A DNA stretch of 33,235 nucleotides from Candidatus Woesearchaeota archaeon (GTDB lineage: Archaea > Nanobdellota > Nanobdellia > Woesearchaeales > UBA10107), in NCBI GenBank assembly GCA_013331965.1, contig DUFL01000051.1, forward strand, positions 1 to 33,235, written 5' to 3'. How positions within the stretch are numbered: the first letter of the stretch is position 1; every line of letters starts with the position of its first letter. The notes under the pieces are model-generated. The model had not been told where the DNA came from. It saw nothing but the letters and a program-made list of their open reading frames with translations, and made no database searches. Positions 1 through 33,235 of the stretch are shown here, piece by piece. The translations under genes and the position numbers were made by a program.

Positions 1-125
1 GAGGGTATTTATAAAGATTACTATGAGGATGGCTATGCTCTAAGAGTAGTTATTTTTGCTCAATTTCAAGCGTCGCGCCCCCGCCGAATTATTTTCGTTT
101 TAATTACAAACTAAAATTAAAATCG

Positions 126-241
126 TTTTGCCGCTGGTTCGACCCTTGCTTGTCAGATAAACTGCCGTTTTCCTGTAGGGAGCACCCCCTTCCGGCAAAA
201 TATTCTTTTTATTTATCGGGTCTCACGTAATGGCGGCAAAA
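126..241 (+). ncRNA. GC-rich three-stem hairpin element, copy A (candidate structured sRNA / repeat family)
   Basis: P1 ttttgccgc(126-134)/gcggcaaaa(233-241). 5' loop tggttc. P2 gaccc(141-145)/gggtc(218-222). 3' loop tcacgtaat. P3 tgccg(163-167)/cggca(193-197). Apical cct-gta-ggg-agca-ccccc. Same architecture as copies B-E. The transcribed strand is not proven. Confidence 0.55.
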
Positions 242-319
242 ATTAATATTTAGTCTTAACTACCTTTAATCCGTTCTTAGTTCATAAGCTTTAAAAGATA
301 GCTGTAAGGCGGATATGTC

Positions 320-991
320 ATGGCAGTAAATCATGTTGCAATCATTCTTGACGGGAACAGAAGGTATGCTAAGAAGCATAATCTTCCATTATATAGAGGA
401 CACGAATTCGGCGCTAAAAATGTTGAAAAATTATTCGGCTGGGCAGAAGAATTAAGCATCAAAGAACTGACGCTTTATTCTTTCTCTATGCAGAATTTCA
501 ATAGAACAAAAGAGGAGTTTAATTATCTGATGAAGGTATTCGAAATTTTCTGTAAAAAAGCAGTTGCCAAACTTAAAAAGAATCCAAAAGTCCAGTTTCA
601 TTTTATCGGAAGACTGAATTTATTCACTCGTAAAATTCAGATTTTAGCAAGAGAATTAGAGCGTAAATCAAGAAATAACAAATTGTTAAAGGTTAATTTC
701 GCATTTGGATACGGCGGAAGGGAAGAAATAGTTGACGCTGTTAAAAAGATTGTGAAAAAAGGATTAAAGAATATCGATGAAAAGGTAATTTCTGACAATT
801 TATACTTAAAATCAGAGCCTGAAGTAATAATAAGGACAGGAGGAGATCAAAGAACATCTAATTTCCTGCCATGGCAGAGTATATATTCTGAATGGTTCTT
901 CCTAGATAAGACTTGGCCCGAATTCAACAAGGCCGATTTAAAAAGGATTGTTGATGATTTTACTAGACGAGAGAGAAGATTTGGCGTCTAG
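320..991 (+). CDS. uppS: cis-prenyltransferase (undecaprenyl / di-trans,poly-cis-polyprenyl diphosphate synthase)
   Basis: N-terminal HVAIILDGNRRYA motif. Downstream: LTLYSFSMQNFNR, FGYGGREEIVDA, IIRTGGDQRTSNFLPWQS and C-terminal RERRFG, all hallmarks of the UPPS family. A TATA-like gctttaaaaga lies about 25 nt upstream. Confidence 0.92.
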   Translation: MAVNHVAIILDGNRRYAKKHNLPLYRGHEFGAKNVEKLFGWAEELSIKELTLYSFSMQNFNRTKEEFNYLMKVFEIFCKKAVAKLKKNPKVQFHFIGRLNLFTRKIQILARELERKSRNNKLLKVNFAFGYGGREEIVDAVKKIVKKGLKNIDEKVISDNLYLKSEPEVIIRTGGDQRTSNFLPWQSIYSEWFFLDKTWPEFNKADLKRIVDDFTRRERRFGV

Positions 992-1043
992 ACGAAAAGT
1001 TTATAAAGGAAAGCATTTCTAATCTGTCCTAGAGGATGTTTAG

Positions 1044-2648
1044 ATGAAGAAAGCGCACAACGGTTTCATTCTTGGATTGCTACTTATTACAATATTTACT
1101 ATGACTGTTTTCTCGGCTGTTAGACTAATAAGTCCTGCGCAGTACAATTATACAAACGCAACAAATCATTCGATTTATTTTAGGTTCAATTATACGGGTA
1201 CAATAGGAACAACACAAATTAATTGTACGTTGTTTATAGATTCAATAAATCGAGGAACAGTTAATTTGTCTGGCGGTACATACAAGGTTAATAAAACCAG
1301 CACAATTAGGGCGAATAAAACGTCTTCACTAACAAATGCAACTCACTATTGGAATATCAGTTGCATAAATAGAACTAAAAATAGTGTCTATGGCAGACAT
1401 ACAAGTACGAATGTATCAAATATACTGATAATTGATAGGCAGCCACCGACTGTTTCGCTGACATCTCCTGCAAATGGATTAAATACAACCACAACATCAA
1501 AAGCATTTGCATGGAATGTATCTAATGATCGTGATAAATATCTCAATTGCAGCATAAGGATAACCGGTATCGGAAGAAATAGAACTAATCTTCTTACAAC
1601 TAATGCTAGTTCGGCAGGAGCAAATTATACGACAGCATTTGTGATTAATAGACATTATACTTGGAACACTACTTGCATTGATAACGCTACGAATGAAGGA
1701 TTAAGCAGCAGCAGAACATTTACTGTAGATAATATAAGACCAAATGTCTCCGCGTTCCATCAGACTGTTATCCAGGAAGATGCTTACAATAACATTAATG
1801 CAACAGTTAACGATACCAATTCCGGAATTAGTCAGACTCTTTCAGCTGGCGGTTGTAAATTATTCATAGATGGTGCATTCACTAGAACTATGACATTCAC
1901 TCCGAACGAAGGGGTTGGCGGACAGGGCAAGGGGCATGCTAATGTTTCGATAAACTATCCGAATCCGGGAAACCATACGTTCCTCGTGAATTGTACTGAT
2001 TTAGCAGGAAACTCCAGAACTAATAGTTCAACTATTTATGTTAACGACACTAAATTGCCTAATATTTTAAAAACGACAAATGCTTCAACTACGAATTCAC
2101 TCGTGTTCAGGTTTAGCACAGACGACTTTACAAATTACACACTTAGATATGGTCATGCTGGCAATTTGAGTTTGCCATACTCAACTGGTGTTGCTCAAAA
2201 AGCGTATAATCATACCGTTACATTGTCCGGATTGCTTTCGAATACACTATACTACTATAACATCACTCTTTGTGATAGAACAGTAGCACATGCAAGATGT
2301 AAGAATCAATCGTCTTCCATGGGTACGCTTCAGCCTACTTCTGAAATAGGTGGTGGTTCTGGTAGTGGCAGTTCAAGTTCGACTACAACCACAACAGTAA
2401 CTGAACCTCTTATAACAGGAATTACTCCAGTAACAGCAGAGACTATAACAACTCCGGTTACATCAGGAGTTGCATCTGGCGGATCAGGTAGTTCAGGCGG
2501 AGCAGCAGGAGCGGGACAAGCTGGAATAGTTGCACCAACAACTCAGAAAGAGACAGGAAAAGCAGCAGCACCGGTTGCAACAACTAAATTATCATTCCTT
2601 AGCTGGCTTAAATCATTGTTTGCAAGATTGTTCGGTGTATTCAGTTAA
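1044..2648 (+). CDS. secreted cell-surface (S-layer-like) glycoprotein, extremely rich in N-glycosylation sequons
   Basis: N-terminal hydrophobic signal/anchor (GFILGLLLITIFTMTVFSA). About 34 N-x-S/T sequons by manual count. Repeated beta-sandwich-like signature Y-x-W-N-x-x-C-x-(D/N)-x-x-x-N (HYWNISCINRTKN, HYTWNTTCIDNATN, HTFLVNCTDLAGN). G/S/T-rich linker and a C-terminal hydrophobic tail. Confidence 0.8.
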   Translation: MKKAHNGFILGLLLITIFTMTVFSAVRLISPAQYNYTNATNHSIYFRFNYTGTIGTTQINCTLFIDSINRGTVNLSGGTYKVNKTSTIRANKTSSLTNATHYWNISCINRTKNSVYGRHTSTNVSNILIIDRQPPTVSLTSPANGLNTTTTSKAFAWNVSNDRDKYLNCSIRITGIGRNRTNLLTTNASSAGANYTTAFVINRHYTWNTTCIDNATNEGLSSSRTFTVDNIRPNVSAFHQTVIQEDAYNNINATVNDTNSGISQTLSAGGCKLFIDGAFTRTMTFTPNEGVGGQGKGHANVSINYPNPGNHTFLVNCTDLAGNSRTNSSTIYVNDTKLPNILKTTNASTTNSLVFRFSTDDFTNYTLRYGHAGNLSLPYSTGVAQKAYNHTVTLSGLLSNTLYYYNITLCDRTVAHARCKNQSSSMGTLQPTSEIGGGSGSGSSSSTTTTTVTEPLITGITPVTAETITTPVTSGVASGGSGSSGGAAGAGQAGIVAPTTQKETGKAAAPVATTKLSFLSWLKSLFARLFGVFS

Positions 2649-2770
2649 ATTCTTTGGTTTTTACTTTTTTTAATTACTACGAATAGAATTTGGTCTGTGT
2701 TTTTTGTTTTGTTCGAACCTAACTAAATAACACAGGCAGAATATTTGATTTAATACTAACAAACTAAAAA

Positions 2771-2928
2771 GTTAGCATCGGCTCGCGATGTAATTGTTAA
2801 TTATCACATCTCGTTCAAGTCCCGGATGGTACAATCTCGACAAAGTCGAGCTGTGCGCAACTTCGTTGCTGAGCGTCCCCTTTAGCTCTTATTATTCGTT
2901 TGTATTTATCGCTCGCAATTGATGCTAC
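2771..2928 (+). ncRNA. GC-rich three-stem hairpin element, copy B (long variant)
   Basis: P1 gttagcatc(2771-2779)/gatgctac(2921-2928), extended by flanking A5/T7 runs. Loops ggctc and tcgcaatt. P2 gcgat(2785-2789)/atcgc(2908-2912). Conserved ttatcaca, gagcgtcccc and cttatt motifs. Extra internal hairpin ctcgac-aaa-gtcgag (2836-2850). Confidence 0.55.
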
Positions 2929-2952
2929 TTTTTTTAATTATTTAGAAACAAT

Positions 2953-3219
2953 TCAAATCTCTTTAAGAATTGCTTTCTCGAACTCTTCAACATTCTTTTT
3001 AAGATTTTGAGCGGCAGTTTTAATAAGTTTTCTGGGCTCTTTTCCGTGAACAACCAGCTCAGGATTGCCGACTAATGGATGTCTTTTGTCCAATGTCACG
3101 ATTTCCACCCCTTTCGTACTCCAAAGCTCGTCCTTCAAAGCATTGGCAAAGATAGCGTTTTCATTCGGAAATTTCATCTTTGCTTCTTCCTTTTCGTCCT
3201 TTAGAAATTCAATCAGCAT
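2953..3219 (-). CDS. rpoL: DNA-directed RNA polymerase subunit L (Rpo11)
   Basis: MLIEFLKDEKEE...NALKDEL...VTLDKRHPLVGNPELVV matches the RpoL/Rpo11 pattern (xIxxLKxE, N-x-L, HPL). Start moved to Met31 of the track ORF because tttataaa (3243-3250) lies about 25 nt upstream of this ATG. Confidence 0.8.
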   Translation of the reverse strand: MLIEFLKDEKEEAKMKFPNENAIFANALKDELWSTKGVEIVTLDKRHPLVGNPELVVHGKEPRKLIKTAAQNLKKNVEEFEKAILKEI

Positions 3220-3369
3220 ATTATTCTTTGAAAATAGGTCCTTTATAAATGTTGTTATGATGCAAAAGTAGTATTGTAAGCTTAGTTGTGCCATCGACTC
3301 GGCATGCAATTTAACTCATAAATACATAAATTTTTATAATAATCTGCATTCAAAAATAGAGGGGGTTTT

Positions 3370-3867
3370 ATGTTTAAGTTCAATAAAGAGGACTCTAAGT
3401 TAAAAGAGATAGAAAACAGCGTAAAATCGGCCTTTAAAGCCGTCAAAGAAGAGATGGAAGACCATCTGACTTCTATAAATGAGAATACAGAAGAGCTCCA
3501 GGAACACTCTGCTCACATCGATGAACTGGAGTCTAAATTTGAGAAATTACAGGAGAGATTCGATGAGATCCATATGATGCTTTCAAGGATGACGAAGCAG
3601 GGAGATTTATCTCTTTCCGAGACAGAAAAAAATGTTTTTATGGTTCTTTATTCAATCGAGCAGACGCCATTGAGTTACACTGATATTTCGATGAGAACAG
3701 GACTGACTGAATTGGCAGTCAAAGCTCACATTTTCTCGATGATTAACAAAGGAATTCCCATCTTGGAACGGCAGATCGACGGACAGTCATTCTTTAGATT
3801 GGATAAAAAATTCAAAGAACTGCAGGCCAAAGAGAATGTTTTAAAGATTGATATGGATAATTTCTAA
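3370..3867 (+). CDS. coiled-coil + C-terminal winged-helix DNA-binding protein (putative transcription regulator)
   Basis: N-terminal heptad-rich E/K region. C-terminal TEKNVFMVLYSIEQTPLSYTDISMRTGLTELAVKAHIFSMINKGIPILER resembles a wHTH. GAGGGGG SD-like element lies 5 nt upstream. Confidence 0.65.
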   Translation: MFKFNKEDSKLKEIENSVKSAFKAVKEEMEDHLTSINENTEELQEHSAHIDELESKFEKLQERFDEIHMMLSRMTKQGDLSLSETEKNVFMVLYSIEQTPLSYTDISMRTGLTELAVKAHIFSMINKGIPILERQIDGQSFFRLDKKFKELQAKENVLKIDMDNF

Positions 3868-4136
3868 CTCTCACTTATATTTATATTTTTAGTATTTTTC
3901 AATAATAGAAGAGATTGTTGTTATGATGTTAAGCTCTCACTTTAACCTAATGCAGGAATATTCCCGACAGTTGTAATCGTTTTTTCAGTAGGAATTCTGT
4001 CTAATGTGTTCGGGATTAATGGATTATAGCAACTACTGTCGAAATAATCTCTTTAGTGCATTATACCGAATGATTAAAACTTTTAATCAATAAAATCACA
4101 ACTAAATATATCAAAAATACAAATAGCTTAAATTAT

Positions 4137-4637
4137 TTAATCAAAAACAATATTTTCCTGATTTTTTTGTTGCGAAGCAGCAATTTTCTCGTTTTTGATC
4201 AACTTTTGCAATTCCCTGACATATTTCATTGAAGTTTCAAGATAGTTCGTAATTCTTTGTACAGATTTCTCAAAAGCGCTCTCTAGAGTGCTTCCGTTAA
4301 GCTTGTAGCCGATTATAACCTTTCCGTCAGTTATGAACGAAGTTTTGCTAATCAGGTCAAGTTCAACCCAGCGTTTAAGATAGTCATACATTGTCTGTCT
4401 TGTTATTCCGGCATGAAGACCCATCTCTTCAACAGTCATGACAGCAGCTTCGGGGTGTTTTTCTCTCTGTGCAGCTTTCATTTTCTCATATATTTCTACA
4501 AGAACATTGTGCATCTTGTCTGTCGAGCCTTCTTTTCTTGGCATCAACCCCATCCTGTGCATTATTATTCTGCTTAGTTCGTCTGCAGTGGGGTTCATGT
4601 TTGGCTCATGGTTTGTTAATATTATTTTTGTTGTCAT
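4137..4637 (-). CDS. HTH-type DNA-binding protein (putative transcription regulator)
   Basis: Central MTVEEMGLHAGITRQTMYDYLKRWVELDLISKT helix-turn-helix-like segment. GAGGT SD upstream. A 6-bp-stem palindrome gccgaa-tttg-ttcggc (4651-4666) lies in the leader. Confidence 0.7.
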   Translation of the reverse strand: MTTKIILTNHEPNMNPTADELSRIIMHRMGLMPRKEGSTDKMHNVLVEIYEKMKAAQREKHPEAAVMTVEEMGLHAGITRQTMYDYLKRWVELDLISKTSFITDGKVIIGYKLNGSTLESAFEKSVQRITNYLETSMKYVRELQKLIKNEKIAASQQKNQENIVFD

Positions 4638-5244
4638 ATTACCTCTTTTAGCCGAATTTGTTCGGCATTTATGTTTCTTACATTAGGTATTATGCCGATT
4701 AGTTAATAAGCCTCACGCGCGGTTGTCCAGTGGGAAATTAAAACTTTTAATCAAAACTCACATATTATGTCTAAACGCCAATTGAAAGCCAATTCATGAA
4801 CTAATCAACTATGCCTGGGCAAAATGATGGTCAGATATACTAACAAACCACTAAAAAATTCAGTAAAAATAATCATTCGGAATTATCTCCAAATAAGCTG
4901 TTTCCAGGAAAAACTATGTTTTGCACAAAAACATGCAATTCGTGTATAATCCCGACTCTGTCGGAATGATTTATTCTATTCTGGCATTATCCCGACAAAT
5001 TAGTTCAACCCTTAAACAATGCTTAACCCCGGTTGAGCATCAAAACTTTACATTTGCATCGGAATTAAACAATAATCCCGACAAAGAAACAAGTTCAAGG
5101 AGCAATTAAGGGATTATTCCTGCAATCAGAACCAGTATACGAATTAGGCACAAAAAAACACGTAGTTGATTTATTATTCGAATATCATCGATTTTTGCCC
5201 AAAAACAGAAAGGTTTAAATATAACAAGTTAAACATGTTTACAT

Positions 5245-5481
5245 ATGACACAAATACAAATAGCAGTCAGGGATGTTAATGAAGAAGCATTCAGAGAGTT
5301 TAAGTCCGATGTAGTTAAGCGTGGCATGAAATTAGGAACAGCTCTAACTTTGGCAATGGAGAAATTCAGGTCTGAACTGCTTAAACCGCGTCCAAAATTC
5401 ACTTCACTGCGTCCTGTTGACTGGGGCAGGGGAAGTGAGAAATTGAGTGAACAAGTGGATGAAATTTTATATGGCGGATAA
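5245..5481 (+). CDS. vapB: antitoxin (VapB-like) of a type II TA pair
   Basis: Small 78-aa protein ending 2 nt before the PIN-domain gene. BRE/TATA gaaaggtttaaatata lies about 25 nt upstream. Confidence 0.7.
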   Translation: MTQIQIAVRDVNEEAFREFKSDVVKRGMKLGTALTLAMEKFRSELLKPRPKFTSLRPVDWGRGSEKLSEQVDEILYGG

Positions 5482-5483
5482 AA

Positions 5484-5882
5484 ATGATATTTTTAGATGC
5501 AAATATTTTCTTGGCACACGATAATATTAACGATGTACACCACGAAAAAGCATTGCTTCTTTGGAAACGAATCGAGTCGGGCGAATTTGAACAATATTTC
5601 ACTTCTGATTATGTTATTAATGAAGTCGTAGGAGTCACATTACGAAAGTTCGGAAAAGACAGGGCTATAGCTATCGGAAAGCAGATATTAAATGCAATGA
5701 ATATATTAAATATAGACGAGCATATGCTGATTGAAGCTTGGGGGATATTTACAGAAACAAAGCTCGCTTTGAACTTAGTCGATTGCACAAATATTATCGC
5801 TGCCAGAATAGCCGATGCAAAATTTATAGCAACTTTTGATAAAGAGTTCAAGAAATCAGAAGGAATCAGTATTATCGATTAA
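5484..5882 (+). CDS. vapC: PIN-domain ribonuclease toxin VapC
   Basis: MIFLDANIFL (first acidic residue), TSDYVINEV, VDCTNIIAA and ATFDKEF give a typical PIN acidic quartet layout in 132 aa. Confidence 0.85.
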   Translation: MIFLDANIFLAHDNINDVHHEKALLLWKRIESGEFEQYFTSDYVINEVVGVTLRKFGKDRAIAIGKQILNAMNILNIDEHMLIEAWGIFTETKLALNLVDCTNIIAARIADAKFIATFDKEFKKSEGISIID

Positions 5883-5891
5883 AAGACTGTC

Positions 5892-6608
5892 TTAACCCAT
5901 GTAACTTAGCTGTTTTTTCTGCTGGATTTCTCCGGCTTCCTTGCCCTTAGACATTATTGCCTTCAATTTGCTTTCAAACTGCTCAGCCTGTTTTTCCAAA
6001 GGCTTAGGATCAACATTTAATCCAAGATATTTGTCCAGGACTCTGATGACTGCCGCCGCTGCTTTCGAGTCAGGCATCGCAGAGTGAGTTTCTGCAAAGA
6101 TGCAGCTCATCGTCTGCTTAGTATTCTTCGCTTTTAACAAAATCGTGCCGGTAACTCCCATTATGACTCCTTCCTGCAGTTCATCAACATTCATTCTCTC
6201 AAAATCCTTTCTTATTTTTTCGCTGTTTGAATAGTAGAATGTTTTAGGGTTGTCATCAGAATTGGCACTTCCGACTCCCTCAACTGAAACAATCTCTTTT
6301 GCTTCAAGCATATTCGCCAGCTTTAATACAACTTCGCTGAACTGCCATTCCAATCCTGCAGGATTCGTTACAACGTGCAGAAAAACTATGTTGAATTTTT
6401 TATTGTAGAAAATTTCAATCGGCTGGACGACCTCTCCTTTATGCAAAGCAACCATTGGGGGGATTTCTTCGCTCACTATCGTTCCGATTGACTCGCAGTC
6501 AAGATGATCAATTAAATATTCAGTAACAATAGTTCCAATTAATCCAAATCCGGGAAAGCCTTCCACCAATATGACATCTTTTGGTTTTTTTGTGAGAATA
6601 ATCTCCAT
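5892..6608 (-). CDS. PAC2-family protein (archaeal proteasome-assembly chaperone PbaA/B-like)
   Basis: MEIILTKKPKDVILVEGFPGFGLIGTIVTEYLIDHL is the typical PAC2/COG1938 N-terminus. Start set at Met10 of the track ORF, 1 nt after the stop of the upstream gene. Confidence 0.75.
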   Translation of the reverse strand: MEIILTKKPKDVILVEGFPGFGLIGTIVTEYLIDHLDCESIGTIVSEEIPPMVALHKGEVVQPIEIFYNKKFNIVFLHVVTNPAGLEWQFSEVVLKLANMLEAKEIVSVEGVGSANSDDNPKTFYYSNSEKIRKDFERMNVDELQEGVIMGVTGTILLKAKNTKQTMSCIFAETHSAMPDSKAAAAVIRVLDKYLGLNVDPKPLEKQAEQFESKLKAIMSKGKEAGEIQQKKQLSYMG

Positions 6609-6609
6609 T

Positions 6610-7023
6610 TTATAATTCCATTGCAAACATCGCAATCATCAAAAATAATCCTTCGATGACAAAGATTATGTGATAAACAAGAATGGGCAGTTCCAATCCA
6701 AACAAGCCAGGTCCTATTCCGAATGACTGCAATGCCGGCAGTACTCCGACTACCATGATTGCTATTCCGATAAAGAAAGACAGCCATCCAATATGATTTG
6801 AATTTGTCAGTTCAATTACTGATTCAATCGCCAAATACAATCCTAAAGCAGCCAGGAGGTATGGCGCAGCGCTCATAAATGCGCTTGAGCCCATGAAATT
6901 TGATATTCCCCAGTCAACAATATTAAACCGTTCTAATAATGGAATTAATCCCGCTGCAAAAACAACAAATCCAACTAATCCGCTGAGCCAGTCCTTAGGC
7001 TCCATCATCGCTTTTTTGTTCAT
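6610..7023 (-). CDS. multi-pass membrane protein, unknown function
   Basis: Four or so hydrophobic helices. GGAG SD upstream. The internal MEPKDWL motif resembles the N-termini of the two upstream mini-proteins. Confidence 0.7.
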   Translation of the reverse strand: MNKKAMMEPKDWLSGLVGFVVFAAGLIPLLERFNIVDWGISNFMGSSAFMSAAPYLLAALGLYLAIESVIELTNSNHIGWLSFFIGIAIMVVGVLPALQSFGIGPGLFGLELPILVYHIIFVIEGLFLMIAMFAMEL

Positions 7024-7044
7024 TTCTTATTTTCTCCTTTTATT

Positions 7045-7188
7045 TTATAAAAATAACACTTTTATTGCTCCCAGCAGCAAAGATACCGGAATTGTTATTT
7101 GAAAATATTTCCATTTTCTGAATAATATTGGAACTAAATTTATGGCAATAATTGTCAATCCAAACCATAAATTGAGCGGTTCTATCAT
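7045..7188 (-). CDS. 47-aa small membrane protein (MIEPLNLWFGLTIIAINLVPILFRKWKYFQITIPVSLLLGAIKVLFL)
   Basis: Not in the ORF track (<60 aa). ATGA start/stop overlap with the upstream mini-ORF. Two hydrophobic segments. Paralogous N-terminus M-x-EPLNL. Confidence 0.5.
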   Translation of the reverse strand: MIEPLNLWFGLTIIAINLVPILFRKWKYFQITIPVSLLLGAIKVLFL

Positions 7189-7322
7189 TTTATTACCCTC
7201 GCAAGTGCTTCAATCAGTGTCGTTATTATGAGGAGAATTAATCCGTAATTTCCTTGGCCAAAAATAATGAGAACCGCCCCTAAAATAGCTACAAAGCCCA
7301 TGATAAGATTTAATGGTTCCAT
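7185..7322 (-). CDS. 45-aa small membrane protein (MEPLNLIMGFVAILGAVLIIFGQGNYGLILLIITTLIEALARVIK)
   Basis: Not in the ORF track. GGAGTAGTC precedes the ATG. Lies 24 nt downstream of the 316-aa gene. Hydrophobic hairpin. Confidence 0.5.
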   Translation of the reverse strand: MEPLNLIMGFVAILGAVLIIFGQGNYGLILLIITTLIEALARVIK

Positions 7323-7345
7323 GACTACTCCTTTCCTGCTGCGGT

Positions 7346-8296
7346 TCATGCAACAGCCACCTTTTCTGATTTCTTGGCTCTCGATAATGCCTGCTCCAAT
7401 GAGCTTTCTGCTTTTTCAATTAATCTTATTAAATAATTTACAGATCTTTCTTCACTTTCCAATGAGCCTCTTGCCGATTCAAGAATTGCACTTATTTTGT
7501 CTGCAAATTCCCTTTCGTGAGTTCTTGGAAGATTAATCTCAGCAACAGCATTTGTTATAGTATCTGCCGATTTATTCCCGTATTTAACCAGAATATAACT
7601 GAATATATACATATCGGTTATTACTTTTTTGAAGACCTTGCTGTACTCTTTGTTTAATTTTAAAATTTCACGAATATCTTCCGGCCTTCTTGCTTTTCTT
7701 TCCGCCTTAGTTAGTCTTTTTTCGACTCTGTATGTTGCATTTACCAAACTTCTTTCTTTGAACCATTCAAAATATGGGCGAAGTACTGCAATTAACCCGC
7801 CTAATTCATATGATTCGAGCTGCCTGTCTATCTGTCCGAATAACGGAGTGACTCCTCCTTTTGTTCCTCTGACAACTCCGTTCACATATTCATAGCACTG
7901 CTTCAAAGTTGCTCTTATGCTGTCTAAAAATTCTTTGTATATTCTTATCTGATCTGAGTCAAGCAATGCTCCGTGTTTTTGGAAGAAAACAATTGTTTCT
8001 AAAAGCTCTTCTTTTAATAAAATAAATTCTTCTGTCTTTACATCGTGCGTTTCCTGAAGTCCTTCGCGAAGGCCGGCTACAATTTCAGAAGCTCTTTCTC
8101 TGACTAGATTTATCTCGTGATTTTTTATTAATTTTAACAATAATCTGTAATTATGATGGATCGCATTTTTTTCATGAACCGCTTTAGAAGCCTCTTTCCT
8201 CGCAGTTCTTCTTTGTATAAATCTTAATGTTTCAGCCTTTCCGATAATCCCCTGTCCAGAATAGTCTATTGTCAGATTATTGGTTCCTTCGGCCAT
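7346..8296 (-). CDS. all-helical hypothetical protein, 316 aa
   Basis: Long uninterrupted ORF. GAGGT SD and gtttataaag TATA upstream. No motif I recognise. Confidence 0.7.
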   Translation of the reverse strand: MAEGTNNLTIDYSGQGIIGKAETLRFIQRRTARKEASKAVHEKNAIHHNYRLLLKLIKNHEINLVRERASEIVAGLREGLQETHDVKTEEFILLKEELLETIVFFQKHGALLDSDQIRIYKEFLDSIRATLKQCYEYVNGVVRGTKGGVTPLFGQIDRQLESYELGGLIAVLRPYFEWFKERSLVNATYRVEKRLTKAERKARRPEDIREILKLNKEYSKVFKKVITDMYIFSYILVKYGNKSADTITNAVAEINLPRTHEREFADKISAILESARGSLESEERSVNYLIRLIEKAESSLEQALSRAKKSEKVAVA

Positions 8297-8380
8297 GTCT
8301 AAACCTCTTTCTCATTCTTAGGCAAAGGCTCTTTATAAACATTTCGGGGGTTTAAAGGCTTATGGAGCTGTTTTAAGTTG

Positions 8381-8420
8381 TAGTTACTTAGTAGTGGTTA
8401 AAAATAGAAAGGTTTATATA
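8381..8420 (+). promoter_or_regulatory. shared promoter cassette copy 1 (imperfect palindrome + BRE/TATA)
   Basis: tagttacttagtagtggttaaaaatagaaaggtttatata. The ATG at 8443 lies about 25 nt downstream of the TATA. Confidence 0.7.
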
Positions 8421-8442
8421 TTACTGAGCTTTGAATGGCAGC

Positions 8443-9564
8443 ATGTCAGGATTATCTAAGTCAGCAATAGCATTGGCATCTTTGCTAGCTACGGCCGGAT
8501 GTGCAGGAAATAAAGTTAAACCAAATGATATTCAACCAGCAGTTCAATCTGCTCCAAAAATTAAGGTTCTTCCTTTGTCAGTCAGAACAGCAGCAGAACA
8601 TAAACATTTCGAAGATATTACAAAAAACTATTGTATTGTTTATACGGATTCAAATGGTGCACATAAAATAGAGTTTTCTTCAACAACAACCGCAGAAGGG
8701 AATCTGAGAATAGCAGAAAATTATTCAGACTTAACGCAGCTGGTTAGTGAATCATATCCGGGGCAATTAAATCCCCCAAAAGTTTTTGCAAGTAAACCTA
8801 GTGAATATTTTTTTACAGATGTAGATAACAAAAATATTTACAAGTATTCTGCATCAAAAGATCAAAAAGAAATAGGTTTAGACCTTATCGCATCAAATAT
8901 TGACCTGGGATGTTATGATTTTGTTGGGGATACTATTATTTTTATAACTAAGGATGGTAAATCCATTAAAAAATTAAATAGCGATGGTTCGCATGAAACC
9001 GAGCTTTTTGCCGGAGAGACAGTTACTTTTAACGATTTAGTAATTTCTCCAAGCCAAAAAAGAGTAATTTTTACAAAATCACCGGTCAGCAGAGGAGGAT
9101 CATTGTCGATTTTCAATAATGCAGCATATTATGTTATGGATTTAGAAGGAGACAACAATTCCAAGCCCATGAAACTTGGATTTGAAGGATTATTCGGGGA
9201 ATATGATCAATCATCCGGGCCGCAAAATGTTTCGTTCTTGATGAAAACAGACAACGGAAGATCTTCTTTAGAAAATAAGATATTATTCACATATAGATAC
9301 CCGACTGCAAAAGGAAATAATCTTTATTCTGTTGAACTCGGTGAATTCTTGAGAGATTGCGGTTGCATCCCTCTTAAAAAAGAAACATTAAAAAGGATTA
9401 CTTCGGATGATGCACCGATAACTTACGCAAAACAAGTAAAAGATAATAGCGATTATATTATCTATGTGCAGGATGGAAAACTTTTCTTGGCGAAAGATAA
9501 CGATAGATTTCTTTTGTTAGAACAAAGATTTAATGGTTCAGAACCTCTGCTCGTAAAAAAATAA
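8443..9564 (+). CDS. secreted lipoprotein-like beta-propeller (TolB/PD40-like) protein
   Basis: MSGLSKSAIALASLLATAGCAGN is a signal peptide with a lipobox-like AGC. Repeated DG-x-x-(I/L)-x-F type strands (KDGKSIKKLNSDGSHETELF, SPSQKRVIFT). Start moved from TTG 8431 to ATG 8443 (leaderless spacing from TATA). Confidence 0.7.
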   Translation: MSGLSKSAIALASLLATAGCAGNKVKPNDIQPAVQSAPKIKVLPLSVRTAAEHKHFEDITKNYCIVYTDSNGAHKIEFSSTTTAEGNLRIAENYSDLTQLVSESYPGQLNPPKVFASKPSEYFFTDVDNKNIYKYSASKDQKEIGLDLIASNIDLGCYDFVGDTIIFITKDGKSIKKLNSDGSHETELFAGETVTFNDLVISPSQKRVIFTKSPVSRGGSLSIFNNAAYYVMDLEGDNNSKPMKLGFEGLFGEYDQSSGPQNVSFLMKTDNGRSSLENKILFTYRYPTAKGNNLYSVELGEFLRDCGCIPLKKETLKRITSDDAPITYAKQVKDNSDYIIYVQDGKLFLAKDNDRFLLLEQRFNGSEPLLVKK

Positions 9565-9578
9565 ATTAAAAATTAATT

Positions 9579-10223
9579 TTATTGATAATAACCTGCTTTC
9601 TTTAATAATTCCATATACTTCTGCCGTTTAACTGCCAAATTCTTTTGAATTCTATTAGATTTTTCTCCAAATGATTTTGCTTCAGCAGGGTGATTTCTCA
9701 GATATGCAAATGCCGCAATAGTTAACTGTTTATCTATGCTTTCAAACATATAGGGCCTAATCTTACCGGCTTTTGCAAGAGTTATTATCTCATTTTCAAG
9801 GTCAGAACCAATTGTTTCTTTTTCCATTAAATCGCTCCATGTCTTCTCTGCTAGTTGTTCAACGAGTGCACTTTCTTCAGCGTTCATCTGAATATTGTCC
9901 GAATTCACTTCTTTCTCTTTGTTTTCTCTTTCGTATTTAGAAATAATTGCACTAAGCTCTTTTTTACCGTAGTTATAGCATACATTTAATGCAGGATAAG
10001 CAAACATTAACGCCCCTGTTGCCATAAAAACCCTAAATCCGTTCTTTTCAATTTTTGTCCTTCTTGGTTCTTTTTGGATGTGCTTATCTAATCCTCTTAG
10101 ATATGATTGCGCTCCGTCGTATACATTTCTTGAAATATCAACTGCAACATTATGCGTCTTAGAATTTTTAATGACATCTAAAATTTCAGACAGTTTGGTT
10201 TTCAATTTTAGAAATTTTATCAT
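9579..10223 (-). CDS. hypothetical protein, 214 aa (last gene of the cluster)
   Basis: ATGA overlap with the upstream gene. One central hydrophobic segment (FRVFMATGALMFAYPALNV). Helical K/E-rich remainder. Confidence 0.7.
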   Translation of the reverse strand: MIKFLKLKTKLSEILDVIKNSKTHNVAVDISRNVYDGAQSYLRGLDKHIQKEPRRTKIEKNGFRVFMATGALMFAYPALNVCYNYGKKELSAIISKYERENKEKEVNSDNIQMNAEESALVEQLAEKTWSDLMEKETIGSDLENEIITLAKAGKIRPYMFESIDKQLTIAAFAYLRNHPAEAKSFGEKSNRIQKNLAVKRQKYMELLKKAGYYQ

Positions 10224-10774
10224 TTTTGATTTGCCATATTCTGAAGAAGACCTTCCAATGCTTTTTCTGATCCAGATTTTTTTGCCTTTGAAACCGGAGC
10301 AGAACTTTGTTCTTTCTTGTCTTTTTTTGCTTCTCCATACAGTGCTTTATTTAACTCATCTTCAACTCTTCCTGTTTCAGATCTGCTATATGACAAATTT
10401 TCTAATCCACTTTTTAATTTACGTGTCCTTACTCCTTTTGGTGTAAAATAATCTTTTGCAAGACTTCTTCCCTGTTCTGTTTCATCCTTTACAGCTTCTC
10501 TTACTCCTCTGGCTGCACCAAGAAGACCTCTTGCAACTCCTCCAACGATATTTTTAGTTAAGTCTTCAATATATTTTTCATCTTCTGCAATTTTATCGGC
10601 AGTACCTCCTCCCTTTGCTTTCTTCTTATCTTTCTCTGTCTCTTGCTGAGCTATTACTTCCTGTTGCTTTTCTTTTTTTGTTTTTTTCGCGTAACAATAA
10701 TTCGGAAACATAGCCGCGGATATCCCTGCAGCTAGAAAAACGGCATATGTTGTTTTCTTAAATAAATTATACAT
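10220..10774 (-). CDS. secreted K/E-rich low-complexity protein, 184 aa
   Basis: Signal peptide TYAVFLAAGISAAMFPNYCYA. ATG lies 1 nt after the upstream stop, with a GGAGAAAC SD. Confidence 0.7.
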   Translation of the reverse strand: MYNLFKKTTYAVFLAAGISAAMFPNYCYAKKTKKEKQQEVIAQQETEKDKKKAKGGGTADKIAEDEKYIEDLTKNIVGGVARGLLGAARGVREAVKDETEQGRSLAKDYFTPKGVRTRKLKSGLENLSYSRSETGRVEDELNKALYGEAKKDKKEQSSAPVSKAKKSGSEKALEGLLQNMANQK

Positions 10775-10775
10775 T

Positions 10776-11261
10776 TTAGTTTCTCCTTTCTAATCTTTTT
10801 AAAGCTATTTCCAATTCAGATTCTTTCTTTTTAATATCATCAAGGTAGATTTTGGCCTGTTCTAGATATTCTCTTCTTTTAATATCGTCTTTGGTGTTTT
10901 TAGCTTTATCTAATAAAATTTCAGCAGAAGAGCGTTCTCCTGAAATAATTACCGGATAATGTTCAGCCATATGAACCCACATTTTTGTTGTGACCCATTC
11001 TTTAGCACTAAAATAAACAGGATTATTTGATGGTCCAAATTTAATAACTTCAACGAACAAATTTTCAGCCTTTTTATAATTGTAGTCCGAAACCGCTAAA
11101 ACTCCTTTTTCATAGTTAATTTTAGGTAAATTTGAAAAAATATGACCTTCTGCAGGTCTTGAAGGATAATCAGTTTTAGTTAGTATTCTATCCAATAATC
11201 CTGCGTTTGCAGGAGCCGCTACAAACAACCATAATGCTAAATTCGGAAGTAGGTTTTTCAT
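10776..11261 (-). CDS. secreted TPR-like domain protein (paralog of the C-terminal domain of the 341-aa protein)
   Basis: MKNLLPNLALWLFVAAPANA signal peptide. Shares AEHYPxIxSxERSxAE, DIKRR and LEQAxxYxxDxKKKES blocks with 13443-14468. Start moved to the ATG at 11261, about 25 nt downstream of the TATA at 11281-11290. Confidence 0.75.
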   Translation of the reverse strand: MKNLLPNLALWLFVAAPANAGLLDRILTKTDYPSRPAEGHIFSNLPKINYEKGVLAVSDYNYKKAENLFVEVIKFGPSNNPVYFSAKEWVTTKMWVHMAEHYPVIISGERSSAEILLDKAKNTKDDIKRREYLEQAKIYLDDIKKKESELEIALKRLERRN

Positions 11262-11280
11262 GGGTCTACTCATATTCACT

Positions 11281-11320
11281 TATATATAAACCTTTCGTTT
11301 ATTTACTACTCATAAGTGAC
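11281..11320 (-). promoter_or_regulatory. shared promoter cassette copy 4 (internal promoter of the cluster)
   Basis: Minus strand reads gtcacttatgagtagtaaataaacgaaaggtttatata. Confidence 0.6.
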
Positions 11321-13099
11321 TTATTTTACGTATTTCTCCCCTTGATAAGCATTTTCTATTGCCTCAGCAATTCTCTGCCTTAATCTTGTTAGTTTACGGA
11401 TTATTTCATTATATTCAGATTTTGTTATTACCTGCGGAAGATTTGCCTCATTAATTAATTCTTGAATCTTCCTTGCTAATTCTTCGTATTCAACTGCATC
11501 ACTAAACCAATCATACAGCTCAGATTTGCCTCCTTTCTCTTTAACCATCTCAAATACTGCTTCATTTTGCAATGATTGTTTTGCAAACAATGAAATGTGG
11601 GCAGGCATTATTCTTTTCTTAAGCTCAAACGGACTTATTATCTCATCTCCGCTAGGATATCCCTGAGACTTGACGGGTAATGGCCATTTTGCTTTTTCTG
11701 CTGAAAATAATCTTCTTCTCTGCGCAAAATTGCGAACTTCGATCATGCTTTTTATCGCTTCTTTTTGTTTTTCACTTATTTTTTGTTCTATTCCTCCAAG
11801 CAATTCGTTCATTTCTTTTACTTTTTTAGCCAGTTCTTTTCCTTCTTTGGAGTTTTCATCTACTTTTTCTACACATATCTTTATTATTTCTAAATCTTCA
11901 ATCAATGTTTTTCCTCTAACTCTGCCCGTACTTAAATCAGACAGCGCGGATTTTAATCGTCCTATTAATTTTTCATCAAGTTTTAGCAATCCTTTTATTT
12001 TTCTTATATTATTCCCGAGTTCATTTATATGCGGATAGTAATTTGTATTAATCAGTTCAACTTCTATTCTTAAATTATTTTTAATTTTATCCACTTCATC
12101 TTGAATATCTTTTGCAGCATAACTTATGGTTCTTCCTGCAAACATTTTCTTTAAAGCTTCTAACTTTTCAGTGTCTTTTCTATATGATTTAATGAGAGAT
12201 GTTCCAAATCCTGATTCAAATTCTGAAAGAAAAGCCAGATATTTTTTAACATCTTCTTTCACAACTTCGTCTGTGTTTTCGAGTATTTTAAATTCTGTAT
12301 TCAACCACACCTTCAAGAGATCTCTTGTTGCCTGCTCATTTAATTTTGCTGGTTCTATTTTTCCATTTATCTTTAGCATCTCGATTAGTTCGTTAAATTT
12401 CTGTTGATTTTGATTTACTGCAGTTTCCCTATCCCCGAAATGTTTTTCGATAAATTCCTCTATCTTTTTCTTCTCCATAAGTTTTTTTGGATTAAATTTA
12501 TTTAGAGTTTCAAGCAAGTCTTCTTTTGTTTTTTTAGCAATCCATCCAAATAATCCGGATCCAAAAAATGATTTCCAGTTTCTTGCATCAGGGTTTATAC
12601 TCATTCTGAATAGATTAAATAGCAATAAAAATAAAAGAACATAAATCGGATATGCTACATACCAAGGAAACCCGGATGAAGCGTAAAGTATTGGTTTTTT
12701 ATGAACATTAATATCAAACAAACTTGCAGGTATTGCACTTTCTTTCTTTTTTAATATCTCTTGTATTGCTTCATCATTTAAATTGTATTTTTTAATGGCA
12801 TTTTTTAATGAGGCTCTGACCTCTTTATCTAATTTAACAATCTCCGGGAAATTTGAAGGATTTAGTTCTTTCAATTTGGTGGTTTGCGATTTCATTAATT
12901 TTGCCACAGCTAAAGTAAGTGCGGCGGTATATTCTCCATCGATGAAATTCGGATCACTCATAACGCCGGCAAAAGGTTTTTCTATATTCGCTATGTAGGC
13001 TTCTGCTTTTTTATATTCCGGAGTGTCTTTCGCGGCAAAAGCCAGACTTATATTAAAGAATAAGACAATAATGAATATTGAGGCAATTTTTCTATTCAT
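11321..13099 (-). CDS. signal-peptide / single-TM protein with about 400-aa cytoplasmic coiled coil, 592 aa
   Basis: Signal peptide IASIFIIVLFFNISLAFA. TM WYVAYPIYVLLFLLLFNLF followed by RMSIN. Long E/K heptad region. ATGA overlap with the upstream gene. Confidence 0.8.
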   Translation of the reverse strand: MNRKIASIFIIVLFFNISLAFAAKDTPEYKKAEAYIANIEKPFAGVMSDPNFIDGEYTAALTLAVAKLMKSQTTKLKELNPSNFPEIVKLDKEVRASLKNAIKKYNLNDEAIQEILKKKESAIPASLFDINVHKKPILYASSGFPWYVAYPIYVLLFLLLFNLFRMSINPDARNWKSFFGSGLFGWIAKKTKEDLLETLNKFNPKKLMEKKKIEEFIEKHFGDRETAVNQNQQKFNELIEMLKINGKIEPAKLNEQATRDLLKVWLNTEFKILENTDEVVKEDVKKYLAFLSEFESGFGTSLIKSYRKDTEKLEALKKMFAGRTISYAAKDIQDEVDKIKNNLRIEVELINTNYYPHINELGNNIRKIKGLLKLDEKLIGRLKSALSDLSTGRVRGKTLIEDLEIIKICVEKVDENSKEGKELAKKVKEMNELLGGIEQKISEKQKEAIKSMIEVRNFAQRRRLFSAEKAKWPLPVKSQGYPSGDEIISPFELKKRIMPAHISLFAKQSLQNEAVFEMVKEKGGKSELYDWFSDAVEYEELARKIQELINEANLPQVITKSEYNEIIRKLTRLRQRIAEAIENAYQGEKYVK

Positions 13100-13446
13100 A
13101 TTCTCGTTGCCTCCATTTTTTTAAGCATATCTTCCAAAATTTTTGCTGAACTTGAACCGGATATTTTCCCAGTTTTAATGTCTCTTAATTTATCCAACTC
13201 AATTTGGAGCAGTTCTGCTTCTTTCCTTATTTTTCTAGCTTCTGAAAGAGACTTCGAATATGGGGTTGTCTGTAATTCTCCTTGTTTTCCTGAGAATATT
13301 TTTCCAAGACTTGAAATTAAATTTGAATTTTGCATGATATCATCTATGAAAGTTTTTACGCTTTCTGGAGATGCATCATTGGGAAAAGCTTGGGCTAATA
13401 AAATCATCACTAAAGTCATTAGTACTGAAATTATTATTTTTCTCAT
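13096..13446 (-). CDS. small secreted protein, 116 aa
   Basis: Signal peptide IIISVLMTLVMILLAQA. ATGA overlaps at both ends. Confidence 0.75.
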   Translation of the reverse strand: MRKIIISVLMTLVMILLAQAFPNDASPESVKTFIDDIMQNSNLISSLGKIFSGKQGELQTTPYSKSLSEARKIRKEAELLQIELDKLRDIKTGKISGSSSAKILEDMLKKMEATRI

Positions 13447-14468
13447 TGCACTTCCCTCAGTTTAAATTGCTCCGTCAGGAAACTTTCCTTCTTTTTAACA
13501 TCGTTTATATACGCCTGTGCCTGCTCAAGAAGCTCTATCCTTTTTGATCTTCTCTTAATATCAGGGTCATCTGCAGCGATTTCCCTTACCTGATCAATCA
13601 AATGTTCTGCAGCAGAACGCTCCGCTGACATTATTGCTGGATAATGCTCTGCAATTAATATGAACAATTTATCACCTTGATCTCTGCTTATGTATTTAGT
13701 TGCAGTTGCGAAATAAGGGTTTCCGGATGCTCCAAAACGGATTATTTTTTCAAAATAAGTTTTTGCTTTGTCATACTCGTAATTTTGTATGGCTTCGATA
13801 GCTAATTTATAGTTTGTTTCCGGATTGTTTGTTTCTATTGTTCCGCCGCCTGCTACTAATCTAGATGAGAATTCAGATTTTCGTTCTGTATCAAATACCC
13901 CTCCTAACAAACTTGGAGATTTGCCTTCGGCTAAATTAAATGTATTAACAATCAGCCAACTAAGCATAATTGCAGCCAGTAACGCAGGCAAAAATCCTAT
14001 GTACGGCTTATTCTCTCTATTTTTTGGCATTTGGATCAAAAATATAAAAAGAGGAACCATCAGTATCGTAAGTATGTTTATTCCATATGGAACTATTTTT
14101 CCAAACGAAAAGCCAGACGAGAGGATTCCTATTGTCAAAGCAATTGCCACTGCAAATGAAAGAAGATTTCTTTGTTTCTTTTCCATGTCTTTCCACATAT
14201 TGTTTATAGACATCCTTACAACTATGAAGAATATTACAAAGAAAATTATTCCATCTACAATTTTTCTTTGTGCATCATATTCTGGATTGAGTTCTTTTCC
14301 GACTGTCGTATAAGGCAGAAGCACAGTATTTTTTACTAAATTTCCTATCGCCTCCGATAATGCGCCGGATCGCAGGTTATCCCCAAATGCAGAAACAGGA
14401 TTTTGAGCTTCTGCTGAATATATCAAACAAAGAACAAGCAAAAATCCTAATATTGGTGCTTTATTCAT
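13443..14468 (-). CDS. signal-peptide, multi-TM protein with C-terminal TPR-like domain, 341 aa
   Basis: Signal peptide ILGFLLVLCLIYSAEA. About 4 TM helices (one followed by RMSIN). C-terminal domain paralogous to 10776-11261. Confidence 0.8.
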   Translation of the reverse strand: MNKAPILGFLLVLCLIYSAEAQNPVSAFGDNLRSGALSEAIGNLVKNTVLLPYTTVGKELNPEYDAQRKIVDGIIFFVIFFIVVRMSINNMWKDMEKKQRNLLSFAVAIALTIGILSSGFSFGKIVPYGINILTILMVPLFIFLIQMPKNRENKPYIGFLPALLAAIMLSWLIVNTFNLAEGKSPSLLGGVFDTERKSEFSSRLVAGGGTIETNNPETNYKLAIEAIQNYEYDKAKTYFEKIIRFGASGNPYFATATKYISRDQGDKLFILIAEHYPAIMSAERSAAEHLIDQVREIAADDPDIKRRSKRIELLEQAQAYINDVKKKESFLTEQFKLREVQ

Positions 14469-15226
14469 GCAAATTTCTCCTTCATTTTCTCTTCTTTTTT
14501 CTGTCTAAAAAATGATAATAGGGATTTTTTAATTTCCTGTATCATGCTTGTTTCTTTCTGGAAATCTTCTTTAATATTTTTTGCTTTTTGTTTTAATACT
14601 TCTATTGCTTCATTAAATCTTACTGCACGTTCCTGCAGTTTTTTGTTCTCAAGTATTCTTCCAAGGCATTTTGTTGCTTCCTTTTCAAGAACGGATAGAT
14701 TGTTTAAAGGTATTCCGTTTTTTGCGGAGTTCTCAATTGCAGTTTTTAGCGCAAAATCATATTCATCGTTCAAAATCATATTCTCCTTTTGTTTTTCATA
14801 AATTTTCCTAAGTTCTTCTATGATTTCAATAAGTCTATGCACTATTGCGTTCGCAATTCCTCTTATCATTTCATCTTCTTTCAGTATTTTTCTCATCTTT
14901 TGTTCGTATTCTTTTATCTCGATTTTAAGTTCCTTCATCCTTGCGTTTATGACATTTACAATGAGTTTTTCATTGTTAATTCCAGGATCTTCAAGCTTTC
15001 TCGCAAGAACAGAATCTACGTCTGCAGTTTTTCTTACCAGTTCACTTTTCTCTTTTCCCTCATAAATGAAATGACCTTTCTTTACTTCTTTCCTTTCACG
15101 TTTTTCCAACTCAAGACGTTTTCTTAATGTTTCCACTGCTGAAATAATTTTGTTGTTGTTTATGATTATGTCTGCTATTTTGAACGGATCATTCCAGCTC
15201 TTTTCCCAATTCAGCTCATTGTCCAA
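14465..15226 (-). CDS. soluble coiled-coil protein, 253 aa
   Basis: No hydrophobic segments; E/K/I/L heptad-rich. Likely TTG start preceded by GGAGGAG at about 8 nt. Overlaps the upstream gene by 11 nt. Confidence 0.7.
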   Translation of the reverse strand: MDNELNWEKSWNDPFKIADIIINNNKIISAVETLRKRLELEKRERKEVKKGHFIYEGKEKSELVRKTADVDSVLARKLEDPGINNEKLIVNVINARMKELKIEIKEYEQKMRKILKEDEMIRGIANAIVHRLIEIIEELRKIYEKQKENMILNDEYDFALKTAIENSAKNGIPLNNLSVLEKEATKCLGRILENKKLQERAVRFNEAIEVLKQKAKNIKEDFQKETSMIQEIKKSLLSFFRQKKEEKMKEKFA

Positions 15227-16427
15227 ATTCTTTCTCCTCCTTCCATTTCTTGCTCAGTTCTGCTATTGATTTTTTGATTGCTTTTTCTACATCTAACCGC
15301 TCTCCAAACTCTTCTTCCAATTCTTCAATTAATACTCTTTTGTCATCTTTGTGAGCGTCAAGCGTTTCAATTATCTTTTCTGAAATATAGTGCACATCTC
15401 CTCCGCTTTTTAATTGTCTTATTAACGAAATCAAATTTCCACGATAGTTTGCCAGTTTGTCATATTTCTCCCAAATATTTTGGACTGTTCTTTTTTCTTT
15501 GATTGTTGTAAATCTCGCCAATACAGGAACAAGGTTTTCCTCGTATTTTCTGCCAGTTTTCCATATTATTTTTTTGAAGAACTTTTTTATTCTTCCGCCA
15601 TATTTCCAGTCAAATATCAGTATAATTATCGCTATGATTATTTTAGATATTACTGAAAATATTTGCCAATCCTCTATTCCAAATAATAGTTTAATATACG
15701 CCTCCTCCCCCCTATCGAATGTAATGATGCTGGGATTTGTTGAACTAATTGAGAAAATCCTTTCAAGTGTTGAATTAATAAATATTTTAATCGCATTTAT
15801 AATATATGTGATTCCAGAACCAACTAATTTTGTTATCGCGTCCCTTACAAATGGCACATAGCTCAAAGCAATTATTCCAAGGACCCATTTAAGATTGGAC
15901 CACATAATTGATGCAACGTGTTTTCCACCTATAAGTAATCCAGCACCAACCATCGTAACAATTAATATTCCGGTTAAATATGGTTTAAGTATCAGCACAG
16001 GATTTATCGGGAAAATTTCTTCTAAATACAAATAATGCAACTCAATTGCCGCCAATATGAATAAAATAAGAATCAAGTTCTTTAATGTAAACATTCCTTT
16101 CATCCAGTCAAAGATAGATTTTAGTTCATTAATGATTTTGTCCCATGAACCCTCGATTAATGCAATCCTCAACCCTTCATCTTTTATTGCCCTCCATGTA
16201 AAATACGAGATAAAGAATATCATGAATAATTGATACATGGATCCTTTATCTAAATCTACACCGAAAATATAGTCGTAAATTCTCCATGGCCAATTCTTAA
16301 GAAGCTTTCCTATTTTTGAAACTGCCAGGGATAATATTGTTGATAATACCCATGATGTTCCTAGAATCATAATTACTAAAAAACCGTACCCTTTCAAACT
16401 CATTCCTCCTTTTTCGCCTTCAATCAT
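15216..16427 (-). CDS. polytopic membrane protein with C-terminal coiled coil, 403 aa
   Basis: About 6-8 hydrophobic helices, then a K/E-rich helical tail. TAATG stop/start overlap with the upstream gene. Confidence 0.8.
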   Translation of the reverse strand: MIEGEKGGMSLKGYGFLVIMILGTSWVLSTILSLAVSKIGKLLKNWPWRIYDYIFGVDLDKGSMYQLFMIFFISYFTWRAIKDEGLRIALIEGSWDKIINELKSIFDWMKGMFTLKNLILILFILAAIELHYLYLEEIFPINPVLILKPYLTGILIVTMVGAGLLIGGKHVASIMWSNLKWVLGIIALSYVPFVRDAITKLVGSGITYIINAIKIFINSTLERIFSISSTNPSIITFDRGEEAYIKLLFGIEDWQIFSVISKIIIAIIILIFDWKYGGRIKKFFKKIIWKTGRKYEENLVPVLARFTTIKEKRTVQNIWEKYDKLANYRGNLISLIRQLKSGGDVHYISEKIIETLDAHKDDKRVLIEELEEEFGERLDVEKAIKKSIAELSKKWKEEKEFGQ

Positions 16428-18103
16428 TATGCGGGTACCTCTTCAGGAATACCATACTCTTGTTTTAATATCTCGGCGAATCCTGCCAGCATAAACACTT
16501 TTCTTTTGGTTTTCATTGCGTTATCTATTGAAAGAATATCTATTTTTAATTTGGCTTGCAGCTCCTCCTCATACCTTGCTGCTTCAGCTAATTTTACAAT
16601 CAGTTTGTTGAAATTTGGTACTATTTTTGTTCTGATTAAGCTTGCTCGTTCCATTCCATCCGGAGTTTCGGATGCTCTAATCAATGCGGTTCTCAATTCA
16701 GTCAGTGCTGAATTTATTTCGATTGTTTCCCTGTTATAGTTCATTATTAAATCATTTGTCTTATCAGTTTCTTCATCTTCTTTTTTAAGCTGTTCAATTA
16801 GATTCGGCGACATTTCTTCAATTGAGATAAGGGTTTTTGTGAATGCAGTTATAATCTCTTTTCTTTTTTGTCCCAATTCTCTTATTCTTTTTCTCACTGC
16901 ATAATTAGCTGTTTTTATTCCTCTTTTTGCTGCTTTCGCAAATACTATTTTCCAGCCAGCATCATCTTTTAATTTAAACTCATCAAATTTTGCAGCAAAA
17001 AGCGGCTGATTCCAATTTTTCCCTAAATGGATTTCCCATTTTTTTCTTCCTTCTTCAGTATCTTTTATCAAATCTTCATATATTCCAAGAAGATATTTCA
17101 TTTCTTTTCCCTCCTGTGTCATTTCAAAATTGTCTCTGAATAGTTTAATTTGTTTTCTTCTTGCTTCTTTTTCATTCTCTATGGCTTTAAGCTTGTCATT
17201 CAATGTAGTTGTTTTTCTAATCGGCTGCAGCAAAATTTGATCATGTATGGGGATTGCAGATGCTATTCTCGCTAAAAATGGCTTTACTACCATTTCATTT
17301 TGCGGCTGCGATATTGCTGCTGCTTCTGCATTTTGTACTGCGAATCTTGCTTGCCCAGCTTGTGCTAAAATCTGTTTTGTTCTTTCTCTTTCTATTCTTA
17401 TTTGTGTGACTATCTTTCTTCTTTCCATCTTGTCTTGTCTGTCCATTTCCTCTTCTTTCTCTGCTTTTTCTTTTTTCTTTTTCCACTCTTCTTTTTTGTG
17501 TGCCACAATTGTCGGGTATATGAATATTACGGCGGCTATTAATCCATGCACTACAAATATGCTGGCAAAAAATGGATCTAAACCAGAGGTTCTCAATGTC
17601 TGCAGTATTGATTCGGGCAGTATGTTCGTTCTTGAAAAAAGGCTGTTAAAAGGCGCAGCGATAATACTTATTACAAAATATGTTCCAGTAAACAGCTCGA
17701 ATTTTTCTTTTTCCCCTGCACTAGTTTTATTTGTGATAGCATAATAAATATATACAATCCATGCAAGAAACCACATGCTTTTGAAAGGATTTGAAGTATT
17801 TAGCACAAAATTGGAGATTACGGGGATTGTAACTATGCCGACCACAATTCCGCTTATGTTAGCAATTGATCCTTTAAACCAATCTCCTCCGAATCTTCTT
17901 AATAATAATATAATAATTAAAACTGTAAGCACCCAAGTACCGAAAAACGCCAATAATTTTCCTTGTGAACTTACTTCGCTTAATGGAGCAATAATATTCT
18001 TGATACTTTCAACATTAGTTTCTATTGAATATGCCGAAATAATACTAACTAGGTTAAGAACTATGGAAATGAGCATTAAATACAACATTTTATTTTTTCT
18101 CAA
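16427..18103 (-). CDS. polytopic membrane protein with about 350-aa C-terminal coiled coil, 558 aa
   Basis: N-terminal signal/TM plus about 5 further TM helices, then a KKEEWKKKKEKAEKEEE coiled coil. Start is either TTG 18103 (TTGA overlap with the RHH gene) or ATG 18088. Confidence 0.8.
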   Translation of the reverse strand: MRKNKMLYLMLISIVLNLVSIISAYSIETNVESIKNIIAPLSEVSSQGKLLAFFGTWVLTVLIIILLLRRFGGDWFKGSIANISGIVVGIVTIPVISNFVLNTSNPFKSMWFLAWIVYIYYAITNKTSAGEKEKFELFTGTYFVISIIAAPFNSLFSRTNILPESILQTLRTSGLDPFFASIFVVHGLIAAVIFIYPTIVAHKKEEWKKKKEKAEKEEEMDRQDKMERRKIVTQIRIERERTKQILAQAGQARFAVQNAEAAAISQPQNEMVVKPFLARIASAIPIHDQILLQPIRKTTTLNDKLKAIENEKEARRKQIKLFRDNFEMTQEGKEMKYLLGIYEDLIKDTEEGRKKWEIHLGKNWNQPLFAAKFDEFKLKDDAGWKIVFAKAAKRGIKTANYAVRKRIRELGQKRKEIITAFTKTLISIEEMSPNLIEQLKKEDEETDKTNDLIMNYNRETIEINSALTELRTALIRASETPDGMERASLIRTKIVPNFNKLIVKLAEAARYEEELQAKLKIDILSIDNAMKTKRKVFMLAGFAEILKQEYGIPEEVPA

Positions 18104-18243
18104 TTCTTCACCTTCTTTTTTAGTTCTCTACTTAGCAAATCTTCTATCATTGACGAGAGGTTAGTGTTTTCATCAATTGCCAATTTCTTGGCATCTTTCC
18201 AGATATCTACGTCTAGTTTTATTGTCCTAGTTATCCTTGACAT
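18100..18243 (-). CDS. 47-aa ribbon-helix-helix (CopG/Arc-like) DNA-binding protein, first gene of the cluster
   Basis: Not in the ORF track. MSRITRTIKLDVDIWKDAKKLAIDENTNLSSMIEDLLSRELKKKVKN has the beta-strand/helix/helix RHH pattern. tttataaa on the minus strand lies about 25 nt upstream. Confidence 0.65.
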   Translation of the reverse strand: MSRITRTIKLDVDIWKDAKKLAIDENTNLSSMIEDLLSRELKKKVKN

Positions 18244-18351
18244 TAACCTTTAAAATAGAACAGGCCTTTATAAATATTTGCATATTTAAATACATAATTC
18301 TATATTTATATATTTATAGATTTAAATAAGTACGGAGAAAATCTTCAAGAA

Positions 18352-19086
18352 TTATCTAGCAACTGCCGCTTCGAGCCCACTCATTGCAGAATCGACACTG
18401 TCGATAGGATTTCTTAGATACAATGTGTTCCAGTAATATTTGTTTACGGCTTCTTTTGTAACTTCTATCCCTTCCTTAACTCTGTCCACAACATTAGAAA
18501 CACTGCTTGTTGCGGCTTCTTTTGCTCCGCTGATTATATTGGCTAATTTTCCGAATGTTTCTGGTGCAAGATTCTTGAAAGCCAAACCTCCGCCGATAGC
18601 GCATCCCAACATTTTTCCATATTTATTTGAATTTCTTCCTTTGAAAAAGTAATTAAATATTTTCTCAGGAGCCATAGCTATATTTTTTACAGTATCAAAC
18701 GGATGCATAACAACTTCAGTAGTTTTTCTGAAAACACTGCCAATAGTATCGACAGGATGTCTAATTAATTTATAGGCTAATCCAAAACTTCCCGTTACAA
18801 AATTGTAACCCATATTCATTGCTATATACGTCGTAGAACCAACAATGGTCGTATAGACTAATCCCATTATTGGCGATAAAAAAACAATAGGTAAAACAGA
18901 TCCAGCTGAATAAGATGCGGCACCGTATTTCAATGTATCGCCAACAAAGCCATCAACTTTATTCATAACATTTACAACATTTTCTTTCGTTTCTTGAAGC
19001 TTTTGCTCTAACGATTTAGAAGGTACACTTGTTCTCTGTTCAAGCCCTCCTGCGGGCATAGGAATAGTTGCTGCAGCTGCTGTCAT
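18352..19086 (-). CDS. membrane protein, unknown function, 244 aa
   Basis: Long ORF with central hydrophobic helices (VLPIVFLSPIMGLVYTTIVGSTTYIAM). gctttaaata TATA upstream. Confidence 0.7.
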   Translation of the reverse strand: MTAAAATIPMPAGGLEQRTSVPSKSLEQKLQETKENVVNVMNKVDGFVGDTLKYGAASYSAGSVLPIVFLSPIMGLVYTTIVGSTTYIAMNMGYNFVTGSFGLAYKLIRHPVDTIGSVFRKTTEVVMHPFDTVKNIAMAPEKIFNYFFKGRNSNKYGKMLGCAIGGGLAFKNLAPETFGKLANIISGAKEAATSSVSNVVDRVKEGIEVTKEAVNKYYWNTLYLRNPIDSVDSAMSGLEAAVAR

Positions 19087-19164
19087 TTTGTTACCACTTG
19101 CAAGTAAGAATACTATTATTTAAAGCTTTCGCTTATCATCCAAATCAATAAAATGCAAGAATCC

Positions 19165-19425
19165 TTATTCAACTTTAGCTTCTTTTCCCAAACACTGCCC
19201 AGGCAGACCTTTCTCAAACAATGTCCTTACTGCGCCATTCCTGCCGTGTACCGCAGTTATTCTGCCAGAAATAGCGTTTCCTTTGGTGTTGGCCCAGACT
19301 ATCTTTTTGCCTATCAATTTCTCAGCAGATTCTTTCTTAGAAACGCCCTCGACATGGACAATAGCCTGATTGCTGGCTTCCTGCTTCCTTCTTGAACCTC
19401 TAAAGTTAACGATTACTGCTTTCAT
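19165..19425 (-). CDS. rpl35ae: 50S ribosomal protein L35Ae (eL33)
   Basis: MKAVIVNFRGSRRKQ...AEKLIGKKIVW...GRITAVHGRNGAVRTLFEKGLPGQCLG is colinear with archaeal L35Ae. Start moved to the Met at 19425; TATA 19449-19456 lies about 25 nt upstream. Confidence 0.93.
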   Translation of the reverse strand: MKAVIVNFRGSRRKQEASNQAIVHVEGVSKKESAEKLIGKKIVWANTKGNAISGRITAVHGRNGAVRTLFEKGLPGQCLGKEAKVE

Positions 19426-19470
19426 AGAAAATTGAACCTTTGGGACATTTATAAAAGTTGCTTTTTCAGG

Positions 19471-19633
19471 GGCTCTGTCCCAAATCTTACGATTTGTCGT
19501 TAGCACCGACTCACGATGTAATTCTAACTTATCACAAACCGCTGAAGCCCCGTAGGGGGCGACCCCCTCAGCTTTGTTTATTATGATTTATCCATCGCTC
19601 GTAATTGGTGCTAACGACTTTCGGGACAGAGCC
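19471..19633 (+). ncRNA. GC-rich three-stem hairpin element, copy C (with extra outer stem P0)
   Basis: P0 ggctctgtccc(19471-19481)/gggacagagcc(19623-19633). P1 gttagcacc(19499-19507)/ggtgctaac(19607-19615). Loops gactca and ctcgtaatt. P2 cgatg(19514-19518)/catcg(19593-19597). P3 gctga/tcagc. Apical cccc-gta-gggg-gcga-ccccc. Confidence 0.6.
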
Positions 19634-19644
19634 TTTTTCAGGCA

Positions 19645-19792
19645 TTGTCAACTCTGTTGTGCTGTCGGCTCGGCATGTAATGATGCAGCAATCAGAAGCC
19701 GCTGAAGTCCCGTAGGGAGCGTCCCCTTCAGCTTATTTTCATATGCAACTATTGATGCCTCGCGAAATGACAACACAACAGACTCATGACAA
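19645..19792 (+). ncRNA. GC-rich three-stem hairpin element, copy D
   Basis: Outer ttgtca(19645-19650)/tgacaa(19787-19792). P1 ctgttgtgctgtc(19654-19666)/gacaacacaacag(19769-19781). Loops ggctc and tcgcgaaat. P2 ggcat(19672-19676)/atgcc(19755-19759). P3 gctgaag/cttcagc. Apical tccc-gta-ggga-gcg-tcccc. Confidence 0.6.
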
Positions 19793-19811
19793 AGATACAT
19801 GGTTAGATTTG

Positions 19812-19850
19812 TAGTTACTATTAAGTAGCTAAAATAGAAAGGTTTATATA
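19812..19850 (+). promoter_or_regulatory. shared promoter cassette copy 2
   Basis: tagttactattaagtagctaaaatagaaaggtttatata. The ATG at 19876 lies about 26 nt downstream of the TATA. Confidence 0.7.
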
Positions 19851-19875
19851 GCGATCTTTATTAAATCCTTCTCCA

Positions 19876-20781
19876 ATGGTGGAACTACTTAATTATTCAG
19901 ATCATCAATACTATCCCCGTAAATCGTTTAAAGGCTTAGAGAAATTAGTTATTTTTCCCGAAGGTGAACTAAAAAGCGATGGCATCCCAAATGGCTCAGT
20001 TTGGATGTTTAACTCCCCAGATCATACTTACGACCCACGAATTCTCGCAAATGACGTTGGGTGCGGTATGTCCGCATTTTTGATTTCTAATGAATTTAAT
20101 TATAAAACTGCCGCGGATAAGGTTGCAGATTTTATGAAAAATAAAAGAATTTTAGGCAATGGAAATCATTTTGTAGATATTTGCGGTCCTTTTGAACCTT
20201 TGACGGATCAATCATACCCAGGACACAGTGTTTTAGTTATTCACACAGATGGAAAATCTTTTGATAATGCCTCGCCAAAAACATTTGAAGAAGTAAAATT
20301 AAAAACACAAAAGGCGATAAATTTTAGACATAATTTGGGCAATGATCTTGCAAAATTAATTGGAGCTTATAAACTTGAAACACTTGGAGATTGGCCGCAC
20401 AACACCGTTGAAGTGGAAAATGGAAGTTATGTTTATCGTAAAGGGGTAATTAAAGTTACTCCGGAAAAAATTCATATGCTGCCTATGCACGTCGGGTCTA
20501 CAATTTTATTTTATACTATTCACAAAGACGATATTCCAGTTGCACATTCTATGCCCCATGCAAGCGGAAGAAGGGGTCCAACTGGAGACTTTAAGGTATC
20601 TGTTGAAAAGGCAAAAGAAATTAGAAATATGGTTTATGTTCCAGAATTAGTATCCGACTCTTCGCTGAGATCAGTTCATCCGGATTGCTTTAATGAATCC
20701 ACTCCAATATACAGAAAATTTGGAAAGCAAATGGTAGGGTTAGGAGAAACTCGAATTAAAGCATTTATTGGTAAAATTTAA
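19876..20781 (+). CDS. rtcB: miniature RtcB-like RNA ligase homolog (301 aa)
   Basis: Ordered RtcB signature blocks: NDVGCGM (Asp/Cys metal ligands), GNGNHFVDI, HTDGKS (in place of HSGSRG), PHNTVE, YRKGV, MPHASGRRG (in place of HGAGR, the guanylylated His). About 180 aa shorter than canonical archaeal RtcB. Confidence 0.7.
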   Translation: MVELLNYSDHQYYPRKSFKGLEKLVIFPEGELKSDGIPNGSVWMFNSPDHTYDPRILANDVGCGMSAFLISNEFNYKTAADKVADFMKNKRILGNGNHFVDICGPFEPLTDQSYPGHSVLVIHTDGKSFDNASPKTFEEVKLKTQKAINFRHNLGNDLAKLIGAYKLETLGDWPHNTVEVENGSYVYRKGVIKVTPEKIHMLPMHVGSTILFYTIHKDDIPVAHSMPHASGRRGPTGDFKVSVEKAKEIRNMVYVPELVSDSSLRSVHPDCFNESTPIYRKFGKQMVGLGETRIKAFIGKI

Positions 20782-20782
20782 A

Positions 20783-21586
20783 TTATCTTAAGATTAGATG
20801 CACTTCTTTTTTTTGTCCGCCAAGAATCATTGTCATGTTAGCGTGCGGTTCTAAAATACCTGTCGTTGGGTCAGTTTCAAATTTAGGATATTTTCTCCAC
20901 CAAGATCTCCAGAATATTTTCCAATTGGAATTTTTCATGGATTTCAATTGCTTGGCTTCTCTTACAATTGCCTTGAATTCTTTCTTAATCACATAAGCTT
21001 TAAACTGATTTTGTTCAGTTGCCTGGTTGAACACTCTTTTGACCAGAGGACTAACCTCCCCGATTGTAACCATTTTCGCCAGGCTTTCTTTTTCTTCCTC
21101 CAACTTAAATTCTTTCGCAAGTTCAGTAACCCCTCTTGTTATATTGGCTAAGCTCTCTATTTTTTCACGATCCCCCAGTCCCTTTATTTCACGAACAGCT
21201 TTTTCAGAAGGAACAGTCCTGCGAATCTTTTCCAAAAACATCATCACTCGTTCTAATTCCAATTTTTGTGCTTCGGAAAGAATAGCATCCCGCGGCACAT
21301 GTTTTGCATTTTTTTCAGCAGTTAAAAATACTTTTTCAAAATATTTCAGTTTCGGAAGCAGGAACTCTTCTACAAATTCCCCTTTTTTTAAGCCGAGTAT
21401 CCCTTTAGCGTCTTTGCCTTCATAAATCCACGGATGCGACAAAACATCTTTTTTAATCAGCATTAATTCTTCAATATCCCTGGTCAAATCAGAACTTAAT
21501 ACATATATGTCTTGATATATATCTATAAATTCTCTCTTTTCTTTTCCTCTGGCTAAAAGATTCAGTAATTTTGAAAAAACTCCCAT
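20783..21586 (-). CDS. helical hypothetical protein, 267 aa
   Basis: Long ORF downstream of the TctA-like gene. N-terminus MGVFSKLLNLLARGK. Trp/basic-rich C-terminal segment NWKIFWRSWWRKYPKF. Confidence 0.65.
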   Translation of the reverse strand: MGVFSKLLNLLARGKEKREFIDIYQDIYVLSSDLTRDIEELMLIKKDVLSHPWIYEGKDAKGILGLKKGEFVEEFLLPKLKYFEKVFLTAEKNAKHVPRDAILSEAQKLELERVMMFLEKIRRTVPSEKAVREIKGLGDREKIESLANITRGVTELAKEFKLEEEKESLAKMVTIGEVSPLVKRVFNQATEQNQFKAYVIKKEFKAIVREAKQLKSMKNSNWKIFWRSWWRKYPKFETDPTTGILEPHANMTMILGGQKKEVHLILR

Positions 21587-21629
21587 AAACTTATGATTAT
21601 TCCGTTGTATTTAATCCTTTTTATTTTAA

Positions 21630-22838
21630 TCACAATAAAAAATACAATATAACTGGAAGCAGCAACGCACCCATGCCGTGATTCCTTCCGACATTTACAA
21701 TCCCGGGTACAATCCCTATCGCGGTTGATGTCATCATAACCAGGATTCCGATCCAGCCTGTGAAATAAAATACCAAAGATGCAACAAATAAGATTATCAA
21801 AATACAAAGTCCGGAATAATTAACTTTTGTTATTATTTTTGAAAATATTCTTGTGAAAAACATAGTTAGAAAAACACCAATCGCTCCTGCAATCAAAGAA
21901 ACTGCCATTATCAGCGAAAACATACTTAAATTAATTTGCCCCAGTAATTTCTGAACAACAACTATCGAGCCGTTTCTTGCTTTGTCTATTGTGTAAAGAG
22001 TAATCAAGCTCAGCATCATCGAAACTGTTCCTATTGCGCCAATCAAAACAATATACATATATTCTCTTGTTTTTCCAACCAAACCAGAGCCAAGAATTGC
22101 CGCTTGTGCCGGACCCATTCCAGGAAAAATAGACACAAGTGTCCCTGAAATTGTTCCTGCAAAGATAGATTTCCCAAGCTCACCTCTCGGAATCTCAAGC
22201 TCATTTGAAATTTTTTGTTCGGGAATTCTTACTTTCTGTGACAATGAAGTCAGAAGCATGGAAATTCCGAACATTCCTGACAGCATAGGAAATAATGGAT
22301 CCTTTATGTCCAGGCTGAATGTCAAAATTCCTAAAATTCCGGAGATGACAAAAATAAATAATGCCCAGAACTTTCCTTTCACTCCTTTTTCCCTTGAAAT
22401 CATGTAAAATGCGACAGCTAATAAAATTATTCCGATATAATTCTTTAAATTATTAAAAATCCATGGAACTCCTAAAATTAATGCAGGAAGCATAATCAAA
22501 ACAACTAATAATCCCAAAAAACTTCCGATTGTCGCTAATTTCACTGCTTCAAAACCTTTTCCTTCCAGTAATAATCTGTGAGTCGGCATTATAGCCATTG
22601 CTGTGCTCTCATCAGGCGCTCCCAAAAAACATCCGGGAATAAAGTCAAGAAACGTATGCACTATTGACATAGAGATTATGACTGATGCTAAAATTATCGG
22701 AGAAAAATAATGCAGCAAGACGGGGCTAATCACCAATAATAATGCTGCAACCAGATTTATGTGGATGCCGGGAGTAATGCCGGTAACAATTCCAAATAAC
22801 GAACCAACCAGAATTGCGGCAAAAATCTCAATAAACAT
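21630..22838 (-). CDS. TctA-family / DUF112-like polytopic membrane protein
   Basis: About 10-12 TM helices. N-terminal GSLFGIVTGITPGIHINLVAALLL and internal FPGMGPAQAAILG resemble the paired PG-loop repeats of archaeal TctA-like proteins. Assignment is from memory only. Confidence 0.6.
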   Translation of the reverse strand: MFIEIFAAILVGSLFGIVTGITPGIHINLVAALLLVISPVLLHYFSPIILASVIISMSIVHTFLDFIPGCFLGAPDESTAMAIMPTHRLLLEGKGFEAVKLATIGSFLGLLVVLIMLPALILGVPWIFNNLKNYIGIILLAVAFYMISREKGVKGKFWALFIFVISGILGILTFSLDIKDPLFPMLSGMFGISMLLTSLSQKVRIPEQKISNELEIPRGELGKSIFAGTISGTLVSIFPGMGPAQAAILGSGLVGKTREYMYIVLIGAIGTVSMMLSLITLYTIDKARNGSIVVVQKLLGQINLSMFSLIMAVSLIAGAIGVFLTMFFTRIFSKIITKVNYSGLCILIILFVASLVFYFTGWIGILVMMTSTAIGIVPGIVNVGRNHGMGALLLPVILYFLL

Positions 22839-22911
22839 AATATGGCAGATTATAGCTTATTCATAATCCTTTCTATAAAAAATAAAAATAATCAAAAAAA
22901 TCAGAGAAACT

Positions 22912-23067
22912 TTATCTTGCTCTCTGTATCTTTGCAATACCTGCGACCAGCCAGCCTAAGCCGATTAGCCATGGGTTGTATACTGTCAATGCCGGCAACC
23001 AATTGCCTGCCTGAACCAGCAACAATGCACCGATTATAGTCATTATCCATGCTGTTAGTTTAGCCAT
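22912..23067 (-). CDS. 51-aa small membrane protein (MAKLTAWIMTIIGALLLVQAGNWLPALTVYNPWLIGLGWLVAGIAKIQRAR)
   Basis: Not in the ORF track. GAGGTGA SD lies 6 nt upstream. Two hydrophobic helices. Preferred over the + strand ORF 22842-23039. Confidence 0.5.
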   Translation of the reverse strand: MAKLTAWIMTIIGALLLVQAGNWLPALTVYNPWLIGLGWLVAGIAKIQRAR

Positions 23068-23123
23068 TAAAAATCACCTCTTAAATAGACGTTTAATACA
23101 CGTGTCTTTTTAAATTTTTGGGC

Positions 23124-23459
23124 TTATTTCACAATTCTGACTTCTTTTCCAATTAGCTGCATTTCTCCATTTTCATCCTTTGAAGCCTTCCCTATTATCT
23201 CAACATAATCTCCCGTATGCAGGTCAACAGGGTAATCCTTGAATAAGATTACAGTCAATTCGTCTTCTTTCTGAAGTTCGATGAATGTCACTTTCTCCGT
23301 CTGGGTTATTCTAGCGATGCTTCCTTTAACATTATAATTGCCGTCCTCTTTAAGCAAAGGGCTTTCGGGGAATTTAATCGTCTGAGAAAGATAGAACAGA
23401 ATAACTATGCCGATAATCGCACATAATAATGATAATTTCAACAATGTTTTTTCCTGCAT
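23124..23459 (-). CDS. membrane-anchored OB-fold protein
   Basis: N-terminal TM (LLKLSLLCAIIGIVILFYL), then YNVKGSIARITQTEKVTFIELQKEDELTVILFKD...GDYVEIIGK, typical of an OB-fold (tRNA-anticodon-type) barrel. Confidence 0.65.
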   Translation of the reverse strand: MQEKTLLKLSLLCAIIGIVILFYLSQTIKFPESPLLKEDGNYNVKGSIARITQTEKVTFIELQKEDELTVILFKDYPVDLHTGDYVEIIGKASKDENGEMQLIGKEVRIVK

Positions 23460-23535
23460 GAATTAGTTCGTCGATAACTATCTAATAAATCTATTTAGTT
23501 TGTTGGCACTATTACGAGAATTTGACTCGGGCTTA

Positions 23536-23605
23536 AGCTGGTTCGTGCTTAGTGCTGCTTTCCTTCAAAGCTAATGCACCCAGGCCGGATTTTAATCATA
23601 ATACT
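23536..23605 (+). repeat. truncated/short-form copy of the hairpin element family
   Basis: cttaagc-tggttc-gtgct ... gcaccc-aggccgg-attttaatc. Same order of blocks as the short copy at 25633-25680, but no 3' partner strands. Confidence 0.35.
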
Positions 23606-23690
23606 TCTAAACCAAAAAACACGTACTGCGCACTAACAAACCAAAAATCAACCTTCGTAACCTTTAAATACTAATTCAGTGTTGTTTTTA

Positions 23691-25559
23691 ATGGGGGACG
23701 AAATGCCGTTAAATTATAAAACAACAGATCAGCTCAAGATACCAAAAGATACAATCTCTCAGGTAATAGGTCAGGAACAGGCTGTAAAGATAGTCAAAAA
23801 AGCAGCTCTGCAGAGAAGGCATGTTCTTCTGATAGGCGAGCCTGGAACCGGAAAATCGATGTTGGGATTAGCGATGTCAGAACTTCTTCCAAAAGAAAAG
23901 ATGCAGGATATTATTTCTGTCCCTAATCAGGATGATGAAAACCAGCCGAAGATTCAGACTCTTCCCGCAGGAAAAGGAAAAGAGCTTTTAGCGAGGGCAA
24001 AACTTGAATCGATGGGAGAATTCAGGATTCAGAATATAATTATCTTTGTACTGGCAATATTCTCGATGATGGCCCCGTGGTGGGCGCGTTCTTACTATAA
24101 ATCAGATATTATTTTTGCAGCATTTTTCCTGGGAGGAATGGTGTTTATCGTTGCTGCAGTTCTGTTCATCAATATGGGGAAAAGATTCAACCAAAAAACT
24201 TTATTCCCAAGAATCATAGTTGACAATAATAAAAAAGATCATGCTCCGTTTTTTGATGCCACAGGAGCTCATGCTGGTTCTTTGTTAGGAGATGTTCTGC
24301 ATGATCCATTCCAGACAGGAGGATTGGGAACTCCTCCTCATGAAAGAATAGTTGCAGGAATGATACACAAGGCGAACATGGGTGTTTTATTTATCGATGA
24401 GCTCGGAAATCTTCAGCCTGCGACACAGCAGGAATTATTGACATCATTGCAGGAAGGGAAATATTCTATAACGGGCCAGTCGGAAAGATCGGCAGGGGCG
24501 ATGGTCAGGACAGAACCTGTTCCGTGCAATTTCATTCTTGTTGCAGCAGGAAACATGGAATCAATAAATCACATGCATCCTGCGCTGCGTTCAAGGATAA
24601 GGGGCTATGGCTATGAAGTTTACATGAAAGACACAATGAAAGACACTTCTGAAAACAGGGATAAAATTGCTTATTTTGTTGCGCAGGAAATAAAAAAAGA
24701 TGGAAAAATTCCTCATTTCACAAAAGAGGCAGTTGATGCTATGATCGAGGAAGCAAGAAGAATGGCGAATCACAAGGGACATTTGACTTTGAGATTAAGA
24801 GAGCTCGGCGGTTTAGTCAGGGCAGCAGGGGATGTAGCTCATGAAGAGAAAGCGAAGTTTGTTGAAAAACAGCACATTCTTGATGCTAAGATGATTGCAA
24901 GAACTTTGGAGCAGCAGATTGCAGATAAATACATCGAAAGAAAAAAGGAATATGAAGTCATCAAAGTCACAGGGAAACAGGTTGGGAGAGTAAATGGGCT
25001 TGCTGTTATCGGCGGAGAATCCGCGATGTCAGGGATAATACTGCCTATCGAAGCTGAAGTAACTCCTGGCGGAAAAGAAAGAGAGATAATCGCCACAGGA
25101 AAATTAGGAGAAATCGCGAAAGAAGCGGTAAAGAATGTCTCTGCTATCATCAAGAAATTATTCGGTGAGGATATCAAAAATACAAAAGATATTTATGTTC
25201 AGTTTTTGCAGACTCACGAAGGTGTCGAGGGAGATTCTGCTTCAATTGCAGTTGCAGTCGCGATTATTTCAGCTTTGAAGAATGTTCCGATAAAGCAGGA
25301 TTATGCTGTAACTGGCTCATTGTCTGTAAGAGGGGATGTCCTGCCTGTTGGAGGAGTTTCTTCCAAAATTGAGGCGGCAATTGATGCAGGAATCAAAAAA
25401 GTCATCGTTCCCAAATCCAATGAGCAGGATATTGTCCTGGATAAAAAGAAATTAAATTTGATAAAGGTAATCGCGGTTGAAAATATCATCCAGGTGTTAA
25501 GAGAGCTTATTGACTGGACTGGAAAAGAGAGCATTCTGAGAAAGATAACTTCTACCTAG
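23691..25559 (+). CDS. lonB: archaeal membrane-bound ATP-dependent protease LonB
   Basis: Walker [11 protein letters not shown] hairpin insertion ([16 protein letters not shown]...[16 protein letters not shown]). Walker B VLFIDE. Protease domain [16 protein letters not shown] with downstream Lys. Start placed at ATG 23691, about 25 nt downstream of ctttaaatac; ATG 23703 is also possible. Confidence 0.93.
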
Positions 25560-25632
25560 ACACTGCATTGATATTACTTGCTTTTTCTGTCGCATCCCGC
25601 CTGATTTTAATTTTTTAATAATAAACTAAAAA

Positions 25633-25680
25633 GTTAATATCGGTTCGACTCTTATGCCGCACCCATGCCGGATTTTATTC
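25633..25680 (+). repeat. truncated/short-form copy of the hairpin element family
   Basis: gttaatatc-ggttc-gactc-ttatgcc-gcaccc-atgccgg-attttattc, preceded by the family leader aaactaaaaa. No 3' P2/P1 strands. Confidence 0.4.
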
Positions 25681-25700
25681 ATTAATTACAAATTAAAAAA

Positions 25701-25817
25701 GTTAGCGTCGTTCACGGTTATTTGAAAGTCTATCACATATCGTTGGTGTCCCGTAAGGCACATCCCCTCCAACTCTTATTCTAAATATATTATAAATCGT
25801 TCACACCTGACGCTAAC
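25701..25817 (+). ncRNA. GC-rich three-stem hairpin element, copy E
   Basis: P1 gttagcgtc(25701-25709)/gacgctaac(25809-25817), flanked by A6/T4. Loops gttca and ttcacacct. P2 cggtt(25715-25719)/aatcg(25795-25799, one G-U). ctatcaca motif. P3 gttgg/ccaac. Apical tccc-gtaa-gg..cacatcccc. Confidence 0.55.
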
Positions 25818-25947
25818 TTTTGATTAAGCTTCAGTACATGTGCTAATTTTATCTTAAGCCTTAGTAAAAGTGCTAACTGCGTATCTCCTATTGCTGCCCC
25901 TATGATATGTAGTAATCTTTATAAATGACCATAAAAGCCAAAATACT

Positions 25948-26379
25948 ATGGCAACAGTACAAGACGTTCCGGCTGACAAATTAATATCAAAAACAGCAAA
26001 GGAACTTGAAGCTAAACCTGAATTTAAGGCTCCGGAATGGGCTCAATTCGTTAAAACCGGCGTTTCCAGACAGAGACCGCCAATGAAAAAAGACTGGTGG
26101 CACACAAGAGAAGCAGCAGTTCTAAGAACAGTTTATTTAGAAGGTCCAATTGGTACAAACACATTAAGAATAAAATACGGCGGAAAGAAAAATATGGGAT
26201 ATACTCCAGAAGAGACTAAGAAAGGATCAGGTTCAATCGCAAGAAAGATGCTACAGCAATTGGAAAAAGCAGGACTTGTCAAAACAGAATCAAAGGGAGT
26301 AAATAAAGGAAGGGTAATAACTCCTGCCGGAAAGAAATTCCTGAATAAAATATCAACAGAAATCATAGGTAAAAAATAA
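25948..26379 (+). CDS. rps19e: 30S ribosomal protein S19e (eS19)
   Basis: VQDVPADKLI...PEWAQFVKTGVSRQRPP...DWWHTREAAVLR...GGSGSIARKMLQQLEKAGLV is colinear with eS19. TATA ctttataaat lies about 25 nt upstream. Confidence 0.93.
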   Translation: MATVQDVPADKLISKTAKELEAKPEFKAPEWAQFVKTGVSRQRPPMKKDWWHTREAAVLRTVYLEGPIGTNTLRIKYGGKKNMGYTPEETKKGSGSIARKMLQQLEKAGLVKTESKGVNKGRVITPAGKKFLNKISTEIIGKK

Positions 26380-26552
26380 TGGCAAGATACATGACTAAGG
26401 GAAGAAAGATAAGGCTGGCAAAAAGAGGAAGACAGACTAGATGGGCTCCTTTCTGGATAATACCCAAGATTTACGGAAAGAACAGAAGAGTCCATCCTGG
26501 AAGAAAAACTTACGTTAAAAGAAATTGGAGAAGAGCAAGTACTAATCAATAA
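26379..26552 (+). CDS. rpl39e: 50S ribosomal protein L39e (eL39)
   Basis: Not in the ORF track (57 aa): MARYMTKGRKIRLAKRGRQTRWAPFWIIPKIYGKNRRVHPGRKTYVKRNWRRASTNQ, the highly basic eL39 pattern (RLAK, R-x-P-x-W, NWRR). TAATG overlap with rps19e. Confidence 0.85.
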   Translation: MARYMTKGRKIRLAKRGRQTRWAPFWIIPKIYGKNRRVHPGRKTYVKRNWRRASTNQ

Positions 26553-26554
26553 AA

Positions 26555-27070
26555 ATGGCAAATCTTGAAAGGACATACATAATTCCTATGAGGAAGAATT
26601 TTATAAGAAGAGCCAAGTACAAAAGGGCGAAAAGAGCCGTTAATATCGTAAGAGAATTCTTAGAGAAACACATGAAGTCTTCGGATGTTAAATTAGGTCA
26701 GATGATTAACAGAGAGTTGTGGAAGAGAGGAATAAAGAATCCGCCTGGAAAAATAAAAGTTGTTGCGATAAAAGACGATAAAGGAACTGTCAAGGCGGAA
26801 TTGTTCGGACACAAATATATTGAAAAAATAAAAGTTGAAAAAGTTGAAAAATCAAAGTTAGAGCAGCTGAAAGAGAAGATGCTTGGAAAAGAGGAAGCGA
26901 AGAAAGAAGATGCAAACAAAGAACACAACAAGGAAGCGATAGAGCATATCCATGAACATGAGCATCACGATCATACTGCGCATGAGCATACTGAAAAAGA
27001 ACTTGGCGCTGCAGAAGAGCAGGAAAGAAAAGTAAGCTCAGGAAAAGCTAAAAACAGAGATAAAAGCTAA
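26555..27070 (+). CDS. rpl31e: 50S ribosomal protein L31e (eL31) with about 80-aa K/E/H-rich C-terminal extension
   Basis: The first ~90 aa (ERTYIIPMRK...RAKRAVNIVREFLEKHM...VKLGQMINRELWKRGIKNPPGKIKV) match eL31. The tail contains EHIHEHEHHDHTAHEH. Confidence 0.88.
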   Translation: MANLERTYIIPMRKNFIRRAKYKRAKRAVNIVREFLEKHMKSSDVKLGQMINRELWKRGIKNPPGKIKVVAIKDDKGTVKAELFGHKYIEKIKVEKVEKSKLEQLKEKMLGKEEAKKEDANKEHNKEAIEHIHEHEHHDHTAHEHTEKELGAAEEQERKVSSGKAKNRDKS

Positions 27071-27408
27071 TTATTTTTTTTATCAGAATATTTTCCAGTT
27101 TTATAATCAACTGCAATAGTAGCAACATTTGTCAAAAGAGCGATTGCCGCAAGACCCAGAGCATAATCTCCGGGGTTTGATAAAACTTTTTCTGTCAAAG
27201 TAGACATAAGAGTTGATCCATTTGGCTGATGTTTTTCAATAAAATTGATAATGCTGACTGCTCCGTTGTAATATTTTTGACCCAACCCGAACCCATTATC
27301 ATTTGCAACATAATCTAAGATTTTCATCACTAGAAAAGAAACAGCGGGTGCTGCAACTGGACCTTCTAAAATATCCATCATCAATTTCTTGCTGTGTTCG
27401 TCTTCCAT
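27067..27408 (-). CDS. hypothetical protein, 113 aa
   Basis: ORF with hydrophobic/amphipathic segments. Convergent 4-nt overlap with rpl31e. No recognised motif. Confidence 0.55.
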   Translation of the reverse strand: MEDEHSKKLMMDILEGPVAAPAVSFLVMKILDYVANDNGFGLGQKYYNGAVSIINFIEKHQPNGSTLMSTLTEKVLSNPGDYALGLAAIALLTNVATIAVDYKTGKYSDKKNN

Positions 27409-27503
27409 CGTGAGATTCTCTAAACCAACCCGATATAAAAACGTATAGAAAGCTTTAAAAAGCAGTTATAAATGGTAATATTTATCCCATATAGAGTGTA
27501 AAA

Positions 27504-28493
27504 ATGAGTAAATTACCATTTGAACAGCTAAATAGAACTATTCTCGTTAAAAAGGAAGCTAAGACTTCAGATAAATTTGGAATCAATCCTGAGAAAAGAT
27601 ATGTTGAAAAACTCATAGATTACGGAATTGTAAATATAGATAAGCCACAAGGACCTACTTCTCACCAGGTTTCTGCTTATGTGAAGCAAATTTTAAAATT
27701 AAACAAAGCAGGACATTCCGGAACATTAGATCCAAATGTGACTGGAGTTTTACCTGTTGCATTGGGAAGGTCAACAAAGATTGTTCAAGGGTTACTAACT
27801 GCTGGAAAAGAATATGTCTGCATAATGCATCTGCACAATGAAGTTTCTGAAGATAGAATAAGAAAAGCATTTGATGATTTTATTGGGAAAATTAAACAAA
27901 TTCCTCCGTTAAAATCTGCAGTAAAAAGGCAGGAAAGGGAAAGAGAAATTTATTACATAGATATTTTAGAAATTGACGGACAGGATGTTTTATTCAAGAC
28001 AGGATGCCAGGCTGGAACTTACATAAGAACGCTTTGCGTTGCCTTAGGAAGAAAACTTGGAACAAACGCGCACATGGCTGAATTAAGGAGGACAAAGGCA
28101 GGTCCTTTTGATGAGTCAACATTAGTAACATTGCAGGACTTGCAGGATGCTTATACATTCTGGAAAGAGGATAAAAACGAAAAACTTATCAGAAAATGCA
28201 TACAGCCTGTCGAAAATGCAGTAAAACATCTGCCTAAACTATGGGTAACTGATTATACTGTGAATTCATTGTGTCACGGAGCTGCATTAAATATTCCTGG
28301 AATCTCAAAGTTAGAAAGCGATGCTAAATATGATGAGACCTGCGCAATTTTGACTTTAAAAGACGAATTGATTGCGATTGGAAAGCTAAGGATGAATTCA
28401 AACGAAATAATGGTCAAAGAGAAAGGCATTGTTGTTCTTTTAGACGCTGTGTTCATGGAACCTGGAACATATCCTAAGATGATTAAGAAGTAG
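27504..28493 (+). CDS. cbf5: H/ACA RNP pseudouridine synthase Cbf5 (TruB family, with PUA domain)
   Basis: GIVNIDKPQGPTSHQV, catalytic-Asp block HSGTLDPNVTGVLPV, AGTYIRTL, and a C-terminal PUA-like segment. Confidence 0.93.
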   Translation: MSKLPFEQLNRTILVKKEAKTSDKFGINPEKRYVEKLIDYGIVNIDKPQGPTSHQVSAYVKQILKLNKAGHSGTLDPNVTGVLPVALGRSTKIVQGLLTAGKEYVCIMHLHNEVSEDRIRKAFDDFIGKIKQIPPLKSAVKRQEREREIYYIDILEIDGQDVLFKTGCQAGTYIRTLCVALGRKLGTNAHMAELRRTKAGPFDESTLVTLQDLQDAYTFWKEDKNEKLIRKCIQPVENAVKHLPKLWVTDYTVNSLCHGAALNIPGISKLESDAKYDETCAILTLKDELIAIGKLRMNSNEIMVKEKGIVVLLDAVFMEPGTYPKMIKK

Positions 28494-29091
28494 ATTTATG
28501 ATTTTCAACTTCCTTCTTAACAATCTTCAGGTCTTTCTCCCATTCAATGATTAGGTTCTGATTGTAAATTATCGCCGCAGGGTGAAATAAAGGGATTAAA
28601 GTTATCGTCATGTCATCGATCTGAATAATTTTAACTTTCCCATGCACCTGCGTTATTCCGAGCTGCTTATCCATTCCATCAGGATTGCAACCTGCTAAAA
28701 AGAATTTTGTCGCGTAATTACCTAATGAACATATTACTTTCGGCTTTATAATTTTAATTTGTTTGATTAAATATGGAGTATGGGTCCTTATTTCCTCTGA
28801 AGTCGGATTTCTATTTTCTGGCGGGCGATATTTCAATATATTCGCTATATACACGTCATCTAAACTTAAACCAACTGCCGACAAAAGTTTATCCAAGTTC
28901 TTTCCTGCTGCACCTACAAAAGGAAGACCTTGGAGATCCTCTTGTCTTCCTGCCGCTTCTCCAACAAACAGTATTTTAGCTTGAGGATTTCCTTTTCCAA
29001 ATACTAAGTTTGTTGCACCTTCTCTAAGGGGGAGAGTTGTATCTGCAATAATTTCTTCTCTAAGTTTATTGAGTTCTTCCTGTTTGTCCAT
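28483..29091 (-). CDS. udg: uracil-DNA glycosylase, family 4/5-like
   Basis: LVFGKGNPQAKILFVGEAAGRQEDLQGLPFVGAAGKNLDKLL (GE-x-x-G..ED..G-x-PFVG-x-AG motif), ANILKYRPP, LFHPAA. Confidence 0.85.
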   Translation of the reverse strand: MDKQEELNKLREEIIADTTLPLREGATNLVFGKGNPQAKILFVGEAAGRQEDLQGLPFVGAAGKNLDKLLSAVGLSLDDVYIANILKYRPPENRNPTSEEIRTHTPYLIKQIKIIKPKVICSLGNYATKFFLAGCNPDGMDKQLGITQVHGKVKIIQIDDMTITLIPLFHPAAIIYNQNLIIEWEKDLKIVKKEVENHKSTS

Positions 29092-29231
29092 AAATTAACC
29101 TGCCGAAATCAATTATTTAAAGTTATGCCTAGTTCTACCTCAGTAAAAACACATGCCAAATTTTCGTATTAATATTATTAAACCAAAAAATGTCCAATAA
29201 GTTTAAAAACTGAACAAACCTAAATTCATAC

Positions 29232-29408
29232 ATGAATACAGAGTACATATTCTATACGGTGGGCATAATCTTCGCATTGGCCGCTGTCCTGTACTTTACA
29301 TGGGAGTATCTGTTTTCTCTGGCAAGATTTTTCAAGATAATCGTCCTGCTTGCATTGACTGGGTTCTTCTGGTTCATGGCAAATCATTTAAGGGAGAGAA
29401 ACATATGA
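29232..29408 (+). CDS. 58-aa two-TM mini-protein
   Basis: Not in the ORF track: MNTEYIFYTVGIIFALAAVLYFTWEYLFSLARFFKIIVLLALTGFFWFMANHLRERNI. gtttaaaaac TATA lies about 25 nt upstream. 4-nt overlap with the next ORF. Confidence 0.5.
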   Translation: MNTEYIFYTVGIIFALAAVLYFTWEYLFSLARFFKIIVLLALTGFFWFMANHLRERNI

Positions 29409-29659
29409 TGGCGACATGGGCTCCGGTTGTATTCAGCGTGCTTCTCATTCCACTAATAATATTTTTATTGATTGTTTATTTCAGAGGACGAATGTTTTAC
29501 AGATTATTGTATATTTTATCAGTATTCACATACGCAATGACAATATCATACTGGATTGATGTTTATCAATTAGGAAGAAATTCGATAGTGGGATTATTGC
29601 TGATGTCTGCAATTTTAATGATACTGATAGGGAGATTATTCAGGAAGAGCAAAAAATGA
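29405..29659 (+). CDS. 84-aa membrane protein
   Basis: MMATWAPVVFSVLLIPLIIFLLIVYF... has 2-3 TM helices. Start moved from 29300 to 29405 because the upstream part overlaps the better mini-ORF. ATGA overlap with the next gene. Confidence 0.6.
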   Translation: MMATWAPVVFSVLLIPLIIFLLIVYFRGRMFYRLLYILSVFTYAMTISYWIDVYQLGRNSIVGLLLMSAILMILIGRLFRKSKK

Positions 29660-30243
29660 AAAAGAACAGCAAAAATTTAATCGCCGCAGGAGTTTGTATT
29701 TTAATAATAGCGATAATTGCAGCATTAAGCGCATCAAACATAGGGTGGAAAGTTGAAAAAAAGGCTGTCTCATCGGTAAAGTTAAGCGATGTTATGGTTA
29801 CAAAATTAGAGGGAGAACCATACGGCACAGGACCGGGAGTCCAGATTTATACCATCACTATTACAAACACATTCATTCCAAGACAGTATGAGCTGCCATA
29901 TTTCAGCATTTGTTTATACAACACAGAATTAAAGAAAAGTTCTATCGCGGATGCGAGATGGGATATCAAGGAACAAAGCTCACAATTCGGAGACGGACAA
30001 AATACTCTTGAAGTGATTAAAGGAACAAAATCTGCAAATCTCCTTGTGTTCCAGGGAATAAGATACAAGCCAGTCCCTGCCGCTGAAAGAGCAGAACCAG
30101 TCAAAGCATCTCAAATAGAGGAAGTATATGACAAATTGCTTCTTTTCCTGCAGGAAAAAGGCAAAGGTTACATGTACAGAGACTGCTACACTTTGCAGGA
30201 ATCTGACTTCAAAGATGCTGTTATAATTCCGATTCTAAAATGA
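29656..30243 (+). CDS. N-terminally anchored extracytoplasmic protein, 195 aa
   Basis: TM anchor LIAAGVCILIIAIIAALSA followed by a mixed beta-type domain. Translationally coupled on both sides. Confidence 0.7.
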   Translation: MKKNSKNLIAAGVCILIIAIIAALSASNIGWKVEKKAVSSVKLSDVMVTKLEGEPYGTGPGVQIYTITITNTFIPRQYELPYFSICLYNTELKKSSIADARWDIKEQSSQFGDGQNTLEVIKGTKSANLLVFQGIRYKPVPAAERAEPVKASQIEEVYDKLLLFLQEKGKGYMYRDCYTLQESDFKDAVIIPILK

Positions 30244-30398
30244 AACATCTTAAACAAACAATTGTCTTTATGATTATTGCTTTGCTCCTTGTTAATCTCG
30301 TAGTGTTCGCTCTTAAACTTATATCAGCCATCCTCTTCTGGGGCATCATAATCGCAGCTGGATTGTTTGCATACAAAGGTTTAAATAAGCTAAAATAG
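30240..30398 (+). CDS. 52-aa two-TM mini-protein
   Basis: Not in the ORF track: MKHLKQTIVFMIIALLLVNLVVFALKLISAILFWGIIIAAGLFAYKGLNKLK. ATGA overlap with the upstream gene. Confidence 0.5.
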   Translation: MKHLKQTIVFMIIALLLVNLVVFALKLISAILFWGIIIAAGLFAYKGLNKLK

Positions 30399-30437
30399 CG
30401 TTACAAAGCTTAGGGAGGTTGTTTAAATCCTTAACTG

Positions 30438-30478
30438 TAGTCACTAAATAGTGACTAAAAATACGAAAGATTTATATA
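30438..30478 (+). promoter_or_regulatory. shared promoter cassette copy 3 (perfect 9-2-9 palindrome + BRE/TATA)
   Basis: tagtcacta-aa-tagtgacta, then aaaatacgaaagatttatata. The ATG at 30492 lies 14 nt after the end of the TATA, shorter than the ~23-26 nt spacing in cassette copies 1 and 2. Confidence 0.7.
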
Positions 30479-30491
30479 AGAGTGATACTTT

Positions 30492-30935
30492 ATGTTTAGA
30501 ATGAAAGCCCCACAAGAACCTGTATTTTATTTTGACCCGAGAGCGGTAAGACAGATACAGGAACAGGCAGTGAAAGAGTACAGGAAATCATTTCTTGGAA
30601 AAGCAGTAAAATACGTTGCAATGGCAGGAATTGCTGGTGTTATTGTAACCGGCGCCGGAACAATGGCAATAAATGCTGCAAGAAAAGCTCATGCTGGTTT
30701 AGAAAAAAAACTTTCTACTTTTGAAAAACTTCCGGACGGAAGAATAAAATCCCATGGAAAAATATACTTCACCAAAGAGCATGTTTTAACAGGCAGCGAA
30801 GATATAATGAAAGTCGCAGCCGGATTGAATGGAAAAAAATGGGATGAAAACACCATGGCAATGATATTCGCTTTGAATGGCGGAGACAGAATGTACAAGC
30901 CGGGCGATAAAGTAACGCTGTTATATCAGAAATAA
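30492..30935 (+). CDS. membrane-anchored protein with weak LysM-like C-terminal domain
   Basis: TM YVAMAGIAGVIVTGAGTMAI. C-terminal HVLTGSEDIMKVAAGLNG...MIFALNGGDRMYKPGDKVTLLY loosely fits the LysM pattern (x-V-x-x-G-D/E...IA...N...L-x-x-G-x-x-L). Confidence 0.6.
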   Translation: MFRMKAPQEPVFYFDPRAVRQIQEQAVKEYRKSFLGKAVKYVAMAGIAGVIVTGAGTMAINAARKAHAGLEKKLSTFEKLPDGRIKSHGKIYFTKEHVLTGSEDIMKVAAGLNGKKWDENTMAMIFALNGGDRMYKPGDKVTLLYQK

Positions 30936-30976
30936 TTAAGATAATTTTATAAACAATATTTCTTAACTGTCAATTC

Positions 30977-31360
30977 ATGAACGTGATTACCGTGAATTTT
31001 AAGCATGTTGAGATTTTTAAGTATGCAAGAAATGAGCCGATAATTCTTAAAATTCTATTCAATGACGGAATAAGCGACAGAAGCATGGTAAAAACGACAA
31101 ATATCGATAATGCTGAGCAATTCACTGCCGAAGTGATGAATAACATTAGGAAGATGGAGAAAGAATTGCACAATAAGAACTCAAACAATTTTCTTGATGT
31201 AGTGCAGGTAAGGTTCGGAGACGATGAGGAAAAAGCAGAGGAAAAGCTTTATCATGCATTCTCAAGAGTCAAAGAAGATATAAGAAAATTAAGAACTCCC
31301 AGCGCACAGGGATTATTGCAGAAAGTAGCGATGATACAAGGCTCAAGATACAGCATCTAA
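30977..31360 (+). CDS. hypothetical protein, 127 aa
   Basis: Clean ORF with no recognised motif. Confidence 0.55.
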   Translation: MNVITVNFKHVEIFKYARNEPIILKILFNDGISDRSMVKTTNIDNAEQFTAEVMNNIRKMEKELHNKNSNNFLDVVQVRFGDDEEKAEEKLYHAFSRVKEDIRKLRTPSAQGLLQKVAMIQGSRYSI

Positions 31361-31512
31361 TCAGTAAATTCATTCAAAAGATCCTGTGCTGATTTCTCAA
31401 GAACAACTGAATCTTTTCTGTTGCAGTATGGGCATATTCTTGGCGGAAGCGTCTTGTCAACCCCTTTCGGGTTGAAACTGTACCGACAACTTTCGCAGAT
31501 GAATTTTGCCAT
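31357..31512 (-). CDS. 51-aa zinc-ribbon protein
   Basis: Not in the ORF track: MAKFICESCRYSFNPKGVDKTLPPRICPYCNRKDSVVLEKSAQDLLNEFTD, with CxxC...CxxC spaced 17 aa apart. Confidence 0.55.
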   Translation of the reverse strand: MAKFICESCRYSFNPKGVDKTLPPRICPYCNRKDSVVLEKSAQDLLNEFTD

Positions 31513-31822
31513 GATTATTCCATAACAGGGTTAGTATATAAATATTTTGAAAAGGATAATATATTGTGCATGAAAAATAGTAAAATCTGCTTATTTTTGA
31601 TGAAAATCCGAAAAAATACGTCTTTTAAGCGAAATTCATGTCAATTTTAACTCTAAAAATAACTAATTTCTTGTTTATTTATAAATAAAACAAGATATTT
31701 AATTAAAAATAGCCTAAAATGGGTTAAAAATGGCTAAAAATAACCAATTAATACTTAAATTAACAAGATTTATAAATAAAAGATATCCTAAATAAGCTAA
31801 ATAGGGTTAAAAATAGGTTAAA

Positions 31823-33232
31823 ATGACAAAATCAAAGTTTGCAAGACTGCAGGAAAAACTCGTAATCAAGCAGAAATCAGCCTGGAATAATTTCAACGAG
31901 AAGCAAAGGCAGTCTATATTTTCATTCTGCGAAAAATACAAAGAGTTCCTGAACGAAGCAAAGACAGAGAGGGAAGCAACAGAAACCATAATTAAAGCTG
32001 CAAAAGCGAAAGGATTCAAAGAATTAGAGTCATTCGATTCTTTATCTCCGGGAGATTCATTTTTTTATAACAATAAAAACAAAAGCGTAGTCTTAGGAAT
32101 AATCGGAGAGGAAGCTGAATTTAATATGACTGGAGCTCATATTGATTCTCCAAGACTGGACTTAAAACCCCGGCCTTTTTACGAAGACGGGAATCTGGCA
32201 TTATTAAAAACACATTATTACGGAGGAATCAAAAAATATCACTGGTTCGAAACTCCGCTGGCAATCCATGGAATAGTGATTGATAAGAACGGAAAAAAGA
32301 GAGAAATAAAGATAGGAGAGAATGAAGAAGATCCTGTTTTTGTAATTTCTGATTTATTGCCGCACATAGGGAGAAAAACTGAGGAAAAATCAGTAAGGGA
32401 AGCTTTTGAAGCGGAAAATCTCAATGTCATAATCGGGAATATTCCGATAGTCAAAGATGATAAAATAAAAGAGAAAATAAAATTAGGAATATTATCGATA
32501 TTGAATGAAAAATACGGAATAATAGAAGAAGATTTTATCTCTGCAGAGATTGAATTAGTCCCTGCAACAAAAGCAAGGGATGTCGGGTTTGACAGGGCGC
32601 TTATCGCATCTTACGGCCAGGATGACAGGTCATGCGCATATACAACATTAAAGGCACTGTTTAATTCTGAGAACAGGAAAAAAACAAGGCTCGCTTTTTT
32701 CTATGACAAAGAAGAAATAGGCAGCGTCGGAAATACCGGAGCAGCTTCCCAATTAATGGAAAGGGTCGTTGAAATGATATTGAGGAAAAGAAACAGCAAA
32801 AAAACAGCGAATGAAATAATCTCAAAATCAATAGTGATTTCAGCAGATGTGACTTCTGCATTCGATCCGAGTTTTGCTGGGGTGTTTGATGCTAAAAATG
32901 TGAATAAGATGGGGGGAGGAGTTGCTGTTGAAAAATATACAGGCTCCGGAGGAAAATACGGAGCAAGCGACGCGAATGCAGAATATATCTCCTTCATAAC
33001 GAGGCTGCTGAACGAGAATGATGTCTGCTGGCAGGCGGGAGAAATAGGGAGAGTTGATGAGGGCGGAGGAGGAACAATAAGCTACATGATTGCAAAATAC
33101 GGATGCGATGTCATCGACATGGGAATTCCTGTGCTGGGAATGCATTCCCCTTCGGAAATAAGTTCAAAAGCTGATGTTTATTCTGCTTATCTGGCATACA
33201 AGGCATTTTTTAATACGGCAAACACAGAATGA
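31823..33232 (+). CDS. M18-family aminopeptidase (aspartyl aminopeptidase / aminopeptidase 1-like)
   Basis: TGAHIDSPRLDLKP, HYYGGIKKYHW, GQDDRSCAYT, FYDKEEIGS, GGGGTI and LGMHSPSEI occur in the order typical of M18 peptidases. Confidence 0.88.
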   Translation: MTKSKFARLQEKLVIKQKSAWNNFNEKQRQSIFSFCEKYKEFLNEAKTEREATETIIKAAKAKGFKELESFDSLSPGDSFFYNNKNKSVVLGIIGEEAEFNMTGAHIDSPRLDLKPRPFYEDGNLALLKTHYYGGIKKYHWFETPLAIHGIVIDKNGKKREIKIGENEEDPVFVISDLLPHIGRKTEEKSVREAFEAENLNVIIGNIPIVKDDKIKEKIKLGILSILNEKYGIIEEDFISAEIELVPATKARDVGFDRALIASYGQDDRSCAYTTLKALFNSENRKKTRLAFFYDKEEIGSVGNTGAASQLMERVVEMILRKRNSKKTANEIISKSIVISADVTSAFDPSFAGVFDAKNVNKMGGGVAVEKYTGSGGKYGASDANAEYISFITRLLNENDVCWQAGEIGRVDEGGGGTISYMIAKYGCDVIDMGIPVLGMHSPSEISSKADVYSAYLAYKAFFNTANTE

Positions 33233-33235
33233 CAG

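Follow-up and report, generated by a model that had tools for sequence, protein, structure and literature searches.

A putative regulator-binding site of 20 bp recurs at one fixed promoter position throughout a class of DPANN archaea. We describe it from the window, by which we mean the whole stretch of DNA that was analyzed, 33,235 nucleotides from a Candidatus Woesearchaeota archaeon, where it lies upstream of a strong core promoter at four transcription units. The consensus of this box is TAGTYACT-N4-AGTRRYWA. Judged from sequence, its reader is most likely a dimeric winged-helix factor, an ultra-conserved pair of TrmBL2-like proteins of the TrmB family (paralogues A and B). To our knowledge, hardly any work on DPANN archaea has reached the level of gene regulation, because these archaea are uncultivated. 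The box is a cis-element with clean statistics, fixed promoter geometry, class-wide conservation and a concrete candidate reader, and it provides a directly testable entry point. In the literature, the TrmBL2-like proteins of DPANN archaea of the Nanoarchaeia class are regarded as chromatin proteins that bind non-specifically. If the pair reads the box, what is presumed to be a generic component of chromatin would prove to be a regulator with sequence specificity.

The box and the core promoter in the window

A first-pass annotation of this DNA had described a shared promoter cassette of about 45 bp in four copies. All four copies were recovered, and the cassette proved to consist of two separable parts, a specific 20-bp box and a generic strong BRE/TATA. 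The last 14 nt, which make up the 3' third of the cassette (GAAAGrTTTATATA), are the generic strong BRE/TATA of the genome, a purine-rich BRE directly 5' of TTTAWAWA with the start about 22-27 nt downstream, and they occur at 20 sites, 15 of which have no box. The box had also been said to abut the BRE, which is inaccurate, as an A-rich spacer of 5-7 nt separates the end of the box from the downstream BRE. The features in the window are as follows.

8381-8400, plus strand: box copy 1, TAGTTACTTAGTAGTGGTTA, 5' of the gene for a 373-aa lipoprotein / beta-propeller
8407-8420, plus strand: generic BRE/TATA of copy 1, GAAAGGTTTATATA; ATG at 8443
19812-19831, plus strand: box copy 2, TAGTTACTATTAAGTAGCTA, 5' of the 301-aa RtcB-like gene
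19837-19850, plus strand: generic BRE/TATA of copy 2; ATG at 19876
30438-30457, plus strand: box copy 3, TAGTCACTAAATAGTGACTA, 5' of the genes for a LysM-like membrane protein (144/147 aa) and a 127-aa protein
30465-30478, plus strand: generic BRE/TATA of copy 3; ATG at 30492 or 30501
11322-11303, minus strand: box copy 4, AAGTCACTTATGAGTAGTAA, 5' of the gene for a secreted 161-aa TPR-like protein
11296-11283, minus strand: generic BRE/TATA of copy 4; ATG at 11273 or 11261
19091-19110, minus strand: fifth box-like site, TTCTTACTTGCAAGTGGTAA, matching 13 of 15 consensus positions and missed by the first-pass annotation

Copy 3 is a perfect 9-2-9 palindrome (TAGTCACTA-AA-TAGTGACTA), as had been reported. 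Because ATG 8443 lies only 22 nt past the TATA, the mRNA from copy 1 is predicted to be leaderless. This spacing fits the mode among box promoters of the order, where 51 of 98 have an ATG 21-25 nt past the TATA. The box of copy 4 is followed by genes for the 161-aa TPR-like protein and for proteins of 184 aa and 214 aa, running on the minus strand from 11261 down to 9579. The start of the first of these is likely ATG 11261, which would give a leaderless mRNA and a protein with the signal peptide MKNLLPNLALWLFVAAPANA.

The fifth site has a different geometry. It lies 6 nt past a TATA (BRE/TATA at 19130-19117), and 4 nt separate it from ATG 19086 of a gene for a 244-aa membrane protein, which is a repressor-type position. 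The orthologue of this gene in genome G002 has the same site layout despite a protein identity of 31%.

The matches in the window clearly exceed those expected by chance. The consensus TAGTYACTNNNNAGTRRYNA with at most two mismatches had 8 matches at 5 loci, compared with a mean of 0.67 and a maximum of 4 in 100 shuffles. The other promoters of the window had been described as lacking the box, and indeed no further BRE/TATA-like site reaches 11 of 15 matches at the canonical upstream position. In the 700-kb assembly, the top five weight-matrix matches were the four window copies and C36:14031-14050, with scores of 22.8-31.3 (next 15.7); the matrix was built from 10 sites that include these five, making the scores partly circular. 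The same scan of the assembly found no box away from promoters. One further weight-matrix match, at C5:11709 and 5' of TrmB paralogue C, was set aside, because it partly coincides with another palindrome, TTGTGG-N12-CCACAA, which reads GTGGT...ACCAC in orthologues.

Distribution, phasing and target genes

We searched 401 genomes of the order with only the left half of the box and the BRE/TATA imposed, using backward-read patterns as controls. In the forward orientation there were 94 sites and no control matches. The distance to the BRE/TATA was 25-27 in 82 of the 94 sites, and in these 82 the right half emerged without having been imposed: A13 in 69, G14 in 73, T15 in 81, R16 and Y18 in all 82, and A20 in 76. 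The core yACT-N4-AGTr was invariant or nearly so, with a minor class having N7, and the N4 center and the spacer varied freely while the specific positions of the box did not. The reverse orientation was as frequent, with about 91 sites and 2 control matches in the 401 genomes. Placement past the TATA, as in the fifth site, also recurs across the order (24 matches to the box core and no controls). Searched for alone, the box matched 99 times in 78 genomes of the order, with 2 control matches, and 63 times in 253 genomes from other orders of the class, with 6 control matches. Its quasi-palindromic form, its use in both orientations and its fixed distance from the BRE/TATA make the box look like a site for a dimeric helix-turn-helix protein, as the first-pass annotation had suggested. 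Several order-level sites lie midway between divergent promoters.

A possible third half-site, GAGTGWTAC, is present past the TATA in copy 3 and in several promoters of the same genus. It was rejected as part of the element: among the 94 order-level sites, none of the positions past the TATA is conserved, and CTAGT occurs there in only 9 of them.

The box is retained at orthologous promoters of sister species, where the flanks have diverged and the proteins are down to 26-38% identity; both a lack of such conservation and identity with the generic strong promoter had been named as grounds for rejecting the motif, and neither applies. Orthologues of the beta-propeller gene keep it in G001 (C78:8176, minus strand) and G002 (C44:2586, plus strand). 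At the TPR-like gene orthologue in G001 (164 aa), the box sits between two divergent promoters. The orthologous promoter of the LysM-like gene in G004 has a 7-2-7 palindrome with a changed center and the same leader.

The genes behind the box are almost all unrelated across genera. An all-against-all BLASTP comparison of 135 first downstream genes left 120 singletons, and a Pfam tally of 121 of these genes found no family with more than two members; on these grounds we rejected a conserved core regulon. The sole recurrent group among the downstream genes was five S26 signal-peptidase-like proteins, judged by their SM-x-P, GD and GDN motifs. As far as such comparisons can tell, the box drives a fast-changing set of unrelated genes and not a dedicated envelope regulon.

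This changes how the window should be read. The four units had been proposed as a dedicated envelope regulon functionally tied to a ten-gene cluster, a proposal at odds with a box that is found order-wide and beyond. Within that cluster, only the distal three-gene sub-operon has the box. Nor is the RtcB-like gene a conserved member of the set, as we found no orthologue of it in the six other genomes of the family. If the box does mark one co-controlled, fast-turnover gene set in each genome of the class, that set would be a sensible place to seek host-interaction functions.

The candidate reader and alternative explanations

The proteins first suggested as regulators are encoded in the window, and they were set aside because of their distribution or for want of a DNA-binding domain. 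The local RHH protein is present in only 5 of 31 relatives. Of the same 31, 14 have a 166-aa HTH-like protein, which is missing from complete box-bearing genomes such as G022. The 165-aa protein encoded at 3370-3867 has no HTH in Pfam.

TrmB-family matches, in contrast, were found in 31 of 31 relatives. The two candidate paralogues are encoded outside the window, A at C48:24139 and B at C58:39754, and of 331 genomes of the class, 325 have an A/B orthologue, with identities of 58-76%. Their recognition helix, NVPRSRxYDVLESL, is near-invariant. Y50 and D51 are present in the candidate as in TrmB and TrmBL2 (counted in the sequence and compared with Table 1 of PMC4158304). Both paralogues have the N-terminal TrmB domain PF01978 (E = 7e-20 and 2e-20), and the closest solved relative is P. 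furiosus TrmBL2 (5BPD, E = 3e-19 over the N-terminal 107 residues). PF11495 is matched in part by paralogue B (profile positions 6-113 of 233, E = 3e-6) but not by paralogue A.

Circumstantial evidence for a connection with the box comes from the paralogue A promoter itself. Of 20 such promoters from about 18 genera, 15 have a weakened box with at least 11 of 15 consensus matches at the canonical position, compared with 4.8% of 251 control BRE/TATA-like sites (Mann-Whitney p = 6e-7). The gene is probably autoregulated through this site. The presence or absence of the factor discriminates little, because the factor is near-universal. The one hint is that the box is scarce where a single copy is most divergent, in families f153 (23 genomes, 1 match, 1 control) and f157 (12 genomes, no matches), yet boxes are present in f155 and f145, which also have a single divergent copy. 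The half-sites differ systematically (TAGTYACT and TWACYACT), a difference that a plain homodimer fails to explain.

It is possible, though rather unlikely, that a genuine conserved site is read by a different universal factor, either another TrmB paralogue or a non-TrmB protein, and that the TrmBL2-like gene is a mere target. All of the evidence that establishes the site would fit such a factor equally well. Genomes of the order have 4-34 TrmB-family matches each, which offer other candidates, and the weakened box at the paralogue A promoter marks a target and not necessarily the reader. However, paralogue A is the sole recurrent box-bearing gene that we found across genera, and its recognition helix varies as little as the box does. 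The other TrmB paralogue noted above (C5:11776) has its own palindrome, and the local RHH and HTH proteins are too patchy.

We think it improbable that the box is a nucleation or architectural site of an abundant TrmBL2-like chromatin protein, serving H-NS-like silencing of strong promoters in front of newly acquired or accessory genes or acting as a chromosome roadblock, rather than a regulon's signal-responsive operator. The strict phasing of 25-27 nt to the BRE/TATA in both orientations argues for a stereospecific promoter role and against one that is spreading or purely architectural. The lack of off-promoter boxes in this genome and the retention of the site at orthologous genes over long divergence also weigh against such a role. 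On the other hand, the targets are overwhelmingly lineage-specific and unrelated, and the strength of their promoters is intrinsically very high. In Thermococcus, TrmBL2 belongs to chromatin and represses globally (PMC3031468); it also stalls SMC, at tens of sites (PMC11840125), and Nanoarchaeota proteomes contain it in high abundance (PMC4935971).

Another reading is that a single promoter cassette, mobile or recombining, was duplicated to give the copies, which would be alike by descent and have no dedicated factor. Unrelated, recently acquired genes such as the RtcB-like gene do carry the cassette, and three identical promoters lie within 3 kb in G398:C8. A mobile or MITE-like unit should be alike over its whole length and have defined ends. 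Here the copies are alike only in the box and the generic BRE/TATA, their flanks bear no relation to one another, and there are no terminal repeats or target-site duplications. The center and spacer are free to vary while specific positions are invariant, the box occurs in both orientations and also past the TATA, and it is retained at orthologous loci across species. We therefore consider descent from a mobile cassette very improbable. That the copies are nothing but a generic strong promoter consensus or a chance resemblance can be dismissed: the 3' 14 nt are indeed generic, but 15 of the 20 consensus promoters have no box, which is found at only about 5-9 promoters of the genome, and the excess of matches over shuffles in the window (8 against 0.67) and over backward-read controls in the order (91-99 against 0-2) already refutes this reading.

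We favor, with moderate confidence, a reading in which the cassettes are strong promoters with an upstream operator read by the TrmBL2-like pair. The core is an ordinary strong promoter, with the BRE GAAAGr, the TATA TTTATATA and a start about 22 nt downstream, from which a leaderless mRNA is predicted. The 20-bp quasi-palindromic operator ends 5-7 bp 5' of the BRE, at roughly -45 to -65. The A/B pair would control the four window units, as well as C36:14031 and weaker sites in other parts of this genome. It would probably also control its own gene, through the weakened box, and it would act on the 244-aa gene (19086) through the site past the TATA. In characterized TrmB-family regulators, a site 5' of the BRE/TATA activates and one past the TATA represses. 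By analogy, we lean towards activation, or a stereospecific contact with TBP or TFB, for the four sites that lie upstream, and towards repression for the fifth. Two considerations pull the other way. Box-bearing promoters should need no activator, because their BRE/TATA is already consensus, and the description of TrmBL2 in Thermococcales, as a chromatin protein that is largely non-specific and represses generally, speaks against both a sharp operator code and activation.

More tentatively, the TrmBL2-like proteins of Nanoarchaeia-class DPANN archaea might read a sharp 20-bp code across the whole class. The box, fused in fixed phase with a consensus promoter, would then be a plug-in switch behind which lineage-specific or new genes, for surface, secreted, signaling and repair-type proteins, are placed again and again. 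It would turn on or off, as a master control, the part of the genome that evolves fast and probably serves host interaction.

Comparison with characterized archaeal sites

The box resembles the TrmB operators of Euryarchaeota. These include TACT-N3-AGTA, bound by TrmB of P. furiosus and T. litoralis; the Thermococcales glycolytic motif (TGM) TATCAC-N5-GTGATA, read by TrmBL1 / Tgr; and the H. salinarum VNG1451C operator TACT-N7-8-GAGTA (PMC4158304). Like them, the box is an inverted repeat on these cores: yACT...AGTr becomes TACT/AGTA if y is T and TCAC/GTGA if y is C. Its sites likewise lie either 5' of the BRE/TATA (94 and about 91 sites in the two orientations) or between the TATA and the start (24 sites and 19091-19110). 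In addition, the genome encodes a TrmB-family protein with Y50/D51 that is apparently autoregulated. There are also differences. The spacer of the box is N4 (TCAC-N6-GTGA), one base longer than the N3 and N5 of the known operators. It matches no characterized length (N3, N5 or N7-8), which makes this a new variant and not a described motif. The outer flanks are asymmetric (TAGT and GTWA), the upstream boxes are locked 5-7 bp from the BRE, and the targets are a mostly orphan, unconserved set that is not devoted to sugar metabolism. The predicted reader lacks a full sugar-binding domain.

Thermococcales TrmBL2 (TK0471 / PF0496; 5BPD, 5BOX) is a chromatin protein, largely non-specific, and a general repressor (PMC3031468, PMC4158304). 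It was reported to bind with little specificity, both within coding regions and between genes, its ChIP peaks yielding only AT-rich motifs (PMC11840125), and its abundance was reported in Nanoarchaeota as well (PMC4935971). The candidate is of similar size (267-270 aa compared with 264 aa), has only part of the C-terminal domain of TrmB, without its sugar-binding part, and is the most conserved family member in its own lineage. Unlike TrmBL2, it is predicted to recognize one sharply delimited site of 20 bp in fixed phase with the promoter, and two paralogues, A and B, are usual in these archaea.

The activators Ptr2 of M. jannaschii and TFB-RF1 of P. furiosus offset a weak TATA or BRE, whereas the core promoter here is consensus, and they belong to different protein families (Lrp and TFB-RF1). 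The arrangement is nonetheless alike, with a palindrome immediately 5' of the BRE/TATA, placed to contact TBP or TFB (cited in PMC4158304).

A palindromic box at promoters in the window

The first-pass annotation had described a cassette shared by four promoters, and re-reading of the sequence confirmed the four copies at their positions. Aligned on the TATA, each consists of a 20-bp quasi-palindromic box (TAGTYACT-N4-AGTRRYWA), an A-rich spacer of 5-7 nt, and a BRE (GAAAGr) that runs straight into TTTATATA. Copy 3 is, as had been noted, a perfect 9-2-9 palindrome (TAGTCACTA-AA-TAGTGACTA). The start ATG lies ~22 nt 3' of the TATA, which implies leaderless mRNAs for the four units. The boxes in the window are:

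8381-8400, plus strand, copy 1, lipoprotein beta-propeller gene
19812-19831, plus strand, copy 2, RtcB-like gene
30438-30457, plus strand, copy 3, LysM-like membrane protein gene
11322-11303, minus strand, copy 4, TPR-like gene
19091-19110, minus strand, fifth box, 13/15 consensus positions, 244-aa gene

A search for the consensus TAGTYACTNNNNAGTRRYNA with up to two mismatches found five loci in the window (8 strand-matches), compared with a mean of 0.67 and a maximum of 4 in dinucleotide shuffles (n = 100). The fifth box belongs to the 244-aa gene, which precedes the ten-gene cluster; the box is placed 3' of the TATA and covers the position where transcription is predicted to start (minus strand, 19130 down to 19084: GAAAGCTTTAAATA-atagta-TTCTTACTTGCAAGTGGTAA-caaa-ATG). 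The orthologue in the related genome G002 has a matching layout (AAAGCTTTATATA-taagta-AGACTACTTGATAGTGGTAAC-act-ATG), despite only 31% identity between the two proteins.

We compared the box with the generic promoter throughout the assembly (700 kb, 60 contigs, 74% complete; the window is on contig C43). AAAGrTTTATATA occurs 20 times, with a preceding G at 17, and 15 of the 20 sites lack the box, indicating that the plain strong promoter consensus accounts for the 3' third of the cassette. A genome-wide weight-matrix scan that did not demand a promoter ranked the four window copies and C36:14031-14050 highest (22.8-31.3 bits), well ahead of the next match (15.7 bits), although these scores are partly circular because the matrix was built from 10 sites that include the top five. 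A perfect BRE/TATA adjoins each of the five. Three weaker candidates were also at the canonical position:

C18:6630, minus strand, upstream of genes for a 431-aa protein and a 567-aa secreted protein
C27:11237, plus strand, upstream of two GGDEF-like genes
C36:20913, minus strand, upstream of a DEAD-box helicase gene

The strong box at C36:14031-14050, the genome's fifth, is in reverse orientation and drives an operon (C36:12095-13983) encoding three orphan proteins (225, 106, and 118 aa) and then a stand-alone response-regulator receiver (127 aa).

A second element, GAGTG(A/T)TAC, resembles a box half-site and lies directly 3' of the TATA in copy 3 (window 30479-30491). It is also present in the orthologous promoter of the related genome G004 (L018, G004:C1, near 31355), at one more G004 promoter, and at the beta-propeller promoters of the relatives G001 and G002 (L013, L016). 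We saw no conservation of this element after the TATA across the order.

Conservation and range of the box

Phylogenetic footprinting, which the first-pass annotation had called for, found the box kept at orthologous promoters in same-genus relatives. A strict box-plus-TATA pattern had sites in four of the five same-genus genomes and none in backward controls, and a weight-matrix scan of 20-kb pieces gave further sites, including the beta-propeller promoters of G001 and G002. At the TPR-like orthologue in G001 the box is exactly midway between two divergent BRE/TATA promoters; at G002 C44:4998 it is reversed, beside a minus-strand promoter; and at the LysM-like orthologue in G004 the palindrome is retained with an altered centre. 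The proteins behind these orthologous promoters share only 26-38% identity, and conservation of the box is therefore selective. The RtcB-like gene (window 19876-20781, 301 aa; very weak Pfam RtcB match, E = 0.005) had no orthologue among the six other genomes of the family, and looks like a recent acquisition set behind a box promoter.

A first order-wide search for the box plus BRE matched 66 of 251 genomes (58 of 191 genera; ~8 control matches). Because the order-level searches called for either a perfect half-site or a consensus BRE/TATA, weaker sites are under-counted. Site selection is also partly responsible for how strong box-linked promoters look at this level. In an unbiased search only TAGTYACT and the BRE/TATA were fixed and a gap of 17-24 nt was allowed. 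Across 401 genomes there were 94 matches, 82 of them at a distance of 25-27 nt, and none in controls. The right half emerged unforced in these 82 (A13, 69; G14, 73; T15, 81; R16, 82; R17, 79; Y18, 82; A20, 76). It was mostly TWACYACT, not TAGTYACT, so that the box can also be read as a GTrGTwAC direct repeat with a 14-bp period.

The reverse orientation (AGTRACTA promoter-proximal) was equally frequent (~91 matches, 2 in controls). The core YACT-N4-AGTR, 1-14 nt past the TATA, had 24 matches in 74 complete genomes and none in controls. The box alone had 99 matches in 78 genomes within the order (2 in controls) and 63 (6 in controls) when 253 genomes from the class's other orders were searched. 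From these searches, the box is a class-wide, promoter-phased, orientation-independent site, which is the pattern that a dimeric DNA-binding protein would produce. In G398, a distant relative, three near-identical box promoters (CATCACCACTTTACAGTGACTACAAAACGAAAGG...; C8:7424-7477, 9174-9227, and 10512-10565) within ~3 kb suggest tandem duplication of a promoter-plus-gene unit.

Genes behind the box

We surveyed the first ORF downstream of 135 box promoters. The ATG was 21-25 nt past the TATA in 51 of 98, and about a quarter of the ORFs had hydrophobic segments resembling signal peptides or transmembrane helices. By BLASTP, 120 of the 135 were singletons, and no Pfam family occurred in more than two of the 121 ORFs analyzed, indicating that there is no conserved core regulon behind the box. 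Single matches included GT2, ADP-ribosylglycohydrolase, Macro, GGDEF, nucleotide cyclase, DnaJ, TFIIB, and TFE-alpha. The window targets (a lipoprotein, the secreted TPR-like protein with two neighbouring genes, the RtcB-like protein, and a small membrane protein) had no significant Pfam match. The only recurrent group comprised five membrane-anchored proteins from five genera of the order (L110, L130, L141, L144, L192). They carry motifs of the S26 signal-peptidase type (SM-x-P, GDI, IHRV, and GDNN), and may represent a second, regulated signal peptidase.

A candidate reader and the direction of regulation

The local RHH and HTH regulators that had been proposed failed on distribution or domain content. 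The RHH is present in just 5 of 31 relatives, and no HTH was found in the protein at 3370-3867. The 166-aa HTH-like protein (window 4137-4637, minus strand; weak Crp-type HTH match; 79-92% identity within the genus, 45-64% in other families) is in only 14 of the 31, and is absent from the box-bearing genomes G022 (complete) and G026 (99% complete). TrmB-family proteins are in all 31, and a TrmBL2-like pair is encoded outside the window:

C48:24139, paralogue A, gene cut by the contig end, 100% identical to that of G001 over 150 aa
C58:39754, paralogue B, 267 aa, 97% identical to that of G001

Across families of the order, their helix-turn-helix (WTALLSRGVSTAGELSDIANVPRSRSYDVLESLEKKGF) hardly varies, and orthologues are found in 325 of 331 class genomes (58-76% identity), usually in two copies. 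Tyr50 and Asp51, listed as DNA-contact residues for TrmB and TrmBL2 (PMC4158304), are both present. Among solved structures, the best matches are those of P. furiosus TrmBL2 (5BPD and others; E = 3e-19). Paralogue B matched just the first half of the TrmB C-terminal domain, and paralogue A had no match to it.

Both genes have box-like elements at their own promoters, and this is the most specific evidence for the pair. In the promoters of paralogue A the box is weakened in a systematic way, to TTGYTAYT-N4-ArTAGYWA, and stands at the canonical BRE/TATA distance (20 loci, ~18 genera); 15 of the 20 matched at least 11 of 15 consensus positions, compared with 4.8% of 251 control sites (Mann-Whitney p = 6e-7). 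Those of paralogue B have AGTAGTAGTA directly 3' of a weak TATA in five species, and AGTAGTA or AGTAGTG after the TATA in two other genera. The paralogue B promoter (L064-L068, L058, L090) is almost identical in the five species (TAGTCTCTC-n-AATAGATAAAAAAACATAACCTTTTAATAGTAGTAGTA), with a degenerate box upstream. Such elements are the usual signature of autoregulation, which makes the TrmBL2-like pair the best candidate reader, though this is not proof.

The box shares half-site cores with known TrmB operators (TACT-N3-AGTA, TATCAC-N5-GTGATA, and TACT-N7-8-GAGTA; PMC4158304), and differs from them in spacer, geometry, and target set. Full-text literature searches found neither such a motif nor TrmB-type regulation described for DPANN or Woesearchaeota. 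We would class the box as a TrmB-type operator in which both spacer and geometry are new and the set of targets is unusual and unconserved.

As a site, the box is specific, conserved, and phased to the promoter, and it comes in two geometries. Like the identity of its reader, the sign of regulation is something we infer. Among characterised members of the TrmB family (TrmBL1, Tgr, and VNG1451C), a site upstream of the BRE/TATA activates and one over the start represses (PMC4158304), and the phasing, tight at 25-27 nt, speaks for TFB or TBP being contacted stereospecifically. Based on this precedent and phasing, we tentatively favour the view that the four upstream sites activate and that the one at 19091-19110 represses. 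Against this view, the box promoters are already consensus, and TrmBL2 works in Thermococcus as a chromatin protein and a general repressor (PMC3031468) and is present at high abundance in Nanoarchaeota (PMC4935971). This makes a repressive or nucleation role a serious rival.

A palindrome of its own, TTGTGG-N12-CCACAA, lies between the promoter elements (C5:11709-11760) of a third TrmB paralogue (234 aa, C5:11776, outside the window). Orthologues of this paralogue (L070, L071, L074) have GTGGT...ACCAC at the matching place, and it is probably a separate autoregulated TrmB system.

Follow-up and report, generated by a model that had tools for sequence, protein, structure and literature searches.

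A conserved, rapidly diverging ten-gene operon of Woesearchaeota and Nanoarchaeota that may encode a cytoplasmic-membrane complex

The window analysed here, the whole 33,235-nucleotide stretch of contig DUFL01000051.1, carries on its minus strand (18243-9579) ten co-directional genes that we read, with a probability of about one half, as a two-promoter chromosomal operon restricted to Woesearchaeota/Nanoarchaeota and encoding subunits of a single heteromeric cytoplasmic-membrane complex, most likely a trans-membrane scaffold. The proteins diverge very fast, yet their gene order is shared by about ten related lineages, and a lineage-specific envelope complex is therefore probable. The host is a DPANN archaeon, as originally predicted: source names of the products read "Candidatus Woesearchaeota" or "Nanoarchaeota archaeon". 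The operon proteins are assignable to no known system, in line with the original prediction that recognisable family domains are absent: the nine non-regulator products gave no family match in Pfam, NCBIfam, PHROG, PADLOC or PDB, and profile and structure searches placed no member in such a system.

ORF calling reproduced the ten genes, their sizes (47, 558, 403, 253, 341, 116, 592, 161, 184 and 214 aa in order; named g47 to g214 by length) and the overlapping junctions described earlier. Spacings are -4, -1, -11, -4, -4, -4, +41, +1 and -4 nt, the +41 nt between g592 and g161 becoming +59 nt when counted to the ATG at 11261, and Shine-Dalgarno-like GGAGG motifs accompany the stop/start overlaps. 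Public gene calls on identical contigs match these ORFs except at the starts of g558 (549 or 553 aa in those calls) and g161 (161 aa, 11261-10776, or 167 aa, 11279-10776). A K-rich N-terminus common to orthologues supports the TTG start of g558, and the shorter g161 is favoured by a TATA box conserved some 26 nt ahead of ATG 11261. The overlaps behind the proposed translational coupling are thus real but not unusual as such, since overlaps also occur at about half of the window's other same-strand junctions, as befits a compact genome; coupling alone is unremarkable, and the conserved order in other genomes carries more weight.

Eleven further contigs, from assemblies of Woesearchaeota/Nanoarchaeota, carry the same gene order, with orthology across loci confirmed by iterated HMMs. 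The order reads 558-403-253-341-(116)-592-161 in loci L007, L009, L010, L011, L012, L013, L014/L015, L016 and L019, and L008 is a 2.5-kb fragment with a g341 homologue. About ten lineages retain the order and, roughly, the gene sizes. Identity of the structural proteins is only 22-40% even where the genes flanking the cluster are 79-89% identical between the same genomes, and it stays near 30% at any species distance. Their similarity is also mosaic: g403, g253, g184, g214 and the upstream neighbour u244 are nearer L009, and g341, g116, g592, g161 and the downstream neighbour d373 nearer L007, the locus whose genome is the closer of the two by housekeeping genes. Where dS could be estimated, dN/dS was 0.18-0.53, so that purifying selection is detectable despite the fast change.

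Such divergence and mosaicism would also suit a variable surface-protein island, a tentative reading that we consider doubtful, in which co-transcribed and loosely constrained envelope and coiled-coil proteins, with no obligate common complex, diversify fast or are swapped by recombination between lineages, with viruses or partner cells exerting the pressure. The two TPR-like paralogues of L007 show gene conversion, which points the same way, as does the finding that in Nanoarchaeota populations no class of protein evolves faster than hypothetical surface proteins (PMC6142677). So too does the reach of the fast-evolving island beyond the operon, the neighbours u244, d373 and w316 evolving as fast as its structural genes. 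Against this stand the retention of order and sizes noted above, one fusion of two genes and the paralogous modules described below. Moreover, divergence is uniform over outer, membrane and cytoplasmic parts, whereas surface-only selection predicts that cytoplasmic members should not diverge as fast as exposed ones; weak constraint would fit this uniformity, and so would subunits that co-evolve. Nor is there hypervariability within populations, since strains from many different samples share 99.9% identity over the cluster.

The neighbours u244 and d373 are conserved, and their membership in the system is uncertain. The first (18352-19086, minus strand) has its own transcript and encodes a membrane-associated protein with orthologues in L007, L009, L010 and L011 (37, 50, 35 and 27% identity). 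The second (8443-9564, plus strand) is convergent with the operon and has a lipoprotein-like signal (…LLATAGC), orthologues in L007, L009 and L011 (41, 33 and 27%) and no Pfam or PDB match.

The first gene, g47 (18100-18243, minus strand), encodes a 47-aa ribbon-helix-helix (RHH) protein of Arc/CopG type, as had been proposed, with matches to DUF6364 (E 7e-6, 26.8 bits against a cut-off of 27.3), RHH_1 (E 0.026), CcdA (E 0.035) and a PHROG Arc-like repressor (E 6e-4); its sole PDB match is a CopG-family RHH protein (E 0.69). It is 87, 80, 69 and 68% identical to its counterparts in L007, L019, L009 and L011, and judged from sequence it is the probable regulator of the operon. Upstream on the same strand lies a conserved 27-nt block (18266-18292, TATTTAAATATGCAAATATTTATAAAG), flanked by AT-rich inverted and direct repeats, which holds two palindromes, ATATTTAAATAT and AAATATTT, as well as a TATA box, TTTATAAA, whose centre is about 27 nt ahead of the g47 ATG. 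Across the window, L007, L009 and L011, 25 of the 27 positions are invariant, despite synonymous sites near saturation between these genomes. This block is a putative operator for g47. The internal promoter predicted between g592 and g161 is likewise supported by conservation: a control region at 11283-11320 (minus strand), kept in the same four loci, comprises a near-palindrome directly 3' of the g592 stop, GTCACTTATGAGTAG, and a BRE/TATA element, CGAAAGGTTTATATA, which lies some 26 nt ahead of ATG 11261 and presumably acts as promoter.

If the cluster were a remnant of a mobile element such as a virus or plasmid, or a module domesticated from one, this would explain its RHH first gene, which has Arc-like PHROG matches, its orphan membrane proteins and its rapid evolution. 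In addition, strain contigs lose collinearity 1.4 kb upstream (about 19470-19633) beside a MITE-like element. Such an origin is nevertheless very unlikely: integrase, capsid, replication and att features were not found, searches of IMG/VR, GenBank phages, PLSDB plasmids and BFVD structures gave no match, and the GC content of the cluster equals that of its flanks. The cluster also keeps a constant slot between L35Ae and PAC2, even in genomes whose TctA proteins are only 55-66% identical.

The most conserved structural member is g341 (13443-14468, minus strand; 56, 45 and 33% identity to L007, L009 and L011), with a signal peptide, four membrane helices and, both predicted to lie outside, the conserved motif (W/P)YTT-x-G-x-(E/D)LNP-x-Y-x-x-QR ahead of the helices and a TPR-like domain at the C-terminus. 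Its AF2 model (pLDDT 83) shows a four-helix membrane domain and a helical-repeat domain, without significant Foldseek match in PDB or BFVD. TPR_2 matches occur in 4 of 13 members of the family, g341 matches BamD/YfiO (3qky) at E 0.008, and a full HMMER search over 1.84 billion representatives returned 35 hits only, about 13 representatives being of the short, g161 type. Indeed, g161 (10776-11261, minus strand) is a secreted paralogue of the g341 C-terminal domain (BLASTP 41% over 135 aa, E 3e-29; hhalign 99.9%). The membrane module of g341 probably recurs in g558 (16427-18103, minus strand), where profile comparison matched residues 46-132 to it (hhalign 86-88%, E 4e-6) at an identity of only 9%; other membrane-protein pairs, including the unrelated 4-TM protein w137, scored at most 3.6% by hhalign.

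In g558, a signal/anchor and five membrane helices, with invariant residues Y142, APF-x-S (150-154) and H186, precede a predicted cytoplasmic helical domain of about 350 aa that consists of a stalk helix, a small bundle and a long helical hairpin. Orthologues occur in L007, L009, L010, L011, L013 and L016. The AF2 model has a pLDDT of 67 overall, 70-88 in the cytoplasmic part and a low-confidence 40-57 in the membrane part; its helices 177-265, 396-479 and 483-549 form an 89-residue helix and an 84/67-residue hairpin. These long helices are consistent with the large cytoplasmic arms that had been proposed, and segment counting and the positive-inside rule suggest that the helical regions of g558, g403 and g592 face the cytoplasm.

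Signal or membrane segments had been claimed for eight of the nine non-regulator products, a count that can stand although three cases are weak. Hydropathy finds them strong in five (558, 403, 341, 116 and 592 aa), moderate in those of 161, 184 and 214 aa (15-aa Kyte-Doolittle 1.6-1.7), and absent from g253. The least conserved member, g403 (15216-16427, minus strand), appears to be a polytopic membrane protein with a cytoplasmic helical tail of about 125 aa; orthologues are detectable by sequence in L007 and L009 only, and positional equivalents of 291-436 aa in other loci align to it unconvincingly. The helical, K/E-rich (30%) g253 (14465-15226, minus strand) is soluble and presumed cytoplasmic because it has no hydrophobic segment; its family occupies the same position in L007, L009, L010, L011, L012, L013, L014 (fragment) and L016, and its PDB matches are generic coiled coils. 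The small g116 (13096-13446, minus strand) has a signal peptide or N-terminal anchor and then a helical region. A signal peptide also begins g592 (11321-13099, minus strand), followed, in the predicted topology, by a helical outer domain of about 120 aa, a membrane helix (143-170) and a cytoplasmic helical domain of about 420 aa. The identical g592 protein is present in 49 assembly blocks, orthologues occur in L007, L009, L011, L012, L014 and L010 (partial), and no PDB or Pfam relatives were found. Its GRVRGKT is not a P-loop, orthologues reading GAIKGTD, GHISGTR, GKIKGDQ and GKVHPQE, in agreement with the claimed absence of a canonical Walker A motif. In L011 the g592 orthologue (725 aa) carries g116 as an N-terminal fusion, the only direct hint of one assembly. 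The remaining genes are g184 (10220-10774, minus strand), with a signal-peptide-like N-terminus, a K/E-rich, probably extended region and orthologues in L007 and L009, and the last, g214 (9579-10223, minus strand), in which a strongly basic stretch leads into a single, moderately hydrophobic segment (about 63-86). Conservation of g214 is poor: it is detectable by sequence in L009 only, with positional equivalents of 172-223 aa in other loci.

Long helical arms could also belong to a membrane-shaping or division/vesicle apparatus, in which the arms of g558, g592 and g253 would form BAR/F-BAR, eisosome or ESCRT-III/PspA-type coats that bend or stabilise membrane during septation, budding or the formation of nanotubes or bridges, with the 4-TM proteins as anchors. 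Foldseek related the g558 model, with probabilities up to 0.96, to F-BAR (2v0o, 2efl) and BAR domains (2elb, 9jih, 9uhd), eisosome Lsp1 (3plt, 8qb8) and bacterial dynamin-pair stalks (5oxf). The g253 profile weakly matches designed t-SNARE and viral fusion heptad repeats, and the helical domains are net positive in charge. We regard this as unlikely, however: all these g558 matches have E of at least 0.01 and TM-scores mostly below 0.3 (maximum 0.43, normalised to target), as any long helical bundle would give, the Pfam BAR, Snf7, PspA and dynamin families did not match, and no ATPase or GTPase occurs in the window's version of the cluster. The topology of g592 (signal/anchor, outer helical domain, membrane helix, cytoplasmic bundle) resembles that of a chemoreceptor (MCP) or sensor kinase, and g558 weakly matches methyl-accepting chemotaxis proteins by profile (2ch7/3ja6, E 0.002) and by model (9a69/9a65). 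A sensory array in which g592 and g558 pass an outside signal to cytoplasmic partners is nonetheless quite improbable, as these matches fall in generic coiled-coil segments, an output domain is lacking, and none of the members or neighbours has a HAMP, MCPsignal, HisKA, HATPase or Che domain.

For the preferred reading of one complex, the physical assembly, topology, RHH regulation and role that we propose would be as follows. g47 would bind the palindromic block, which overlaps its own promoter's TATA box, and thereby determine how much of the entire unit is made. At the core would be g341 and g558, sharing the four-helix membrane module, with g341 presenting its conserved outer motif and TPR-like domain outside, and g558 adding a fifth helix and extending its arm of about 350 residues into the cytoplasm. 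Outer partners of the core may be secreted g161, the small helical g116 and g184, and g592 through its outer domain; inner partners may be the soluble coiled-coil g253 and the helical arms that g592 and g403 contribute. As a scaffold, the complex would link a helical lattice in the cytoplasm to a structure outside, be it S-layer, surface filament or partner-cell contact, and a role as envelope scaffold or in cell contact is what we infer. Conserved order, the fusion, the g341/g161 and g341/g558 paralogies, the overlaps, the conserved RHH protein and promoters, the g341 and g558 models, purifying selection and core chromosomal housekeeping genes around the cluster argue for a single complex. 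Against it, conserved order could largely reflect general collinearity, since the flanking genes TctA, L35Ae and PAC2 are collinear across loci too; g403, g184 and g214 are barely traceable by sequence past the closest relatives; the g558 membrane model is of low confidence and its match to g341 has 9% identity; and the window's version has no energy source (ATPase). The originally predicted envelope assembly is thus partly supported, in that the unit and its two promoters are conserved and no known family fits. Compared with the cluster of the window, which is headed by an RHH gene and has no ATPase, the analogous clusters of more distant relatives occupy the same L35Ae–PAC2 slot and begin with an ATPase_2/wHTH gene.

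The original prediction of a ten-gene, minus-strand cluster with overlapping stop and start codons was borne out, as ORF sizes and junctions were both reproduced. Ten ORFs within 9579-18243 encode products of 47, 558, 403, 253, 341, 116, 592, 161, 184 and 214 aa (hereafter g47 to g214), with g161 reaching 167 aa if begun at an upstream GTG. Their junction spacings in cluster order are -4, -1, -11, -4, -4, -4, +41, +1 and -4 nt, and several starts are preceded by a GGAGG-like motif. Gene calls on public contigs carrying identical genes match, except for the starts of g558 (called as 549 or 553 aa) and g161. Overlapped genes are frequent elsewhere in this compact genome, e.g. in a second minus-strand operon at 8296-5892 encoding a K/E-rich helical protein of 316 aa (w316), membrane proteins of 54 and 47 aa, a well-conserved four-helix membrane protein of 137 aa (w137) and the proteasome-assembly chaperone PAC2. 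Translational coupling is therefore by itself weak evidence for a functional unit. Between PAC2 and the gene for RNA polymerase subunit L, a PIN-domain protein (5484-5882, plus strand) lies beside an upstream 78-aa ORF, in what looks like a toxin-antitoxin pair.

The neighbours of the cluster are core archaeal genes (ribosomal L35Ae, S19e, L31e, LonB, Cbf5/TruB, PAC2, UPP synthase, UDG and TctA), and the source names attached to its products are "Candidatus Woesearchaeota archaeon" or "Nanoarchaeota archaeon". For L35Ae (19165-19506, minus strand), the mechanical ORF of 113 aa starts at a GTG; gene callers and orthologues take an ATG at 19425, giving 86 aa. Between L35Ae and a 301-aa gene (o301), at 19461-19790, are two tandem units of about 160 nt with terminal inverted repeats; a GC-rich hairpin lies in the 55-nt core common to both. 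Copies of the 10-bp direct repeat CTTTTTCAGG border the first unit (19471-19632), which one strain contig (L003) lacks precisely; in two others (L001 and L004) collinearity ends at 19633. These units resemble a small structured RNA or a MITE; they gave no Rfam match at E <=1 and no tRNA, and neither tRNAs nor Rfam families were found in the window as a whole.

Word-indexed homologue searches returned almost nothing but self matches. The family formed by g341 and g161 was recovered solely by a full HMMER search, in which its profile, run against 1.84 billion representatives, retrieved no more than 35 proteins; long and short forms account for about a dozen each, and a few larger proteins have only the membrane module in common. 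On every contig recovered for the long form (L007, L009, L010, L011, L012, L013, L014/L015, L016 and L019, plus the short fragment L008) the genes stand in the same order, i.e. ~560, ~290-440 and ~230-265 aa, a g341-like gene, ~115-135 aa or a fused gene, ~530-725 aa, and a g161-like gene. The prospect that this order would be absent from any other genome, on which the original prediction would have fallen, is thus not the case. Iterated HMMs confirmed orthology for g558, g253, g341, g592 and g161, and more weakly for g116, g184 and u244, the upstream neighbour (18352-19086, minus strand). The TctA, L35Ae, w137 and PAC2 flanks are likewise collinear in the relatives, so that part of the conservation of order reflects general synteny. 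Scans of GTDB species genomes gave no match, probably because the pattern-based method failed or because the MAGs are not species representatives, and constitute no evidence of absence.

The sequences themselves diverge strongly. Relative to L007, the flanking genes TctA, o267, o301 and L35Ae retain 79-89% amino acid identity, g47 87% and g341 56%; the remaining cluster proteins, together with u244 and the convergent downstream neighbour d373 (8443-9564, plus strand), retain 22-41%. Cluster identities are also near 30% against L009 and L011, for which housekeeping proteins drop to 70-75% and 60-75%, respectively. Outer, membrane and cytoplasmic segments diverge uniformly. Similarity is mosaic, with u244, g403, g253, g184 and g214 nearer to L009, and g341, g116, g592, g161 and d373 nearer to L007. 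This pattern could reflect either weakly constrained sequences that saturate quickly or block exchange between lineages, a choice that three taxa cannot decide. Where dS could be estimated, dN/dS was 0.18-0.53 for cluster genes and 0.05-0.15 for the flanks; the cluster genes are under purifying selection, relaxed relative to their surroundings. An identical g592 protein is present in 49 assembly blocks, and over the cluster the window shows 99.9% identity to six contigs, each of different sample origin. Samples in which the organism is abundant include JGI 3300009285, ERZ27254805 and ERZ28563774.

Control DNA has behaved differently from the structural genes. In four genomes that are near saturation at synonymous sites, a block of 27 nt at 18292-18266 (TATTTAAATATGCAAATATTTATAAAG) hardly varies; it holds palindromes as well as a TTTATAAA box, placed about 27 nt ahead of the g47 ATG, and overlaps the TATA box of the g47 promoter. 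Downstream, a near-palindrome (11306-11320) after the g592 stop is followed by a BRE/TATA element (CGAAAGNTTTATATA) about 26 nt upstream of the ATG at 11261, and both are conserved. Conserved control DNA at both sites makes two transcription units likely, with short leaders or none. That regulator and promoter are frozen while the structural genes are near-saturated suggests either that cassettes are exchanged or that the sequences are very weakly constrained.

Ribbon-helix-helix (RHH) domains comprise about 45 aa with an N-terminal beta-strand and two helices, are found by RHH profile models, and belong to proteins that bind repeated or palindromic operator DNA, usually at their own promoter. 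The g47 protein, 68-87% identical across the four genomes, shows consistent matches, each below threshold, to DUF6364 (26.8 bits, E 7e-6; cut-off 27.3), RHH_1 (E 0.026), CcdA (E 0.035) and Arc-like PHROGs (E 6e-4 to 0.08); its sole PDB match is a CopG-family RHH protein (E 0.69). It resembles the Arc/MetJ autoregulators (CopG, Arc, CcdA-N) in its small size, its first position in the operon and the conserved palindromic promoter DNA that it adjoins, and presumably autoregulates. It differs from them in that its matches individually fall just under curated thresholds, DNA binding being putative, and in that the genes downstream differ from toxin-antitoxin or plasmid copy-control cargo.

One reading of such rapid divergence is a co-transcribed, variable surface island whose products form no obligate complex. 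Fast change has been reported for hypothetical surface proteins of Nanoarchaeota (PMC6142677), which the cluster products resemble in their DPANN hosts, lack of functional annotation, membrane or signal segments and elevated non-synonymous change. The cluster differs from these proteins in its fixed multi-gene order and dedicated regulator, in cytoplasmic members that evolve equally fast, and in showing no within-population variation. We consider a surface island possible, with the odds against it; if such loosely constrained envelope proteins were indeed at hand, the finding would be typical DPANN "dark matter" of modest meaning.

The prediction of signal peptides or membrane helices in eight of the nine non-regulator products holds firmly for g558, g403, g341, g116 and g592, whose hydropathy shows strong segments, and less so for g161, g184 and g214, whose segments are moderate; g253 has none. 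With a signal peptide and four helices, g341 would carry its C-terminal domain outside, a placement that fits the signal peptide of g161. Six hydrophobic segments followed by a strongly basic stretch would keep an arm of ~350 aa of g558 inside, a signal peptide and one membrane helix would leave ~120 aa of g592 outside and ~420 aa inside, and the tail of g403, coming after a basic cluster, would also lie inside. From these individual topologies, together with that of g253, we infer that the cluster products occupy both faces of the membrane.

Several members are linked by homology. The C-terminal domain of g341 is paralogous to g161 (41% identity, E 3e-29; hhalign probability 99.9%), and residues 46-132 of g558 align with the membrane module of g341 at an hhalign probability of 86-88% (E about 4e-6, 9% identity). 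All other pairs of membrane proteins, the unrelated 4-TM protein w137 included, scored 3.6% or less. A four-helix membrane module is, on these alignments, probably common to g558 and g341. The idea that w137 is a minimal version of this module was rejected, the two being unrelated, as was that of a g341-g592 fusion in P0028, a distant relative of 977 aa whose C-terminal region has no match to the g592 profile. Comparisons of g403, g253, g592, g116, g184, u244 and d373 against each other for further internal paralogy were all negative. In L011, g116 and g592 form a single gene of 725 aa, a Rosetta-stone hint that their products act together at the outer face. In L007, the g341 C-domain (8964-9113) and its short paralogue (11724-11873) share 81% nucleotide identity over 150 nt, with 20 identical residues (YYFDAVKWLSKKDGDKLFKH); the same pair in the window reaches 75% over 60 nt only. 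The higher identity in L007 indicates gene conversion between the two TPR-like paralogues within that genome.

Known families are scarcely represented. Single-sequence scans of the nine non-regulator proteins against Pfam, PHROGs, NCBIfam and PADLOC gave nothing significant, and no Pfam model recurred when each orthologue of the g558, g592 and g253 families was scanned. TPRs, i.e. helix-turn-helix repeats of 34 residues that occur in tandem and are picked up by TPR profiles, were the only models to recur in the g341 family: TPR_2 matches four of 13 members (best E 2e-4; only a weak 0.12 for the window protein), and TPR_16, TPR_8 and TPR_1 match two to three members. Matches to STT3, EpsG and Wzy_C were discarded as single-member noise. 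The best PDB match of the domain common to g341 and g161, a weak one, is the lipoprotein BamD/YfiO (3qky, E 0.008); PDB sequence and profile searches with this domain, g592, g558, g253, g47, u244 and d373 yielded coiled-coil noise and weak BamD and CopG matches only. The near-Walker A motif GRVRGKT that had been pointed out in g592 was abandoned, as orthologues do not conserve it.

An AlphaFold model of g341 (26-sequence alignment, pLDDT 83) begins with a signal helix and a short beta-hairpin at a conserved outer motif; four helices in the membrane follow, then a C-domain of helical repeats in which the paired helices 216-228/232-245 precede long ones. Searched with Foldseek, this model had no significant match in BFVD or in PDB, where TPR proteins and BamD ranked first (best E 0.2). 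For g558, modelled from six sequences (pLDDT 67), the membrane part is of poor quality; the cytoplasmic part (pLDDT 70-88) is made up of a helix of 89 residues, a small bundle and a hairpin with arms of 84 and 67 residues. The PDB matches of the g558 model are generic long-helix proteins (MCPs, BAR/F-BAR, Lsp1, dynamin stalks) at E 0.01 or more, with TM-scores mostly <0.3 and at most 0.43 normalised to the target. In none of these three Foldseek searches did a match reach E <=0.001. A full-text literature search found no publication describing the cluster.

Two more distant loci, L017 and L018, of which L018 bears the name "Nanoarchaeota archaeon", fill the same chromosomal slot, between L35Ae and w137-PAC2, with a cluster of large orphan proteins, two of which in each case carry a g341-type membrane module. 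The w137/PAC2 pair is kept even there. In L017, alone among the distant relatives, one g341-module protein (13036-15162) has an OmpA-like domain at E 8e-6, narrowly short of the Pfam cut-off, and a papain-family Peptidase_C1 protein follows at 15862-17235. Together these domains suggest that some versions may carry cell-wall-binding or cell-wall-processing outer domains. Both clusters are headed by a gene for an ATPase_2 (PF01637)/AAA_16 protein with a C-terminal wHTH, which overlaps the next gene and takes the position held by u244 and the RHH gene in the window lineage. In L016, g558, g253 and g341 have clear orthologues, and the cluster again begins with this ATPase, whose orthologues (L016 677-1807, L017 5743-6945 and L018 2005-3105) share 31-36% mutual identity; a search for a homologue in the window found none. 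The first gene across these clusters is always that of a DNA-binding protein or of an ATPase with wHTH. With equivalent ATPase-headed clusters in the slot, the RHH-headed operon appears as one variant of a wider, slot-bound cluster family.

As the best-supported reading we propose, at a probability of about 0.5, that the cluster encodes a regulated, clade-restricted heteromeric membrane complex, likely an envelope scaffold or contact structure. Such a complex would rest on two copies of the new 4-TM module and carry TPR-like and small helical components on its outer side and long helical arms on its inner side. A bolder version, distinctly doubtful at present, is an unrecognised envelope nanomachine of Woesearchaeota and Nanoarchaeota, fixed in its slot, based on the new four-helix module, headed by RHH or ATPase_2/wHTH genes and with exposed and cytoplasmic parts re-assorted between lineages, which could serve these episymbionts in recognition, attachment or bridging of partner cells. 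The organism itself is uncultivated. DPANN archaea such as Woesearchaeota are abundant, and orphan membrane operons of this sort are not rare in their genomes. To our knowledge, almost nothing has been established on the construction of DPANN envelopes or on the contacts that these cells make with partners, and no genes have been assigned to contact machinery on the DPANN side. This conserved operon, under its own regulation and with nine products that lack characterised relatives and are predicted to span the membrane with domains on either side, is a concrete candidate for partner-contact machinery. It also introduces a new four-helix membrane module and an outer TPR-like domain, both traceable in related genomes.

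Comparison with known systems bears on the remaining readings. A provirus would be expected to bring genes for an integrase or recombinase, for a capsid or for replication, att repeats or a tRNA as target, a contrast in composition and a patchy distribution at the locus. The cluster has no integrase, recombinase, capsid or replication genes, att repeats or tRNA, shows no compositional contrast (GC 0.31-0.35 against 0.33-0.41 in the flanks), and sits in the same slot in all relatives. Searches of IMG/VR, phages, plasmids and BFVD gave no matches to it and lend no support to a mobile-element relic, a highly improbable reading. Defence systems in PADLOC-DB call for at least one signature protein matching a PADLOC model; the best matches (JetC, DruC and PDC-M17B, E 0.004-0.03) fall in coiled-coil segments and none is significant. 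Type IV pili and archaella are built from a PilB/FlaI-type ATPase, a PilC/FlaJ platform, pilins with class III signal peptides and a prepilin peptidase; no T2SSE, T2SSF, archaellin or pilin family matched the cluster at E <=1, and it has no conserved Walker A motif. Type IV secretion and conjugation, Ced/Ted-like systems included, use a VirB4/TraC or HerA/FtsK-type ATPase with VirB6-like and VirB2-like membrane proteins. The cluster contains no ATPase, and the only traces, TrbI in a K/E-rich stretch (E 0.0055) and TrbC/VirB2 in two relatives (E 0.005-0.009), are sub-threshold and not recurrent.

A sensory array would draw on g592, which like methyl-accepting chemotaxis proteins has an outer helical domain, a membrane helix and a long cytoplasmic helical bundle, and matches them weakly in sequence and structure, but at E-values that are not significant once coiled-coil bias is allowed for. 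Chemotaxis receptors carry HAMP and MCPsignal domains with a conserved hairpin tip and have che genes nearby; Pfam scans of all members and orthologues gave neither domain, and the neighbours are housekeeping genes with no che gene among them. We rate a sensory array a slim prospect. A membrane-shaping, division or vesicle apparatus would find its counterpart in BAR/F-BAR and eisosome (Lsp1) scaffolds, which the g558 model resembles in its long bundles of antiparallel helices, its net basic charge and its attachment to the membrane. BAR/F-BAR domains are dimeric, curved three-helix bundles recognised by BAR/FCH profiles or by structural matches of TM >0.5. In the Pfam scan FCH gave E 0.94 and no match was significant, and with the g558 model these scaffolds gave TM-scores mostly <0.3 (maximum 0.43, none >0.5) at E 0.06 or more, from a monomer model that cannot show dimer curvature. 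They are also eukaryotic families that no sequence similarity ties to the cluster. A shaping apparatus is rather improbable.

A similar parts list is that of Tol-Pal with CpoB (YbgF), which combines polytopic membrane proteins, a protein that crosses the membrane once and has a very long K/E-rich helical domain, the exported coiled-coil-plus-TPR protein CpoB and an exported lipoprotein. Proton-driven stators of the Tol-Pal, MotAB and ExbBD type pair a MotA_ExbB-family channel with a TolR/ExbD/MotB partner bearing a conserved membrane Asp. Family scans of the window gave no MotA_ExbB, TolR/ExbD, TolA, TolB/PD40 or Pal/OmpA match, and MotB (6ysl) appeared at E 0.054 only, in a membrane-plus-charged stretch. 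The long helices of the cluster are moreover predicted to be cytoplasmic rather than periplasmic, and its host is an archaeon without evidence of an outer membrane. What the two share is composition: CpoB resembles g161 and the g341 C-domain, the best PDB match of this TPR-like domain is a lipoprotein, and the cluster, too, combines polytopic proteins and long K/E-rich helices with an exported lipoprotein as a neighbour. The resemblance is an analogy of composition only. The cluster is real, conserved and not assignable to any known kind of system.

Follow-up and report, generated by a model that had tools for sequence, protein, structure and literature searches.

The spacer beside the L35Ae gene in this contig of Candidatus Woesearchaeota, a tiny symbiotic archaeon, carries two structured repeats in tandem, C and D. 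The question is whether they are genes for a folded RNA or pieces of mobile DNA. The original prediction described them as two of five copies of a new RNA family within the window, which is the whole 33,235-nucleotide stretch analysed. Our reading, held at a probability of about 0.75, is that C and D are Woesearchaeota-restricted nonautonomous MITE-like DNA transposons, built as long imperfect palindromes, mobilised in trans and targeted to promoter edges. The features of the window are as follows.

19448-19456, minus strand: TATA box of the leaderless L35Ae gene (TTTTATAAA on the minus strand), from sequence; L35Ae by Pfam, ATG at 19428
19462-19470, no strand: left 9-bp target-site duplication (TSD) copy TTTTTCAGG of element C; single TTTTTCAGG in strain variant L005, and a computed TSD score
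19471-19633, plus strand: element C, a 163-bp C-type MITE with 11-bp terminal inverted repeats (GGCTCTGTCCC at 19471-19481, GGGACAGAGCC at 19623-19633) and spacers and core between; empty site in L005, same element with other TSDs elsewhere
19499-19615, plus strand (model orientation; the complement pairs better): core hairpin of C, P1 GTTAGCACC/GGTGCTAAC; 114.1 bits, fold and covariation
19634-19642, no strand: right TSD copy TTTTTCAGG of C; it overlaps the start of the D left inverted repeat by two bases
19641-19795 (right boundary approximate), plus strand: element D, an older D-type MITE of ~155 bp; left inverted repeat GGCATTGTCAAC intact at 19641-19652
19658-19777, plus strand: core hairpin of D; covariance model 109.4 bits and fold; P1 extends to 19655-19667 / 19770-19782
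127-240, plus strand: copy A, A-type core, P1 TTTTGCCGC/GCGGCAAAA; 79.1 bits; tail+leader module at ~80-125 precedes
2771-2929, plus strand: copy B; 71.7 bits; tail+leader module at 2731-2770 precedes; optional two-hairpin module at 2830-2871, with the same module in the same place in L012, L023, L041 and L025
3273-3310, plus strand: fragment like a D-type 5' arm; repeat search, 79% identical to 19644-19681
23578-23619, plus strand: solo tail+leader module upstream of LonB, where another leader-like repeat stops 15 nt short of the LonB TATA; repeat search
25596-25877, plus strand: nested cluster around the full core E (25701-25817); starts with a tail+leader (25596-25632), then an outer-hairpin 5' arm with tail+leader (25633-25700); ends with two spacer and 3'-arm boxes, GTGCTAAT at 25840-25847 and GTGCTAAC at 25870-25877
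29149-29190, plus strand: solo tail+leader module; repeat search

The hairpin family and its fold

The five copies are real and lie where they had been placed. A covariance model of 16 distinct family members finds all of them on the plus strand with 72-114 bits, and a pattern count of the apical motif gives 4 occurrences in the window, where 0.00 are expected. With ~36 distinct copies elsewhere, they make up a family with a common ~117-nt hairpin and conserved loops. The predicted architecture is shared by the copies, but it has four helices (P1-P4) rather than three stems; P4 is the apical hairpin, and the single strand folds into a rod interrupted by conserved internal loops.

The stems covary, as was claimed. 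In the 16-sequence set 91.4% of cells are paired compared with 72.6% after shuffling (0/500 shuffles as high), and changes occur on both sides in 18 of 27 pairs. The covariation score is 0.522, against 0.198 for shuffled sets and 0.06-0.13 for slid controls. The 36 distinct sequences give 90.0% paired cells (70.1% shuffled), double changes in 20/25 pairs and a score of 0.539 (0.203 shuffled), which was reached by 0/500 shuffles. The unpaired loops are also conserved and read GRCTCG / CTCG..AAT, TTATCACA and YCCC-GTA-GGG-RCRNCCCC. In the last of these the G-run had been proposed to pair with either C-run. The pair flanking CCC/GGG covaries (CG, UA, GC), which backs the hairpin with the 5' C-run; the alternative with the 3' C-run involves invariant columns only and has no covariation behind it.

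Core length has a narrow range of 116-124 nt, constant among subtypes with unrelated ends, and an optional domain of the core covaries independently. Covarying stems, conserved loops, constant length and the optional covarying domain together mean that the folded single strand itself is under selection. The fold of the core is real and is kept by evolution. The family overall is old and diverged, not a set of near-identical recent copies, and its pattern of change is that of a structured single-stranded molecule.

The family matches no known RNA class, in agreement with the original prediction: Rfam 15 has no match at gathering thresholds, and relaxing the cut-off to E<=5 still gives none for any of the copies. 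ARAGORN finds no tRNA. A K-turn or L7Ae motif was considered for internal loop 1, which has a tandem G.A on the minus strand, and was rejected on its unfit bulge geometry; in A2 and A3 the tandem G.A lies between Watson-Crick pairs, and the 4-6/1-3-nt loop is one or two pairs off. Inspection also rejects hairpin and hammerhead ribozymes, H/ACA guides, C/D boxes, sarcin-ricin/loop E motifs and tRNA-like T-arms (GGTTCGA), as the needed nucleotides are absent or unconserved across copies. A neighbouring short RtcB-family gene prompted a look for a bulge-helix-bulge substrate or circular RNA, and no 3-4-3 bulge-helix-bulge could be drawn. The RtcB-like orthologues of relatives have no nearby hairpin; therefore, the adjacency is coincidental.

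The family is restricted to Woesearchaeota/Nanoarchaeota contigs. All of the genome matches (7/7) are MAGs of these groups, and 24 metagenome contigs also match. Contigs with the elements come from Rifle/Hainich groundwater. There are no matches among viral contigs searched by core and inverted-repeat patterns, nor among plasmids or phages searched by BLAST. No description of this family was found in the literature, where the sole related item is a bulk MITE count: a published census lists a "Woesearchaea" genome with ~105 MITEs/Mb and does not treat structure, targeting or family description (PMC11602168).

Mobility of C and D

Strain variant L005 has an exact empty site for C (...GTTGCTTTTTCAGGCATTGTC...), where the window has the filled site TTTTTCAGG|GGCTCTGTCCC...163 bp...GGGACAGAGCC|TTTTTCAGG. 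The predicted interval 19471-19633 gives the ends of the mobile element exactly; the hairpin core spans 19499-19615. At least 6 other sites carry near-identical C-type copies, every one flanked by a 9-bp duplication particular to its site, and the C element has other 9-bp TSDs in L021, L037/L022, L024, L019 and L025. The duplications at independent insertions include ATTTTTGGC (L021), TCGTTTACA (L037), AAAATTAAC (L024), AATTCGAGC (an L025 composite) and TTCTTTTAG (L023). C1-type copies at several sites are identical or 1 nt apart, and in one strain C has a 29-nt internal deletion. Contig breaks or flank changes fall exactly at element ends. The flank "recombinants" could be assembly chimeras.

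Element D, of a subtype sister to that of C, is present in all strain variants. Its right end is degenerate or truncated and does not have the ACAATTAAGTTGACATCGYC found in other D-type copies. Complete ends occur in L024, L025 and L031/L036, the last with the 9-bp TSD ATTCAAGCG; of the D-type TSDs, one is 9 bp and one 8-9 bp long. Three related species (L042/43, L044 and L045/46), with a flanking protein that is 82%, 57% and 49% identical, have no D in their orthologous L35Ae/RtcB-like spacer. The 36 kb of these relatives' loci hold no family member, and their spacers have neither C nor D.

Seven different 9-bp TSDs were found in all, and at least 4 TSD-bearing subtypes have different outer ends. 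The inverted repeats are GGYKAWGTCAAC/GTTGACATCGYC in the D-type and GGCTCAATTGCAAGT/ACTTGCAATCAACC in the L013-type. The outer inverted repeats vary by subtype while the core is conserved; a typical MITE family shows the opposite. The elements are small (C 163 bp, D ~155 bp, the L025 composite up to 350 bp) and have no internal ORF; copy density reaches 4 per 8 kb in L012. Small size, noncoding sequence, terminal inverted repeats, variable TSDs of fixed length, an empty site and near-identical copies identify these copies as mobile DNA of the MITE kind. The view that the family is simply a new set of RNA genes is not supported. The possibility that the copies were near-identical recent MITE insertions with TSDs, which the prediction had set against itself, describes C and does not describe the old, diverged family overall.

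Copies A, B and E have no recognisable terminal inverted repeats or TSDs, and a conserved promoter-like or terminator-like leader stands in front of them. The nested layout of E recurs in L025 (8750-9105), inside terminal inverted repeats with a 9-bp TSD. The shared upstream leader of the prediction is present; it is part of a larger tail+leader module of ~45-70 nt, which also occurs hairpin-free at 23578 and 29150. This module has TATA-like TTTAATWAY / GGATTTTATTCG boxes 20-31 nt before many copies and A/T runs on both sides. The leader-to-hairpin distance varies from 20 to 40 nt, and promoter-like and T-run signals near the copies are present on both strands. Four readings of the module were considered: a promoter, an opposite-strand terminator, one end of another element, or sequence from inside a host hairpin. 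UppS is preceded by a hairpin in the window (copy A) and also in L014; the two UppS are 63% identical, and the hairpin subtypes differ. Orthology of the two was rejected, as subtype and spacing differ and independent insertion is more likely. The shared UppS position could mean long retention.

The ends of the elements resemble IS6-family inverted repeats in sequence. The inverted repeat of IS26 is GGCACTGTTGCAAA. IS6-family repeats are described as having a "G dinucleotide at the tips, cTGTt and caaa motifs", and the family generally makes 8-bp target duplications (PMC7986276). The C-type GGCTCTGTCCCAAATC and L013-type GGCTCAATTGCAAGT fit this description with tips GGCnnTGTC...CAAA; D-type and L023-type ends fit it loosely only. 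Every C-type TSD is 9 bp long, compared with the usual 8 bp of IS6. IS1-family ends (GGnnnTG) were considered and dropped in favour of IS6. The ~480 kb examined contains neither a transposase nor an IS-sized element that has such ends, and neither IS-sized inverted-repeat pairs nor Pfam on 20 window ORFs revealed an autonomous partner. A tblastn search with an approximate IS26 transposase sequence gave no match in the family loci examined. The elements are probably mobilised in trans by a transposase making 9-bp staggered cuts, presumably a DDE enzyme and possibly IS6-like.

Promoter distance, folded strand and role of the core

The TATA box at 19448-19456, which the prediction had connected with copy C, is indeed relevant to the elements as the landmark beside both D and C. 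The box TTTATAAA starts 15 nt outward from the left end of C and is 13 nt from the left end of D in the C-less variant L005. A TTTA[AT]A[AT]A box, with a background of 0.0006 per position per strand, starts exactly 15 nt from one end at 7/7 independent C-type sites and at the L013-type site. D-type sites have a TATA box at 13-16 nt in 4/5 cases. The duplicated 9-bp target sits 6 bp upstream of the TATA, at the BRE position, which puts the start of the TATA 15 nt away from the element. This spacing suggests integration aimed at the upstream edge of archaeal promoters, perhaps through recognition of the BRE/TATA sequence or of promoter DNA bent by TBP/TFB. Insertion at a fixed spot by a TATA explains the tandem, since repeated landing on one landmark stacks elements. 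D would have inserted first beside the L35Ae TATA, and C would later have separated the two, landing 2 bp inside the D tip.

The folded strand is probably the minus strand. Read as the plus strand, the copies have 47 A.C mismatches compared with 17 G.U pairs, and this wobble asymmetry suggests that the complement is what folds. The minus strand also has the lower minimum free energy (mean difference 3.1 kcal/mol), and on it the conserved CUCG/CUCG becomes a tandem sheared G.A (CGAG/CGAG). The asymmetry is tied to element orientation. All copies in the window are on the plus strand, as had been noted, but this is not a rule of the family, as orientations are mixed on other contigs. Mutation bias, rather than RNA, is an alternative source of strand asymmetry.

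DDE transposition needs only the ends, so a MITE model alone does not explain a conserved and covarying interior. Our best guess, offered tentatively, is that the core works at the RNA level: read-through or divergent transcription would yield a hairpin RNA that is bound by protein or has a stabilising effect; a role in a single-stranded DNA transposition intermediate is the alternative. The two halves may be joined in one account, which we regard as doubtful in its entirety. The machinery would read BRE/TATA or TBP/TFB-bent DNA and integrate one BRE-length upstream of the TATA, and the core would be a minus-strand structured RNA that the element puts beside a host TATA for transcription or promoter modulation. 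If so, promoter-tethered DNA transposition would be described here for the first time in Archaea, and the selfish or functional unit would be an RNA module riding on interchangeable IS6-like ends.

The same RNA-like evolution could mean that the family consists primarily of small-RNA genes. A ~117-nt hairpin would then be made from its own promoter in the tail+leader, end at a T-run and act in trans, for example in an RNP, and transposons would have captured such a gene secondarily to give the C and D types. The strong covariation, loops, constant length and optional domain agree with this, as do the conserved upstream module with its TATA-like boxes and A/T runs, an L014 copy 26 nt downstream of a TTTATAAA box, and a G+C of 0.41-0.52 in the copies compared with 0.36 in the window. 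However, copies are missing from the orthologous loci of related species, and with at least 4 TSD-bearing subtypes that differ in their ends, mobility is no one-off capture. The 29-nt deletion inside C, the variable leader spacing and the hairpin-free modules also argue against such genes, and the wobble asymmetry favours the strand opposite to the leader's transcript. This explanation is unlikely.

The hairpins could also be sites for structure-specific recombination or transposition as folded single strands, attC-like or REP/IS200-like, under a tyrosine or HUH enzyme. Stems of variable sequence with conserved structure and unpaired bases would suit this, as would the strong strand asymmetry in sequence and wobble pairs and the nested insertions at the apex of AT-rich palindromes without visible TSDs. 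The attC core sites are GTTRRRY/RYYYAAC, which P1 GTTAGC/GCTAAC loosely recalls. However, the box order (GTTAGC 5', GCTAAC 3') is inverted relative to the R''(RYYYAAC)...R'(GTTRRRY) of attC, and no integrase, HUH or Y1 gene is found near any copy. The 9-bp duplications vary by site and reflect staggered transposase cuts, whereas IS200/IS605 elements and integron cassettes leave none. An attC site was therefore rejected, as were IS200/IS605/REP-type elements for the C and D types, and the whole explanation is very improbable. It is also hard to believe that the fold has no function, with MITE arms kept complementary by concerted evolution (one arm converting or repairing the other, or joint change of transposase-binding ends) and the loops as slow remnants. 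The elements are indeed palindromes with terminal inverted repeats, and their outer helices P0/P1 coincide with the ends that a transposase would bind. But the inner P2, P3 and P4 covary equally, between non-complementary asymmetric loops that conversion would erase, and the constant core length despite unrelated subtype ends, the independent covariation of the optional domain and the link of wobble asymmetry to element orientation all point the other way.

A trans-mobilised, promoter-targeted MITE family would matter beyond this locus. DPANN archaea have tiny genomes and little known mobile DNA. If the reading is true, the family is a new example of target choice by transcription landmarks, the first in Archaea, and a natural tool to map archaeal promoters in uncultured lineages. 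Such targeting would also account for the rearrangements and assembly breaks of these MAGs and for their clusters of tandem and nested repeats. Covariation and conserved loops are insufficient to call an RNA gene; insertion polymorphism needs checking too.

Comparison with known systems

The ends resemble those of the IS6 family (IS26/IS257) and its rare MITE derivatives, which shares GG tips, CTGT/TTG and CAAA motifs, short inverted repeats, a fixed-length target duplication and rearrangements at copies. The difference is the 9-bp rather than 8-bp duplication here, and IS6 has no known structured core or promoter targeting. Archaeal MITEs (Sulfolobus SM1-SM4 and haloarchaeal) are also noncoding and bear terminal inverted repeats and TSDs. 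Unlike this family, those known so far arose from identified IS elements by internal deletion and lack a conserved fold.

Ty3, which uses Pol III start sites via TFIIIB/TBP, and Ty1, Tf1 and Tn7/TnsD also insert at a fixed short distance from a landmark. Such tethered integration yields stacked or tandem insertions at safe intergenic sites, as here. Those systems are retrotransposons or Tn7 with known tethers, whereas this is a DNA MITE in an archaeon for which the 15-nt rule suggests a tether.

Integron attC sites are likewise hairpins of variable sequence and conserved structure, with conserved unpaired bases and strand-specific folding. They have no variable target duplication and the opposite R''/R' box order, and there is no IntI or cassette ORF here. 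The Hgc RNAs are GC-richer islands in AT-rich archaeal spacers, which was the heuristic of the original prediction. In contrast, this family is multi-copy, mobile and non-syntenic, and it has no Rfam match, the Hgc families included.

ERIC/IRU, Correia/NEMIS, RUP and REP/BIME are small (~100-170 bp) intergenic multi-copy imperfect palindromes. In these repeats the hairpin is kept by compensatory changes, long forms have internal insertions and transcripts can fold. The present family resembles these repeats in size, intergenic position, copy number, palindromic form and compensated hairpin. They differ in being bacterial and unrelated in sequence, and the duplication made by Correia and RUP is TA. 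No report has any of them inserting at a set distance from a promoter element, and in the present family the loops are far more conserved than the stems. Why some small palindromic transposons evolve like structured RNAs has been a question since ERIC and Correia, and the more than 36 diverged copies with their optional domain make this question testable.

Copies C and D and the position of their targets

Strain variants of the locus were obtained by exact-protein look-ups. One of these, the comparison locus L005, reads ...ACATTTATAAAAGTTGCTTTTTCAGGCATTGTCAAC..., with one TTTTTCAGG and no copy C, whereas the window has TTTTTCAGG, then GGCTCTGTCCC...GGGACAGAGCC (19471-19633) and then a second TTTTTCAGG; thus, C is a 163-bp insertion. 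It has 11-bp terminal inverted repeats (TIRs) and a 9-bp target-site duplication (TSD). Other fetched loci (L numbers) contain this TIR-bearing element or close relatives of it, each with its own 9-bp TSD. The copies are mobile DNA.

Nine-bp target-site duplications at other loci
L021: ATTTTTGGC
L037/L022: TCGTTTACA
L024: AAAATTAAC
L025: AATTCGAGC
L023: TTCTTTTAG

Some contigs terminate within the element, and several join the left flank of one site to the right flank of another, which indicates either recombination between dispersed copies, that is, genome rearrangement, or assembly chimeras at the repeat. One C element has differing left flanks (L002 1-3520, L004 1-3520, L034, L021), from the tRNA cluster/LAGLIDADG/TopoVI side or the HisRS side. 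The TopoVI-B of L002 contains an intein.

Copy D belongs to a subtype sister to that of C, with ends GGYKAWGTCAAC...GTTGACATCGYC, and one complete D-type copy is flanked by the 9-bp duplication ATTCAAGCG. In the window the left end of D is intact (19641-19652) and the right end is degenerate. D is found in all strain variants. Relatives with flanking protein identities of 82%, 57% and 49% lack it in their orthologous L35Ae/RtcB-like spacer (113-154 nt), and 36 kb of the relatives' L35Ae/RtcB-like loci contain no member of the hairpin family. Neither a TIR nor a TSD can be recognised at copies A, B and E.

A TATA box starts exactly 15 nt outside one element end at 7/7 independent C-type sites, and also at an L013-type site in another species. 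The boxes are TTTATAAA, TTTATATA or TTTAAATA. From the element outward come the 9-bp duplication, a 6-nt spacer at the BRE position (consensus aaaaCC) and the TATA. The motif has a background of 0.0006 per position per strand in the contigs examined, so chance is excluded for this spacing. Of five D-type sites, four have a TATA-like box at a distance of 13-16 nt, counting window D as read in the variant lacking C. The 'right' end is TATA-proximal in 11/13 cases, the exceptions being both window elements. The 9-mers and 6-nt spacers vary from site to site, and the empty site already has the TATA, so the TATA is target rather than cargo. The rule explains the C/D tandem, as well as tandem and nested clusters elsewhere: D would have inserted first beside the L35Ae TATA (19448-19456), and C later in the 15-nt gap, 2 bp into the tip of D, displacing D outward.

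Genes at window 19428/19448-19456 and 25912-25948 and in the L021 and L037 flanks are apparently leaderless, with TATA boxes ~25-27 nt 5' of the ATG, several of them the palindromic TTTATAAA. In another Woesearchaeota MAG (L014 6080-6196), an UppS orthologue (63% identical) is preceded by a hairpin of another subtype, which lies 26 nt 3' of a TTTATAAA box. Compared with window 127-240, this indicates either an intergenic region hit repeatedly or long retention.

The conserved fold and its strand

A covariance model (R1) was built from 16 distinct family members. The five copies listed in the original prediction are real, since R1 matches all of them and each is predicted to fold into a long hairpin.

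127-240, + strand, copy A
2771-2929, + strand, copy B
19499-19615, + strand, core of copy C
19658-19777, + strand, core of copy D
25701-25817, + strand, copy E

The core is very constant in length (116-124 nt in 16 hand-trimmed copies). Across helices P1-P2-P3-P4 of the 16-copy alignment, 91.4% of cells are paired versus 72.6% in column shuffles (0/500), changes occur on both sides in 18/27 pairs, and the covariation score is 0.522 versus 0.198 shuffled and 0.06-0.13 in slid controls. For 36 distinct copies the values are 90.0% versus 70.1% shuffled, 20/25 pairs and 0.539 versus 0.203; this alignment was fitted to the covariance model and is biased towards structure, but the 16-copy alignment, made with plain MAFFT, agrees with it. 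Selection acts on the fold. The proposed compensatory stem changes are confirmed, with covariation above shuffled and slid controls.

The pair beside CCC/GGG alternates between C-G, U-A and G-C; therefore, the apical hairpin is NCCC-GUA-GGGN. The alternative apical pairing or pseudoknot suggested earlier has no covariation support, and its 3' C-run is part of RCRNCCCC, which follows the hairpin invariant and unpaired. An optional module of two hairpins, with stems that also covary, occupies a shared location in about 15% of copies, including B. It consists of 42-55 nt, CACAATCTCGRCAWAGYCGAGCTGTGC plus a second hairpin; diverged copies carry it at one position in the apical loop, and two of these also have it at a second point, after TTATC.

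Copies with the optional module
Window 2830-2871
L012 7456-7616
L023 4964-5124
L041 691-850
L025 8846-9056
L026 2209-2376

In one strain or assembly, the counterpart of window 19471-19633 (L008 3553-3686) has lost 29 nt inside C, including the 5' strand of P2, so strong constraint does not act on that copy.

The + strand helices contain 17 G.U pairs versus 47 A.C mismatches, so wobbles outnumber A.C by 47 to 17 on the complement; a smaller copy set has 8 versus 18 on the + strand. The complement is also predicted to be more stable by 3.1 kcal/mol on average. In internal loop 1, the two conserved CUCG boxes become CGAG/CGAG on the complement, a tandem sheared G.A between covarying pairs (UGAA/UGAA in the E subtype). 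A strand-biased mutation process could produce the wobble asymmetry. On either account it is the minus strand that stands out, contrary to the earlier assumption that the + strand folds. The uniform + orientation holds for the window copies, but the covariance-model search finds mixed orientation on other contigs.

A DDE transposase requires only the element ends. Here the ends vary between subtypes and the interior is conserved, and the evolution of this interior resembles that of a structured single-stranded molecule. A conserved tail+leader module, GCCGCACCCAKGCCGGATTTT..TTAATTACAAACTAAAAA, precedes A, B and E. In the nested cluster 25596-25877 it separates a complete inner hairpin from the 5' arm of an outer one, a layout repeated in a 350-bp TIR/TSD-bounded composite (L025 8750-9105, 9-bp TSD); matching 3' arms downstream of both inner hairpins point to Russian-doll nesting. 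The nested stacks have 5' arms and tail+leader on the left and the 3'-arm boxes GTGCTAAT and GTGCTAAC on the right. On the minus strand, the A-run of the leader is a T5-T7 run directly after the hairpin, resembling an archaeal terminator. The module may act as promoter or terminator, or may be internal to a host palindrome.

Host range and gene neighbourhood

The window genes include those for ribosomal proteins L35Ae and S19e, RpoL and LonB, and the source is a DPANN archaeon. Proteins identical to those of the window are found on groundwater-metagenome contigs and in Woesearchaeota/Nanoarchaeota MAGs. The apical-motif pattern occurs 4 times in the window (0.00 expected). The proposed wider scan recovered it at 7 genome loci in public collections, every one a Woesearchaeota or Nanoarchaeota MAG, and on 24 metagenome contigs; no viral contig matched. 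The plasmid and phage databases gave no match to the family, and no Rfam family matches any copy even with the threshold relaxed to E<=5. The interpretation as a new RNA class is only partly supported: the fold is selected and unmatched in Rfam, but the copies are mobile DNA, with TIRs, a TSD and an empty site shown for C.

To the right of D, 19876-20781 encodes an unusually short RtcB-family protein (301 aa; canonical RtcB has ~480 aa). This gene adjoins L35Ae in several Woesearchaeota, and its link with the hairpins is coincidental because they are missing in relatives. A ~45-nt promoter module, GTAGTTACT..AGTAGCTAAAATAGAAAGGTTTATATA, is repeated in the window at 8382-8427 (+), 11276-11321 (-), 19808-19853 (+) and 5202-5221. 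It includes an imperfect palindrome directly 5' of BRE/TATA, is kept in orthologous spacers of two relatives (L042 and L044), and may be a binding site for a regulator common to several promoters. Within a very AT-rich spacer (GC 0.195), a 50-nt sequence rich in GGNTAAAAAT units occurs as two direct repeats at 31707-31839; they lie just 5' of ORF 31823-33232 and overlap its start. This ORF is an M18/M42 peptidase in related loci.

Mobilisation and known elements

The evidence best supports a DPANN-specific family of MITEs that are structured and seek promoters. About 105 MITEs/Mb have been counted, without description, in one 'Woesearchaea' genome (PMC11602168). What is new in the present family is the 15-nt TATA rule, together with a conserved core that is RNA-like. 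No transposase was found by Pfam on 20 window ORFs, among precomputed Pfam lists for the fetched loci, by a search for IS-sized inverted-repeat pairs (~480 kb including the window and fetched loci), or by tblastn of the fetched loci with an IS26 transposase. Because the duplication is staggered and of fixed length, we infer that a DDE enzyme mobilises the elements in trans. A tentative assignment of the ends is to the IS6 family: C-type GGCTCTGTCCCAAATC and L013-type GGCTCAATTGCAAGT fit its published inverted repeats, in which GG at the tips is accompanied by cTGTt and caaa motifs (PMC7986276), although the duplications are 9 bp here and generally 8 bp in that family (PMC7986276).
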